This document shows positions 1-53,883 of a DNA stretch of 53,883 nucleotides, in pieces. The stretch covers positions 1 to 53,883 of the forward strand of contig JAZLFA010000032.1 in assembly GCA_045615545.1 (NCBI GenBank), written 5' to 3'. Both the position numbers and the translations under genes were made by a program. This DNA comes from Bacilli bacterium. GTDB lineage: Bacteria; Bacillota_I; Bacilli_A; RFN20; CAG-826. Numbering within the stretch: position 1 is the first letter of the stretch; each line of letters begins with the position of its first letter. The notes under the pieces were generated by a model. It saw nothing but the letters and a program-made list of their open reading frames with translations. It made no database searches and had not been told where the DNA came from.

Positions 1-30
1 CGATAAGATAATCATAATGTTGTTTTTTCA
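1..30 (-). CDS. 5' end of an unidentified CDS running off the left edge (MKKQHYDYLI...)
   Basis: Minus-strand ATG at 28-30, open to the window edge. Only 10 codons are visible. Confidence 0.2.
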
Positions 31-137
31 TAACATATTTACTATACCAATTTAGTTGGTAGTAATAAACACTGAGTGTTTTTTGTTGAGTAATAATCTA
101 GAAAGTTATCTCGTTTATGGTAAGCAACTAATCATCA

Positions 138-1430
138 TTAAAACTTAAGCTGTAACAAATACGGGGCAAAAGAATCTGCTAATGAATGAAAATATCCAGG
201 AATTAAAATACCACTACTTACGAACGGTCGAATAGGTTTAAAATTTACCATCATATAAACCATTGCAACTTTAAAACAATGTACATCTATTGTTGCTTCG
301 TTAGTAAAACTATCTCGAAATAATACATTAGCGCCATTTTTATGTTTTGACAAATAATTGATAAATTTTACTTCCTTGGGTTTATTTGATATAAAATCAT
401 TGTAAAATTTGTTTCTAAAATCAGCACCATAAACGAAAATTGACCAAGCGATAAATAATTCCGCACACATAAAATCAAGTGGCCTTTTCTCGTTATTTGG
501 GTAAGCTAATTTATCTACCAACATTGTTTGATTAATTATTTTGCAAATATTTCTTATCCTAAATCCTTCAAACATATTGGTCAGAAAACCATATATCTCT
601 TGTTCACTAAACCCTCTAGTAGGTGGGCCAAAAGCATTTGAAAAGTCTGAAAGCAAACATTCATAATCATCAGAATTTTCACCACAACTTAACTTATAGG
701 AAAAGTCTAGTATTTTACGAAGATATTGTGGAGCCATATCATTTCTTCCATAGTAATGTTCTATCATTGGATTTAATTGCTCACTATCAACACAAATAAT
801 TGTGGCGATATTTTTAACTCGTTCATTAATATGATGGATCCTTTCAATTACCTTAATTGCATATTCTGGCAAACACCTGTCTAATTCATCGACAACAAAA
901 ACAACAGGCATTTTTTCTGATATTGTGATTAATGATTTACACAATAAATTCTTGGCTTCTTTCAACTCTTTATTTGGATTAAAACCGTCATCAATTTTTC
1001 CAAAATTTATGTATTTTTTGGTTTTATAAAAGATTTTTTGTCCAGTTTCTATTGGTTTGAAACCAAATTTTCTATAAACAATACCGTCTAAAAATTTAGC
1101 AATTTCCGTCGCAACATCAACAAGTATCTGTTTGCAATCTACATGCATCATGCAATCAATCATTTCATTTATTTGATCATTAATTGAATCAAGGATCCCA
1201 ATAACAGGTTCTTCATAGTAATCATTATCCCAAGCATTGTAACAAACAAATAAATAATCATTTTGAACTTCTTGTCTTAGTAATTCTAAAAGAAAAGATT
1301 TACCTATTCCCCACTTACCATCAATTGCAAAAGAGATGCTTTCGTCATCACGCAAGCCATTTGCTAAGATATTTTTGATCATTTTTATATCGCGTTCTCT
1401 ATGTAAACAGTCTTGTTCTTGTTTTTTCAT
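138..1430 (-). CDS. KAP-family P-loop NTPase
   Basis: 430-aa ORF. Walker A is DGKWGIGKSF, followed by YNAWDNDYYEEP. Walker B/KAP signature is VVFVVDELDRCLPEYAIKVIERI. RBS GGAGAA lies 7 nt upstream. The ATG shares a nucleotide with the upstream stop (TAATG). Confidence 0.85.
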   Translation of the reverse strand: MKKQEQDCLHRERDIKMIKNILANGLRDDESISFAIDGKWGIGKSFLLELLRQEVQNDYLFVCYNAWDNDYYEEPVIGILDSINDQINEMIDCMMHVDCKQILVDVATEIAKFLDGIVYRKFGFKPIETGQKIFYKTKKYINFGKIDDGFNPNKELKEAKNLLCKSLITISEKMPVVFVVDELDRCLPEYAIKVIERIHHINERVKNIATIICVDSEQLNPMIEHYYGRNDMAPQYLRKILDFSYKLSCGENSDDYECLLSDFSNAFGPPTRGFSEQEIYGFLTNMFEGFRIRNICKIINQTMLVDKLAYPNNEKRPLDFMCAELFIAWSIFVYGADFRNKFYNDFISNKPKEVKFINYLSKHKNGANVLFRDSFTNEATIDVHCFKVAMVYMMVNFKPIRPFVSSGILIPGYFHSLADSFAPYLLQLKF

Positions 1431-1795
1431 TATATTTTCTCCAAACTACTCATTTTGTATTGGGAATAAAGTCTTGCAAAGCTATTCTTATTAAGCTCAT
1501 TATATAAATCATAATTAGGCAAAAAGAACTCTTCTTCATCCAACATATTAATATCGTCAATGCCAATTACTAATACATGTTTATTTAAAAACATATAGTG
1601 ATTTTCGTGTTCGATAAATTCATTTCTATATCTGCCAATAATCCAATTCTTAAATTTCCAATATTCATCTAGAGACATTTCCATTGAATTTGAACAAACG
1701 TCATTGTATAAAAAATCACCTTGAGAATAATATCTTCCAGGATATCTAGTTATCACTTCTCTAACACTACTTTTGATTATTACTTGCTTACTCAT
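1430..1795 (-). CDS. hypothetical 121-aa protein, third gene of the ATPase/TOPRIM/KAP operon
   Basis: ORF wedged between the TOPRIM-like gene (10-nt gap) and the KAP gene (stop/start overlap). I recognise no motif. Confidence 0.6.
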   Translation of the reverse strand: MSKQVIIKSSVREVITRYPGRYYSQGDFLYNDVCSNSMEMSLDEYWKFKNWIIGRYRNEFIEHENHYMFLNKHVLVIGIDDINMLDEEEFFLPNYDLYNELNKNSFARLYSQYKMSSLEKI

Positions 1796-1805
1796 ATATC
1801 ACGAC

Positions 1806-2324
1806 TTATTTCTTCCTTATATCTTTTCCATTGCCCTTTAATAATGATGCAAAGAAAACATCATTAGGTCTTCTTGACCACAATTTATCAAAATCAAAAT
1901 TAATTGATTTAAGTTTGCTATTAATATTGCTGCACGCAATGAAAGCTTTCTTAAAGGCATTATTACCTTGTGTTTTAAAAATAGAATCTATTGTTTTAGC
2001 ATCACTGGCGTATAGTATTTCTTCTTCAAAGTTATTTACAGATTGAATATGTATTATTCCCTTACAGTGTTTTAAGCCACTAACAATCGTAATATTTGTT
2101 TTAAGTCTTTCTTTCTTGTCTTTATCAAGTTTATCGGTATCATATTGAAAGATGAATTTTGTCGGTTCGGTAACATCTCTTAATTGATTAGATGTAAATT
2201 CCTGACATAACAAATTAAACACTATAACCTTGCCAGGCAAAAACTTAGGATCCTTATTAATGATTTTATTTTCATCAATAAGTTTCTTTTCTGTTTCGCC
2301 TTCAACATAATATCGATAAAGCAT
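1806..2324 (-). CDS. small TOPRIM-like protein (RloB / DUF4276 / DUF4435-like)
   Basis: 172 aa. N-terminal YYVEGETEKKLI matches the conserved Glu strand of TOPRIM/RloB. FIFQYDTDKLD supplies a DxD motif. RBS GGAGAT lies upstream. The start is 1 nt after the ATPase stop. Confidence 0.6.
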   Translation of the reverse strand: MLYRYYVEGETEKKLIDENKIINKDPKFLPGKVIVFNLLCQEFTSNQLRDVTEPTKFIFQYDTDKLDKDKKERLKTNITIVSGLKHCKGIIHIQSVNNFEEEILYASDAKTIDSIFKTQGNNAFKKAFIACSNINSKLKSINFDFDKLWSRRPNDVFFASLLKGNGKDIRKK

Positions 2325-2325
2325 A

Positions 2326-3447
2326 TTACTTAATATCTCCTAAGGTATATATTGGACTTAAGTCAGGAAGAACCGAGAAACAATCATTTCTATAATGATT
2401 CTTGATTGAAGCAGAATTGCGCTTTTCATATTTTGAAGCGTTAATATATTGAATATAATCTTGGTTATCTTCTATTATGGTTTTCTTTAAAAAACCAAAA
2501 GTATGAACTGGAAAGTCCATATCCAAAACATCAGTATTATGTGTCGTAATGAATATCTGATCATCGTTTTTATCATAACCACTTAAGTGCGCTATGATAG
2601 CGAGTTCTATTTCTGAGTTAGCAAAAGAAAATTGTTCATCCAAATAATAAAAGCCAAACATATCTCTTTTCAAACCCCATATAACATCCGTTAAACTAAA
2701 GGCGTACTTTGTGCCACTACTCATATAATTAATAGAGGTGTATTTTCTTCCGTTTTCAATGACAAGTGGGTCGTTGCTTCCTCTAAAGTAAATGTAAAAA
2801 CATTTTTCCATATCTTTATTGATTGTGACTTTCTCAATAGAAGGGTCAAATACTTTAAGTATTGTTTCAAGTAACAAACGATAACTTTCTTCATCTTCTT
2901 TTTTATATGAATAATAGACATAATTATTTTCTGGATATGAAAAATTCCAGCCCATTGTGAGTTGCTTTTCTAAAGCGTCAACATAATAAAGTGGTTCTTC
3001 ATTAATTTGCATTAGTCTTTTTAAAGCAGATTCATACGTATCATCTTTGTTAAGTTCAACATGGCGAATAGATAACTTGATTTCAGCCCTATTTTCGTCC
3101 TTAGCATTAGGCGGCAGAAGACATATAATACGATATAAAATACCTTTATTTACTAGATCAATTTCAAAAGTTGATGTTTTATCTTCATCATTAACAGCTT
3201 CAAGAATGTCGCTTATTTCTTTTTTATTAAGCAAATAGAAAATATTTTGGAATAATTTACCTAATGTAGTCTTGCCAGTGGAGTTAGCTCCTACAATAAT
3301 GTTAAATCGACGATATCTAAAGTTTGGATAATCTTTTAGCCATTCTTTCTCTAAAGTACTACCCACTATCTTTTTTGGATAGGAAAAATCCATTTCAAAA
3401 TTATTAAAATCATAAAGGTTATTTGCCTTTAAATTCATTACTACCAT
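2326..3447 (-). CDS. ABC-type AAA ATPase (AAA_21/AAA_15-like, as in OLD, AbiL, PARIS AriA, Gabija GajA)
   Basis: Walker A GANSTGKTT, signature-like SSGTK, Walker B FYYLDE, H-loop FITTHNTD. I moved the start to the ATG at 3445-3447 (MVVMNLK) because GGAGG sits 8 nt upstream. The ORF track extends to 3516. Confidence 0.8.
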   Translation of the reverse strand: MVVMNLKANNLYDFNNFEMDFSYPKKIVGSTLEKEWLKDYPNFRYRRFNIIVGANSTGKTTLGKLFQNIFYLLNKKEISDILEAVNDEDKTSTFEIDLVNKGILYRIICLLPPNAKDENRAEIKLSIRHVELNKDDTYESALKRLMQINEEPLYYVDALEKQLTMGWNFSYPENNYVYYSYKKEDEESYRLLLETILKVFDPSIEKVTINKDMEKCFYIYFRGSNDPLVIENGRKYTSINYMSSGTKYAFSLTDVIWGLKRDMFGFYYLDEQFSFANSEIELAIIAHLSGYDKNDDQIFITTHNTDVLDMDFPVHTFGFLKKTIIEDNQDYIQYINASKYEKRNSASIKNHYRNDCFSVLPDLSPIYTLGDIK

Positions 3448-3464
3448 TCTTCTTTCCTCCATTA

Positions 3465-3544
3465 GTTCGCCAATTACGAACAAATACATTGTTACATAAC
3501 AACGCCTTAGAATCAACTATTACTTCGCATTTTACGAACAAATA
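3465..3544. promoter_or_regulatory. two copies of a palindromic operator-like site upstream of the ATPase operon
   Basis: GTTCGccaattaCGAAC at 3465-3481 and cTTCGcattttaCGAAC at 3523-3539. Each is followed by AAATA. The ~21-bp repeat units start 58 bp apart. Confidence 0.45.
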
Positions 3545-3649
3545 ACTATAAATTTAATATTTGGACAGAATGTACGTGGTACAATACAGTTATAATTAAT
3601 CAAAAATCGAAAGGTTTATATTAATTAGAAATAATGTAGTAAATGTTGA

Positions 3650-3945
3650 ACAGAATCAGCGGATGACGCTAAATACTGTAGTAAGTGTGGCGCTCCAACA
3701 AATGCATATATAGAAACAATTGAAAAAGATAACACTCTTCAAACAGTCGCTAAAGTCTTTATGGTGTTGTGCACTGTTTGTTTAGGAATATTCATTATTC
3801 CTTTATGTTGGATAATCCCAATGACGGTCCACTACTTCAGAAGTTGTAGTCAAAATAAAAAGTAGGAGTTGGCTGTAAAGTCTGTTCCCTACTATTTGTT
3901 AGTTTAATCGCGGGTATATTAATGCTCGTTGATGATGCTGATTAA
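3650..3945 (+). pseudogene. zinc-ribbon/TM2-type small membrane protein, lacking a start and frameshifted
   Basis: The frame opens right after a TGA with no ATG (..DDAKYCSKCGAPT..CWIIPMTVHYF..). An in-frame TAG falls at 3863-3865 after an A-rich tract. The hydrophobic C-terminus (VGVGCKVCSLLFVSLIAGILMLVDDAD*) continues in a different frame from 3862. Confidence 0.6.
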
Positions 3946-3946
3946 T

Positions 3947-4020
3947 TGATAAGCATTCCTCGGTGAATGAGGAGCGTCATTATTCACGTATACAATACTT
4001 GTATAGATAAAGCCTTCTCT
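3947..4020 (-). pseudogene. 3'-terminal remnant of a second GNAT acetyltransferase gene
   Basis: About 70 nt, roughly four-fifths identical by eye to 5055-5128. It translates as ..REGFIYTSIVYVNNDAPHSPRNAYQL.., against KEGFIYTGIIYVNNDTPHSPRNAYQL in the intact GNAT. Confidence 0.6.
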
Positions 4021-4063
4021 TCTTATAAAGTGGCACAATTACATCTTATTATCGTTTTACCGA

Positions 4064-4279
4064 TCATCTTTTATTATTTTTCAATAATTCATTTTTGTTA
4101 TTTGCTTCAAAAGATTTTACCGCTTCTAATATTTCTTTTTTATTAGTACTATTCACCAATGAAACAATAAATGTTTTTGATTCAGTATCTAACTCATCCC
4201 AAGATCCATATAAATCAGTGAATGCTTTTTTAATATCTTCCAAAAGAATTGGAGCTCCCCTCTCCTCTTCTTCAATCAA
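4064..4279 (-). CDS. acidic hypothetical protein, possibly a gene remnant
   Basis: The frame is open from 4338 but contains no ATG. The tracked start is TTG, and I see no convincing RBS. Confidence 0.3.
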   Translation of the reverse strand: MIEEEERGAPILLEDIKKAFTDLYGSWDELDTESKTFIVSLVNSTNKKEILEAVKSFEANNKNELLKNNKR

Positions 4280-4375
4280 AATATTAACAATGTCTGGCCT
4301 ATCTTGTTTATATTCTTTCTTAAGTTCTTTGGCTAATTAGTCAAATATAATTGTATTGCCTCTTTATCAAAAGCT

Positions 4376-4954
4376 TTAAACAGCGGCATATATATCATTC
4401 TCCACAATATTGTACTTCATAAACTCTTTTATTGAGTTTTGTTTGCTTTTCTTTTTGTATTGATCAGTATTCATAACTGCATCCATAATCAATATATCTT
4501 TTGGATATACAATATTGGTCAATTTATGCATCCTAATAAAATCATATTTCTTGTTTATTTCTTTTTTTGAAATAGCAGACAAGTAATCTAACATAGCTAA
4601 CAAGTAAAACGATTTAGTGTAATCTTTAGAAACATAAAAAGCGATAATATCATTAGATTCTTCTATATTTTTAATCACATCTTCAATTTTATTTTTGCTA
4701 ACAAAGTGACAAACATTACTTTTAAATATTTCAAAATCGTCGATATTATATTTATCGTCATCGACATTACAAAGTAAATCTTCCATTGATAAATTTACTG
4801 CTTTAGAGATTTTTAATAATGTTTCGGCGGAACATTTTTCTAATTCTGTTTTATTGCAACACAAATCCGAAAGCGTAGCTTGGGGAACTCCACTTAGTTT
4901 AGAAAGTGCATATTGACTCATTTCAATTTTGTTTAATAATCGATTAATATCCAT
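4376..4954 (-). CDS. XRE-family HTH protein with an uncharacterised ~125-aa C-terminal domain
   Basis: N-terminal MSQYALSKLSGVPQATLSDLCCNK...LLKISKAVNLSMEDLL is a classic HTH_3. The start is set at MDINRLL (ATG 4952-4954), 6 nt downstream of a consensus -10. Confidence 0.75.
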   Translation of the reverse strand: MDINRLLNKIEMSQYALSKLSGVPQATLSDLCCNKTELEKCSAETLLKISKAVNLSMEDLLCNVDDDKYNIDDFEIFKSNVCHFVSKNKIEDVIKNIEESNDIIAFYVSKDYTKSFYLLAMLDYLSAISKKEINKKYDFIRMHKLTNIVYPKDILIMDAVMNTDQYKKKSKQNSIKEFMKYNIVENDIYAAV

Positions 4955-4960
4955 GTTTAT

Positions 4961-4989
4961 ACTATATCGGTACACCGGTATATTGTCAA
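4961..4989 (-). promoter_or_regulatory. sigma-70 type promoter giving a leaderless mRNA
   Basis: Minus strand reads TTGACA - 17 nt - TATAGT - 6 nt - ATG. Confidence 0.6.
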
Positions 4990-5038
4990 TGTATAAAGAA
5001 AACAATTTTATTAAACTTATCGTAAATTAACCTTATCA

Positions 5039-5539
5039 TTACTTTATTACCAACTGATAAGCATTCCTTGGTGAATGAGGTGTATCATTATTAACATAGA
5101 TAATACCCGTATAGATGAAGCCTTCCTTCAGGATAGCTTTTATCATTGGGGTATTATTTTTATGAGTATCAATCCTAATATCTAAGTTAGGATAATTATG
5201 TTTAATATATTCGATTACTAGATGAAATATACCTTTATAGGTAAAAGAGCTCGCTAATCGATGAATGGTGATATATTCATTATCATTAAGCCAACTACCT
5301 TCGATATCTAAATAGCAAGGATCGCTTCCCTTAATAAGGGCGAACACTCCTAATATATCGTTATTATCTTTTATAACAAATAATCTAGATAATGATATGT
5401 CTTCTTTTAATGCTTCCTCTTTAGGCCAAGAAGATCCCCATTGATCTTTATTACCGTTATTCACCATAAAAGCCCTAGCGTTACTATAAATAGCGAGTAT
5501 ATTAGGTAGATCAAGTTTTGTTGCTAATTCAATTATCAT
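5039..5539 (-). CDS. GNAT family N-acetyltransferase
   Basis: 166 aa with typical GNAT layout and C-terminal ..GFIYTGIIYVNNDTPHSPRNAYQ. It starts 3 nt after the AbiEii stop. Confidence 0.75.
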   Translation of the reverse strand: MIIELATKLDLPNILAIYSNARAFMVNNGNKDQWGSSWPKEEALKEDISLSRLFVIKDNNDILGVFALIKGSDPCYLDIEGSWLNDNEYITIHRLASSFTYKGIFHLVIEYIKHNYPNLDIRIDTHKNNTPMIKAILKEGFIYTGIIYVNNDTPHSPRNAYQLVIK

Positions 5540-5542
5540 AAC

Positions 5543-6412
5543 TTATTCACTCTGTAATATGTCTAGGGTTGATATAAATAACTCCTTAGACCAACTAGAC
5601 ACTTTTTCTATGTTCTTAACAAAAGGAATAACATCTTGGATTGCCATTTTATAATCAACACTTATAAACTTTTCCTTAAGCATATCTTTTAATATGTTTA
5701 TATCTAGTTTCATATCCATTGGTATCTTACCATTCTTTTTTAATTTGTTTTCTAGATAAGTGATATTAACCTTAGTGTGTTTGCTACAATAGAAAAGATA
5801 GTCATAAAAATCTCTCCCTTTTACTTTATTTTGATATTCGCGGCAAATAAGAGCTGCTATCTTGCCCGCAAATAAAGTTGATTGATTATAAATTGTCACT
5901 TTACTTGGAGAAGGAAATAATAAATAATGCGATTCCACTACCCCACCAATAGGATTATCCATATCTATTTCCAATTTAATTTTGATGAGTTGGTTATTAA
6001 TCACTTTATTTACTTCGGGATTTTTAGGAAAAAACTCTAGAAGCACCATTTTGCTATTCGAATTAATAAATGCCCTCTGCATATCAATCTTATTAGGATT
6101 AATTTCCTTTTGAGTGATTGAAATATCAATCCCATATGAAGCAAACTCTTTTTGGATATTAGCAAAATAATCAGATAAGTTAAAACCCTTGGACTTATCA
6201 ATAATGGCAAAATCCAAATCTTCAGAAAAACGATCCAAGCCATGAAACACTCTTAAACATGTACCGCCATAAAAGGCAGCTTTAGTAAAAAAATCCCCTC
6301 GTGATAGACCCGCTAACACTATTTCTTGCATTACTTCTTTAACCGCGTTTTCTCTTTCCTTGTTGTTGATAGGGTTATATTTAGAAATCATTTCTTCTAA
6401 TTCACTATTCAT
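5543..6412 (-). CDS. abiEii: AbiEii/AbiGii-family nucleotidyltransferase toxin (DUF1814)
   Basis: FYGGTCLRVFHGLDRFSEDLDF motif and 289 aa length. It overlaps the upstream AbiEi-like gene by 8 nt. Confidence 0.8.
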   Translation of the reverse strand: MNSELEEMISKYNPINNKERENAVKEVMQEIVLAGLSRGDFFTKAAFYGGTCLRVFHGLDRFSEDLDFAIIDKSKGFNLSDYFANIQKEFASYGIDISITQKEINPNKIDMQRAFINSNSKMVLLEFFPKNPEVNKVINNQLIKIKLEIDMDNPIGGVVESHYLLFPSPSKVTIYNQSTLFAGKIAALICREYQNKVKGRDFYDYLFYCSKHTKVNITYLENKLKKNGKIPMDMKLDINILKDMLKEKFISVDYKMAIQDVIPFVKNIEKVSSWSKELFISTLDILQSE

Positions 6413-6998
6413 GTTTATATTCCTTTCTAATTAGTTTCACCAATAGGTTTAAGTTATTTGTTTTATATAATGGGGCAAGTTTTAAAAGAATATCCATATC
6501 ACATTTACTAAATTCTTCTTCATCCACTCTTTTATCAATAAAAAGTAATATCTTTAATTGCTTAACGCTTTTAACCATTCTCCATTTATATAAAGAATCA
6601 CATATGGCTTTTTCTTTACTAGCCAACCGAGCAACATAATCATCATCTTTTAACAACGTTAATCCATAAGGAAATACTCTTTCAGGGATATCTGAATATG
6701 TATATCTAGCAAATACATTCGTGTAACTCTTATTTTTCCTCTCATTCAAACTCGCTGATGTCACTGCATACACTCTTTCAGGAATCAAACCATAATAAGA
6801 TAAAGCGCTTTCAAAACTAATGTATGATGGCGATAATATTACTTGCGATAAAAAGAAGGGATCAACATTTCTATTATCTTCATATATCCCTCTATTTATT
6901 CTAAATAAAAGATTATTATCACAATCCCTTTTTATCTTATCTAATGGATTAGAATAATCCTTATATTTCTCTTTTAGCATTGGAATAGTAAATATCAT
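6405..6998 (-). CDS. abiEi: AbiEi-family antitoxin/transcriptional regulator
   Basis: 197 aa. LFRINRGIYED motif in the N-terminal winged-helix region. Position and overlap with abiEii fit. RBS GGAGAA lies 7 nt upstream. Confidence 0.7.
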   Translation of the reverse strand: MIFTIPMLKEKYKDYSNPLDKIKRDCDNNLLFRINRGIYEDNRNVDPFFLSQVILSPSYISFESALSYYGLIPERVYAVTSASLNERKNKSYTNVFARYTYSDIPERVFPYGLTLLKDDDYVARLASKEKAICDSLYKWRMVKSVKQLKILLFIDKRVDEEEFSKCDMDILLKLAPLYKTNNLNLLVKLIRKEYKHE

Positions 6999-7020
6999 AT
7001 TATTTTCTCCATCAAATACA

Positions 7021-7048
7021 ATTATATTGGATTTAATAGAGATTTCAA
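7021..7048 (-). promoter_or_regulatory. promoter of the abiE operon
   Basis: Minus strand reads TTGAAA - 16 nt - TATAAT. Confidence 0.5.
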
Positions 7049-7060
7049 TATGTTTTTTTG

Positions 7061-7090
7061 TATTTTAAAACTACGCTTTTAAGACGTAGT
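7061..7090 (-). terminator. weak intrinsic terminator after the GT2 gene
   Basis: ACUACG-9 nt loop-CGUAGU followed by UUUAAAAUA. The stem is short. Confidence 0.3.
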
Positions 7091-7112
7091 AATTAATTAT
7101 TATTTATAAGTA

Positions 7113-8441
7113 TTATTTACCTGAAGGAATATTCCCACCAGTGACATTCGCGTTTCTATTAACCTTAGTCCACTTAGGTTTAGAGAATATACCAATCGTA
7201 ATAGTGATAACGTAAACGATTGAAAATACTGGGAATAATAATATTCCAGATATTAATTCTCTTCTAGTTTTCGCTCCCATCTTCTTATAGTCAGATATAA
7301 CTAGTAAAGAAGATTGTAAGATACCACAGAACACAAATAACGCTCCTATTGCGATTGCGATAACAATAGAGGTACATGTTACCCAGTCTCCACCAGTAAT
7401 ACCAAAGGCATTAAAGGTATGAATTCCTGGGAACATCCAGTGATAAATATATCCGTATATATAATATCCTGGTAACCATAAACAAAGAATTGGACAGATT
7501 GGAATAAAGATATAAGTTAGCCAGTTCTCTAAGAAAGAGAAGTTAAGTCTTATAAAGGTGTAAAACCAGAGCTTAGGCGTGTATTTAAAGAAGAGTCGAG
7601 TATTTCCCGCACCTAGGCGCTTATTACGCGCTAGCGTGTCTTTAAACGTGCTTGGAAGGTCTTCATACACTACTGCATCTTCAACAAAGTGACAACGATA
7701 TCCTTCAAACATACGTTTAAAGTTAAATTCTGTATCCTCGCACATCGTGGTAGTGTCATATCCACCGATGTTTTTAATAATCTCATAAGCAGTTAAACTT
7801 CCAGGTCCATTTACATGCGCGTCTAAATGTAATCTTTCTCTACATCTAGAAGAACATCTCGAATCAAAGATGTAATATAAACCACAAGCTTTAGTAAAAC
7901 TTGATTGTGTCATATTTAATGCAGACTCATATGGTCTAGCAATCTTAGCTCCACTATTATAGGCATCATTCATCAGTGAGAAGAATTCGGGATTAATATG
8001 GTTATCAGCGTCAAGTCTAATAATAAAGTCATATTCAATTCCTTCTTTTAAAAGAAGTTCGAAAGCATACTTAAGTGCGTATCCCACGATATGATGTTTT
8101 GGATTATCGTCAGTATGAACATATACTTTAGCGCCCGCTTTTCTTGCAAGCTCAGCAGTATTATCAGTACAGTTATCCGCGACTACATACACATCAAACA
8201 TATCGCGAGGATATTGTTGGTTTTCTAAATCTTTAACTGTATCAAAGATAACATCTGCTTCATTATGAGCAGGTATCATAACTGCAATACGGTTTTTCTT
8301 TTCTGTTTTTGGGAATGTTTTCTTTTTAAGCCAAAATAAACACATATATAAAAGCTGTAAGAAGAAAGGTACTCCAATACAATATAAAACTACATTATTT
8401 ATTTGATCAAAAACTTGATATACAGTGTCCCACCAATTCAT
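7113..8441 (-). CDS. membrane-embedded family 2 glycosyltransferase (processive type)
   Basis: N-terminal TM helix. MIPAHNEADVI...VVADNCTDNT...RLDADN motifs. Multiple C-terminal TM helices. RBS GGAGG. Confidence 0.8.
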   Translation of the reverse strand: MNWWDTVYQVFDQINNVVLYCIGVPFFLQLLYMCLFWLKKKTFPKTEKKNRIAVMIPAHNEADVIFDTVKDLENQQYPRDMFDVYVVADNCTDNTAELARKAGAKVYVHTDDNPKHHIVGYALKYAFELLLKEGIEYDFIIRLDADNHINPEFFSLMNDAYNSGAKIARPYESALNMTQSSFTKACGLYYIFDSRCSSRCRERLHLDAHVNGPGSLTAYEIIKNIGGYDTTTMCEDTEFNFKRMFEGYRCHFVEDAVVYEDLPSTFKDTLARNKRLGAGNTRLFFKYTPKLWFYTFIRLNFSFLENWLTYIFIPICPILCLWLPGYYIYGYIYHWMFPGIHTFNAFGITGGDWVTCTSIVIAIAIGALFVFCGILQSSLLVISDYKKMGAKTRRELISGILLFPVFSIVYVITITIGIFSKPKWTKVNRNANVTGGNIPSGK

Positions 8442-8501
8442 AGAACTACCTCCACTAGGCTATTTAATTATATCAATTAAACAATTGAAGTAATTATATT
8501 T

Positions 8502-8948
8502 TTATAATTTCATTATTTTTTTAATTTTCTCTTCTTTTGAAAGAATAACAATATTATTATCTTTGATAATTTCTAATATTGCCTTAATAGGAGAAACAGT
8601 GTGATAAGGAACATAGGCTTTTACCATATAAGATAAAGGCACTAATTGGAATGCTTTTTTACTAGTAATATGAAGATAGTTACATAGATAGCGATATATA
8701 TAACCACACCATCTCATAATCTCAGGATTATATATTGTTCCTTTACTATTTGTTTCTTCCTTTATACGTGCATATACATAATCATCTCCATATGGAGATA
8801 AGCGATATGTATCATCATCCATTAATTTAGAATAAAAAGAGAACATAAATCTTTTAACAAAAATAGATGAGTTCAAATGCTCAATTGCGCTTTTTTCAAA
8901 TAGTTCAGCTTGATTTTTTGCGTAATTATCTAGATTAGAAGAGTTCAT
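8502..8948 (-). CDS. DUF3791-like protein
   Basis: Partner position next to the DUF3990 gene. Contains a ..YVPYHTVSP.. motif. The start is set at ATG MNSS (8946-8948) with AAGGAA upstream; the tracked start at 8978 is TTG. It overlaps the upstream gene by 14 nt. Confidence 0.55.
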   Translation of the reverse strand: MNSSNLDNYAKNQAELFEKSAIEHLNSSIFVKRFMFSFYSKLMDDDTYRLSPYGDDYVYARIKEETNSKGTIYNPEIMRWCGYIYRYLCNYLHITSKKAFQLVPLSYMVKAYVPYHTVSPIKAILEIIKDNNIVILSKEEKIKKIMKL

Positions 8949-9789
8949 CGATATATTTTCCTTTTCTACGATATTCAAGTAGCGCCATCTTCACTTGTTT
9001 AGTATATTCTTCTACTTGGGCATTCTTCACTTTAAGGTAATAGTTTTTCTCTTCTTTAGGAAGATAAAGGCATTCGATATTATTTAGTGACTTAATCGCG
9101 TCATTAGACTTAAGCACATATTGTTTTCCTAGATCCGTTAAGCTTATCGCATGTAGACAAGCTTCATCAGTAATTTCGCCTTTAATAAAACTGTTGATCA
9201 ATTCATAAACTCGATTGTCCGCGATAGGAGCGATGATATAATCTAGTTTTTCTATCTCATTAACAATATCTAATACTTGCTTAGGGATTTGTTTGCCCTC
9301 AAAAGCGCCGCGGTAATATAAAACAGCATATAACCATTCTCTTGATGAAGAAAATTCTTTGTACTTTAAATTATCCTTATTTTCAAAATAAAAAGGATAT
9401 ACACACCCACTACTAGATAAACAAATCCACATAGCCGCTTGTGTTAAATTGGTACCTAAATAAAATCCACTACCGAAATCATTAGGTTTAATAGAATGTG
9501 CATTATCTATTTCACCTTCAATAACATTTCTTGCCCCATGAAATAACAAAATGTTTCCATTTCTATTTTCTTGCAAAAAACGTGACTTAATTAAATTAAG
9601 ATCTAATCCACTTGTATAAGAAAATGAATAGATATTTTCTAGACTACAAAAAGAAGGAATTAATGTTCCGTTTTGATAACGAATCAAGTTTGCTCTAGAA
9701 ATACTTACTTTACAAGCAAGCTCTTCGTCATTTAATTCAAAATATTGTTTAATTCTTTCAATATCTTTTACAACATCAAAACTTTTCAT
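8935..9789 (-). CDS. XRE-type HTH fused to a DUF3990 domain
   Basis: N-terminal LACKVSISRANLIRYQNGTLIPS is an HTH. LLFHGAR...DFGSGFYLGTNLTQAAMW...IIAPIADNRVYE...GKQYVLKS matches my memory of DUF3990. Confidence 0.7.
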   Translation of the reverse strand: MKSFDVVKDIERIKQYFELNDEELACKVSISRANLIRYQNGTLIPSFCSLENIYSFSYTSGLDLNLIKSRFLQENRNGNILLFHGARNVIEGEIDNAHSIKPNDFGSGFYLGTNLTQAAMWICLSSSGCVYPFYFENKDNLKYKEFSSSREWLYAVLYYRGAFEGKQIPKQVLDIVNEIEKLDYIIAPIADNRVYELINSFIKGEITDEACLHAISLTDLGKQYVLKSNDAIKSLNNIECLYLPKEEKNYYLKVKNAQVEEYTKQVKMALLEYRRKGKYIDELF

Positions 9790-9795
9790 AACTTG

Positions 9796-9824
9796 ATTGT
9801 ATCATTTGCGACAATCGAGTTCAA
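9796..9824 (-). promoter_or_regulatory. strong promoter, leaderless mRNA for the HTH-DUF3990 gene
   Basis: Minus strand reads TTGAAC - 17 nt - (TGa)TACAAT - 6 nt - ATG. Confidence 0.6.
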
Positions 9825-9857
9825 TATTTCTTATACAGTTAATTAATTTACTGCAAG

Positions 9858-9882
9858 AAAAAAAGTCCCTTATTAAGAGACT
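9858..9882 (-). terminator. intrinsic terminator of the small transcription unit
   Basis: AGUCUC-UUAAUAA-GGGACU followed by U7. Confidence 0.6.
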
Positions 9883-9976
9883 TATTCACCAATAACGCCA
9901 GCTAAGATCGTTAATCGCCCTGTACCACCTCTTTCGAGATGCGCCGTGGTCGTACGCTGCATTTCCACCCTTGGTG
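9858..9976 (-). ncRNA. unclassified GC-rich small transcription unit (~118 nt): structured sRNA or 26-codon micro-ORF
   Basis: It has its own extended -10 promoter and an intrinsic terminator. It is locally near half G+C, against about one-third elsewhere. A closing helix CACCAA/UUGGUG and a GAAA-capped hairpin are visible. G.U pairs form only on the minus-strand reading. Confidence 0.55.
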
Positions 9977-9981
9977 ATTTT

Positions 9982-9990
9982 ATTATATCA
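9982..9990 (-). promoter_or_regulatory. extended -10 promoter (TGaTATAAT) of the small transcription unit
   Basis: Minus strand reads cTTGATATAAT about 7 nt upstream of the CACCAAGGG.. start. The -35 is poor. Confidence 0.45.
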
Positions 9991-10012
9991 AGTTTTTTTC
10001 AAACTCAATATA

Positions 10013-10390
10013 TTATTTTACATTTCGAGTAATGAATATTGTTTTAACTTTTGCAATGTGAGGATCTTTTTTATCTATTTGAACCGACATCTTAATGAAT
10101 TCATAACCCCTTTTGCTTCTAGAGACATAATAGTTATATGTGCCTTTTCTTTCCTTATCTTTTTTAAATTTACCCTCTATTACAAATAGCTCAAACAATC
10201 TTTTTAGATCGCTTTGAGATAATCTATGGTCTTTTCTTACTATATGTTCAAATCGACTTTGATTACTTCTTGCACGGTTATCATCAAGATAGATTGTTAT
10301 ATTGTGCCTAGTGTCGATTAATGGGCTTTTGACTGTTTTTATATATTCCAATAACTTGTTATCGATGCCAATGATTTTTTTCTTGCCCAT
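10013..10390 (-). CDS. small basic protein, possibly a BECR-fold (Barnase-EndoU-ColicinE5/D-RelE-like) nuclease
   Basis: 125-aa ORF. The pattern ..SRFEHIVRKDHRLSQSDLKRLFELF..., followed by beta-rich KGTYNYYV...IKMSVQI...VKTIFI, resembles phage PBECR domains. This is from memory only. Confidence 0.6.
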   Translation of the reverse strand: MGKKKIIGIDNKLLEYIKTVKSPLIDTRHNITIYLDDNRARSNQSRFEHIVRKDHRLSQSDLKRLFELFVIEGKFKKDKERKGTYNYYVSRSKRGYEFIKMSVQIDKKDPHIAKVKTIFITRNVK

Positions 10391-10399
10391 ACAGCCATT

Positions 10400-10427
10400 A
10401 TTGTAAGGAAAATTTCACTACTTACAA
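10400..10427 (-). promoter_or_regulatory. promoter of the 125-aa gene (near-leaderless)
   Basis: Minus strand reads TTGTAA - 16 nt - TACAAT - 9 nt - ATG, with no RBS. Confidence 0.45.
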
Positions 10428-10542
10428 CAGTTATTTTTCATAATAATTTTTATCCCTATATTTATATTTGTTTATGTTATATAACTAAATAAATAGAAAT
10501 ATTAATATAAATATTGGGATATTATTTACAAATATTTTTACT

Positions 10543-10576
10543 TAAAAGAAAAAGCCCAGAACAATCGTTCCAGGCT
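10543..10576 (-). terminator. intrinsic terminator after the pullulanase gene
   Basis: Minus-strand AGCCUGGAAC-GAUU-GUUCUGGGCU is a 10-bp stem with two G.U pairs, followed by UUUUUCUUUU. Confidence 0.8.
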
Positions 10577-10597
10577 ATCACGTAAATAATTATTTAA

Positions 10598-13216
10598 CTA
10601 TTTACTAAGAATAAGTGTTTGATATGGTTTTAATGTAACTGAGCCAGCGATTACACCAGTATTTTCATTAACAGTGTCATGAATGACTCTATAACCTGTT
10701 AAATCCATAGATGTATCAGCGACTAATTTACCATTACAATAAATAATCTTGTATTCGGTATTACCATCTTTGATGGTGCTAACAATATAATTTGCAGTAT
10801 CATTTACTTCAAATGTCATATTATCAGCGGCTGCATCTTTACCATAATGAAGAGCTTTAGTAACTTGTTTAAAGTTAATTAAAGCTTTGTAGTTTTCAAA
10901 TACATCTAAGTGGTTAAGTTTACGCTCATAGTTAATTTCATTTACTTCGTAGGAAGCATTGTATGAGTTACTATTACCACCTTTGGTACGAACACATTCT
11001 TCGCCAGCAAGCATGAAGGATGTACCTTGGCTTGTAAAGACGAAGGAGTTCGCTAATACTAAGTTACCAATAATCTTTTCTTCATCAGTGATGCCACCTG
11101 CTTTCATACGATCGTATAAGCAGTAGTTATCGTGACAAGTAACATAGTTAACAGTCTTATCTGGTTCACCTAATGAATAGGTTGACTTACCAAGTAAACC
11201 TTCTTGAATTGATGAGGTATTAGCTTTACTTGGATTATCCATTGCCCAACCAGTTTCAGTTGCGGTGCTTAAGCCACCCTTAACTAAAGCATCTCTCATC
11301 TTATCGTTAAAGCAGCCATAACCAACAAAACTATTTAAGTTATCTTGCTTGGCTTGTTTATTAGCGCTTAAACCAGAAGTGCCACCTGTCCAAGGTTCAC
11401 CATAAACAGTAATATGTTCATTTACTTTTTCTTTTAAGTTTTTGCTTAATAGTTCCATTGTGTCCAAATCATGTAAACCCATAAGGTCAAATCTAAAGCC
11501 ACCAAGTTTATATTCTTTTGCCCAGAATTCTGTGCTGTCGATCATAAACTTACGGAACATTAAGTTATCACTAGCGGTTTCGTTACCACATCCACTTCCA
11601 TTATATGGAGTGTTACTTGATGTATATCTAAAGAAGTATCCAGGTAATAAGACATCAAAGTTACATCCGCTTAAACCATTAACGTGGTTATAAACAACGT
11701 CCATGATGATATTGATATTAGCGGCGTTAAATCCTTTAACAACTTCTTTAAATTCTTTAATACGTGCATATCCATCAAATGGATTGCTAGAATAACATCC
11801 TTCAAGAACATTATAGTTAAGTGGATTATAACCCCAGTTAAATTCCACATTTACTTCATCATTAGCTTGATCAAAGATTGGTAATAATTGTACCGCATTA
11901 ACACCAAGCTCTTTAATATGATCAAAACCAGTAGTGACTGTTACATCATTCTTGGTGTATTTAGTGTTTGGTTCAATTAAACCAAGGAATTTCTTAGCAT
12001 TTTTCGCTGAACCACCCCAGGTTGAACTTGAAGTAACATCGGCGACATGAGTTTCCCAAACAGTTAATTCTTTACGGTCATATGGTTTGATTGTAACTTT
12101 ATCCCAACCTTCTGGATTAGTTCTACTAAAGTCCACAATCATACCTCTTAAACCATTAACACCAGCACTCTTGGCGTATGGGTCAACGATTTCAGTATTT
12201 TTGAATTTGCTATTAGTGACTACATATGTATAGTATTTACCTTCCATATCACCATTGATGGTATGGCTCCAAACACCTTTTTCACCAATATTCATTTGAT
12301 ATTCTTGATAAGCATCATCGCCTTTAGTAGCGTCTACACTCTTAGGGGTACCGTTATTATAGATTCTAAGTTTAACTTCACTTGATAAAGGTGACCACAC
12401 TTTAAATTCTGTCGCAGCTTTAGAATAAATTGCACCAAGTTCACCGCTATAATAATACAAATTATTAAATTCTTCAGTGTTAAATAATCTATTAATATCG
12501 ACTGGAACAGTCTTTACATGATCATTTCTAACGAATGTAATTTCCATATTATAGTTTTTCGTTAGCTTCACGTTTCTTGGAAGAGTGAGACGCATGGTCT
12601 TAGGTGAGTATTCACCTTCCATCATCACATCTTTATCTTCATATAATTTATAATATTTAGCCTCTTCCGCTACTGAAACATATAACTTATTCACATCGGT
12701 GAAATAACATCCAGTAACATCATATCCACTACTAGGTTCTTCATAATATAAAACATTATTTTCAAAATGTTTGAGCCAGCAGTGATAAACATCATTTTGA
12801 TCCTTTTTAGCTAAAGAGAAATCAAATGTTAAGTCTGGTCCTTGTCCATCCCAGGAATTGAGGGCTTTATCGATTAAGCCTAATCCATCGACAAGAACAT
12901 CGCCTCCAAAGGCACTTAATGGATAAGCGGCAATCGCGCCAAACTCGTCGCTGCCGTTATAGGTGTACTCTTTACCATTATCAAGAGCTTTGTTCCACAT
13001 CCATAATGCGCGTTTAGAGTAGTTAGTGCCAGTAAAGTTATAGTGAATTTGAATACTTGGTTCATCATAACTTGGTGGGATAACTGTGCTTGTTTGGGAA
13101 GATGAACTAGAAGATTTGCTAGTTGATTCACTTCCTCCGCCTCCACCATTACATCCCACCAAAAGTGGAAGTAAAAGCGCAAATGGAACAAAAGATTTTA
13201 AGATTTTATTTTTCAT
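10598..13216 (-). CDS. pulA: type I pullulanase (GH13) lipoprotein
   Basis: Lipobox LLVGC plus a Ser-rich linker. NWGYNPLNYN signature, MDVVYNHV, GFRFDLMG, YGEPW, VTCHDN. Start set at MKNKIL (13214-13216) behind AAGGAGA. Confidence 0.9.
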   Translation of the reverse strand: MKNKILKSFVPFALLLPLLVGCNGGGGGSESTSKSSSSSSQTSTVIPPSYDEPSIQIHYNFTGTNYSKRALWMWNKALDNGKEYTYNGSDEFGAIAAYPLSAFGGDVLVDGLGLIDKALNSWDGQGPDLTFDFSLAKKDQNDVYHCWLKHFENNVLYYEEPSSGYDVTGCYFTDVNKLYVSVAEEAKYYKLYEDKDVMMEGEYSPKTMRLTLPRNVKLTKNYNMEITFVRNDHVKTVPVDINRLFNTEEFNNLYYYSGELGAIYSKAATEFKVWSPLSSEVKLRIYNNGTPKSVDATKGDDAYQEYQMNIGEKGVWSHTINGDMEGKYYTYVVTNSKFKNTEIVDPYAKSAGVNGLRGMIVDFSRTNPEGWDKVTIKPYDRKELTVWETHVADVTSSSTWGGSAKNAKKFLGLIEPNTKYTKNDVTVTTGFDHIKELGVNAVQLLPIFDQANDEVNVEFNWGYNPLNYNVLEGCYSSNPFDGYARIKEFKEVVKGFNAANINIIMDVVYNHVNGLSGCNFDVLLPGYFFRYTSSNTPYNGSGCGNETASDNLMFRKFMIDSTEFWAKEYKLGGFRFDLMGLHDLDTMELLSKNLKEKVNEHITVYGEPWTGGTSGLSANKQAKQDNLNSFVGYGCFNDKMRDALVKGGLSTATETGWAMDNPSKANTSSIQEGLLGKSTYSLGEPDKTVNYVTCHDNYCLYDRMKAGGITDEEKIIGNLVLANSFVFTSQGTSFMLAGEECVRTKGGNSNSYNASYEVNEINYERKLNHLDVFENYKALINFKQVTKALHYGKDAAADNMTFEVNDTANYIVSTIKDGNTEYKIIYCNGKLVADTSMDLTGYRVIHDTVNENTGVIAGSVTLKPYQTLILSK

Positions 13217-13304
13217 ACAATCTCCTTTTTTCCTCACAAAAAATACTTATGCATATTTAAGTATAGCTGTGCTTGTTTATACAAAAATTATATATACGAT
13301 TTTC

Positions 13305-13334
13305 ATAAAATAAAAGACATGTTAATCACATGTC
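13305..13334 (-). terminator. intrinsic terminator overlapping the mutarotase stop codon
   Basis: GACAUG-UGAUUAA-CAUGUC followed by UUUUAUUUUAU. Confidence 0.55.
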
Positions 13335-14317
13335 CTCTCAAATACGTATTTTATCTTATGTTTATAATGTGTTTTTCTTTTAACAAATTCCGGTTCATAG
13401 TTACATGGTTCTATCGCTATACCTTTATATAAAGAATCTATTCCACCATCAAGTAAAGGCTTATCGCTATTGAAGCCATCTGAATAAATTGTTAAACCAT
13501 CAAAGTCAGTAAACATCTTCATTCTATACATCCCATAAGATAGGACAAGATTAGGCTCAATTTCTTCGCCATCCACCTTATCTAACTTAAAACGATGATC
13601 AATACCATTTATTTTTGGTCTATGTAATTCTTTATCGTTAATGATTTTACTAATCAAAGTGCTTTGACGAAAATCAAGAACACTATCAGTGACATCCTTA
13701 AGTCCAATTGGAATAAGTTCATCATCCATCTCTAACACTTGCCCCGCTTTAGCAAGAAGATGATGAGATAAAATATCTTTTTGATCAGTAAGATTAAAAT
13801 AAGTATGGTTTGTTAAACTAAAATATGTGTCTTCCTTGCAACAAGCATCAAACTCAATAATGATGTTGTTGTCATTTTTAGGAATTTTGTATGTAATAAC
13901 ATATTCACATTTACCATTAAAACCACATTCACCTTTTTTGGTGGTTAAATAAAATTTAACAATAGTGCCATTAGCTTTAGTTTCAATACCATGGGAAAAA
14001 TTTTTAAAAGCGATTGAATTAAAGCCACCGTGTAAACAATTATTACCTTCATTTTTATCTAACAATAATTCTTTATCACCAATCGTTAATTTTGCATCTT
14101 TAATTCTTCCCGCGATACGGCCAATAGTTTTTCCCATATAGGAACCGCTATGATAAAAGTCTTCAAAATCTCTTAAAGTGAGACACATTGGTTGTAAGTC
14201 TAATTTAATAGAATATATGCTTGCTCCCATAGTGGAAAAAATCACTTCTAAACCACTGTCGTTAGTAACAGAAATGAAATATACCCCATGATTAGCCTTA
14301 AATATATCTAAATTCAT
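13322..14317 (-). CDS. galM: aldose 1-epimerase (galactose mutarotase family)
   Basis: 331 aa with GKTIGRIAGRI, NCLHGG and other family hallmarks. No recognisable RBS. Confidence 0.8.
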   Translation of the reverse strand: MNLDIFKANHGVYFISVTNDSGLEVIFSTMGASIYSIKLDLQPMCLTLRDFEDFYHSGSYMGKTIGRIAGRIKDAKLTIGDKELLLDKNEGNNCLHGGFNSIAFKNFSHGIETKANGTIVKFYLTTKKGECGFNGKCEYVITYKIPKNDNNIIIEFDACCKEDTYFSLTNHTYFNLTDQKDILSHHLLAKAGQVLEMDDELIPIGLKDVTDSVLDFRQSTLISKIINDKELHRPKINGIDHRFKLDKVDGEEIEPNLVLSYGMYRMKMFTDFDGLTIYSDGFNSDKPLLDGGIDSLYKGIAIEPCNYEPEFVKRKTHYKHKIKYVFERTCD

Positions 14318-14343
14318 ATTTAATATTTTAATACATTGTTTTT

Positions 14344-14374
14344 AAAAACAAAATAAAACTCCCATCTTGGGAGT
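14344..14374 (-). terminator. orphan minus-strand intrinsic terminator just upstream of the mutarotase start
   Basis: ACUCCC-AAGAU-GGGAGU followed by UUUUAUUUUGUUUUU. No minus-strand gene ends upstream of it. Confidence 0.5.
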
Positions 14375-14507
14375 GAATATGTGAATTCTAAAAGTAAATT
14401 CCGATTTTATCAAAAATCCTGCATTTAATGTGAGAAATATATAACTATAAATACATTTATACAAATCTACCACAAAAGATATACAATATATTTTGAGGTC
14501 AATGCAT

Positions 14508-16319
14508 ATGGAAGATAAGTTAATTCTTAATTTAGTGCACCGCCCTGAAATGGTGCCTGAATATGCTTTAAAAGCAGGAAACAAAGAAGATATCCTAAAA
14601 GAATCATTTGATATCTTTATTTTTCAACAAGAAACCGCACATAAAAATGGTTTAAAAACTACCATTCAAATGACATATGCTTCTTTATTTAATGAAGAAG
14701 CGGTAAAGATAGCGAAACATGACCATGATAAATATGGCGATGAAATCGCCTTATCTTTATTAGGTCTACCATGTAAAGAATTTAAGGAAAAATATCAAAC
14801 AGAAGAATTCTGTATTTGGTTATTCTCAGAAGAAGATAAAAGAATGATCATTGATGATGTATTTAATATGTTTTATGAAACATTTGGATTTTATCCCGCT
14901 TCCACTGGATCATATTTTTTAGATGCTTACACGATTAACTATATTAAGAAAAAATATCCAAGCGTAAAATGTGCGATTGCAACATGTTGGGAAGAAGGCC
15001 CAAAGGCCTATCACACATGCAATAACTCTTGGTACACATTTATGGATGGAGGTCCATGGAATCCTTGGATTCCTAGTAAGGATAATTCCCACTGCCCTGC
15101 GATGAATAAAAAAGATGATTCAGGTATCGTTGCAATTCCACATCTAAGTAGAGACTTAATTTGTTGTTTTGATGGCAATGGTTCCAATTTTGGAACCCAT
15201 CCTCAAAATGTCATTAGAGGAATGATTTATTACAAAGATGAAAACGATAAATGGCAATATCCTTATTTATATAATTTAATAGATCAATATAGACATTTAT
15301 CAAAATACAATAACGGATATAGCTATAACATGATGTTTGTCGGACCAGGATGGTTAAATAAAAAAGGTAGATGGGAAGCTCCATATGAATTACTTAAACA
15401 ATCATATGAAGATGGATGCGCATATTATGGTCAATTAAAAAGAGAAAATAAACTCATCGATATGACTATGAGCGAATTTGCGGATCATTACCGTAAAGTT
15501 CACCCTGACTATCACCGCGGAGAATGTGCGTTATGGAAAGATTTAATTTATGGAAGCAACAAACAATACTTCTGGTATATCGATCCATTCTTTAGAACAT
15601 GTTTAGACTTTAACCAAGGTGGAGCGATGATTGATTTAAGACCATATGTCGCACATGTACCTTATAAGTGCGGGGTTGGAACTGATCATATTTTTGATGC
15701 TTCTTATCCTTATTTAATTCAAGCAAATTACCGCGCGGGATTCTTCACTCACTATGCGGGAGCAGGTACTGTTAAAAGCGCTAAGATTAAGTATCATAAC
15801 AAGGAGGCTGACCTCTGTTTGACACGCACGCTCGCGAAGTTTGACGAATTACCAGATGGAAATATTTTGATTACAACTAATCCAGTAAATGTTGAATTAG
15901 ATGGTCTAAGTATAGATATTGTTTCTACCTTCTTATTTGTTAAAGGTGAAGGCAAAATCATTACCACAAGAAAAATACTAAATGACTTAAAAGGTGAAGA
16001 AATTGAAATTGAAGAATATATGACTGGAGCCTTCTCATTAACTGAATATCAACCAGATATGAGCAAATTAACATTAGGTGTTGATAATAAAGAAATAAAA
16101 TACGAGTACAAAGATCGTGAAGTTAAATTAGAAAATGCCAAGTTAGCGTATGTAAATATTCCAGACATCAATACTCGCATTGAATTAAATGCTATCGAAC
16201 CACTAACTTTATCAGTGCATGAAGGAATCGCCTTCTCACCTTGTTATAAGTTAGTCGCTAATAAAAAATTAAGTAAAGGAGAATTTGTCACATGCCTCAA
16301 GCTAAAAAGGGTAGACTAA
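14508..16319 (+). CDS. uncharacterised cytoplasmic ~600-aa protein, first gene of an operon with GH53
   Basis: Long ORF without a signal peptide. Start set at MEDKL (GAGG 9 nt upstream). I recognise no family motif. Confidence 0.75.
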   Translation: MEDKLILNLVHRPEMVPEYALKAGNKEDILKESFDIFIFQQETAHKNGLKTTIQMTYASLFNEEAVKIAKHDHDKYGDEIALSLLGLPCKEFKEKYQTEEFCIWLFSEEDKRMIIDDVFNMFYETFGFYPASTGSYFLDAYTINYIKKKYPSVKCAIATCWEEGPKAYHTCNNSWYTFMDGGPWNPWIPSKDNSHCPAMNKKDDSGIVAIPHLSRDLICCFDGNGSNFGTHPQNVIRGMIYYKDENDKWQYPYLYNLIDQYRHLSKYNNGYSYNMMFVGPGWLNKKGRWEAPYELLKQSYEDGCAYYGQLKRENKLIDMTMSEFADHYRKVHPDYHRGECALWKDLIYGSNKQYFWYIDPFFRTCLDFNQGGAMIDLRPYVAHVPYKCGVGTDHIFDASYPYLIQANYRAGFFTHYAGAGTVKSAKIKYHNKEADLCLTRTLAKFDELPDGNILITTNPVNVELDGLSIDIVSTFLFVKGEGKIITTRKILNDLKGEEIEIEEYMTGAFSLTEYQPDMSKLTLGVDNKEIKYEYKDREVKLENAKLAYVNIPDINTRIELNAIEPLTLSVHEGIAFSPCYKLVANKKLSKGEFVTCLKLKRVD

Positions 16320-16540
16320 ACTACCGATGCCCATGTTGCTTTGCTCGTGAGCTAGATATTGATATGTTTTATGATGAAACAAAAAAAGAATATTATTGCA
16401 TTCGTTGTAGCTATCACGGAAGCGAAGAAGAAGTTCTTAAATTAAATGAAGTAAATAAATATAAATACAAGAACTTAAAAAAGAGAGTTATCTCCTTTAA
16501 CCAAGATAATGAACCTATAACTTTTAAGGAGCATAAATAA
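16292..16540 (+). CDS. small zinc-ribbon protein (CxxC...CxxC)
   Basis: 82 aa with CPCC at residues 13-16 and CIRC. AGGAG lies upstream. It overlaps the previous gene by 28 nt and shares one nucleotide with the next start (TAATG). Confidence 0.55.
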   Translation: MPQAKKGRLNYRCPCCFARELDIDMFYDETKKEYYCIRCSYHGSEEEVLKLNEVNKYKYKNLKKRVISFNQDNEPITFKEHK

Positions 16541-17646
16541 TGGAACTTGGAATAGATATAGGTAGCTATTTTGACGAAAAGAAAGATCACGCAAAATACT
16601 ATATAAAAGGTAAGAAAGTAGATCCTATCCAAATCTTTAGAAATAATGGTTTAACATACGCTCGTATGAGACTTTGGGTTGATCCATATGATGAAAAAGG
16701 TCATCCATATGGAGGTGGAACCAATGATTTAAAACGTACACTTAAACTATCGAAAATATTACAAAAATATGGTTATAAAATTTTGTTAGATTTTCATTAT
16801 AGTGACTTCTGGGCAGACCCAGGAAAACAGATGATTCCTAAAGCTTGGGAAGGTTTAAATCTTGAACAATTAATCACAAAAGTTCATGATTATACATTAG
16901 AAATTTTAAAAGAATTTAAAAAAGACAAAATTGTTATTTCTGCAGTTCAAACAGGAAATGAAATTACCAATGGTACATTATGGCCATACGGTCAAATTAT
17001 CTATGATGAAAAAACAAATACCAGAAGCAACTATGATAGTTTATTTAAAATTTTAGAATCTGCTGGTAAAGCTGTAAGAGAATTTGATCCATCAATTAAA
17101 ATAGTGATTCATTTAGAAAGCGCGCATCAAAAGGAAAGATGGGCCGAATATTTCACATATATGATGAAACATCATTTAGACTTCGATATTGTTGGCAGTT
17201 CCTATTATCCATATTGGCATGGTAGCTTTGAACAATTCTTTGATAATATGGATAATATTACAAAAATTACAGGCAAACCTATTTGGGTAGTTGAATATGC
17301 ATATGGTTTTTCAGAAGCAGATTATATCGAAAACAATAATGGTATAGATGAAAACCATATGATTACTAACTTTGAAAGTGCATATATCCCTTATCCACTC
17401 ACTGTTGAAGGACAAAAAGAACACATAAAAACATTTTTAAGCCTTTGTAAGGCTCATAAATATATTGAAGCAATATTTTATTGGGAACCATTGTGGTTAC
17501 CTCGTAAACACACTTATTGGGCCACCCCTGAAGGAGAACATTATATACACGAAGATGGTAAATCTACTCGTAATGAGTGGTCTAACCAATGTTTATATGA
17601 TTATAAAGGTAACGCTCTTCCTGGCTTAGACGAATTTAAAATATAA
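16540..17646 (+). CDS. cytoplasmic GH53 arabinogalactan endo-beta-1,4-galactanase
   Basis: LDFHYSDFWADPGKQ, VQTGNEITNG and SSYYPYWHG motifs. No signal peptide. RBS AAGGAG. Confidence 0.85.
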   Translation: MELGIDIGSYFDEKKDHAKYYIKGKKVDPIQIFRNNGLTYARMRLWVDPYDEKGHPYGGGTNDLKRTLKLSKILQKYGYKILLDFHYSDFWADPGKQMIPKAWEGLNLEQLITKVHDYTLEILKEFKKDKIVISAVQTGNEITNGTLWPYGQIIYDEKTNTRSNYDSLFKILESAGKAVREFDPSIKIVIHLESAHQKERWAEYFTYMMKHHLDFDIVGSSYYPYWHGSFEQFFDNMDNITKITGKPIWVVEYAYGFSEADYIENNNGIDENHMITNFESAYIPYPLTVEGQKEHIKTFLSLCKAHKYIEAIFYWEPLWLPRKHTYWATPEGEHYIHEDGKSTRNEWSNQCLYDYKGNALPGLDEFKI

Positions 17647-17666
17647 TTTTTATCAAGTAAGATAAG

Positions 17667-17694
17667 AAAAAAAGAGATGTAAACATCTCTTTTT
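17667..17694. terminator. bidirectional intrinsic terminator between convergent genes
   Basis: AAGAGATG-TAAA-CATCTCTT flanked by an A-run on the left and a T-run on the right. Confidence 0.75.
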
Positions 17695-17714
17695 AAGGTT
17701 TATATTGTAGATTT

Positions 17715-20700
17715 CTAGAAATGAATTTCTATCGCGACACTATCGCCAGAGCCATCTCGAGCAGTGATCACAATAAAGAGGGTATAGCCTTCTTCTTCGT
17801 TTTCAGCGATATATTGATTCACTTCTTCTTTTGGAATAATTAAAGTACCAGTTGTTAGTATATAACAAGAAAGTTCTTGTCCTTCCACTATGATAGTAAT
17901 GAATCTTTGTAAGCGGCCATATAAGCCAATTTCATCTAAATCAAGTGTAGCCTTATCCTCAGCGAAAACAAGTTCACCATCTTCGTTATAACTGCCATAC
18001 GCTAATGAAACTTCATAATTTTGTAAATTGAAATATTCATAACCATTTAACGAACCATAGGCTAATAGATAGTAATCCGCAAGATTAATATCACCACGTA
18101 CAGTAAATTGATCAGCTAAATTGGTGACATTTTGAACGATTGGTAAGTGATCAGTATCATATCTTTCGCCACATTCACGGCAGACATAATAGACTTCGCC
18201 TGTTTCTTCATCATATTCGCGAGAAAGAGAATGATATCCGTGCCCACATACTTGGTATGAAACATTATGACAATTTTCACATACATACACTTCAATAGGT
18301 TCAACTAATTGACAGTTATCTACTTCGCTACTGCCTGGAACATCAGCAACCTTTATATTATCATGGTTATAGATGTAATGATGATACACATCGATAACGG
18401 TGCCACATTCTACACAAATGTAATGGTATGTTTCAACTGTTTCACATCCATGAGCTTCGCTCGATACAAGAACTTCCTCGACATCATGAAGTCCGTGAAC
18501 GTGAATCGCATTAGTGAATGAGAATAATTTCTCATCGTCAATAGAAACGGTGACGATTTCATTCTTACAGCAATCGTGTCCACCACGTGACTTATATTGA
18601 TAAGCAATCTTCATATTGCCAAATGTATAAGTATAGTTGGTGATAGTTTCGTCTTTACGATAACGTAAATTAATTCCATAACCACTATATTCATCCATAT
18701 ATTGATATCCAAATGGATTGGTTAGATCGAGAGCGTAAATAGAACCATCTTCAATTCTAAGTAAATGGCCTCTTGCTTCTTCATTCATGGATGAATAAGA
18801 TAATACGCCTTCAAAGAAAGATGAACCATAGTCATCATAAGTTGAACGATAAACCTCATCTCCACAGATATCGCAAGTGCCCTTGTAGAAGTGTCTATCG
18901 GAACCACTAGAATAAGTATAACCATAATGGCGGTTATATTCTCTTTCTGAGATAGAAACATATTTATATAAATGTCCGTCTAATAAACGAGTGTTAACGA
19001 CTTCCATCTCATTAGAAACATAATCATAGACAAATGTTACTTCTTGATTGATAAGAGGAATTGTATCTTCTAAGACAAAATCAGGTGTTACGTAATCAAG
19101 TCTTGCATGGCAAGTGATTTCGCGTCCATAGAGTTCACCGTCTTTAAATGATGTAATTCCATGTTGGTCTTCGATTACTCTATATGGGTTTTCAAGTTGA
19201 TAACTTTCGATAGCAATAACCACTCTTGCTTTTTCCGCAATACGATCATCATAATCATGGTCACCATAACAAGTCGCAAGAGGGAAGTTAGTCATTTCTT
19301 CACTTCGATAGTAAATTTCTTTTCTTCCTTCTTCGCTATATCTTTCAAAGCTAACCCCATAAGTAGCATCTAAATATTCTTTGATATAGTCGTGTTTTGT
19401 CAAATCAAACGCATCTTCCACAGCATCCACTTTAGTTTTTAAAGTGTTGAATGAAGCTCTTACTTCTTCTTCATTAACATTGGTGTTAGCATTTAAACTA
19501 ACATCCATTTCATCATAAGAAGAAGAAGCAACTTCTTCGATATTTTGCATATTTAAGACTAGGCTAATGAATTGACCTTCGCTAGTTGCACGAAGGGAAA
19601 ATTCCACATTTTCCTTAGCAAAACTAATATATTCTTTAATCGTTCCTTTAAATTCAGTAGGAGTAATTTCTTCTGGAAGAGCGTCAAAATTTTGTAAGAG
19701 TTCTAAAACAGTCATCTCTTTAAATGTTTGGATATATTGATCAATTGTGTCGAACTTATCAAATGGTTCGCCAAGAAGTCCAGCGAGCAATTGACTACCA
19801 GTAGCCTTTAACATTTCTTCATTAAAGATATCATCAAATTTTGGAATGCTGCCCATACTAACAGCGTTTGCAAATGCTAGGATCTCTTTTACATCAAATC
19901 CTTTGCTAGATAAGTATTCAAGTGATTCTTCAATTGTCTTTGTATAGAAATCTCTAAGGAAGTTATATACACTTTCAAAACTTCCTTCACCAAATAAGCG
20001 ATCGAATTCTTTATCTAATTTATCTTCAGTTAATGAATTAACGAATTCTTCAATCTTATCAAAGTCTAATTCAATAATTGCTTGTTGATTTTCTATAGTC
20101 TTCTTGAAGAAGTTATTTTCTAATAATTTCTCAAAGATAGTAACAAAATTGTTAATTGATTTTGGTGCCGCTTGTAGTTGAGAGACAATATTTCTAATAA
20201 TCATTAGAGTAGTGTCACTACGTTTACCAGTACTACTATAGGAGAAGTTATCAATAATATAAGATTCTTCAACTCGGTTTCCAAAAGTATTTCTAGAAGC
20301 CATTAACATATTGTCTTTATCACTAAATAAGAGATCAATCATCATTGATTCTTTTTGAGTGATGTCTTCCATGCTCATAGAAACAGTTTCATCAAAATGG
20401 ATATTACCATTAGCAATAGAAGTAAGTAGGCTCATCAAGAAATCTTGCTTTTCTTCTGGCACAAGTGGAAGTTCACTTCTAGTCACTTCTTCACATACAT
20501 CACAGTGATATTCAATGTATCCATGCTCAGTGGTTGTGCTTGGTACAGTTGAGTGATAAACAAAGTGGTGATCAACTAGAGGTAATTCACTAACAAAGTT
20601 TTCACCACATCTAGTACACATTTTCACTACTTTACCGTGTTGAGCACAAGTAGAATCAACAGTTTTAGTTGTAATAAGGTTATGGCCAAATAAAGCACAA

Positions 20701-21701
20701 GCTTTTTCTTTATCCATCTTCACTACCGCATAATATGAGAAGTGATTGGTGTTAAATGTAATTTGACCATTACTATATTTAGCTTCGAAGTGTTCAAGAG
20801 CACCAGTTGCTTCGTTAATATAAGCAATAGCAATTTTCTCTGGGTCTTCCCCTTCTTTTAATGTATATGGAATAGAAATAGAAACACTACCGGAGAATTC
20901 GTGAACGTCATTTTCCCCATCTTTCATCGTAAAGTCAAATACAGGAGCGTCTTTAAGTAACTCCTTATCTTCTTCTTTGACTAATGCTTGAGCGGCAGCA
21001 GAATCAACTTTTTCAGCCCCGATAGTAACATTATTTTCTAAACCCGCGATTGCGTCATCGTCTAGTGATATTGTTGCTTCTTTAAGTGCAACACTACCAA
21101 CATTAGCAAAAACATCAATGTCAAGTTCAGTAGTGGTTTCTTCTTTTGCATCAACGACACTAAACTCAGCATGACAGCCTTCATTTAAACATTTGTGTGT
21201 TGTTACTCCACCAAATAGAGTTCCTTCATCCCATTTATGCGCGTCAGCGTTCATAAAGCTAACTTCATAATGTTCTGCGCATTTAGAACAGGTGTAAAGC
21301 ATAACGCCATCTTCTTGACATGTGGCTTCTTTTTTAACGCTAGCCACAAAAGTGTGAGGAATAACATCATCACTAACATCGATGTATTGATAATCACACC
21401 CCTTACACTTATAAACGGTTTGGGTTCCCTTATCGCAACACGCAGGAATGGTTTCGATAATTTCAAAAGAGTGGGCTGTTCTATTTTTAGTTTCGCCACA
21501 GGCACACTCCTCCCAGTGTTCATCCTCGTCATGTTGAATAACAAAGTTATGGTTATGATCTTCGCTTTTACTACTTGATGTTTGACTTGTAGAAGAGGAA
21601 GAAGGTCCACTGCTATTTCCTCCACTACATCCTACTAAAGAACTAGTTAGGAGTAATAATAAAGGAAGAGAATGAGCAATAATTTTTGAATGTTTTTTCA
21701 T
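17715..21701 (-). CDS. 1328-aa lipoprotein with Cys-rich zinc-ribbon-like modules at both ends
   Basis: Lipobox SLVGC plus a Ser-rich linker. Many CxxC pairs in the N-terminal ~400 aa and C-terminal ~300 aa. The central region is Cys-free and helical. RBS AAGGAGA. Confidence 0.85.
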   Translation of the reverse strand: MKKHSKIIAHSLPLLLLLTSSLVGCSGGNSSGPSSSSTSQTSSSKSEDHNHNFVIQHDEDEHWEECACGETKNRTAHSFEIIETIPACCDKGTQTVYKCKGCDYQYIDVSDDVIPHTFVASVKKEATCQEDGVMLYTCSKCAEHYEVSFMNADAHKWDEGTLFGGVTTHKCLNEGCHAEFSVVDAKEETTTELDIDVFANVGSVALKEATISLDDDAIAGLENNVTIGAEKVDSAAAQALVKEEDKELLKDAPVFDFTMKDGENDVHEFSGSVSISIPYTLKEGEDPEKIAIAYINEATGALEHFEAKYSNGQITFNTNHFSYYAVVKMDKEKACALFGHNLITTKTVDSTCAQHGKVVKMCTRCGENFVSELPLVDHHFVYHSTVPSTTTEHGYIEYHCDVCEEVTRSELPLVPEEKQDFLMSLLTSIANGNIHFDETVSMSMEDITQKESMMIDLLFSDKDNMLMASRNTFGNRVEESYIIDNFSYSSTGKRSDTTLMIIRNIVSQLQAAPKSINNFVTIFEKLLENNFFKKTIENQQAIIELDFDKIEEFVNSLTEDKLDKEFDRLFGEGSFESVYNFLRDFYTKTIEESLEYLSSKGFDVKEILAFANAVSMGSIPKFDDIFNEEMLKATGSQLLAGLLGEPFDKFDTIDQYIQTFKEMTVLELLQNFDALPEEITPTEFKGTIKEYISFAKENVEFSLRATSEGQFISLVLNMQNIEEVASSSYDEMDVSLNANTNVNEEEVRASFNTLKTKVDAVEDAFDLTKHDYIKEYLDATYGVSFERYSEEGRKEIYYRSEEMTNFPLATCYGDHDYDDRIAEKARVVIAIESYQLENPYRVIEDQHGITSFKDGELYGREITCHARLDYVTPDFVLEDTIPLINQEVTFVYDYVSNEMEVVNTRLLDGHLYKYVSISEREYNRHYGYTYSSGSDRHFYKGTCDICGDEVYRSTYDDYGSSFFEGVLSYSSMNEEARGHLLRIEDGSIYALDLTNPFGYQYMDEYSGYGINLRYRKDETITNYTYTFGNMKIAYQYKSRGGHDCCKNEIVTVSIDDEKLFSFTNAIHVHGLHDVEEVLVSSEAHGCETVETYHYICVECGTVIDVYHHYIYNHDNIKVADVPGSSEVDNCQLVEPIEVYVCENCHNVSYQVCGHGYHSLSREYDEETGEVYYVCRECGERYDTDHLPIVQNVTNLADQFTVRGDINLADYYLLAYGSLNGYEYFNLQNYEVSLAYGSYNEDGELVFAEDKATLDLDEIGLYGRLQRFITIIVEGQELSCYILTTGTLIIPKEEVNQYIAENEEEGYTLFIVITARDGSGDSVAIEIHF

Positions 21702-21802
21702 TCAATTTCTCCTTTCTGGTATAAATACCTTTTTTATAAAATCCCTAGGATCTATAAACTAATGATTCATTGATTCAGTAATAAATACCGAAGCTTTATG
21801 TT

Positions 21803-22420
21803 TTAATTCGTTTTTGAACTAATGTTTAGTTTTTGGAATATGTGTTTCATATGAGTCTTAATTGTCTCTTTGCTCGCAAATAGTTTTGCAGTGATTTCTT
21901 TTCTTCTAAAGCCTTTAAGCATTAATGAGTAACTTCTTTTTCTCTATTGGTTAAGTCATTATCCGCAAACATTTGATCGATTAATTCGATTAAGTTATGT
22001 GTATCTAGGAAGTATAAAGACTCGTACGAGTTAGTGTTGACAGTTTCTAAGTCGACATTATCAATTGTCAACGTGTATTTATTATTCACATTGTATCATC
22101 TTCAAATGTGAAAATCACACTGCAAAGATCAAACACTCCATTTTTAAGTAAATGATTATAGATAAATAACAATATAATCTCTGTTACTACATAAGATGCG
22201 GATAGATACTTTGCGGAATGTGGTAATAGTCTTTCTAATAACCACAAAAGCACATTTACCACAACGATACAAATCAAAAGAGCGGAGTATTTCTTTGAAG
22301 ATATCTTTTTGAAGATATCTTTTTATTTATTAACGCGTAAGCGGCGAGCCCAATAAAGATAACTGCATTCACAACAATATAAGCGGTATTTAATAATGAA
22401 AATATTTACGAAAAAATGGA
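21803..22420 (-). pseudogene. decayed membrane-tethered LuxR-type (HTH_GerE) regulator
   Basis: Pieces lie in three frames: TM-rich ..TAYIVVNAVIFIGLAAYALINKK.., then LICIVVVNVLLWLL..., then VNNKYTLT...DLTNREKEV, then SLMLKGFRRKEITAKLFASKETIKTHMKHIFQKLNISSKTN*. No intact start. The 5' limit is approximate. Confidence 0.65.
22297..22324. repeat. perfect 14-bp tandem duplication (GAAGATATCTTTTT x2)
   Basis: Read directly. Deleting one copy restores the frame between the two N-terminal pieces of the LuxR-type pseudogene. Confidence 0.9.
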
Positions 22421-22482
22421 GAAATAATATCACCCGATAGATAAATAATTCACCTCTATGGGGTAAGGATTTTTTATGGAAA

Positions 22483-24090
22483 TTATTTTAAAATTACAGT
22501 GCTACCCGCACCAAGACGAAGTTTTCCATCTTTTAAACTAGGAATACGATGTGTCGTGTTAATTGTGTCTACAATTTCAACTCCTGGAGAAGTAACTTCT
22601 ACGTTATATTGGTTGAAATTATGAACAACAATAATATATTCGTCATTTAAATATAATTTATACGCGACGACATGTTTATCATCTGTTTCTAAACTTGGAA
22701 CCATATTAGAGAAATGGGCGAGTTTAATAAATGGATACTTATTTCTAACATTAATTGCTTTCTTATAATGGTTAAGTAATGAGAATGGATCTTTAAGTTG
22801 ATCTTCAACACCTAACTTAACTTGGTCATTATATGAAAGATCTGGTCTAGTCCATTCTGGGAAATCACATTCACCAGTCTTGTCAGTTTCACTCCAAACC
22901 ATAGGAAGCCTTCTACGAACATCACTATAATCATCAGGTGATGTTTTTCTTTTTCCAAGCATCGCGATTTCTTCTCCGTAATACATAAACGATGTGCCAG
23001 GCATAAGGGCTAATAAGCTAGCAGCGCATTTAGTTCTATCATCATTAATTTTAGAAGAGACTCTATCTTGATCATGATTACTCAAATAATAAGATGAGTA
23101 TCCATTTGGATTATATGATTTAATTCTATTTTCGTAATTTTCTAAATCACTAACGACATTTTTAGCAATTGTTCCACCTTTTGCAGTAGGCACTAATAAA
23201 GCATTTCCACCACCACTAATGGAACTACCATATTTAAAGAACGATGGACATTCACTCTTATAGTAATCCGCGACAATTGAGTCCGCACTTAAACATTCTC
23301 CAACCATATAAAAGTTTGGATCATATTTTCTTGTTGTACGTGTAAGCCATGTCAAAAATTCATTATTTTTTGTGACATTTAATGCGTAATAATGTTGAGC
23401 GGCATCAAGCCTAAAACCTTTAACTCCGTGATCTTTTATCCAGAATTTGCAGATTTTTTCAATTTCTGCTCTTAATGAAACACTATCTAAATTAAAGTTA
23501 ATCATGTCGCCAGTAAAGTCACTTTGAAAGAAAATATCTTTGTAAGGATGGCCACTAGTTAATGACCATTCAAACCAATCAGCTTTACTTCCATCTCCCG
23601 TTCTGCCAGCTTTTAAATCTTGATAGGATTCTTCTACCCAAGCATTGCTAGGGGAACAATGGTTAATAACAAAATCTAACATGATGTCTATGTTATTTCT
23701 TTTTGCTTCTTCTATCATCGAATCAAAATCCGCTAATGTACCAAAATCAGGATGAACGCTGTAATAGTCAACAACATCATATCCATGATAAGAAATTGAA
23801 CGATGTATAGGCATAAGCCATACGGTTTTAATTCCTAAACTTGCTAAATATGAAAGTTTAACCTTAACACCATTAAAATCACCAATTCCGTTTTTATCAG
23901 TATCAAAGAAACTTCTTACAAATAATTCATATGACATAGAACCGTTTTCATTAGAAACAGTGTCATCTATATCGTATTTTTCACTTGTATCAATCTTTAA
24001 AGGAAGCGGATCATCATCAACTGGAGTTGGTTTACTACAACCGGCTATAATCATAGGCAAAATGCATAAACAAAATAATCTTCTATTCAT
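22483..24090 (-). CDS. GH13 alpha-amylase family lipoprotein
   Basis: Lipobox IIAGC. DFVINH, GFRLDAAQH, VGEC, YLSNHDQDR. RBS AGGAGG. Confidence 0.85.
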   Translation of the reverse strand: MNRRLFCLCILPMIIAGCSKPTPVDDDPLPLKIDTSEKYDIDDTVSNENGSMSYELFVRSFFDTDKNGIGDFNGVKVKLSYLASLGIKTVWLMPIHRSISYHGYDVVDYYSVHPDFGTLADFDSMIEEAKRNNIDIMLDFVINHCSPSNAWVEESYQDLKAGRTGDGSKADWFEWSLTSGHPYKDIFFQSDFTGDMINFNLDSVSLRAEIEKICKFWIKDHGVKGFRLDAAQHYYALNVTKNNEFLTWLTRTTRKYDPNFYMVGECLSADSIVADYYKSECPSFFKYGSSISGGGNALLVPTAKGGTIAKNVVSDLENYENRIKSYNPNGYSSYYLSNHDQDRVSSKINDDRTKCAASLLALMPGTSFMYYGEEIAMLGKRKTSPDDYSDVRRRLPMVWSETDKTGECDFPEWTRPDLSYNDQVKLGVEDQLKDPFSLLNHYKKAINVRNKYPFIKLAHFSNMVPSLETDDKHVVAYKLYLNDEYIIVVHNFNQYNVEVTSPGVEIVDTINTTHRIPSLKDGKLRLGAGSTVILK

Positions 24091-24098
24091 ATGTCCTC

Positions 24099-26129
24099 CT
24101 ATTTATCACTGTTAAGCATTGAGGCATCAATTTTACCCCATGCTCCATTACCAGCGCCTTCACATTCAACATGAATACCTACGGTAACTGTATCATTAGA
24201 AACTATATCAATACCTTTAATCCACGCAGTATGCCAATCATTATATGAAGTAATACTAAGAGGAGCGGTAGCAACTAATTCACCATTTACTTTGAAGTAA
24301 ATATAAACATCTGTGTTTCCAGCATCTCCACCCATAATAGACATAGAGAATTTATATTTTCCATCTGGAAGGTTTTTAACATCTTGTTCAAGATTAAAAT
24401 TCACTGTATTAGTATTAGCACTCCAGAAGTGATAATGTTTTGTGCCAGCTCCTTCGGGAGAATCAGTTGATTTATCTTCTACCCAAAGTTCATCAGCTTT
24501 TCCAGTTTCAATAACTTTCCATCCCTTTGGCACCCTAGTTTTATTTGCGTCTTCTTCAAATGAATCATTAACTAAATAGTTAAATTCAATCATATTAACG
24601 TAACAAGTGGCTTCCATACCACCCGCAACACCTTTAACGGTATAGACTTTTGGTCCATGCTTTTGCATATCAAGAAGTTCTTCGTCCGTAACATTCCAGG
24701 TAACATCAACTTGTTGTTTGCTATCATCGTTCATAACAGCATTAACTTTAGTTGGTAATACTGGTTTAACAGCTAAATCAACTTTAATAGTTACTGTTTC
24801 AATTGCGTCAGGTTTTATATCAATAACATTTCCAACTTTACATAAACCAAATACTTTAAGTGATTCAAGTGGATGACCAGTAGCATCAAAGAAAGCTTGG
24901 TTATCAACTGCACAACCACCATAATATCTACCAGCATCATTTGGATCATAATCTTTAGCATAGCTTGCTGCCCAACCAGAACCATATTTTTCCCATTTAG
25001 CAGCGTTTTCTTCATAGGAATTTGTACCAACACTAATCCAAGTACCTTCCCAATAAACAATACCTATACCATTAGTGGTTTTACTTACTGTTTCAACAAC
25101 ATCTCTAACAGAATTAGCTTGTCCTTGAATAGTGTATGGATAGTTTTGAACAACTCCTCCACCATCACCAATTGTATTTCCATAAAAGTCAGTATCTTGT
25201 AATGTAAAAGCATATGAGGTTTCAAGAACCATTACTTTTTTGTTATATGTGGTAGCGATTTCACTTAATAAAGAATTTAAGTTATCTAAAGTACCATGCC
25301 AATAAGGATAATACGATGAACCAAATACATCATAATCTAATTCATAATATGCTAATTTCTTTGCATAATCCTGGTAATTTGTTATTTTTTCAGGATTTGC
25401 AAAGTGTACTGCAATTAATGCATTAGGCACTACTTCACGGCATGCTTTAGCGCCACTTGCCATTAAGGAAGCAATGTTAAACCATATTTTTTCTCCGCAC
25501 ATAGAACCATTGGTTTCATTACCAATTTGAACCATGCCAATATCAACACCTTCATTTCTTAATTTTTGAAGTGAATCTTTTGTGAATTGATATAAGGCTT
25601 CACTTTTTGCATTAATATCCATACTCTTCCAAGCTTTAGGCACCATCTGTTTACTAGGGTCAGCCCAGAAATCACTATAATGGAAGTTAACAATAAGTTT
25701 CATATGAGCAGCTGTAGCGCGTTTACCAATTTCAATCGCGTTATTGATATCGCAGTTACCACCGCCATATCCTTTGCCATCTTTATCAAATGGATCATTC
25801 CATACTCTTACTCTAATGTAATTAATTCCTGCTAATGATAATGTCTCATATACATCAGCTTCTTTGCCTTCGAAGTTATAATATTTGACTCCACTTTTTT
25901 CTAATGAAGGAACTGCACTAGCGTCCATTCCCATAATGAAGTCATCACTTAAATTTTTCACCTTTTTGACATAGAGTGAATCACTGCCTATTGGTGTAAA
26001 TGAAGACGAACTAGATGTTTCGCCAGAAGAACTTATTTTTTCAGACGAGGAAGTAGACCCATTATTGTTACTACAGCCTGCTAAGCATAGCAAAAATAAC
26101 GGAATAATTGTCAAAAATTTCTTTTTCAT
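24099..26129 (-). CDS. secreted GH53 endo-beta-1,4-galactanase lipoprotein with C-terminal accessory domains
   Basis: Lipobox LAGC plus a Ser-rich linker. NFHYSDFWADPSKQ, QIGNETNG, SSYYPYWHG. About 300 extra C-terminal residues. RBS AGGAGA. Confidence 0.85.
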   Translation of the reverse strand: MKKKFLTIIPLFLLCLAGCSNNNGSTSSSEKISSSGETSSSSSFTPIGSDSLYVKKVKNLSDDFIMGMDASAVPSLEKSGVKYYNFEGKEADVYETLSLAGINYIRVRVWNDPFDKDGKGYGGGNCDINNAIEIGKRATAAHMKLIVNFHYSDFWADPSKQMVPKAWKSMDINAKSEALYQFTKDSLQKLRNEGVDIGMVQIGNETNGSMCGEKIWFNIASLMASGAKACREVVPNALIAVHFANPEKITNYQDYAKKLAYYELDYDVFGSSYYPYWHGTLDNLNSLLSEIATTYNKKVMVLETSYAFTLQDTDFYGNTIGDGGGVVQNYPYTIQGQANSVRDVVETVSKTTNGIGIVYWEGTWISVGTNSYEENAAKWEKYGSGWAASYAKDYDPNDAGRYYGGCAVDNQAFFDATGHPLESLKVFGLCKVGNVIDIKPDAIETVTIKVDLAVKPVLPTKVNAVMNDDSKQQVDVTWNVTDEELLDMQKHGPKVYTVKGVAGGMEATCYVNMIEFNYLVNDSFEEDANKTRVPKGWKVIETGKADELWVEDKSTDSPEGAGTKHYHFWSANTNTVNFNLEQDVKNLPDGKYKFSMSIMGGDAGNTDVYIYFKVNGELVATAPLSITSYNDWHTAWIKGIDIVSNDTVTVGIHVECEGAGNGAWGKIDASMLNSDK

Positions 26130-26151
26130 AATTTTATCTCCTATCTATAGA

Positions 26152-26610
26152 TTAATACTTTAATCTTTGATATGTAAGCACAAATGTTGTGATAGCGGTG
26201 ATGTTCAACCCTGCATTAAACATATCAAGCCATAAAGGTATTGTTAATGGCCCAGGTGCCATTACTTTAGCAAATAATACTAATATTGATAATATTGTAA
26301 GCACTAAACCAACTGCTAAAAAGAAGAAAGCAATAACATAAGTTGAAAATGGTTTAGTGGTAAAACCATTATACGCAATTGGTTCAAGAATTGAACTCTT
26401 ATTAGTTAATAACGCTTTTATACTAACAACAGCGAAAAAGCCGCATATAATAATATGAACAACCATATATATCATTTCAAAGATGCTATTGGTTATTTGC
26501 GAGTGGTTAACACTGTATTGCAAAATATAAACAAAGCTAGCAATACCAAATCCCATCAGGGCTAAAAACACTAGAGGCATAATAATAAATATTGGTCTTC
26601 TAATCATCAT
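26152..26610 (-). CDS. small polytopic membrane protein
   Basis: About 4 predicted TM helices. Start set at MMIRR behind AGGAGA. It overlaps the upstream stop. Confidence 0.6.
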   Translation of the reverse strand: MMIRRPIFIIMPLVFLALMGFGIASFVYILQYSVNHSQITNSIFEMIYMVVHIIICGFFAVVSIKALLTNKSSILEPIAYNGFTTKPFSTYVIAFFFLAVGLVLTILSILVLFAKVMAPGPLTIPLWLDMFNAGLNITAITTFVLTYQRLKY

Positions 26611-27706
26611 TACTCTCCTTTTCTTCTGCATCAGCGACAATCTTTTCTAAATCAATCTTTGGTTCCTTACGAACATAAGTTAAGAAGGTATTAGATAAAT
26701 AATCGTGAGGCATACGATATTCTCTACGATAGATAACAAAACAGATAATCGCGTAAATTGGTATAAAGATAAATTCTAAGATATATAAACTAGCATTAAT
26801 AAGTGGGAACATAACACTGATACCCCAAAGCAATAAAAATGGAATCATACGTGGAATTAATTGCCACTTTTTAATTAATTCACCATTAGGTTTAATCGTG
26901 CCAACTTTATCCAATAACATTGCAAATGTCTTACCATATTTAGTAAATAAAGGGACAATTAAATAACAAATCAATATAACAACAAAGCCAGAAATCATTT
27001 TAGCTACTTGGCGATATTTGTTAATAACTGCATCGTGTTGTTTAACATTTTCAAAAGAACCATAATTTTGGGCCATTACTTTATATACGTTTTGGATAAA
27101 GGCATATAAATAATCACTTTTAACGTCGCCCTTATCATCGAGAAATTCTGCTTTTATTGTTGCGACTTTACTTGGATCGGAGTCAATAAGTTCAAAATAA
27201 GAATTGGATTCATTTATTTTTAAAATATATTCATTAAACCAACTAACAGTATAATGTTCACTTGGTTTAGCAGTAACATTATCCACTAACACTTGAGTAT
27301 CATTTGCATATGCGCAATAGTTAAATCCTTCCACCACTTCGTTTCCAGTCATATAAGAGAGGTAATAATAGGCGATTGTATTGACGAACAGGTATTTGCT
27401 CCTTCTTGGTAAATAATCGTCTTCTACGCGGTCAAAATAGTGTTCTTCACCTATTTCTACAATGACATTGAATTGTTTATCATAATATTTGATTCCAGCA
27501 TATAGTTGTTCATTAGTTGCCCATGTGACATTTTCACTATAAGTAGGGATAGCAGGTAAAATAACAGTCAAAGAAAAAATAAAAGCGCCTAAAAACATTA
27601 CCATCGCAATAAGAAAATCAGTAAGCGCTAAAGAAAATCTAACCGTTCCCTTAATGTTTTGAATTTCGCCATGATCAAGATGGAGTTCTTCTTTTTTAAG
27701 TTTCAT
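26600..27706 (-). CDS. membrane protein of unknown function
   Basis: N-terminal TM helix, an extracytoplasmic ~200-aa segment, then C-terminal TM helices. Start set at MKLKKEEL, 7 nt downstream of TATAAT. Confidence 0.65.
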   Translation of the reverse strand: MKLKKEELHLDHGEIQNIKGTVRFSLALTDFLIAMVMFLGAFIFSLTVILPAIPTYSENVTWATNEQLYAGIKYYDKQFNVIVEIGEEHYFDRVEDDYLPRRSKYLFVNTIAYYYLSYMTGNEVVEGFNYCAYANDTQVLVDNVTAKPSEHYTVSWFNEYILKINESNSYFELIDSDPSKVATIKAEFLDDKGDVKSDYLYAFIQNVYKVMAQNYGSFENVKQHDAVINKYRQVAKMISGFVVILICYLIVPLFTKYGKTFAMLLDKVGTIKPNGELIKKWQLIPRMIPFLLLWGISVMFPLINASLYILEFIFIPIYAIICFVIYRREYRMPHDYLSNTFLTYVRKEPKIDLEKIVADAEEKESNDD

Positions 27707-27713
27707 TAGTACT

Positions 27714-27742
27714 ATTATATAGTAAAAACAAAAAAAGACCAA
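27714..27742 (-). promoter_or_regulatory. promoter giving a leaderless mRNA for the 26600-27706 gene
   Basis: Minus strand reads TTGGTC - 17 nt - TATAAT - 7 nt - ATG. Confidence 0.45.
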
Positions 27743-27756
27743 CCAATAGGTTGGCC
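27724..27756 (-). terminator. intrinsic terminator after the ABC ATPase gene
   Basis: GGCCAACC-UAUU-GGUUGGUC followed by UUUUUUUGUUUUU. Confidence 0.8.
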
Positions 27757-27774
27757 TTATTAATTTTACTTAAA

Positions 27775-29313
27775 TTATTTCTTAAGTAATGAAATTTCTG
27801 TTTCAGGATCAAATAATTGGATAACTTTACTTTCAAAAGTAATAAATAATTTGTTTCCTGGAACCATTTCTTCTCTTTCTTTAGCAGTAAGAGAAACAGT
27901 TGGAACTCTAACGATTAATTCGTTACCTTCTTTTGTAGTAACGTGAAGGTGTAATTCACTACCCATCATTTCGTTAACTTGGATTGTAACTGGAATTGTA
28001 TTTTCTGCTTTTCCTTTAGCAACACTTACGTGTTCTGGTCTAACACCAAGAATAACTTCTTTTGATTTAACACCATTTGCTTTTAAGTTAGCAGCGCGAT
28101 CACCAGTTAATTCAATCTTAGCACCGAATGGGTGAACGGTATATTTACCTTTTGATTCTTTAAGTTCACACTTGAAGGTATTCATCTTTGGAGCACCGAT
28201 GAATTCTGCAACGAATAAGTTGTCAGGACGATCGAAGACTTCTTCTGGAGAACCGACTTGCATAATGAAGCCATCCTTCATAATAACGATTCTATCACCT
28301 AAAGTCATAGCTTCAGTTTGATCGTGTGTAACATAGATAAATGTAGTATTAATCTTCTTTCTTAAGAGAATGATTTCTGCTCTCATTTGGTTACGTAATT
28401 TAGCATCAAGGTTACTTAATGGTTCATCCATTAAGAAGACTTTGCTATCTCTAACCATTGCTCTACCAATAGCGACACGTTGTCTTTGACCACCAGATAA
28501 GGCTCTTGGTTTACGAGTTAAGTATTGGGTAATACCTAAGATTTCAGCAGCATTTGTGACACGTTGATAAATCTCATCTTGACTCATCTTCTTATATTTA
28601 ACTGTGTCACTAACTAATTCTCTTTCGAGTTCTTTTAATTCTAATTGATGGAATTTAAGTTTTCCTTCAAATGAATATGTTTCATTAATGCCTTTGATCT
28701 TTTGTTGTGCCATTGTAATGTGATAACTACAAGCAGCTAAAGATGCATTAATTCTTTCAAGTTTACCGCTTGATTTAGTAGCAGCCTTCTTCGCTTCTAA
28801 GACAGCGATTTTATCTTGATTCTTTTTAATTTTTTCTTCAAGTGGAGCGAGACGTAAAGCGAGTTCTTCACGGTTTTCCGCTAATAAAGCTTCATCTTTA
28901 ATCTTTGCTTCAAGTTCAGCGATATCTTGTTTACAAGCTTCGATATCTCTTTTACATTGCTCTTTTTCCTCATCTGTTTTTGGAACAGTATATGGAACTT
29001 TGGCAATTCTTAGTGGGAATGCCATATTTTCAAAGACTGTTAAATGTGGATAAAGAGCGTAGTTTTGGAAGACCATACAAATGTGACGGTCTTTTGGTTG
29101 ATAGTCGTTAACGACTTCACCATCGATTTCAACAGTACCATCAGAAATATCTTCTAGACCAGCAATCATTCTTAATGTAGTTGATTTACCACATCCAGAA
29201 GGTCCGACGAAGACGACGAATTCTTTGTCTTTAATGTCTAAGTTAAAATCGTGAACGGCAGTAACGTTACCGTTATAAATCTTTTTAACGTTTGTTAATT
29301 TTACACTAGCCAT
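27775..29313 (-). CDS. MsmX/MalK/UgpC-type sugar ABC transporter ATPase with a ~140-aa coiled-coil insertion
   Basis: GPSGCGKST, VFQNYALYPHL, LSGGQRQRVAIGRA, FLMDEPLSNLD, VTHDQ. 512 aa, whereas my recollection for this family is ~370 aa. RBS AGGAGG. Confidence 0.9.
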   Translation of the reverse strand: MASVKLTNVKKIYNGNVTAVHDFNLDIKDKEFVVFVGPSGCGKSTTLRMIAGLEDISDGTVEIDGEVVNDYQPKDRHICMVFQNYALYPHLTVFENMAFPLRIAKVPYTVPKTDEEKEQCKRDIEACKQDIAELEAKIKDEALLAENREELALRLAPLEEKIKKNQDKIAVLEAKKAATKSSGKLERINASLAACSYHITMAQQKIKGINETYSFEGKLKFHQLELKELERELVSDTVKYKKMSQDEIYQRVTNAAEILGITQYLTRKPRALSGGQRQRVAIGRAMVRDSKVFLMDEPLSNLDAKLRNQMRAEIILLRKKINTTFIYVTHDQTEAMTLGDRIVIMKDGFIMQVGSPEEVFDRPDNLFVAEFIGAPKMNTFKCELKESKGKYTVHPFGAKIELTGDRAANLKANGVKSKEVILGVRPEHVSVAKGKAENTIPVTIQVNEMMGSELHLHVTTKEGNELIVRVPTVSLTAKEREEMVPGNKLFITFESKVIQLFDPETEISLLKK

Positions 29314-29331
29314 AATTTTAGCCTCCTAATA

Positions 29332-30207
29332 TTATCCTTTGACTGCGCCGCCGGTAACACCTTCGACGTAGTATTTTTGCAAGAACATGAACAGTAATGT
29401 AACTGGAACAGCGACGACAACACCACCACAACAGAACATACGGTATTTGTCACCAATCCATTTAAAGTCAAGCCACATGTTAAGACCAACAGCGACGTTC
29501 ATACCACTGGAAGTAACACCGATAACGTATTTTGCGAATACGAAGTCACCCCATGGGCCCATGAACGCAGTAAGAATGGTATAAATAACGATTGGTTTTG
29601 ATAAAGGTAAGATGACTTTAAATAAGACACCAGCTCTACTAGCACCATCGATACGTGCAGCTTCATCAAGAGACTTTGGAACTGTATCAAAGAATCCTTT
29701 ACTGACGTAATAGCCCATACCACTACTAGCGACATAGACTAAGATTAAACCTGGAATAGAATTTTCATGAGTTAATCCAAGGTCATTTAATAATCTGAAT
29801 AAGATGATCATTGTTAACATACCAGGGAACATACCAAGGACTAACATGAAGTTCATTAAGAACTTACGACCTGAGAATCTTAAACGAGATAAAGTGTAGC
29901 TCATACAGAGGACAAACAAAGTTTGAAGTGCTGCTGTAACTACTGCAATGATAAATGTATTAAGGAACCATTTTGGGAAGTCACTTTCAGTGAATAATCT
30001 CACATAGTGATCAAATCCCCATTGTACTGGAATAACATTACCACTCATACCAGTAACGGAAACATCAAATGATTGTAAAATGATGAAGATGAATGGAAGA
30101 ATCCAGATAATACTAATAGCTACTAAAAGGACATAAATGAGTGTATTTGCGGTTGTGCGTTTAGCACGCATTCCCATTCCTTGTTTTAATGTAGATTGTG
30201 CTCTCAT
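29332..30207 (-). CDS. carbohydrate ABC transporter permease (MalG-like)
   Basis: Six TM helices with an EAA-type loop (..LDEAARIDGASR..). The TAATG start overlaps the upstream stop. Confidence 0.85.
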   Translation of the reverse strand: MRAQSTLKQGMGMRAKRTTANTLIYVLLVAISIIWILPFIFIILQSFDVSVTGMSGNVIPVQWGFDHYVRLFTESDFPKWFLNTFIIAVVTAALQTLFVLCMSYTLSRLRFSGRKFLMNFMLVLGMFPGMLTMIILFRLLNDLGLTHENSIPGLILVYVASSGMGYYVSKGFFDTVPKSLDEAARIDGASRAGVLFKVILPLSKPIVIYTILTAFMGPWGDFVFAKYVIGVTSSGMNVAVGLNMWLDFKWIGDKYRMFCCGGVVVAVPVTLLFMFLQKYYVEGVTGGAVKG

Positions 30208-31736
30208 TATTGGAAATCCTCCTCATTTTTATTAGATGGTAATACGTTATAAATAATTAAGGATAATAAAGCAACTACTAAGAAGACCATAATACCAATA
30301 ACAGAAGCATAATAGTATTTAGCGTCTGTACCAGTAGTAATCTTGAATAACCAGGTAATTAATAAGTCAGTATGACCTGGTGTAGCTTCAGCGGTTGTTC
30401 CTTTAAATGTAGGACCACCACCACTCAACAAGTAGATAACGTTGAAGTTATTCATATTACCAATAAAGCTTGTTAATAGGTAAGGACCTGTAACAAATAA
30501 CATATATGGAAGAGTAATACGCCCAAATTGTTGGATGGAGTTGGCACCATCGATTTTACTTGATTCGTATAAATCTTCAGGAATATTCATCAAGATACCA
30601 GTAGCAATTAACATTAAGTATGGAATACCAATCCAAATATTAATCACAATAACAAGTATTTGTGCACGCCAGCCATTATTAACATCACCCCAGAAGTCGA
30701 TTGCTTCACCAAGCCAACCAAGGTCTAATAACCATTTGTTAATAACGCCGTTAAGCGCGAACAATTTAGAAACATATAGAAGGGATATGAATTGAGGAAT
30801 AGCAATGGTAAGAACTAAAATTGTTCTCCATACTTTCTTAATCTTAATTCCTTTCTTATTAATAATTAATGCAACAAACATACCTAAGAAGTAGTTTGAG
30901 AATGTGGCAAAGAATGCCCAGATTAATGTCCAAGCAAGAATTTCTCCGAATGTGGAGCCCATGCCACCAGCTCCACCGGATAACATCGTGTTGAAGTTAT
31001 CTAATCCAACCCAATGGAATAAATTGTTGTAATATCCATCATATGCTGCACTATAGTTAGTAAAGGCAACAAGAATCATGAATATAATCGGCATGACCGT
31101 AAAGATAAGAATACCCGCAATCGGTAATGCCAATAATGTTTTATGGAATTGATCATCGATAACAGAATGTAAATCTTCTTTACCACTTTTTAATGGTTTT
31201 CCAGAAGCAATGATTTCTTGAGAAATCTTGTTTTGCTTGATATTTAAGTTCCATGTGTATAGAACTGCAATCATAAAGAAAATTGAAAGAATAGAATAAA
31301 GGATAATTTTAAATGAGTTATCGTGATAAATAGTAATAAAAATATCATAAACTGGATCATAAATCTTCTCAGGTCCTTGAATACCTAAGGTACCAAGTTG
31401 AGAGAGCCAATGTCCGCCAAAGAAAATCATGTAGAGAATAAATCCAACTTCTAATGCTAAGAAGAGAATACCTCTACCAATTTGACCTCTGGTGATATTT
31501 CCAAATCCCATAATTACATAGGAAATTCTAGTTTTATAATCACCATTTCTAAATGTATTAACTAAATCGGCAAAATAATTACCGATACCAATGACAACTT
31601 TTTTAATAAATTGAAAAATGGTAATCAATAAATTTAATAGCCAACCAGGAATAGAAATGAAAAAACGACCTAAGTTATAGAAAAATTTTCCACCCTTAGA
31701 AAGTTTTAAGTATTGCAAATCACTTAGTTTTTCCAT
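30207..31736 (-). CDS. carbohydrate ABC transporter permease (MalF-like, long N-terminal extension)
   Basis: Polytopic, with an EAA loop ..YESSKIDGANS... RBS AAGGAGG. Confidence 0.85.
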   Translation of the reverse strand: MEKLSDLQYLKLSKGGKFFYNLGRFFISIPGWLLNLLITIFQFIKKVVIGIGNYFADLVNTFRNGDYKTRISYVIMGFGNITRGQIGRGILFLALEVGFILYMIFFGGHWLSQLGTLGIQGPEKIYDPVYDIFITIYHDNSFKIILYSILSIFFMIAVLYTWNLNIKQNKISQEIIASGKPLKSGKEDLHSVIDDQFHKTLLALPIAGILIFTVMPIIFMILVAFTNYSAAYDGYYNNLFHWVGLDNFNTMLSGGAGGMGSTFGEILAWTLIWAFFATFSNYFLGMFVALIINKKGIKIKKVWRTILVLTIAIPQFISLLYVSKLFALNGVINKWLLDLGWLGEAIDFWGDVNNGWRAQILVIVINIWIGIPYLMLIATGILMNIPEDLYESSKIDGANSIQQFGRITLPYMLFVTGPYLLTSFIGNMNNFNVIYLLSGGGPTFKGTTAEATPGHTDLLITWLFKITTGTDAKYYYASVIGIMVFLVVALLSLIIYNVLPSNKNEEDFQ

Positions 31737-31750
31737 AATACCTCCTTATT

Positions 31751-31784
31751 AATAAAATAGGCTGGAGCCTGAAGGCCCCAACCT
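31751..31784 (-). terminator. intercistronic hairpin/partial terminator between the binding-protein and permease genes
   Basis: AGGUUGGGGCCU/AGGCUCCAGCCU is a ~11-bp stem with G.U pairs, followed by AUUUUAUU. Confidence 0.6.
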
Positions 31785-31799
31785 TAAATAAATGTTTTC

Positions 31800-33326
31800 T
31801 TAGTTAGCAGGAACTAAAGTGACAACACCATTGCCACCATTTTCGTCAGTAACTAATTGGATGATGTAAGTACCATCGGCTTCAACTTTAAAGTTTTCAG
31901 ATGGGTAAGCAACATCCCATGATTTACCTTGACGGCATTTGAATTCATCACCGGCTTTTAATTCCATAGCGGCTGATTTCCAGGTGTTTGCTGGAGATTC
32001 AGTCATTGAGAAATCTGTATCCCAACTTGTACCACCAATAGAACCGATAACAGTGAAAGCTCTCTTTTCTTCTGGAGACATTGAGAATAAGTCATCAATC
32101 TTTTGTTTATAAAGATCTAAGGCTGCTTGATAATCGCCATCAGTTTTTGCGTCTTTAATATCGCTACCAATTGCTTTAGCAATATCCCACCATGAACCAT
32201 GAATTTGTCCTTGTGGAGTTGAGAATGGTGATTGAGCAGCTAATGCGACAAGAGCTGGGTTTGCTTTTGCAGCTGGAGATTGTTGAGCAACTTTGTTAGA
32301 TGGACCCCAACCTAATTGTTCTAATCTTTCTGTTTGGCAAGCTTCACCAGTTAAGTATTGAGCTAATTGATTTAAAGCAGCAGCTTTGCCAGCGTTTTGT
32401 TGTGGTTTAAGACCTAAAAGTTTGAAACCACTGTAAGAACCCATTTGGTAAGATTTACCATCAACAGAGAATGATGGTAATTTACAAGCACCAAGGTTAT
32501 TACCTAAGTCTTTTGAAGCTTCAGCATAGTCCCAAGTACCTGAGACGACAACTGCAGATGGTGTAGCAGCAGCGAAGTCAGAAGCTTTTGAGCTAGAAAC
32601 ATGGATACCACTATTTTGTAATTCGTTCATTCCTTTACAAGCAATGATACCTTCTGGTGAGTTAAATGTGTCATCAACAGAAGTGAATTTGCCATCAGCA
32701 TCAGTTGTCCAGTTTGAATGACATCCTGTGCCAAAGAAGAATGAAGCGATGTACCAGGCAGATGTGCTTGTTTCCATTGAGAAGTTCTTACCAGCAGCTT
32801 TACAGTCAGCAATGATATCAGTCAAGCTACCAAGATGTTCTTCTTTAACAACACTCCTGTCATAGTACATGAAGTAGCCGTTATCACTTGTTAAAGGATA
32901 GGCATATGTTTTTCCGCCAGTTTTTGCAGCAGCGACAGAACCTGCGTCGTTATTTTCAGCAACGAATGCTGTTGCGCCTTGACCTAATTCAGATAAGGCA
33001 CCGCCCATAACACCACGGGCTAATTGGTCTTGAGCGAAACAGAACATATCTGCACCACTTTCGACGTCGTTTAACATTTGGGTAATAGCATCAGCTTCAG
33101 AACAGTTTTCTAAAGTAGCATTGATGGTATAACCGCCATTGTTAGTATCGTTAAATGCTTTGATTTGGCTCTTGAATAATTCATGAGTAGCTTCATCAGC
33201 CCACATAACGATATCATAAGTTCCTCCAACTGGTTTGCTTTCAGTTGAGTCGCCACCGCCTCCACAGCCAGCGACACATAAAGATAAACCTAGTAAAGAG
33301 AAAGTTAGGATCTTTTGAACTTTCAT
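31800..33326 (-). CDS. sugar ABC transporter substrate-binding lipoprotein (MalE-like) with an extra C-terminal beta-sandwich-like domain
   Basis: Lipobox VAGC. Family 1 SBP length and layout, plus ~86 additional C-terminal residues. Start set at MKVQKIL behind AGGAGA. Confidence 0.85.
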   Translation of the reverse strand: MKVQKILTFSLLGLSLCVAGCGGGGDSTESKPVGGTYDIVMWADEATHELFKSQIKAFNDTNNGGYTINATLENCSEADAITQMLNDVESGADMFCFAQDQLARGVMGGALSELGQGATAFVAENNDAGSVAAAKTGGKTYAYPLTSDNGYFMYYDRSVVKEEHLGSLTDIIADCKAAGKNFSMETSTSAWYIASFFFGTGCHSNWTTDADGKFTSVDDTFNSPEGIIACKGMNELQNSGIHVSSSKASDFAAATPSAVVVSGTWDYAEASKDLGNNLGACKLPSFSVDGKSYQMGSYSGFKLLGLKPQQNAGKAAALNQLAQYLTGEACQTERLEQLGWGPSNKVAQQSPAAKANPALVALAAQSPFSTPQGQIHGSWWDIAKAIGSDIKDAKTDGDYQAALDLYKQKIDDLFSMSPEEKRAFTVIGSIGGTSWDTDFSMTESPANTWKSAAMELKAGDEFKCRQGKSWDVAYPSENFKVEADGTYIIQLVTDENGGNGVVTLVPAN

Positions 33327-33403
33327 TAAGTTTCTCCTTTCAAAACAAAAAGACAGCAAAAATGATATACAGTTTTCGTCTATTTGTTTAAATCCATAAT
33401 TTA

Positions 33404-33432
33404 ATTATAAACATATGTTTATTAAGATACAA
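33404..33432 (-). promoter_or_regulatory. promoter of the ABC transporter operon with an embedded 16-bp perfect palindrome
   Basis: Minus strand reads TTGTAT - 17 nt - TATAAT. ATAAACATATGTTTAT (33407-33422) spans the spacer and part of the -10. Confidence 0.6.
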
Positions 33433-33448
33433 CTATTTTTTTAGGCCA

Positions 33449-33481
33449 AAAAATATAGAAAAAGAGGAGCAATGCTCCTCT
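33449..33481 (-). terminator. intrinsic terminator after the small lipoprotein gene
   Basis: AGAGGAGC-AUU-GCUCCUCU followed by UUUUCUAUAUUUUUU. Confidence 0.8.
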
Positions 33482-33502
33482 ACTTATTCATATTGAATTC
33501 GA

Positions 33503-33928
33503 TTATTCACTAACCCAAACTCCATATAAGTTTACAGTTGTAGCCATACGTGAATCAGTGGCGAAATTCCATAGCAATGTCTCATCAAGACAGCCACTAT
33601 AAATAGACCATCCGAGAAATATTGAAAATGTAGGATCTCCGGCTTTTTCAGGACCTAAATTTTTACAATATTCAGGACATTCACCAAGTGGGGTGCTTGT
33701 ATACCATCTCATCATATAGTATGGGTTTTCTGAGTGGTTGTAATCCAAATAGAAGTTATAGGTTTGATTGGTCTTTTTAGAAGTAGATGAAGCATCCGAT
33801 CCACCCGTGGATCCACTAACGGGTCTACTTTCGCTAGTAGGAACAGAAGTTGAACTAGTAATACCAGTACATCCAGCAAGAATGAGAGAAAATAAACAAA
33901 TTGGGAATAAAATTAATTTCTTGTTCAT
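33503..33928 (-). CDS. small lipoprotein with a Listeria-Bacteroides (Flg_new-like) repeat
   Basis: Start set at MNKKLILF. Lipobox LAGC plus a Ser-rich linker. C-terminal FLGWS....LYGVW pattern. Confidence 0.65.
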   Translation of the reverse strand: MNKKLILFPICLFSLILAGCTGITSSTSVPTSESRPVSGSTGGSDASSTSKKTNQTYNFYLDYNHSENPYYMMRWYTSTPLGECPEYCKNLGPEKAGDPTFSIFLGWSIYSGCLDETLLWNFATDSRMATTVNLYGVWVSE

Positions 33929-33929
33929 A

Positions 33930-36923
33930 CTATTTACCTCTATAGAATATGATGATTGAACCACCAGTATTCTTATCAAAATTACCTAGATTGACTGTTT
34001 TATTATCAGTGTCGTAGTTGGTATTACCAAATTGATATAATGGCTTACCACATTTTGGTACGTCACCAAATCCGGTATAACTCCACCATCTACCACTTAA
34101 GAAGATGAAATATTCATCTAATTGGAATCCACCAGAACCATAGTAATTATTGTTATCTTTATCTTTACCACACCAGTAAATATTATCAATAGGATTGCCC
34201 GCGCTTGTTTTCGCGTACGGGAATGTTTCTTCGTAAGGGAATTTCTTCATTGTACTATGAAGTTTAACAGCCTTAACAAACGCATCGAAGTAACCAGTTG
34301 TATCAACGCCGTTTATACTTAATTTGTTACCCCATTTGAATGAGTTAACTTTAAGTGGAGCGTTGTATGAGTTATGGGAAACTGGTTTTCCATACATAAT
34401 CTCATATGTTTTTTTAGTAACTTGATCAACACAATCACTTGGAATAGTTTTAGTTCTAAATATTTCTTCACCACCAAGCATAAATGCAGCGCAGTTACTA
34501 GCCATAATCATCGCATGAGCGGAGGTACTGGCATCTAAAACTGCTTTTGTTTCAGGAGCCTTACCTTTTACTGTGTCACCTAATGTGTAATAAAGTTGAT
34601 CGTATAATGTCCAGTTATCGTGACATGATGCATAATTAACAGTTTGATTTGGATTACCACCAACTCCACTATGGATGCCCCATAGAGCTTCTGCAACTTT
34701 TTGAGCATCTTCTGGAGATGCATCTCCACCTTTTTGCATAAAGCCAAATCCTGGAAGAGCGCTTGTGCTACCCCATCCACCATCGTTACCGCCTCTAATC
34801 GCATTTCTACCTGCATCATTAAAGCCGCCTAAATAACATGTTTCAGCTTTATCATTATATAGTTGACTATAAACTTGATTGCCTAAACCATTACAGCAGA
34901 ATGTACCTTCGGTAGGTTTACCATCTTGATCAACTCCACCATGATAGCCTCCAGCTGTCCATCCTTCACCATAAATGTAAATATCAGGATCAATTGCCCA
35001 GCAAGCATCTTTAATTGCTTTCATCGTTCCGACATCAATTAAACCCATAAGGTCAAATCTAAAGCCTTTAATTTTATATTCTTTTGCCCACCAAGTCACG
35101 CTATCAACAATAAATTTACGCATCATCTTAGCTTCACTTCTTACTTCATTTGAACAACCACTTCCATCATAGTATTCTCCTTCAGGAGTGAAACGGAAAT
35201 AATATCTTGGCATGATTAATTCAAAATTGGAGCCGGAAGCACTACTAACGTGGTTATAAACAACGTCCATAATGACACGTGTGTGTACGTTAGTTTTACT
35301 TAATTGCATAATAAGGTTTTTATATTCTTTTATACGAACGGTACCATCGTATGGGTCGCTAGAATAAGCACCTTCTACACAGTTATAGTTAAGAGGATTA
35401 TATCCCCAGTTATATTTGTTTTGTTCTTTGATTTCGTTATTATCGTGATCAAATACTGGTTGTAATTGAACAGCGTTAACACCTAATTGATTTAAGTGAT
35501 CATAACCAGTTGAAATTTCATTATGATCTTTTAAATGTGTACCTTTTTCAACGAAAGCATTATAAGTTCCATTTTCTTCTGTGCCATTCCAAGATTTATC
35601 GCCTGTAAAATCTTGAACATGGACTTCATAAATGCTTAAATCTTGTGGAGACTTAATATCGTATCCTTTTAATCCGTCCCATTTAGCAGGAACTTGTGAC
35701 CAACCAGCAGGGTTAGTTTTACTTGTATCATAGATAAGCCCACGAACACCGTTAAGACCAACACCTTTTGCGTATGGATCAACAACTTCGTTAGTGCCAG
35801 CAGAATTATCAACAACGAAAGTATAATATCTGCCTTCAAGATTACTATATGTTTGGAATGCCCAAACTCCACCAGGTTGATATGTCATATGGTATGAGAA
35901 ATAGTTATTATCTCCTCCATAATCAGCAGAAGTACCATTATCATAAAGTCGTAATGTAACATTACTTGCAGTAGGAGCCCACAACTTAATGGTTGTGTCA
36001 TTTGGGGAATATTTAACACCCAAATCATCACCTTCATAACAATATAACTCATTGAATCTAGGGGTATTGTATAAACCAGTAGAAACAACAAATGTTGTCT
36101 TTGTTAAGTCCATTGTAGAACTTAAATCTTTAGAAACGATTTGATATGTAATATTAATATGAGCATTATATTTAAGTTTAATATCAAATGTTTTTCCGCT
36201 TCCCTTACCTTCTAACACCAAGTATTCCTTTAAGTGTTGTTCTCTTTCTTTTTCATCAATCTTGAAATAGACTTCAGTTAAAGCGTACATTTGATAGCTA
36301 ACTTCTCCTGGTGCAGTATTGGTGCAGGTAATAGTTTTCCAATCAGTAAATTCTGCATACTTAATACCTTCAACGTGGATTTCAGCTTCTGTATCAAAGA
36401 TTGAAATACCACCACCAGTAGCAGGCATTGTCCAAACTTCAACTACACCATCCTTTGGTTGGTGTTTTGTGTAGTCAAGTTTAATATCAATTGATTGTCC
36501 ACCCCAGTTTTCATCAGTATCACTCTTTTTCTTGAATTTAACGATGAACATAAGGTTACTTTTTCCCGCTAAATGTGAATATTTTTCATCACTAAAATCG
36601 ACATTTAATGTCATATCTTCGCCATTATTAGTGACTTCGTCAGGATTAAATTCTTTACCATTGACTCCAGTTACCCAGAGGTAGAAAGCTCTACCACCGC
36701 AATCACCTTTATCATTGTGATAATGGAGAATGACTTTTTTAACATCAGGGATATCTTCCCCTGTGCTTGCTTTTGCAATCGGCTTATTGATGTCTGTTGC
36801 CACTAAATCTTTATATGTTAATTCATCAACAAATTTTTCTTTTTGATTAGAGGAAACACCACTGCAGCCTGAAATCAGCATAGCCGCCAATCCAAGCATT
36901 AATATGTTTTTAACTTTTTTCAT
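33930..36923 (-). CDS. pullulanase (GH13) lipoprotein with N-terminal CBM-like domains
   Basis: Lipobox ISGC. YNWGYNPLNYN, MDVVYNHV, GFRFDLMG, YGEGW, ASCHDN. RBS AAGGAG. Confidence 0.9.
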   Translation of the reverse strand: MKKVKNILMLGLAAMLISGCSGVSSNQKEKFVDELTYKDLVATDINKPIAKASTGEDIPDVKKVILHYHNDKGDCGGRAFYLWVTGVNGKEFNPDEVTNNGEDMTLNVDFSDEKYSHLAGKSNLMFIVKFKKKSDTDENWGGQSIDIKLDYTKHQPKDGVVEVWTMPATGGGISIFDTEAEIHVEGIKYAEFTDWKTITCTNTAPGEVSYQMYALTEVYFKIDEKEREQHLKEYLVLEGKGSGKTFDIKLKYNAHINITYQIVSKDLSSTMDLTKTTFVVSTGLYNTPRFNELYCYEGDDLGVKYSPNDTTIKLWAPTASNVTLRLYDNGTSADYGGDNNYFSYHMTYQPGGVWAFQTYSNLEGRYYTFVVDNSAGTNEVVDPYAKGVGLNGVRGLIYDTSKTNPAGWSQVPAKWDGLKGYDIKSPQDLSIYEVHVQDFTGDKSWNGTEENGTYNAFVEKGTHLKDHNEISTGYDHLNQLGVNAVQLQPVFDHDNNEIKEQNKYNWGYNPLNYNCVEGAYSSDPYDGTVRIKEYKNLIMQLSKTNVHTRVIMDVVYNHVSSASGSNFELIMPRYYFRFTPEGEYYDGSGCSNEVRSEAKMMRKFIVDSVTWWAKEYKIKGFRFDLMGLIDVGTMKAIKDACWAIDPDIYIYGEGWTAGGYHGGVDQDGKPTEGTFCCNGLGNQVYSQLYNDKAETCYLGGFNDAGRNAIRGGNDGGWGSTSALPGFGFMQKGGDASPEDAQKVAEALWGIHSGVGGNPNQTVNYASCHDNWTLYDQLYYTLGDTVKGKAPETKAVLDASTSAHAMIMASNCAAFMLGGEEIFRTKTIPSDCVDQVTKKTYEIMYGKPVSHNSYNAPLKVNSFKWGNKLSINGVDTTGYFDAFVKAVKLHSTMKKFPYEETFPYAKTSAGNPIDNIYWCGKDKDNNNYYGSGGFQLDEYFIFLSGRWWSYTGFGDVPKCGKPLYQFGNTNYDTDNKTVNLGNFDKNTGGSIIIFYRGK

Positions 36924-36946
36924 ACTAACACTCCTTTCTTATATAT

Positions 36947-39673
36947 TTATTTAGTTTTTAATAAGATTGCACTTCTTGCAGGAATGCTTGTCTTGCTAGC
37001 ACCATTAAAGCTAGCTACGACTGTACCAGGTAATCCTGCTTCTAATTTATTACTACCAAGATTAACTACTACTTGATATTCTTCATTTCCAAGTTTACGG
37101 AGGAAGTTAAGAACATACTGTTCGCTACCCCAGTTATATGGAACAAAGTTACCTTTAATTAAGGCTGGTGTAGTACCTTTTGCTTTTGCGAAAGCTTTAA
37201 TTGCTTCGTAGTGGCTACCTGTCTTTCCTTTTTGAGCTGAAACAGGAGCGACTGTATTTGTGGAGTTAATTTCATCCCATTTAACAGTCATCGCACTACC
37301 AGTAACGTTATAATCTGTAGTATATATGCCATCCGCATCAGCTGTCTTATTATCGTTCATCCATTTCATTGGTTGACGATACCATAAATCAGCATAGCCT
37401 GTATTAGCGTCTGTTCCTTGTGGGAAGTTGCCTGTCATACCAATTTCATCACCATAATAAATCCAAGTACATCCAGGAAGCATTAATTCCGCAATTTCAA
37501 CACAGGTTGCTAATTGGTCTAAAGTTTTGTAATTACTTGTAGATACATTACCTTGTGCTTCTAGTCCATCTGGAGTCCATTTATTACCCGCAATTCTATT
37601 GATTGCTCTAGCAATATCGTGGTTAGAAGTGAACGAACCAGAAATCATATCATAGCCAGTTGTGGTATTTTCACCTAATTTTGAACCACCACGATATTGG
37701 TTATTTGTATTATAGACATCTCTTAAGTTCCAAGAACCGCCATATTTAATTGTACTGGTCTTATTACCCTTAAGTGCACTATCAGAATTAGCGCTATATG
37801 GGTTACCATATTGAGTATTGTAATCACCTAAGAAGTCTTTTGCGCTTAAAGCAAAGGCGCCACTGCTACCATTACGGAAGCTACGTGCTGCAATACTTGT
37901 TAAGTTAAAGTATGAATAGAAATCAAATAAGGAATCAAATCCTCCATAGTATGGTGCAACGTGATAAGCATGGCCATCAAAGTTTTCACCAACAAAGAAG
38001 GCATTAGGATATACTTTCTTTACTTCATAATTAAGTTCATTCCAGAAGTGTAAGTTCTTGGTAATGTTGCTTGAATAGTTACCAGATTCACTTACATCCG
38101 AAACAATTGTATCATTTGCGTCTGCTTTAACTTCATCTTCCATAAAGATGTGTTTAACAGCATCCATACGGAAACCATCAACACCGATGGAACACCAATT
38201 AAGCGCCATAGAAAGAACAGCGGCTCTTGTAGATACATAAGCATAGTTAAGTTCAGGCATTTGACTACCAAACTTAGCATAATAGCTATATACATGGTCA
38301 CCATATGGGTACCAGTAATTATCTTGATTAATAACAGATTTGTCCTTTACGTTATTGCCCCATTGATAATAACCTCTATGTGTTTCATCAAGTTTAGCAC
38401 TCTTAATAAACCAGTTATTAGTTGTAGATGTATGGTTAAGGACTAAGTCCATAATAACTGCCATACCATTTTCATGGGCAACTTTTAATAATTCTTTATA
38501 GTCTTCCATAGCACTATTAGAGTCAACAAATCCGTTATGTGATCTTGAATAGGTAGATTCCTTACTACCAAATTTAGGATCAACTTGTGTGTAATCACTA
38601 ATATCATAGCCATGATAAGAAACAGATAATTGAATTGGGGTTAACCATAAAACGTTAACACCTAAGTCTTTTAAATATGGAATCTTTTTAGTAATACCAT
38701 AGATATCACCAGATCCATCTTTATCACTATCAGCAAAGCTGGACACCATAATTTGATATCCAACACCAGCACCTTTAGCTAAGCTAGAACCATTACCACC
38801 ACTTAAGAAAGCAGGTGAAGTTTTAGCAACTGGCTTTTTATCATTCCACTTAACATTGGAATATTCAGCTTTACCATATGTGTATTTTTCACCAGTATCA
38901 CCATCAAATGGGTCCTCATTTGTAGCTGGAGGAGTCATTGTTGGTTCAGGAACTTTATCTTGTGTAAAGAAGATATGATATGAGGTTGTACCATTTGTAT
39001 TAGTCATTGCATATTTAGATAATTCAAAGGTAACGTCGCCACCATCATTGCTCCAGAATTTAGAAGCAGTTTTTCTTGTGGCACTCATAACAATTTGAAC
39101 ACCAACTTCGGTATCTAATGTTTTGCCATCTTTTTGATAGAAGTTAGATGGAGTACCACCGATAGTTTTCTTTGTGTTATTCCATCCACCATTAAATTGA
39201 AGTGTTAAATCAATATCAGCATGAACGTAACCAAATGGATCAATAACTGCATCACCAGTTGCGCTCATTCTATCAGCAGAAGTTGTTCTTCCGAACCAGT
39301 CAAAGTTATAACCTTCGCCAGCTCTAGGTTTGTATGGCCAACACCAAACATCCCATTGATTATAATCAACAGTCGTTTGAGCGTATCTATAGTAGTGAAC
39401 ATATAAGTGATCGCCAGCCGAAGTGTTCTTGAGATTATTCATGTAATCTTTAATTTCTTCTTCGGTATGACCAGGTTGCACTGGTGTAGAGCTCGAAGAA
39501 ACCGGTCCTACAGTTGAACTATCTTTTTTGTCACTAGAAGATTCAGGTCTTGTTGACTCGCTAGTTTTGCTACTACCGCTTGTACTTTCCGAACTAGACG
39601 AAACAACAGGCCCAGTACAGGATCCAAGAGCAAGGATAGACAAAAGAGTAAGTAAAATAATACTTTTTTTCAT
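36947..39673 (-). CDS. large GH13 alpha-amylase lipoprotein
   Basis: Lipobox LGSC plus a Ser-rich linker. DLVLNHTS, GFRMDAVKH, VGENF, FTSNHDIAR. RBS GAGGAGA. Confidence 0.85.
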   Translation of the reverse strand: MKKSIILLTLLSILALGSCTGPVVSSSSESTSGSSKTSESTRPESSSDKKDSSTVGPVSSSSTPVQPGHTEEEIKDYMNNLKNTSAGDHLYVHYYRYAQTTVDYNQWDVWCWPYKPRAGEGYNFDWFGRTTSADRMSATGDAVIDPFGYVHADIDLTLQFNGGWNNTKKTIGGTPSNFYQKDGKTLDTEVGVQIVMSATRKTASKFWSNDGGDVTFELSKYAMTNTNGTTSYHIFFTQDKVPEPTMTPPATNEDPFDGDTGEKYTYGKAEYSNVKWNDKKPVAKTSPAFLSGGNGSSLAKGAGVGYQIMVSSFADSDKDGSGDIYGITKKIPYLKDLGVNVLWLTPIQLSVSYHGYDISDYTQVDPKFGSKESTYSRSHNGFVDSNSAMEDYKELLKVAHENGMAVIMDLVLNHTSTTNNWFIKSAKLDETHRGYYQWGNNVKDKSVINQDNYWYPYGDHVYSYYAKFGSQMPELNYAYVSTRAAVLSMALNWCSIGVDGFRMDAVKHIFMEDEVKADANDTIVSDVSESGNYSSNITKNLHFWNELNYEVKKVYPNAFFVGENFDGHAYHVAPYYGGFDSLFDFYSYFNLTSIAARSFRNGSSGAFALSAKDFLGDYNTQYGNPYSANSDSALKGNKTSTIKYGGSWNLRDVYNTNNQYRGGSKLGENTTTGYDMISGSFTSNHDIARAINRIAGNKWTPDGLEAQGNVSTSNYKTLDQLATCVEIAELMLPGCTWIYYGDEIGMTGNFPQGTDANTGYADLWYRQPMKWMNDNKTADADGIYTTDYNVTGSAMTVKWDEINSTNTVAPVSAQKGKTGSHYEAIKAFAKAKGTTPALIKGNFVPYNWGSEQYVLNFLRKLGNEEYQVVVNLGSNKLEAGLPGTVVASFNGASKTSIPARSAILLKTK

Positions 39674-39707
39674 ACACGTCTCCTCATGTATTTATATATA
39701 TTAAAAT

Positions 39708-39735
39708 GTTATACTTTTTAACGTATGCGTGTCAA
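39708..39735 (-). promoter_or_regulatory. promoter of the amylase-pullulanase operon
   Basis: Minus strand reads TTGACA - 16 nt - TATAAC. Confidence 0.5.
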
Positions 39736-39786
39736 ATATCACGAATATGCGAGCGAAATGTTTAAAAATATATTTTTAAATAAATA

Positions 39787-40545
39787 TTAATTTTTATATT
39801 TTTTTCTACGTTCATTTGAAATTAAAATTTCATCAAACGAAAATTCACCAAGTTCACTTGATTCTTTAACAAGTTCTTTTACATCTTTTGGTAAGCATGA
39901 TCCACCCCAACCATGTCCAGGGGTGTTATATGTATCACCAATACGTGGATCAAAACCCAGTCCACGAATTACCTCAGAAGAGTTAACACCTTTAAGTTCA
40001 GCAAATGTATCAAGCTCATTAAAGAAAGATAAACGCATTGCAAGATAGGCATTAGAAAATAATTTAATAGCTTCTGCTTCCTTTAACCCTGTAATAACAA
40101 AGTTATTTTTTCCGAACAATGACATATATTTGTTGATACCTTGTAAAGTAGGATCAATTGTTCCAATTACAATTCTGGAAGGATTTTTTATATCCTCTAA
40201 GGCATTTTGTTGTCTTAAAAATTCAGGTGACGCGAATATCCTTTTATAATCATATTTTTTAATCAAATTTAAAGTAAATCCAATTGGCACTGTTGACTTG
40301 ATTACAATATCTATATCTCTATTATTCTCCAATATTTCACTAATACATGATTCAACTTTGCTTGTATCCAAGCCTTGAATTTCCTCATTAAAAGGAGTTT
40401 CGACACATATCAAGGCTAAATCGTAACTTCCATTCTCGAATTTCTTTTCAAACTTTGGATCAACACAAAAGACCTTGTGCTGATCTTTTAAATAATTAAG
40501 ATAAGCACTACCAACATTGCCAAGTCCAAAGATTACAATTTTCAT
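39787..40545 (-). CDS. nucleotide-sugar dehydrogenase lacking the C-terminal UDP-binding domain (possibly truncated)
   Basis: Rossmann motif KIVIFGLGNVG and catalytic-Cys motif GGSCLPKD. Only ~252 aa, whereas my recollection for UDP-Glc/ManNAc dehydrogenases is ~390-420 aa. The start overlaps the upstream stop as ATGA. Confidence 0.6.
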   Translation of the reverse strand: MKIVIFGLGNVGSAYLNYLKDQHKVFCVDPKFEKKFENGSYDLALICVETPFNEEIQGLDTSKVESCISEILENNRDIDIVIKSTVPIGFTLNLIKKYDYKRIFASPEFLRQQNALEDIKNPSRIVIGTIDPTLQGINKYMSLFGKNNFVITGLKEAEAIKLFSNAYLAMRLSFFNELDTFAELKGVNSSEVIRGLGFDPRIGDTYNTPGHGWGGSCLPKDVKELVKESSELGEFSFDEILISNERRKKYKN

Positions 40546-41660
40546 TTGAGCCAAATTTCTTTATTAACAACATCAATATATTTTTTAATTATATCTACAA
40601 CCGTTTTACTAACATGTGGTTTGTCATAATTTTCAGGAGTAGAAGCAAATTTATAACGAAGCAATTCACTTTCAATCGCAAGTTTAATTCCTTCTTCATC
40701 AATACCTGAAACAATAATTGAACCAGCTTCAACTCCTTCTGGTCTTTCAGTACTAGTTCTAATTAATACAGCAGGGAAATGAAACATTGCGCTTTCTTCA
40801 GTTAATGTTCCAGAATCACTTAAACAAATAAATGCTTCTTTTTGTAATTTTACATATTCAATAAAACCTAATGGTTTAACATTTCTTACAAGTGGGTGCA
40901 TCTTAAATCCACGTTCTTCGAGTTTCTTTTTGGTACGAGGATGAGTGGAAAAGATGATAGGTAATTGATATTTTTCCGCGATAGCATTAATTGCAGGCAT
41001 AAGTTTATTAAAGTTCTTTTCAATATCGATATTTTCTTCTCTATGCGAGGAGACAACGATATATTTACCTTTTTCTAAACCAAATTCACTCAACACATTG
41101 CTTTTTTCAATTGCATCCATATGTGCATTTAGTACTTCAAGCATTGGAGAGCCAGTTATAAAACGATATCTTTCTTCAATACCTTCTTTCGCTAAGTTAG
41201 CATTGGCGTGTTCTGTGTAGGGTAAGTTAATATCACTTATATGATCCACTATTTTTCTATTAATTGTCTCCGGAACATTCCAATCTCCACATCGATTGCC
41301 AGCCTCCATATGGAAAATAGGGCATTTAAGACGTTTTGCAGATATTGCGCATAACGCACTATTGGTGTCTCCGAGAATTAAAACAGCATCTGGTTTAAGC
41401 TTAACTAATAATTCATAACTTTTAGCGATTGCGTTACCTATTGTTTCGCCTAAATCTTTGCCAACACAACCTAAATAATAATCTGGGCTTCTTAAACCAA
41501 GTTCCTCAAAGAAAATTTGGTTCAATTCGTAATCATAATTTTGACCCGTATGAACTAAAATATGTTCAAACTCTTTATCACAGGCTTTAATAACTTCACT
41601 CAACCTAATAATCTCAGGGCGAGTACCAATAATAGTAACTAATCTAATTTTCTTTTCCAT
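40542..41660 (-). CDS. capG: UDP-N-acetylglucosamine 2-epimerase, non-hydrolysing (CapG/FnlC type)
   Basis: 372 aa with LVTIIGTRPEIIRLS and family layout. Sits in the operon after CapE/CapF-like genes. Confidence 0.8.
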   Translation of the reverse strand: MEKKIRLVTIIGTRPEIIRLSEVIKACDKEFEHILVHTGQNYDYELNQIFFEELGLRSPDYYLGCVGKDLGETIGNAIAKSYELLVKLKPDAVLILGDTNSALCAISAKRLKCPIFHMEAGNRCGDWNVPETINRKIVDHISDINLPYTEHANANLAKEGIEERYRFITGSPMLEVLNAHMDAIEKSNVLSEFGLEKGKYIVVSSHREENIDIEKNFNKLMPAINAIAEKYQLPIIFSTHPRTKKKLEERGFKMHPLVRNVKPLGFIEYVKLQKEAFICLSDSGTLTEESAMFHFPAVLIRTSTERPEGVEAGSIIVSGIDEEGIKLAIESELLRYKFASTPENYDKPHVSKTVVDIIKKYIDVVNKEIWLK

Positions 41661-41662
41661 AG

Positions 41663-42748
41663 TTAGACCACCTCAAAATATGTATCAGGATGCTCTGGAT
41701 CAAATAGTTCACTTGACCACATAATAACAACAGCGTCGGTATTGCCAATGTTAGTTATGTTATGAGTAAATCCTGGAATAATATCAACAATTTTTACGCA
41801 ATTTCCGCTTGTTTTAATAGAAATTGTTTCCGTTGTGCCAATTTTTCTTTGTTTAATTTCACACTCACCAGAGGCAACAATAAATTTCTCATTCTTAGTG
41901 TGATGATAATGATTACCTTTTGTAATTCCTGGTTTAATTACGTTAATACTTGTTTGTCCAAAACCAGGTGTTTTATATAGTTCAGTAAACGATCCCCTAT
42001 CATCAGTATGAGGAATAACATCATAACTAAAATCACTACCATCTAAATATGTTAAATAAGTAGCATATAGTTTCTTAACAAAACCGGCTTGGAAAGGAAT
42101 TGTATAATCTTTTCTTGAACCTTTAAATGATAAAATTAAATCTGCTATCTCTTTTGGGGTAGCGCGATATGAATTTTTAAACTCAGTAATAAGTCCTTGA
42201 TTAACTTTTCCATATAAAATATCGATAAATAAATCAATTAAATCATCAATATATAAGAAAGAAATAGGATTAGCGTCTTTATTAACATTAATTTCGATAT
42301 TATGGGCAACATTGTAACAAAAAGTTGCAACCACAGAGTTATAATTTGGACGACACCATTTACCAAATAAGTTAGGACATCTACAAACATATACAGGTAG
42401 GTTAGAGTTTAATAATAAATCTTCTGCTTCTTTTTTGCTTTTTCCATATTCATTATCGAGCAAAGCTTGGGTTGAACTAGTAAATACAATAGGAATATGG
42501 ATACCAGTCTTCTTTTCAGCAGTTATAAGATCATTTGTTAAAGAATAGTTCTGATTAAAATCTTTGTTATCCTTTGGGCGATTAACGCCTGCTAAATGGA
42601 AAACAAAATCTGCTTGATAAATAAATTTGACTAAATCTTCATAATTATTTTCTTTATCAAAACTAAAAACTTCGTGACCAAGAAAAGATAATCTAGCAAT
42701 TAAGTTAGATCCTACAAACCCTTTTGCACCCGTTACTAATATTTTCAT
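41663..42748 (-). CDS. capF: CapF/FnlB-type bifunctional SDR-cupin (UDP-L-FucNAc pathway)
   Basis: N-terminal ILVTGAKGFVGSNL Rossmann motif and a C-terminal cupin-like domain (..KGNHYHHTKNEKF..). 361 aa. Confidence 0.75.
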   Translation of the reverse strand: MKILVTGAKGFVGSNLIARLSFLGHEVFSFDKENNYEDLVKFIYQADFVFHLAGVNRPKDNKDFNQNYSLTNDLITAEKKTGIHIPIVFTSSTQALLDNEYGKSKKEAEDLLLNSNLPVYVCRCPNLFGKWCRPNYNSVVATFCYNVAHNIEINVNKDANPISFLYIDDLIDLFIDILYGKVNQGLITEFKNSYRATPKEIADLILSFKGSRKDYTIPFQAGFVKKLYATYLTYLDGSDFSYDVIPHTDDRGSFTELYKTPGFGQTSINVIKPGITKGNHYHHTKNEKFIVASGECEIKQRKIGTTETISIKTSGNCVKIVDIIPGFTHNITNIGNTDAVVIMWSSELFDPEHPDTYFEVV

Positions 42749-42750
42749 AA

Positions 42751-43752
42751 TTATTTAAATAAAGTTAATTTCTTAAGAAGCTTTTTCATTCCTTCAATAT
42801 CTAGTCTTTCGGTATTATGGGAATGATAGCTTTCGTTTAAATCAATATGTTTATTTCCTTTTTCAACATATTTGTCATAATTTAAATCCCTATTATCAGC
42901 AGAGATTTTAAAGAATCCACCTAGGTCAACACTTCTGACCATTTCTTCTGAGGTGACTAATACTTCATATAATTTTTCACCATGACGTGTGCCTATATAT
43001 TCAACGCCATATGGACTTCCGGTTAATTCAAGGACAGCTTTAGCAAGTGTATCAATAGTTGCAGCTGGAGCCTTTTGAACAAAGAGGTCTCCTTGTTCTC
43101 CATGCTCGAATGCATAGAGCACTAAATCGACAGCATCTTCAAGTGTCATCATGAATCTTGTCATATCGGGATTTGTAACAGTTATTGGCTTTTTAGCGGC
43201 GATTTGCTCTAAAAATAATGGAATAACACTACCACGACTTGCCATAACATTTCCATATCTCGTCAAACACAAAACTGTGTCGCCAGGGAGTAATTGTCTA
43301 CTTCTTGCGATAACGTTCTTTTCCATTAATGCTTTGGAAATTCCCATCGCATTTACTGGATAAGCTGCTTTATCGGTAGAAAGGAATATTGCCTTTTTAA
43401 CATGATTTGTAACACATGCTGTAATAGCATTATCACTGCCAAGAACATTAGTCTTAACTGCTTCAAGTGGATAAAATTCACAAGAAGGTACTTGTTTTAA
43501 TGCTGCAGCATGGAATACATAATCAACACCAATAAATGCATTAGAGATGGAATTATAATCTCTAACATCTCCGATGTAGAATTTTAATTTATCACTTTGA
43601 TATTGCTTTCGCATATCATCTTGTTTCTTTTCATCTCTAGATAAAATTCTAATTTCTTTAATATCTGTTTTTAAAAAACGATCAACGACCGCATGTCCAA
43701 AACTACCAGTTCCACCAGTAATAAGGAGTGTTTTGCCTTTTAAATTTAACAT
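42751..43752 (-). CDS. capE: CapE/FnlA-type UDP-GlcNAc 4,6-dehydratase/5-epimerase
   Basis: LLITGGTGSFG, ...FYIGDVRD.., 333 aa. Confidence 0.8.
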   Translation of the reverse strand: MLNLKGKTLLITGGTGSFGHAVVDRFLKTDIKEIRILSRDEKKQDDMRKQYQSDKLKFYIGDVRDYNSISNAFIGVDYVFHAAALKQVPSCEFYPLEAVKTNVLGSDNAITACVTNHVKKAIFLSTDKAAYPVNAMGISKALMEKNVIARSRQLLPGDTVLCLTRYGNVMASRGSVIPLFLEQIAAKKPITVTNPDMTRFMMTLEDAVDLVLYAFEHGEQGDLFVQKAPAATIDTLAKAVLELTGSPYGVEYIGTRHGEKLYEVLVTSEEMVRSVDLGGFFKISADNRDLNYDKYVEKGNKHIDLNESYHSHNTERLDIEGMKKLLKKLTLFK

Positions 43753-43840
43753 AAAATCACCTCGAGGATATTTTCTTTGCTAGATAATTATAATACAAAT
43801 TATCTATATAATATAGAGCAAGTGGTGTAAAATAGCGATT

Positions 43841-44560
43841 ATGAATAAATACGAAATTTTAAAAAGCATGATTGATCACTCAAAGAATATCGTCTTCTTC
43901 ACAGGTGCCGGTATATCTGTTCCAAGCGGAATTCCAGATTTTAGAAGTGATAGAGGGATATATAAAGATGCATATAAAGGTCTATCACCAGAACAAATAA
44001 TTTCGCATTCTTTTTATGTTGAAAACAAAGATCTGTTTTATGATTTTTATAAAAATAAAATGATGTTTATGAATGCAACACCTAATATTGCCCATTACTA
44101 TATATCTTCTTTACAAGATAGTAAGAACATTACTGTTGTTACTCAAAACATTGATGGATTACATAGTATGGCAGGAACTAGAAAAGTTATTGAACTCCAT
44201 GGCTCAATCCATAGAAACTATTGCGAAAAATGTGGCGCCTTTTATGATGGCAATTTTATAAAAAATTCAAACGGTGTACCTAAATGTTCGCGTTGTGGAG
44301 GCGACGTTAAACCTGACGTTGTTCTATATGAAGAACCACTTAACGAAGAAGCTATACAAAATGCAATCGAAGCAATAGTTAGAGCAGACACATTAATTGT
44401 GATTGGAACTAGTTTAGTTGTTTATCCAGCAGCAGGCTTTTTACGTTATTTTAAAGGCAATGCATTAATTGTAATAAATAAAGACGAAACTGCATACGAT
44501 AATATGTGTGATTTGGTAATAAATGAAGATATCACAAAAGTTGTTAAGGAAATACTATGA
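43841..44560 (+). CDS. cobB: NAD-dependent protein deacylase (Sir2/CobB family)
   Basis: FFTGAGISVPSGIPDFRS, QNIDGLH, and a CEKC...CSRC zinc ribbon. 239 aa. Confidence 0.85.
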   Translation: MNKYEILKSMIDHSKNIVFFTGAGISVPSGIPDFRSDRGIYKDAYKGLSPEQIISHSFYVENKDLFYDFYKNKMMFMNATPNIAHYYISSLQDSKNITVVTQNIDGLHSMAGTRKVIELHGSIHRNYCEKCGAFYDGNFIKNSNGVPKCSRCGGDVKPDVVLYEEPLNEEAIQNAIEAIVRADTLIVIGTSLVVYPAAGFLRYFKGNALIVINKDETAYDNMCDLVINEDITKVVKEIL

Positions 44561-45678
44561 AAAAAAGAAATTTCACAGAAGAAGAATTAAAAGAAATATG
44601 GGATTATTACAACGAAATGATTGAAGATCCCGTGTTAATTCCTTTAATTTACACAAAACAACATCATACATCAAATACCTATAAACATGTTTGTAGCGTA
44701 ACAAAAGCAGCATTAACAGCAGCAATCAAAAAACGATTGGATATTGACTATAAAGCATTGATCCGTGGCGGCCTCCTTCATGACTTATTTTTCTATAATT
44801 GGAGAAATAATAAAATCCAAGTATTTACACACGGATTTAAACATCCAAAAGTTGCGTTAGAAAATGCTGAAAAGGAATTTCTAGATTTAAGTAAAAAAGA
44901 AAAAGATATTATCCGTAATCACATGTGGCCATTAACATTATTTCACATCCCAAAATGTAAGGAATCTTGGTTGATTAGTAGAATGGACAAAATTGTATCA
45001 GTAAGAGAGGCACTTGCTCCAAAAAATGATGCTATCGTTTTTGATTTAGATGGGACACTATTTGATACTGTTGTTGATGTATATGACGCTCTTGAAGTAG
45101 CGTTCACACAAAATGGCTTTAAACCAATGACATTAGAACAATTAAAACCACGAATGGGATATAAGATGCGTGAAACAATCGCTTTATATTTACCAGAAGG
45201 TACATCTGATGAAATAATTAATAAAATATTATTAGACTATAGAACCTACTATAAAAATCATAGTGTTGTTAAAGTTAAACCGTACCCAAGAATGTTTGAA
45301 ATATTACAAATTTTAAAAAGGGATGGCTATCATTTAGCGGTTGCAACAAATAAAACACAGAAAGTTGCTGAACAAATTATTGATAAATTCTTCCCAAATA
45401 TTTTTGAAGCAATTCAAGGTGATGATGGGCACACTCCACTTAAACCACTACCAGCAAGTTTTCAAATTGTAAAAAAGAAAATGGCGAAAGCCGCTCGCTA
45501 TATGTATGTTGGAGACACAGAGGTTGATTATCAAACTGCCAAAGCCGCTGGAGCCGAGCCAATCTTAGTTACATATGGATATAGAGATAAACAATTACTT
45601 GATCAATTTGATGCAGTAAAAGTTAATTCTCCAGTTGAATTATTAAAATATATAGAAAGAAAAACTGCCGCAAATTAG
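44557..45678 (+). CDS. HD-domain / HAD-phosphatase fusion protein
   Basis: N-terminal HD region (..H..LLHDLFFYNWR..). C-terminal HAD motifs VFDLDGTLFDT, ATNK, VGDTEVD. The ATGA start overlaps the cobB stop. Confidence 0.8.
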   Translation: MKKRNFTEEELKEIWDYYNEMIEDPVLIPLIYTKQHHTSNTYKHVCSVTKAALTAAIKKRLDIDYKALIRGGLLHDLFFYNWRNNKIQVFTHGFKHPKVALENAEKEFLDLSKKEKDIIRNHMWPLTLFHIPKCKESWLISRMDKIVSVREALAPKNDAIVFDLDGTLFDTVVDVYDALEVAFTQNGFKPMTLEQLKPRMGYKMRETIALYLPEGTSDEIINKILLDYRTYYKNHSVVKVKPYPRMFEILQILKRDGYHLAVATNKTQKVAEQIIDKFFPNIFEAIQGDDGHTPLKPLPASFQIVKKKMAKAARYMYVGDTEVDYQTAKAAGAEPILVTYGYRDKQLLDQFDAVKVNSPVELLKYIERKTAAN

Positions 45679-46169
45679 GCATTTTTTATCATTTTTATAA
45701 CAATATCTTCGACATCGTTTCGATCTTTTTTTAATGTTAATGACAGCTCATCATAAAGTGTTCGATTGGCAAATTTTAACATCTCAACATCAGCAGGTCC
45801 AAACTTAACAGGAACCTCTAATAGATCTGGGTTTTGGAAGAAATAAAGTTGTCTAGTTAAATAAGCAAGATCGTGAATATCGCCACTTGTTAATTTGCGT
45901 TTAAAGTTGTCTCTTCTTTGTTTAGTATTTGTGACATATTCAGGTTCAACAGAACGCATATAGGATATCAATTCATCAATTTCACTCATTGGGGTTAGGT
46001 GCCGAATGACTGCTTCAGCCTTATCAATTGGAACAAAAATCGATTCGCCACCTTCGCGCATAAGTTTAACAACAAAATAATTGCACCCATTGAAAGATGT
46101 TTCTTTTTCGATAAATGACAAACCTTCGCGGAAATGCATTACCTTATCTTTTGCTTTAAATAGACTCAT
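45675..46169 (-). CDS. CarD/CdnL-family transcription factor
   Basis: 164 aa with an N-terminal FKAKDKVMHFREGLSFI Tudor-like motif. It converges on the HD-HAD gene with a 4-nt overlap of stop codons. Confidence 0.7.
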   Translation of the reverse strand: MSLFKAKDKVMHFREGLSFIEKETSFNGCNYFVVKLMREGGESIFVPIDKAEAVIRHLTPMSEIDELISYMRSVEPEYVTNTKQRRDNFKRKLTSGDIHDLAYLTRQLYFFQNPDLLEVPVKFGPADVEMLKFANRTLYDELSLTLKKDRNDVEDIVIKMIKNA

Positions 46170-46211
46170 ATATACATATATTATTACAAAAAAATGGCAT
46201 AATTTCTAACG

Positions 46212-46241
46212 ATAAAAAAACACTTTCGTTAACGAAAGTGC
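46212..46241 (-). terminator. intrinsic terminator after the nucleotidyltransferase gene
   Basis: GCACUUUCG-UUAA-CGAAAGUG followed by U7. Confidence 0.8.
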
Positions 46242-46263
46242 TTATATTATATTAATAGACTTA

Positions 46264-47118
46264 TTATAGACCTTTGTATAACCCTTGGGCAATGTAACCA
46301 GCGATTGCATCTTTCAAGCCTGCAAGGTCTTCTCTATATGTGATTCCATGCCATTTATCTTTATTTACATAGACTTTAACTTTGGCATCGCCATCCATAA
46401 TTGCGCTACCAACAGTAATAGGAACATAGAATTCATCTTTTAGTAAGTTAGCAGTTTCTAAAAATGTTTGATAATGTTTAGCTAATACATCAAAGAAGTC
46501 AGGAGTAAAAGCCCATAAGTTCATACTAACAGGTGTGTCTAAATCTAATTTAGTGTCTTTACCTTTAGAAGTACAGTTGCCTAAGTAATCAATATTTAAA
46601 ACTTCTTCGATATCACTTAAATAACCATCTTTAACATTGCATACTCCACGAGTTACAGTACCATTTTCGCTAACAGTGTTCTTTAATTGATAAGCGAGCA
46701 TAGCATACTCGCCTTTTTTAGCATTTAATAAATGTTTATAGATATCGTAGAATGCATTAGAGCCATAATAGTCATCAGCATTAACAATTGCAAAAGGCCC
46801 TTTTACAACGTCTTTACAACATAAGACGGCGTGTCCTGTACCAAATGGTTTACTTCTTCCTTCTGGTAATACTGATGTATCTTGAATAACATAACTAACA
46901 TCAATAGTTTTACTGATACGATTGCCAATTAATGTTTTAAAGTCTTCTTGCATGTCTTCACGAACAATAAATACAACTTTGTTAAAGCCTGCTTTTTTAG
47001 CATCATAGACAGTAAAATCTAAAATACCTTTACCATCTTCAGTAACTGGCTCAGCTTGTTTTAATCCACCGAAACGGCTTCCCATTCCAGCAGCCATGAT
47101 TACTAATGTAATGTCCAT
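46264..47118 (-). CDS. sugar-phosphate nucleotidyltransferase family protein
   Basis: N-terminal VIMAAGMGSRFGGLKQ signature. 284 aa. Confidence 0.75.
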   Translation of the reverse strand: MDITLVIMAAGMGSRFGGLKQAEPVTEDGKGILDFTVYDAKKAGFNKVVFIVREDMQEDFKTLIGNRISKTIDVSYVIQDTSVLPEGRSKPFGTGHAVLCCKDVVKGPFAIVNADDYYGSNAFYDIYKHLLNAKKGEYAMLAYQLKNTVSENGTVTRGVCNVKDGYLSDIEEVLNIDYLGNCTSKGKDTKLDLDTPVSMNLWAFTPDFFDVLAKHYQTFLETANLLKDEFYVPITVGSAIMDGDAKVKVYVNKDKWHGITYREDLAGLKDAIAGYIAQGLYKGL

Positions 47119-47178
47119 ATTAAAACCTCAATTCTTCTTTACTTTACTAGTTATATTATCTTATTGCAACAAGATGTA

Positions 47179-50148
47179 TTAAGAAATCTTTGTGGCGGAA
47201 ACGTGTAATTTATTCATTTCCACTCCACCATAAAGCGCAACCATTTCTTCAAGTCTAGTTAATTTCGAAGCATCAGTTAATGTAATTTCACCATCATCAC
47301 AAAGCGTGAAGTCTAAGCTAACGGAAGCTTTAATAATAAGTAAATTTAATGAAGTGTTGATGTGTAAACCATCTAATTCACTAGAGCCAGGCTTTTTATT
47401 AACAGTAAGATTTAGATCACTAAACATAGTGCTGCTTTCATCCATACCTAATAACGCTTTTAAGCTAATTCCAAAATAGAACAAGTTATTTGGTTCACTA
47501 TAAGTGAATGTTTTTAATATTCTTTCATAACAAATTTTATCTAAATTAATAGAATCTGTTAATTCATCAGAATTTAAGCCATCAAACAAGGAACTCTTTA
47601 AACCAAGTAAATCAGTTAAGAATATTTCTAAAATATGATCAAGGAAATAATCAGTTTCAAATCTTCTAACTTGGGTGTAGTTATATCGATTATAGAAGAG
47701 ACCAACAAAGTCTCTTTTTTTACGAACAACTTCACTTCTTCTTGTGTAGAACATTCCATCATCATAATAAAGAGATGAGTTTCTTGTTCCGTCTTCAGTA
47801 GAGTCATAACCTTCTTGATTACCAATTGATAGCGGAACTGGAACGTTAGTGAATTCTGCCGCTATTTGAACTCCGCCATCAGGACTTACTCTAATCTTTA
47901 AATCAACATTAAACTCTAAGTTAATTTTAATTAAACCGAGTAAGCCGGCTTTAATATTTAAAGCTACGCTTGAGTTAAAGTGGTAGTAATTGTATTTTGA
48001 TGTATTAATACCAAGTTCTAATAAAACCTTGATATCAGAGAAATCCATATATTCTTTTGAGAAATCTAATCTTGAAGTTTCTAATGAACCATCAAATTCT
48101 TCTAAATTGATTTCCATATTAATTGTGGTATTTCCAACAGTACAATTTTTAATTGTTATTCCATTAAGAACAGAACTACAAGGAACTCCATCAACAAGAA
48201 TATCACTATAACGAAGTTCAAATCCCATAGTGGCTTCAAAGCCAATAGGACTTAAATCTATATCCATAGAAATCTTGCTCTCAGTAACAGAGAAATTATT
48301 AATAAAGTGCATCGCAAGTAACGCACCATAATCACCATCGAGGATTTTACCAATTACACCATCTTTAAATGAATTAATTAAATCACCAAATAATTGCATA
48401 AAGTGATCATCAGGATTTTCAATGACATTCATGATTAAATCCATCATATCCATCAAAGTGTCAGTGTTGAATTTCACGTTCATCGTGTTGTTATATGAAG
48501 CAATGATTTCATTTGTCCCTGCGCGTTTATCAGCACGAATGTTATGAGTGTATTTGTTATCATCAATAATGGTAATATCACCATAACCAAATTCTTCTGG
48601 TAAGTTGAATTGGAAACCACCATCAATTGTAATATCATCTTTTACACCAGCTGCATCAGAAATAGCGCCTGTCATTTCGATTCTAAAGTCATCGCGGACT
48701 AATAATTCTTCAACTGCGTTAACTAATCTAAAAGCTGGATCAATTGCAACATATTCACTTTTAACAATTGTAGTTGTTTTAAATGGGACTGTTTTAAGTG
48801 ATAACGAACCACTATAATCACCAAAACTAAAACCTGTAATTTCTAATTGAGCAAAGCTATTAGGATTGCCTTCTTCAGCAAAGCTTATTTTAATTAATAT
48901 TGGGGATAATTCTTCAGTAAATGCATCAAGATTCAATTCAATTGAAATATTATCGTTATTAGTAGTAATTTGTCCTAACACATTATTGGCTTTCTCTAAT
49001 AAACTTTCTAGATCAGCACTAGCTAATATTTCAGATAATTTATCCATTAATTGGCCAGTTGTGTCATCATTAATTTTTGTTATTACATAATTTATTAATG
49101 TTCCAATTGTGGAATTACTAATTGATACCTTTAAATTTCCAAGTTTGCTATAGATTGTGTCATCAATTAAACCAACAGCAATGTCGAGTTTTCTTTCTGC
49201 AGCGACAAAAGATTGTTCTAAAGAACCTTCAACAAAGTATTCTTTATTTTCCATATCTAAGCCAAGATACATTTTAGATTCAATAAATTTTTCGTTTTCT
49301 TTTTCTTCATTTAAACGATTAACATTGACTTCAAGTTCAAAACCTAATTGTTGACCTTGGCCTAAATTAAATAAGTTATCGACTAATGTAAAGGCAGGGC
49401 GAACATCTTGATATTGACTCTTGTCTGGCGCTTCAAGAACATATTTTGTTTCGCTCACATATTCAATATCAATATCTAATTTTATATAAATACCTTCAAA
49501 GAATATTGAATCTGTTCTAACGCCTTTACAGTTATATTCGTTATCAGTTTTTAAATGAAGTTTCAAACCTTCTAATAATTCGAGAATAAAGTATCTATCT
49601 CCAGCAGGAGTTTCAACGTATTCCATGTCTTGAATTTGAGCTTGAATGCTATCTAAATTAAGATTTACTAATTCTTCTGGAAGATTTAATTCAATACCAT
49701 AGACATTAGGTAATTTATCAATAAATTCTGTAATTGAATCAACAGAGATAGAAAATTTGTTTTTTGTATCAATAGCAAGATATGCAGTATTTTCATAGTA
49801 ACCAAAATCTCCACCCAAAGTTAAACCATCAATGTTTGTATTAATATTTCCGTTGAGTTTAATGTCTTCTAAGTCACTTAAGTCCGCACTTGCGTCCAAA
49901 TAAACATCATACGCATTCTCAAAGTTTTCTGTTTTAAGATTGATGTATCCATTAACATCAGCCTTAGAAATAGACATAAGGTTTTGTAAGAATTTTTCTT
50001 GCTTGGTTAATTGGATGTCTGGTTTATCACTATTTGATGATGTTTTTGGGTTTGAATCATACCCAACTGATTTTGCCCCAATTAAAATAGCAATTGTTAC
50101 GCCTAAAGCTCCTGCGAAAATACCTGTTTGTTTAAGTAAAAAGCTCAT
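47179..50148 (-). CDS. 989-aa membrane-anchored protein of unknown function
   Basis: A single N-terminal TM helix followed by a long, Asn/Asp/Ile-rich, Cys-poor ectodomain. I recognise no motif. Confidence 0.8.
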   Translation of the reverse strand: MSFLLKQTGIFAGALGVTIAILIGAKSVGYDSNPKTSSNSDKPDIQLTKQEKFLQNLMSISKADVNGYINLKTENFENAYDVYLDASADLSDLEDIKLNGNINTNIDGLTLGGDFGYYENTAYLAIDTKNKFSISVDSITEFIDKLPNVYGIELNLPEELVNLNLDSIQAQIQDMEYVETPAGDRYFILELLEGLKLHLKTDNEYNCKGVRTDSIFFEGIYIKLDIDIEYVSETKYVLEAPDKSQYQDVRPAFTLVDNLFNLGQGQQLGFELEVNVNRLNEEKENEKFIESKMYLGLDMENKEYFVEGSLEQSFVAAERKLDIAVGLIDDTIYSKLGNLKVSISNSTIGTLINYVITKINDDTTGQLMDKLSEILASADLESLLEKANNVLGQITTNNDNISIELNLDAFTEELSPILIKISFAEEGNPNSFAQLEITGFSFGDYSGSLSLKTVPFKTTTIVKSEYVAIDPAFRLVNAVEELLVRDDFRIEMTGAISDAAGVKDDITIDGGFQFNLPEEFGYGDITIIDDNKYTHNIRADKRAGTNEIIASYNNTMNVKFNTDTLMDMMDLIMNVIENPDDHFMQLFGDLINSFKDGVIGKILDGDYGALLAMHFINNFSVTESKISMDIDLSPIGFEATMGFELRYSDILVDGVPCSSVLNGITIKNCTVGNTTINMEINLEEFDGSLETSRLDFSKEYMDFSDIKVLLELGINTSKYNYYHFNSSVALNIKAGLLGLIKINLEFNVDLKIRVSPDGGVQIAAEFTNVPVPLSIGNQEGYDSTEDGTRNSSLYYDDGMFYTRRSEVVRKKRDFVGLFYNRYNYTQVRRFETDYFLDHILEIFLTDLLGLKSSLFDGLNSDELTDSINLDKICYERILKTFTYSEPNNLFYFGISLKALLGMDESSTMFSDLNLTVNKKPGSSELDGLHINTSLNLLIIKASVSLDFTLCDDGEITLTDASKLTRLEEMVALYGGVEMNKLHVSATKIS

Positions 50149-50159
50149 GATATTACCTC

Positions 50160-51113
50160 CTAGTATTCACAATCTTCGGCTAATGAAGGAATTTCATAAT
50201 CGCCGTAATAATATTTTTCAACTAAATGTTCATAACTATTAACCCAAGTGAATGTATAAACTTGATATTCGCTATTCATATCAACATTAAGAATATTTAG
50301 TTCATTATCTAATGTATAAGTAAGATTAATCTTTGAGAAAATTGGCTCTCTATCTAATCCAGATGTCATTACCATTTGTTTAACATATCTTGCAGCACCT
50401 AGAACTGGATTCAAATCCAAACTTACTTTATATCCGTCAGCGGTTTTTTCTGCTGTTGATGTATCTAAAGTGGTTTTGCTAGAAATGATATAAATTGTTC
50501 TTCTAGATAAATCTTTTCCCCAAATTTCATCATATTCACTTATTGATAAATTGCTTTTATTTGATTCACTCCAAGTACATCCTGTTGCTGAGACATCACT
50601 ACCATTATAAATATCAACACCAGTTGTATCTTGATAGAAACGAAGTCCAACCTTAACAAATCCAGCAGAGATGTTTTCATAAAAATGATTATCCCCGTCT
50701 TTAATATAAGTTGAATTAGCTACTTGAGTTGCAATTGATGCTTTAATATCACCGCTAAGTATAGTTTTGAATGATTCTAGTTCCGTTGCTTTAGTTAACC
50801 CAATATTTATAATTTCATAAGGTTTAAAGTCATTAGTAAAGTCTGCGCTTGTTTTATTCTTATTATATTTACGTAAAAGGGCGGTATTGTCATCATCAAG
50901 TTCATTTATTGCTAATTCAGCGTAATTTGGTGCGACAGGTGGAAAAAGATTTGGGTTGATTAGTAACAAAGAAACCGCAATACCGATACCAACTGCGGAA
51001 CCAGCAACAACAGATGAGATGATTACACCTTTCTTGCTAGCAATCTTTGTTTCGACCTTTTCTTTCTTGCTTTTATTTGTTTTCGCTTTTTTGTGAAAGT
51101 TTAACTTTTTCAT
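50160..51113 (-). CDS. 317-aa membrane-anchored protein of unknown function
   Basis: Lys-rich N-terminus, one TM helix, then an ectodomain. It lies 11 nt upstream of the 989-aa gene. Confidence 0.75.
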   Translation of the reverse strand: MKKLNFHKKAKTNKSKKEKVETKIASKKGVIISSVVAGSAVGIGIAVSLLLINPNLFPPVAPNYAELAINELDDDNTALLRKYNKNKTSADFTNDFKPYEIINIGLTKATELESFKTILSGDIKASIATQVANSTYIKDGDNHFYENISAGFVKVGLRFYQDTTGVDIYNGSDVSATGCTWSESNKSNLSISEYDEIWGKDLSRRTIYIISSKTTLDTSTAEKTADGYKVSLDLNPVLGAARYVKQMVMTSGLDREPIFSKINLTYTLDNELNILNVDMNSEYQVYTFTWVNSYEHLVEKYYYGDYEIPSLAEDCEY

Positions 51114-51275
51114 ACTCTTAACCTCACCGCATGTATTTTATATATATAATTAAATAATGTAACTATAATAAGATAAACCTTCAAAATAGAGAGAATTCTA
51201 AAATTTTGAGATTTATTCTACAACTCTCGTAAAAATAGAGTTAATATAGAAATACAAAGTATATTTGGAGAAAAT

Positions 51276-51881
51276 ATGAAAAATCTTAAAGAAATTGTTG
51301 GTGCAAATCTTACTGAGCTAAGAAAAAGAGAAGGATTAACTCAAATAGAATTAGCAGATAAATTCAATTACTCAGATAAGTCAATTTCCAAGTGGGAAAA
51401 AGGAGATACATTACCTGATTTAGAGACCTTAAATGAACTTTGCAAGTTTTATGGAGTGTCACTTGATTATTTAGTCAGTGATGGTAAAAAAACTGATAAA
51501 AAACAGTTTATTAAAAGTAAACACAGGTATAATCCAAACGCTATCGCTATCACATGTATATTAGCATCTATTATTTGGCTAATTGCCACTATCGCATACG
51601 TATATATCATCTTACAAAATAATATTAACTATTGGATGATTTTCATTTGGGCTATTCCCGCTACGTGTATCGTACTATCAATATCCAATATTCGATATTT
51701 CCAAAACAAAATATTTAATTTGGTAGTTTCGTCAATATTTATTTGGAGCTTAATAACATCAATATTTTTAACAGTTTACTTATCCCCAATTGGACAAGCA
51801 ATATGGCCGTTATTTATAGTAGGAATTCCACTAGAAATTACCATTATACTTTGGTCAACAATCAAAAGAACACAAAAATAG
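51276..51881 (+). CDS. XRE-type HTH fused to a four-TM membrane domain
   Basis: LTQIELADKFNYSDKSISKWEKGDTLPDLETL HTH, then hydrophobic helices. RBS GGAGAA. Confidence 0.8.
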   Translation: MKNLKEIVGANLTELRKREGLTQIELADKFNYSDKSISKWEKGDTLPDLETLNELCKFYGVSLDYLVSDGKKTDKKQFIKSKHRYNPNAIAITCILASIIWLIATIAYVYIILQNNINYWMIFIWAIPATCIVLSISNIRYFQNKIFNLVVSSIFIWSLITSIFLTVYLSPIGQAIWPLFIVGIPLEITIILWSTIKRTQK

Positions 51882-51890
51882 GAGATCATT

Positions 51891-53774
51891 ATGAACAAGA
51901 AACAAATTCTATTAATCTTAACAATTCCATTTATATTATGTGGATGTTCTTTAACAACATCTTCTTCATCAATAAGTAAAGAATCAAGTGAAGAAAAAAG
52001 CTCGAGTAAAGAAAGCGAATCACTAACATCGAGCAGCGAAAGTAAAACTAGTGAAACTACAACTAGCGAACCTAAACCTGAATCTTCATCAACTACAACA
52101 ATATTACCTTCTTCTTCAAGTAGTGAAAAACAAGAAGGCCACTACTACTATGATGAAAAAGAAGGTTACACAGTTGTAACAAGCGCAAAAAGTTATCTTG
52201 ATTTACCTCTATGGAATAAATATAAAGATGACCATTGGCAAATTGCTTCTCCTTATAAAGGAAATAGAACAGACTTCAGAGATGAGTCAATATATTTTGT
52301 AATGACAACAAGATTCTATGATGGTGATAAAAATAACAATACAAGATGTTGGGATGGTAATAAAAATGGAAGTGACGATCCTGAATGGAGAGGAGACTTT
52401 AAAGGTTTGATTCAAAAAATGGATTATATCAAGGCACTTGGCTTTACATCCATTTGGATCACTCCAGTAACAGAAAACGCATCAGGATATGATTATCATG
52501 GCTATCACACCATCAATTTTAAACAAGTTGATAAACGTTACGAATCAAGTGATGTAAGTTTCTTGGATGTTATTAAAGAAGCTCATAAACGCGATATGAA
52601 AATCATTCTCGATATCGTCTTAAATCATACATGCAACTTTGGTGAAGAAAACCTTTTCCCAATGTTTGATAAAACAAGTGAAACATACGCAGGAATGAAA
52701 CAAAAAGATAAATCACTCCTTCCAAATAACTACTCAAATCTCAATGGCGGCGAACAATACAATGCACGTATTAACGCCATGAAAGGAAGCGCTGATAAAA
52801 ACGATATCTATCATCATGAGAAAAATTTATCATGGGAACAATATACTGAACAAACTGGCCAAATAGCTGGAGATTGCGTAGATTTAAACACTGAAAACCC
52901 AACAGTTGCGAACTATTTAATCGAAGCATATGGACAATTTATTCGTATGGGTGTTGATGCTTTTAGAATAGATACTATGAAGCACATATCTCGTTTAACA
53001 TTTAATAATTATTTCTTCCCGGCTTTTAAACATTATGCTGAAAAATGCGGCAATCCAAACTTTTATATGTTTGGTGAAGTTTGCACAAGAGTAAGAGAAG
53101 TGTGGAATAGAAATCAAGCTATAGACTCCGCACCATTTTATACTTGGAAAGAAAGTAAATCATACCCATGGGGAACAACATCTCAGAACATGAATTCGAC
53201 TTTGAGTTTATGGAATGATAACAAAACAACAAACAATCAACCAAGTTCAAATAACGTTTATCTCAATAACGGTCTTACATATCATAAACAAGATTTATCT
53301 AAATCAAACGGATCAAGTGTCATTGATTTCCCAATGCATTGGAACTTCCAATATGCACGTGATGCATATAATGTTGCTGTTAACAATGACAAATGGTATA
53401 ACGATGCTTCATATAACGTCGTTTATGTTGATTCTCACGACTATGGGCCAGATGGTATAAGTAACATTAGATATAATCAAGGAACAGAAGCCTGGAAAGA
53501 AAATATGGACTTAATGTTTACCTTTAGAGGTGTTCCATGTTTGTTCTATGGAAGTGAAATTGAATTCCAAAAAGGTTGTGTAATTGATGACGGACCAAAT
53601 AAAGCTCTTAAAGAAACGGGAAGAGCCTATTATGGCGCTAATCTAGAAGGAAACGTTTCTGCTACTGACTTTGATGTTTATACAGCAAGCGGAACAGTTA
53701 GCAACACTTTAAATAAAACATTATCTAAACATTTAAGAATGTTAATTGAACTACTCCCACTTAATCACAAGTGA
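51891..53774 (+). CDS. GH13 alpha-amylase lipoprotein, C-terminus apparently replaced or truncated
   Basis: Lipobox LCGC plus a Ser-rich linker. DIVLNHTC, AFRIDTMKH, FGEVC, YVDSHDYG. The frame ends shortly after ..SKHLRMLIEL, where related enzymes continue into domain C. Confidence 0.8.
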   Translation: MNKKQILLILTIPFILCGCSLTTSSSSISKESSEEKSSSKESESLTSSSESKTSETTTSEPKPESSSTTTILPSSSSSEKQEGHYYYDEKEGYTVVTSAKSYLDLPLWNKYKDDHWQIASPYKGNRTDFRDESIYFVMTTRFYDGDKNNNTRCWDGNKNGSDDPEWRGDFKGLIQKMDYIKALGFTSIWITPVTENASGYDYHGYHTINFKQVDKRYESSDVSFLDVIKEAHKRDMKIILDIVLNHTCNFGEENLFPMFDKTSETYAGMKQKDKSLLPNNYSNLNGGEQYNARINAMKGSADKNDIYHHEKNLSWEQYTEQTGQIAGDCVDLNTENPTVANYLIEAYGQFIRMGVDAFRIDTMKHISRLTFNNYFFPAFKHYAEKCGNPNFYMFGEVCTRVREVWNRNQAIDSAPFYTWKESKSYPWGTTSQNMNSTLSLWNDNKTTNNQPSSNNVYLNNGLTYHKQDLSKSNGSSVIDFPMHWNFQYARDAYNVAVNNDKWYNDASYNVVYVDSHDYGPDGISNIRYNQGTEAWKENMDLMFTFRGVPCLFYGSEIEFQKGCVIDDGPNKALKETGRAYYGANLEGNVSATDFDVYTASGTVSNTLNKTLSKHLRMLIELLPLNHK

Positions 53775-53883
53775 TTTGAAGATGGGAGATTCCTAGGCAA
53801 GGCTAGTATTCTAGCCAGTAAGTAGGCTATCCCCGTAGTTCCTACGGTTAGATTGTATTTGTTAATTAGGAAGGCTTAACAAT
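53750..53883 (+). other. structured, GC-richer element at the right edge (end of an insertion, an intron or a leader RNA; unresolved)
   Basis: Inverted repeats CTCCCA..TGGGAG with inner ATCAC/GTGAT, GGCTAG-TATT-CTAGCC, and CCGTAG-TTC-CTACGG. Composition differs from the flanking AT-rich DNA. Confidence 0.35.

Follow-up and report, generated by a model that had tools for sequence, protein, structure and literature searches.

Introduction

The AbiL system of Lactococcus (AbiLi plus AbiLii) and the related RloA/RloB are two-gene modules in which the gene for an ABC/Rad50-like ATPase precedes that for a small TOPRIM/OLD-like protein; a review describes AbiL as an ATPase plus a TOPRIM protein of still unknown mechanism (PMC13064643). 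In PARIS, the GajA protein of Gabija, and the class 1 and class 2 OLD nucleases, an ABC ATPase is likewise paired with a TOPRIM nuclease.

KAP NTPases form a second group of defense proteins. Phage protection has been demonstrated for single-gene KAP NTPases from Enterococcus and from gut metagenomes; it is lost upon a Walker B mutation, and the validated proteins act through their NTPase activity together with a C-terminal region (bioRxiv 10.1101/2025.10.07.681051). QatA (of QatABCD) and PifA are KAP NTPases as well. [quoted passage not shown]

Here we analyze a cluster of four genes (G1 to G4) in a 53,883-nt stretch of DNA (hereafter, the window), in which a pair encoding an ATPase and a TOPRIM-like protein is followed by an orphan gene and a KAP NTPase. 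On balance, we favor the view that these are two stacked modules of already known kinds with an orphan between them, and not one new four-gene system.

Results

Gene Content and Surroundings of the Cluster

The four genes lie on the minus strand at 138-3447 with successive spacings of +1, +10, and -1 nt, as read from the open reading frame listing and the sequence (a 1-nt gap at G1/G2, a 10-nt gap at G2/G3, and a TAATG overlap at G3/G4):

3461..3544, minus strand: putative promoter region of the operon, bounded by two 26-nt direct repeats
2326..3447, minus strand: G1, 373 aa, predicted AbiLi-type ABC ATPase (Rad50/SMC-like)
1806..2324, minus strand: G2, 172 aa, basic (pI 9.3), mini-TOPRIM-like
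1430..1795, minus strand: G3, 121 aa, acidic (pI 5.35), orphan
138..1430, minus strand: G4, 430 aa, predicted KAP-family P-loop NTPase of the PADLOC PDC-S20 type

An earlier, sequence-only reading had described four tightly packed minus-strand genes encoding an ABC-type ATPase, a TOPRIM protein, an orphan, and a KAP NTPase, with an AbiE module about 2 kb away. All of the spacings and every motif that it quoted were recovered, AbiEii (5543..6412) and AbiEi (6405..6998) were confirmed at a distance of ~2.1 kb, and the searches described below bear out its assignments of G1 and G4 and make that of G2 the most likely one.

No terminator-like sites were found within the cluster on the minus strand, and we infer that G1 to G4 are co-transcribed from one promoter. 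Tight packing does not discriminate here, since AbiEii and its adjoining open reading frame (5039..5539) in the same window are also just 3 nt apart. The contig ends 137 nt past G4, so that further genes downstream are possible.

The ATPase and Its Mini-TOPRIM-Like Partner

The G1 frame is open back to a TTG at 3516, but the ATG at 3447 has GGAGG 8 nt upstream and agrees with the start of the homologue in L009, the closest relative of the G1-G2 pair (74%). G1 carries a Walker A motif (GANSTGKT at 53, with K59 as the Walker A lysine), the signature SSGTK at 243, a Walker B motif (FYYLDE at 266), and an H-loop (ITTHN at 300), in the correct order for an ABC ATPase. Its best-matching defense profile was PADLOC AbiLi (PDLC02335, 3.1e-21; residues 4-367 against profile positions 51-291 of 326), with a weaker match to PADLOC AriA (4.4e-7), a Pfam AAA_21 match just over the cutoff and covering the N-terminal part only (29.9 bits, cutoff 27), and a Pfam SMC_N match over residues 46-308 (7.5e-4). 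Judged by its sequence, G1 is an ABC ATPase of the AbiLi type.

G2 belongs to a rare family of ~170-aa proteins, with relatives in eight protein clusters among 5.8 billion searched. It carries YYVEGETE at 5 and YDTD at 61, and seven residues (E8, E12, D62, D64, N98, E100, and E102) are invariant in 8/8 sequences, giving the pattern E...DxD...ExE; E8 (in YYVEGE) and D62-T-D64, which correspond to the glutamate on the first strand and the DxD on the third strand of a TOPRIM, are carried by predicted strands at 2-7 and 55-62. The AF2 model (pLDDT 85.9) has a beta-alpha-beta core, and its best four Foldseek matches in the PDB were all C-terminal TOPRIM regions of OLD proteins (6nk8/6njw), although these matches are weak (E about 8e-3, best 7.6e-3; probability 0.85-0.90; TM about 0.4). 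Profile searches gave a divided answer. PADLOC AbiLii matched 3/8 of the relatives (best 6.5e-5), and Pfam gave weak matches to OLD-like_TOPRIM in one relative (3.2e-3) and to DUF4276 in two (0.05), but the window protein itself had no Pfam match and no PADLOC match at E<=1, including AbiLii, RloB, DUF4276, TOPRIM, AriB, and DUF4435; when the G2 family was compared by hhalign with two canonical AbiLii-type sequences, the result was not significant. Taken together, the invariant residues, the fold matches, and the confident model make a mini-TOPRIM the most likely identity of G2, which is presumed to be the nuclease effector of the pair.

The closest described systems differ from this pair in several respects. 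Compared with AbiL, G2 is shorter, at ~170 aa, and represents a rare family of its own, and the pair in the window is followed by two extra genes with which it would be co-transcribed. The pair would work much as AbiL does, but it falls outside the current PADLOC model of AbiLi plus AbiLii. It likely has in common with PARIS, GajA, and the OLD nucleases a logic in which sensing falls to the ATPase and execution to the TOPRIM protein; unlike in GajA and OLD, G1 and G2 are unfused, and unlike in Gabija, no GajB-like helicase is present. Membership in PARIS was considered and rejected, since the AriA match of G1 is weak and ranks below AbiLi and since G2 has no AriB/DUF4435 match.

The KAP NTPase

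G4 matched Pfam KAP_NTPase well above the cutoff (4.9e-29; 101.9 bits, cutoff 20). It contains GKWGIGKS at 38 (Walker A lysine K44) and DELDRC at 181 (Walker B D181/E182), and K44, D181, E182, D184, and R185 are invariant across 25 relatives. The strongest defense match, near full length, was to the PADLOC candidate PDC-S20 (PDLC04958, 3.2e-69; residues 5-375 against profile positions 2-385 of 458), and three additional PDC-S20 models matched G4 as well; no published test of PDC-S20 came to light, the name being absent from all 20 results listed by a full-text literature search. The QatA and PifA models matched the P-loop part only (about 1e-13 to 1e-14). Assignment to QatABCD was discarded because the QatA match (5e-14; NCBIfam 48 bits, cutoff 600) is confined to the N-terminal P-loop part and the cluster contains no QatB, QatC, or QatD; compared with PifA, G4 is much shorter (430 aa versus a 720-position profile).

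As in the validated KAP proteins (EF_KAP and those from gut metagenomes), the P-loop domain of G4 is followed by a C-terminal region, here helical, without known domains. Unlike EF_KAP, which has transmembrane helices, G4 has no transmembrane-like segment (Kyte-Doolittle maximum 1.54 in 19-residue windows). Many KAP proteins, tmn among them, have transmembrane helices inserted in the NTPase domain, but these are not universal in the family, and by its sequence G4 is a soluble KAP variant. It also differs from PDC-S20 and other single-gene KAP defenses in lacking a promoter of its own and in following an orphan open reading frame.

We found 1179 homologues of G4, and at the KAP loci retrieved the gene arrangement is variable. 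A non-coding stretch of more than 100 nt precedes P0013, P0014, and P0016, other homologues show coupling to unrelated genes (upstream, a 605-aa HTH protein or Abi_alpha; downstream, a 259-aa protein), and many lie within hsdM-hsdS-KAP-hsdR operons with gaps of 3-52 nt. Packing of this kind is therefore normal for the family and no sign of a shared system. The neighbors of relatives include restriction-modification, BREX-like, Gabija, AbiH, AbiJ, and HEC-02 genes.

The Orphan Gene Between G2 and G4

G3 is probably a real gene, since a base-composition estimate puts the chance of a 121-codon open frame in ~29% G+C DNA at ~3e-5 per frame. It has a weak Shine-Dalgarno sequence and begins 10 nt downstream of the G2 stop codon. 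A word-indexed protein search returned nothing beyond G3 itself, and full phmmer against 1.84 billion representatives gave one marginal match, P0130 (112 aa, E 9.2e-4, 27% identity, collinear with G3 over its full length), which follows a Band_7-like gene with no KAP or AbiL nearby. No G3 relative was found in any G1/G2 or G4 locus, and the AF2 model is poor (pLDDT 65.5), with no meaningful match in a fold search.

These data bear on the somewhat unlikely alternative that the cluster holds two two-gene systems, the AbiL-like G1-G2 and a G3-G4 unit in which G3 would be the antitoxin, inhibitor, or adaptor of the KAP protein. In its favor, the stop codon of G3 and the start codon of G4 overlap, G3 contains a good Shine-Dalgarno sequence for G4, and many G4 relatives are coupled to a single partner gene that varies between loci (the 605-aa protein or Abi_alpha upstream, the 259-aa protein downstream). 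Many antitoxin-like partner proteins are small and acidic, and G3 resembles them in that. On the other hand, no other KAP locus carries a G3-like gene, the sole marginal relative of G3 is not beside a KAP gene, the predicted structure is uninformative, and several close KAP relatives are solitary, so that a partner is not required.

The Pair in Other Lineages

G1 stands immediately upstream of G2 in 33 of the 34 loci recovered with a G2 relative (gaps of -131 to +23 nt), which represent ~19 lineages besides the window. The branch ranges over gut and rumen Bacillota, an Acinetobacter plasmid (hhalign 99.9%), and viral contigs. In most lineages, the pair is followed by intergenic sequence or by a terminator-like hairpin, and beyond it lie unrelated genes; most pairs thus stand alone, which makes G1-G2 an autonomous AbiL-like module.

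The DNA homology of L009 to the window spans 3545 to 1860 only, a stretch that comprises the promoter repeats, G1, and G2; its third gene, Cys-rich and different from G3, overlaps the G2 stop. A recombination boundary lies at the G2 stop. Upstream of G1 in the window are two direct repeats of 26 nt each (3461-3486 and 3519-3544; 85% alike), and the same order of repeat, promoter, and repeat precedes the pair of L009, where the promoter between the repeats reads TTGACA-N17-TATAAT. The repeats may be operators, with a regulatory role for the pair. No promoter belonging to G3 or G4 themselves was recognizable, so that expression of G4 here would depend on the G1-G2 pair.

We regard it as very improbable that the cluster is not anti-phage at all, whether because it serves a mobile element as an addiction or stability cassette or because the G2/G3 junction is an assembly chimera. 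Pairs of the G1-G2 type have indeed been found on IMG/VR viral contigs and on one small mobilizable plasmid, but the neighborhood in the window is rich in defense genes (AbiE), as are those of the relatives. A chimera would fit the position of the cluster at the contig end and the loss of L009 homology at the G2 stop; against this, a clean 10-nt junction is unlikely to arise from a chimeric join, and a pair and a KAP gene have been joined independently in a rumen contig (L039).

Association of the Pair With KAP Genes

The sequence-only reading had proposed a single undescribed four-gene system. This proposal is not supported, since the full set is absent from the ~19 other G1-G2 lineages and from ~43 KAP clusters: the pair is mostly free-standing, G4-type KAPs are solitary or have unrelated partners, and G3 is found at none of these loci. 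The more specific claim of a pair hard-wired to a KAP NTPase fared better in part. A KAP gene lies directly 3' of G1-G2 and is translationally coupled to it in 2 of ~20 lineages, the window and L039, and an AbiL-type pair adjoins a KAP gene in three further lineages (L019, in which a PifA-like KAP lies 340 nt upstream of G1-G2, L091, and the L095 group); the proposed small adaptor, G3, is missing from all of these but the window. Using G4 as bait, AbiL-type pairs were found to adjoin KAP genes in 3 of ~41 KAP clusters. In our rough judgement, such recurrence is above expectation for two arbitrary families. With respect to known defense systems, PADLOC already models two of the components separately (G1 as AbiLi, and G4 as the single-gene candidate PDC-S20), but has no model that matches the window G2.

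These associations leave room for one integrated three- or four-gene system in which protection needs both parts, a hard-wired counterpart of the synergy of tmn with Gabija, Septu I, or PrrC. The KAP protein, perhaps docked via G3, might co-opt the pair's ABC ATPase for use as a sensory switch, or might serve as an alternative effector or sensor of the pair. We consider this unlikely. The coupling of the window genes speaks for it, as do the 1-nt stop/start overlap between pair and KAP gene in L039, the coupled third gene of L009 (in the nearest sub-clade of the pair), the KAP genes that adjoin AbiL-type pairs in L019, L091, and the L095 group or Gabija in L015, and the published findings on tmn, namely its co-occurrence with AbiL and its co-occurrence and synergy with Gabija, Septu I, and PrrC (bioRxiv 10.1101/2022.08.21.504612). 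Yet the nearest relatives of each component lack the partner (no KAP in L009 and L010; no AbiL pair in L013, L033, L034, L015, P0013, and P0016), the window and L039 are not sisters in the KAP tree, and G3 is missing from L039 and every other locus. Moreover, KAP order and spacing vary (upstream, downstream, or with another system between), and G4 has none of the transmembrane helices of tmn, which is a membrane protein of Enterobacteria and for which the reported linkage amounts to separate systems co-localized on plasmids, not to a translationally coupled operon.

A route by which the modules could be brought together is visible in human-gut contigs, where an AbiL pair and a KAP gene flank an independent candidate system, PDC-M14A/B, that is present, remnant, or absent depending on the contig; deletion can therefore bring modules together.

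Discussion

Both modules are autonomous in other genomes, and the reading that we favor, two stacked modules with an orphan between, takes the cluster as a composite defense operon. Module 1 would be the divergent AbiL-like G1-G2 pair, together with a promoter of its own and the operator-like repeats. If PARIS and AbiL are a guide, G1 would sense infection and restrain or activate G2, a small TOPRIM-type nuclease that would damage nucleic acid and so abort the infection. Module 2 would be G4, a soluble KAP NTPase of the candidate family PDC-S20. The lineage-specific G3, between the modules, would have been joined together with G4 to the 3' end of the pair, and both would be read from the AbiL-like promoter. 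The anti-phage function of the cluster and this sensor-effector mechanism are put forward on the strength of such likenesses, and the two modules may cooperate.

It should be kept in mind that translational coupling alone does not define a defense system, since tight packing of KAP genes is routine in operons with which they have nothing to do, for instance those of type I restriction-modification systems. We advance only as a speculation, and a doubtful one, that soluble PDC-S20-type KAP NTPases and AbiL-like pairs of an ATPase and a mini-TOPRIM recur as an operon-fused composite among the Bacillota of gut and rumen (the window and L039). In such a composite, the KAP protein would rely on the pair's ABC ATPase to sense infection, with G3 as a lineage-specific adaptor. 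If true, this would be the first case in which one sensor serves two effector arms, a KAP NTPase and a TOPRIM nuclease, and a hard-wired form of tmn-type synergy.

If the stacked-module reading is right, the G1-G2 pair represents a compact, previously unmodelled branch of the ATPase-plus-TOPRIM defense pairs, whose ~170-aa TOPRIM partner escapes Pfam in all members tested and, in the case of the window protein, PADLOC as well. The cluster would then be a natural example of two defense modules welded into one transcription unit, and it would offer a small, tractable construct for cooperation between KAP and AbiL-type ATPases, at which the published co-occurrence hints.

Organization of the Cluster and Its Transcription Signals

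The cluster stands at the end of the contig (137 nt remain past its last gene) and consists of four minus-strand genes, which, together with their tight junctions, had been described in a sequence-only reading of this DNA; the ORF list and the sequence bear that description out, and every motif quoted from the four proteins was found where it had been placed.

Genes of the cluster (from the ORF list and the sequence)
2326..3447, minus strand: G1, AbiLi-type ABC ATPase gene, 373 aa
1806..2324, minus strand: G2, mini-TOPRIM-like gene, 172 aa
1430..1795, minus strand: G3, small orphan gene, 121 aa
138..1430, minus strand: G4, KAP NTPase gene, 430 aa

G1 and G2 are separated by 1 nt and G2 and G3 by 10 nt, and G3 and G4 share a TAATG overlap. 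The G1 reading frame is open back to a TTG at 3516; we prefer the ATG at 3447 because it has GGAGG 8 nt upstream and because the homologue in L009, the locus with the closest relative of the G1-G2 pair, starts at the same point. GGAG lies 8-11 nt upstream of both G2 and G4, in each case within the preceding gene, and the only upstream signal of G3 is an AGGAAG 16 nt away. No terminator-like sites were found on the coding strand within the cluster, a promoter scan, uninformative here, returned fewer sites than shuffled sequence did, the plus strand of the interval carries only short ORFs (52-71 aa), and none of the four proteins has transmembrane-like segments. A minus-strand ATG at 31, 107 nt past the G4 stop, starts a reading frame (MKKQHYDYLI...) that is still open where the contig ends and may belong to a fifth gene downstream of G4.

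Just upstream of G1, two 26-nt direct repeats (3461-3486 and 3519-3544), each with TTCG...CGAA, flank a putative promoter. L009 has the same repeat-promoter-repeat layout (70-165) around a TTGACA-N17-TATAAT promoter, and the repeats look like candidate operator sites.

The ATPase and Mini-TOPRIM-Like Genes Form a Recurrent Pair

Almost all of G1 is covered by its match to the PADLOC AbiLi model (3.1e-21), which is stronger than those to AriA, mad3, LmuB, NsnB, or PtuA, and its Pfam AAA_21 score is just over the cutoff. Menshen and Septu came into consideration solely through the weak NsnB and PtuA matches; membership tests spoke against identifying the cluster as PARIS, Gabija, class 1 OLD, QatABCD, or PifA, and these were rejected.

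The G2 protein of the window had no match in Pfam, NCBIfam, or PADLOC, and its family is very small, with eight protein clusters among 5.8 billion, in which E8, E12, D62, D64, N98, E100, and E102 are invariant. From the family alignment, AlphaFold2 gave a confident model (pLDDT 85.9) with a core of alternating strands and helices; the four PDB entries that match it best are OLD nucleases of Burkholderia and Xanthomonas, in their C-terminal, TOPRIM-containing regions, at a weak level of similarity (E about 8e-3, probability 0.85-0.90, TM about 0.4). Three of the eight G2 relatives have weak matches to PADLOC AbiLii (best 6.5e-5), and some have weak ones to Pfam OLD-like_TOPRIM (3.2e-3) or DUF4276 (0.05). 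An hhalign comparison of the family with the AbiLii-type sequences of two fetched loci, L091 and L098, was not significant and aligned only the N-terminal EGxxE motif. Judging from the model and these matches, the likeliest identity of G2 is a minimal TOPRIM nuclease whose kinship with canonical AbiLii/RloB is only remote.

Loci with G2 relatives were gathered by exact-protein look-ups, one genome scan, and one viral-contig scan, and a G1 homologue lay directly upstream in 33 of 34 (gaps of -131 to +23 nt), the exception (L123) having only a fragment of G2. Apart from the window, about 19 lineages are represented, drawn from gut and rumen Bacilli, Erysipelotrichaceae, Coprobacillaceae, Lachnospiraceae, and Clostridia MAGs, and nine IMG/VR viral contigs carry relatives too. 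The mobilizable 12.7-kb plasmid pYH12207-5 of Acinetobacter piscicola carries (L029 3001-4788) a G1-type “ATP-binding protein” and a 174-aa “hypothetical protein” that is a clear member of the G2 family (hhalign probability 99.9%); the range of the pair thus extends to Proteobacteria, and plasmids can carry it. It was the only plasmid found in a protein search with G1, and a plasmid DNA search with window positions 1-7000 gave no match.

The genes 3′ of G2 differ from lineage to lineage and mostly lie 50-180 nt away or on the opposite strand, and terminator-like hairpins close the pair in two loci (L010 and L017). Unrelated, spaced downstream genes and such hairpins show G1-G2 to be a self-contained module of two genes. 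In L009, 74% identical to the window in both proteins, DNA homology runs from window position 3545 to 1860, taking in the promoter region and both genes, and goes no further than the end of G2, where a different, Cys-rich gene of 251+ aa (L009 1802-2554) overlaps the G2 stop. The product of this third gene matches DUF5986 weakly and PADLOC not at all; it contains CPICG...HVPP...CSSCNN and looks HNH-like by eye. It may be alternative cargo at the position held by G3-G4 in the window.

The KAP NTPase Occurs in Many Contexts

G4 matches the Pfam KAP-family NTPase (4.9e-29) and four models of the PADLOC single-gene candidate PDC-S20 (best 3.2e-69); the QatA and PifA models match only its P-loop part. 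Among its 1179 homologues, those of its roughly 430-aa sub-clade have varied neighbors, and PDC-S20-type genes recur within restriction-modification (R-M) operons.

Contexts of G4-type KAP genes
L013: KAP 47% identical to G4; coupled gene for a 605-aa HTH protein upstream
L015: KAP of the roughly 430-aa sub-clade; Abi_alpha upstream, Gabija downstream
L033: KAP of the roughly 430-aa sub-clade; stand-alone, AbiH downstream
L034: KAP of the roughly 430-aa sub-clade; coupled 259-aa gene downstream
P0013 and P0016: KAPs of the roughly 430-aa sub-clade; stand-alone
L051 (280-7868), L042, L053, L049, L040, and L068: PDC-S20-type KAP between hsdS and hsdR

In 80 metagenome loci retrieved with a KAP alignment, many of the KAP genes belong to a type I R-M operon, where hsdS precedes them at 3-52 nt and hsdR follows at 9-51 nt; tight packing with unrelated neighbors is thus what is usual for this family. 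Genes are closely packed elsewhere in the window as well, AbiEii and the next ORF being 3 nt apart. In L068, an AbiJ-like gene stands ahead of the KAP gene.

The Small Gene Is an Orphan

No match to G3 was found in Pfam, NCBIfam, or PADLOC, and a word-indexed homologue search returned nothing beyond G3 itself. Exhaustive phmmer against 1.84 billion representatives gave one marginal relative, P0130 (112 aa, E 9.2e-4), whose alignment with G3 looks genuine and is collinear from end to end. The P0130 gene (L030 415-1376) begins 8 nt after a 204-aa Band_7/SPFH-like gene, with an HTH gene nearby; no KAP or AbiL genes were found near it at L030. All fetched loci were also searched with G3 by relaxed tblastn, which gave no match, so G3 neither derives as a fragment from partner genes found with other KAPs nor is a remnant of the type of PDC-M14B, a component of a candidate system met below. 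Its structure model is poor (pLDDT 65.5), and Foldseek found no meaningful fold match to it. As a sub-hypothesis compatible with the other readings of the cluster, G3 might be a partner specific to the KAP protein; the G3/G4 start/stop overlap points that way, and nothing further does.

AbiL-Type Pairs Beside KAP Genes

The sequence-only reading had proposed that the four genes form one undescribed anti-phage system. This is not supported: G1-G2 and G4-type KAPs recur apart from each other, and G3 is an orphan. When the four window proteins were used for an iterated search of all fetched loci, AbiL-type pairs did turn up next to KAP genes in several arrangements. On the 3.3-kb contig L039, a G1 fragment and a G2 homologue are followed by a 430-aa PDC-S20 KAP (3.7e-62); the G2 stop and the KAP start share 1 nt, and there is no G3. 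Six human-gut contigs (L095, L098, L099, L100, L107, and L108) have a canonical AbiL pair (AbiLi 7.9e-69, AbiLii 2.3e-6) upstream of a KAP gene. Between the two, the independent candidate system PDC-M14A/B is complete in L100 (e.g., 2400-6892) and L107, reduced in L098 to a C-terminal remnant of 116 aa, and missing from L095, L099, and L108; this natural deletion series makes loss of intervening genes in a defense hotspot a plausible route to adjacency. The flanking genes of the six contigs look BREX-like by eye. In L091 the order is AbiH-KAP-AbiLi-AbiLii, and in L019 a PifA-like KAP precedes a G1-G2 pair at a distance of 340 nt; L024, the sister locus of L019, has a different upstream neighborhood.

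Counted over loci each fetched around one or the other gene, a KAP gene adjoins the pair in 3 of about 20 G1-G2 lineages, and with G4 as bait an AbiL-type pair adjoins KAP in 3 of about 41 clusters, plus the window. In a neighbor-joining tree the window KAP is sister to that of L013, which has no AbiL pair, and L039 is at the base of the same sub-clade; the closest pair relatives of the window (L009) and of L039 (L010) have no KAP gene beside them. The link between AbiL-type pairs and KAP has therefore been made, or lost, more than once.

Such repeated, independent adjacency and the coupled arrangement in L039 leave room for the main rival reading, a composite whose parts are functionally integrated: its KAP NTPase would exploit the ABC ATPase of the pair as the KAP NTPase tmn does that of Gabija. 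Tmn co-occurs significantly with AbiL, PrrC, PsyrTA, Septu I, Gabija, and CBASS II, and its synergy with Gabija, Septu I, and PrrC, via their ATPase domains, has been reported (bioRxiv 10.1101/2022.08.21.504612). We regard integration of this kind as a rather doubtful reading of the window cluster. It seems likelier, and on balance probable, that two autonomous defense modules are stacked in one transcription unit with an orphan small gene between them. The first would be the AbiL-like ATPase and mini-TOPRIM pair under its own regulated promoter, and the second a soluble KAP NTPase of the PDC-S20 type.

Surroundings of the Cluster

Non-defense roles for these genes, or an assembly chimera, are unlikely. 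The defense genes are confined to the first 7-10 kb or so of the window, and the nearby AbiE module that had been noted in the sequence-only reading is confirmed by PADLOC (5543-6998; AbiEii 1.4e-92, AbiEi 9.4e-58). Just 3 nt past the AbiE pair is an unrelated 166-aa ORF (5039..5539), which looks GNAT-like by eye and has no Pfam match. Its 3′ end is duplicated by a 74-nt direct repeat (3944-4017 and 5052-5125, 84% identity), and the 1.1-kb block between the repeats, with an HTH_26 gene (4376..5005) and a 71-aa ORF, looks like an insertion or recombination scar and may be the “gene debris” of that reading. A DUF3990 protein (8935..9789; 9e-29) with an N-terminal HTH-like part overlaps a 158-aa ORF (8502..8978) that had no match in Pfam, and the two may form another small two-gene module (8502-9789) beside a glycosyltransferase (7113..8441). 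From about 10.6 kb on, sampled ORFs resemble genes of carbohydrate metabolism (pullulanase-like, aldose epimerase, GH53). Rfam gave no match in the whole window (1-53883) at gathering thresholds.

Discussion

The components of the cluster are of known kinds, namely AbiL/PARIS-class pairs and KAP NTPase defenses. AbiL pairs an ABC ATPase with a TOPRIM/OLD-like protein, possibly with a PARIS-like mechanism (PMC13064643), and KAP NTPases of Enterococcus and of gut metagenomes, which protect against phage as single genes, need their Walker B motif and C-terminal region to do so (bioRxiv 10.1101/2025.10.07.681051). The name PDC-S20 is absent from the 20 literature matches listed for PDC-S20/KAP. 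We infer the mechanism of the G2 family and of the PDC-S20 proteins throughout. What is new is a compact TOPRIM partner family, missed by current models in the case of the window protein, together with an orphan ORF and two instances of an operon that hard-wires an AbiL-like pair to a KAP gene.
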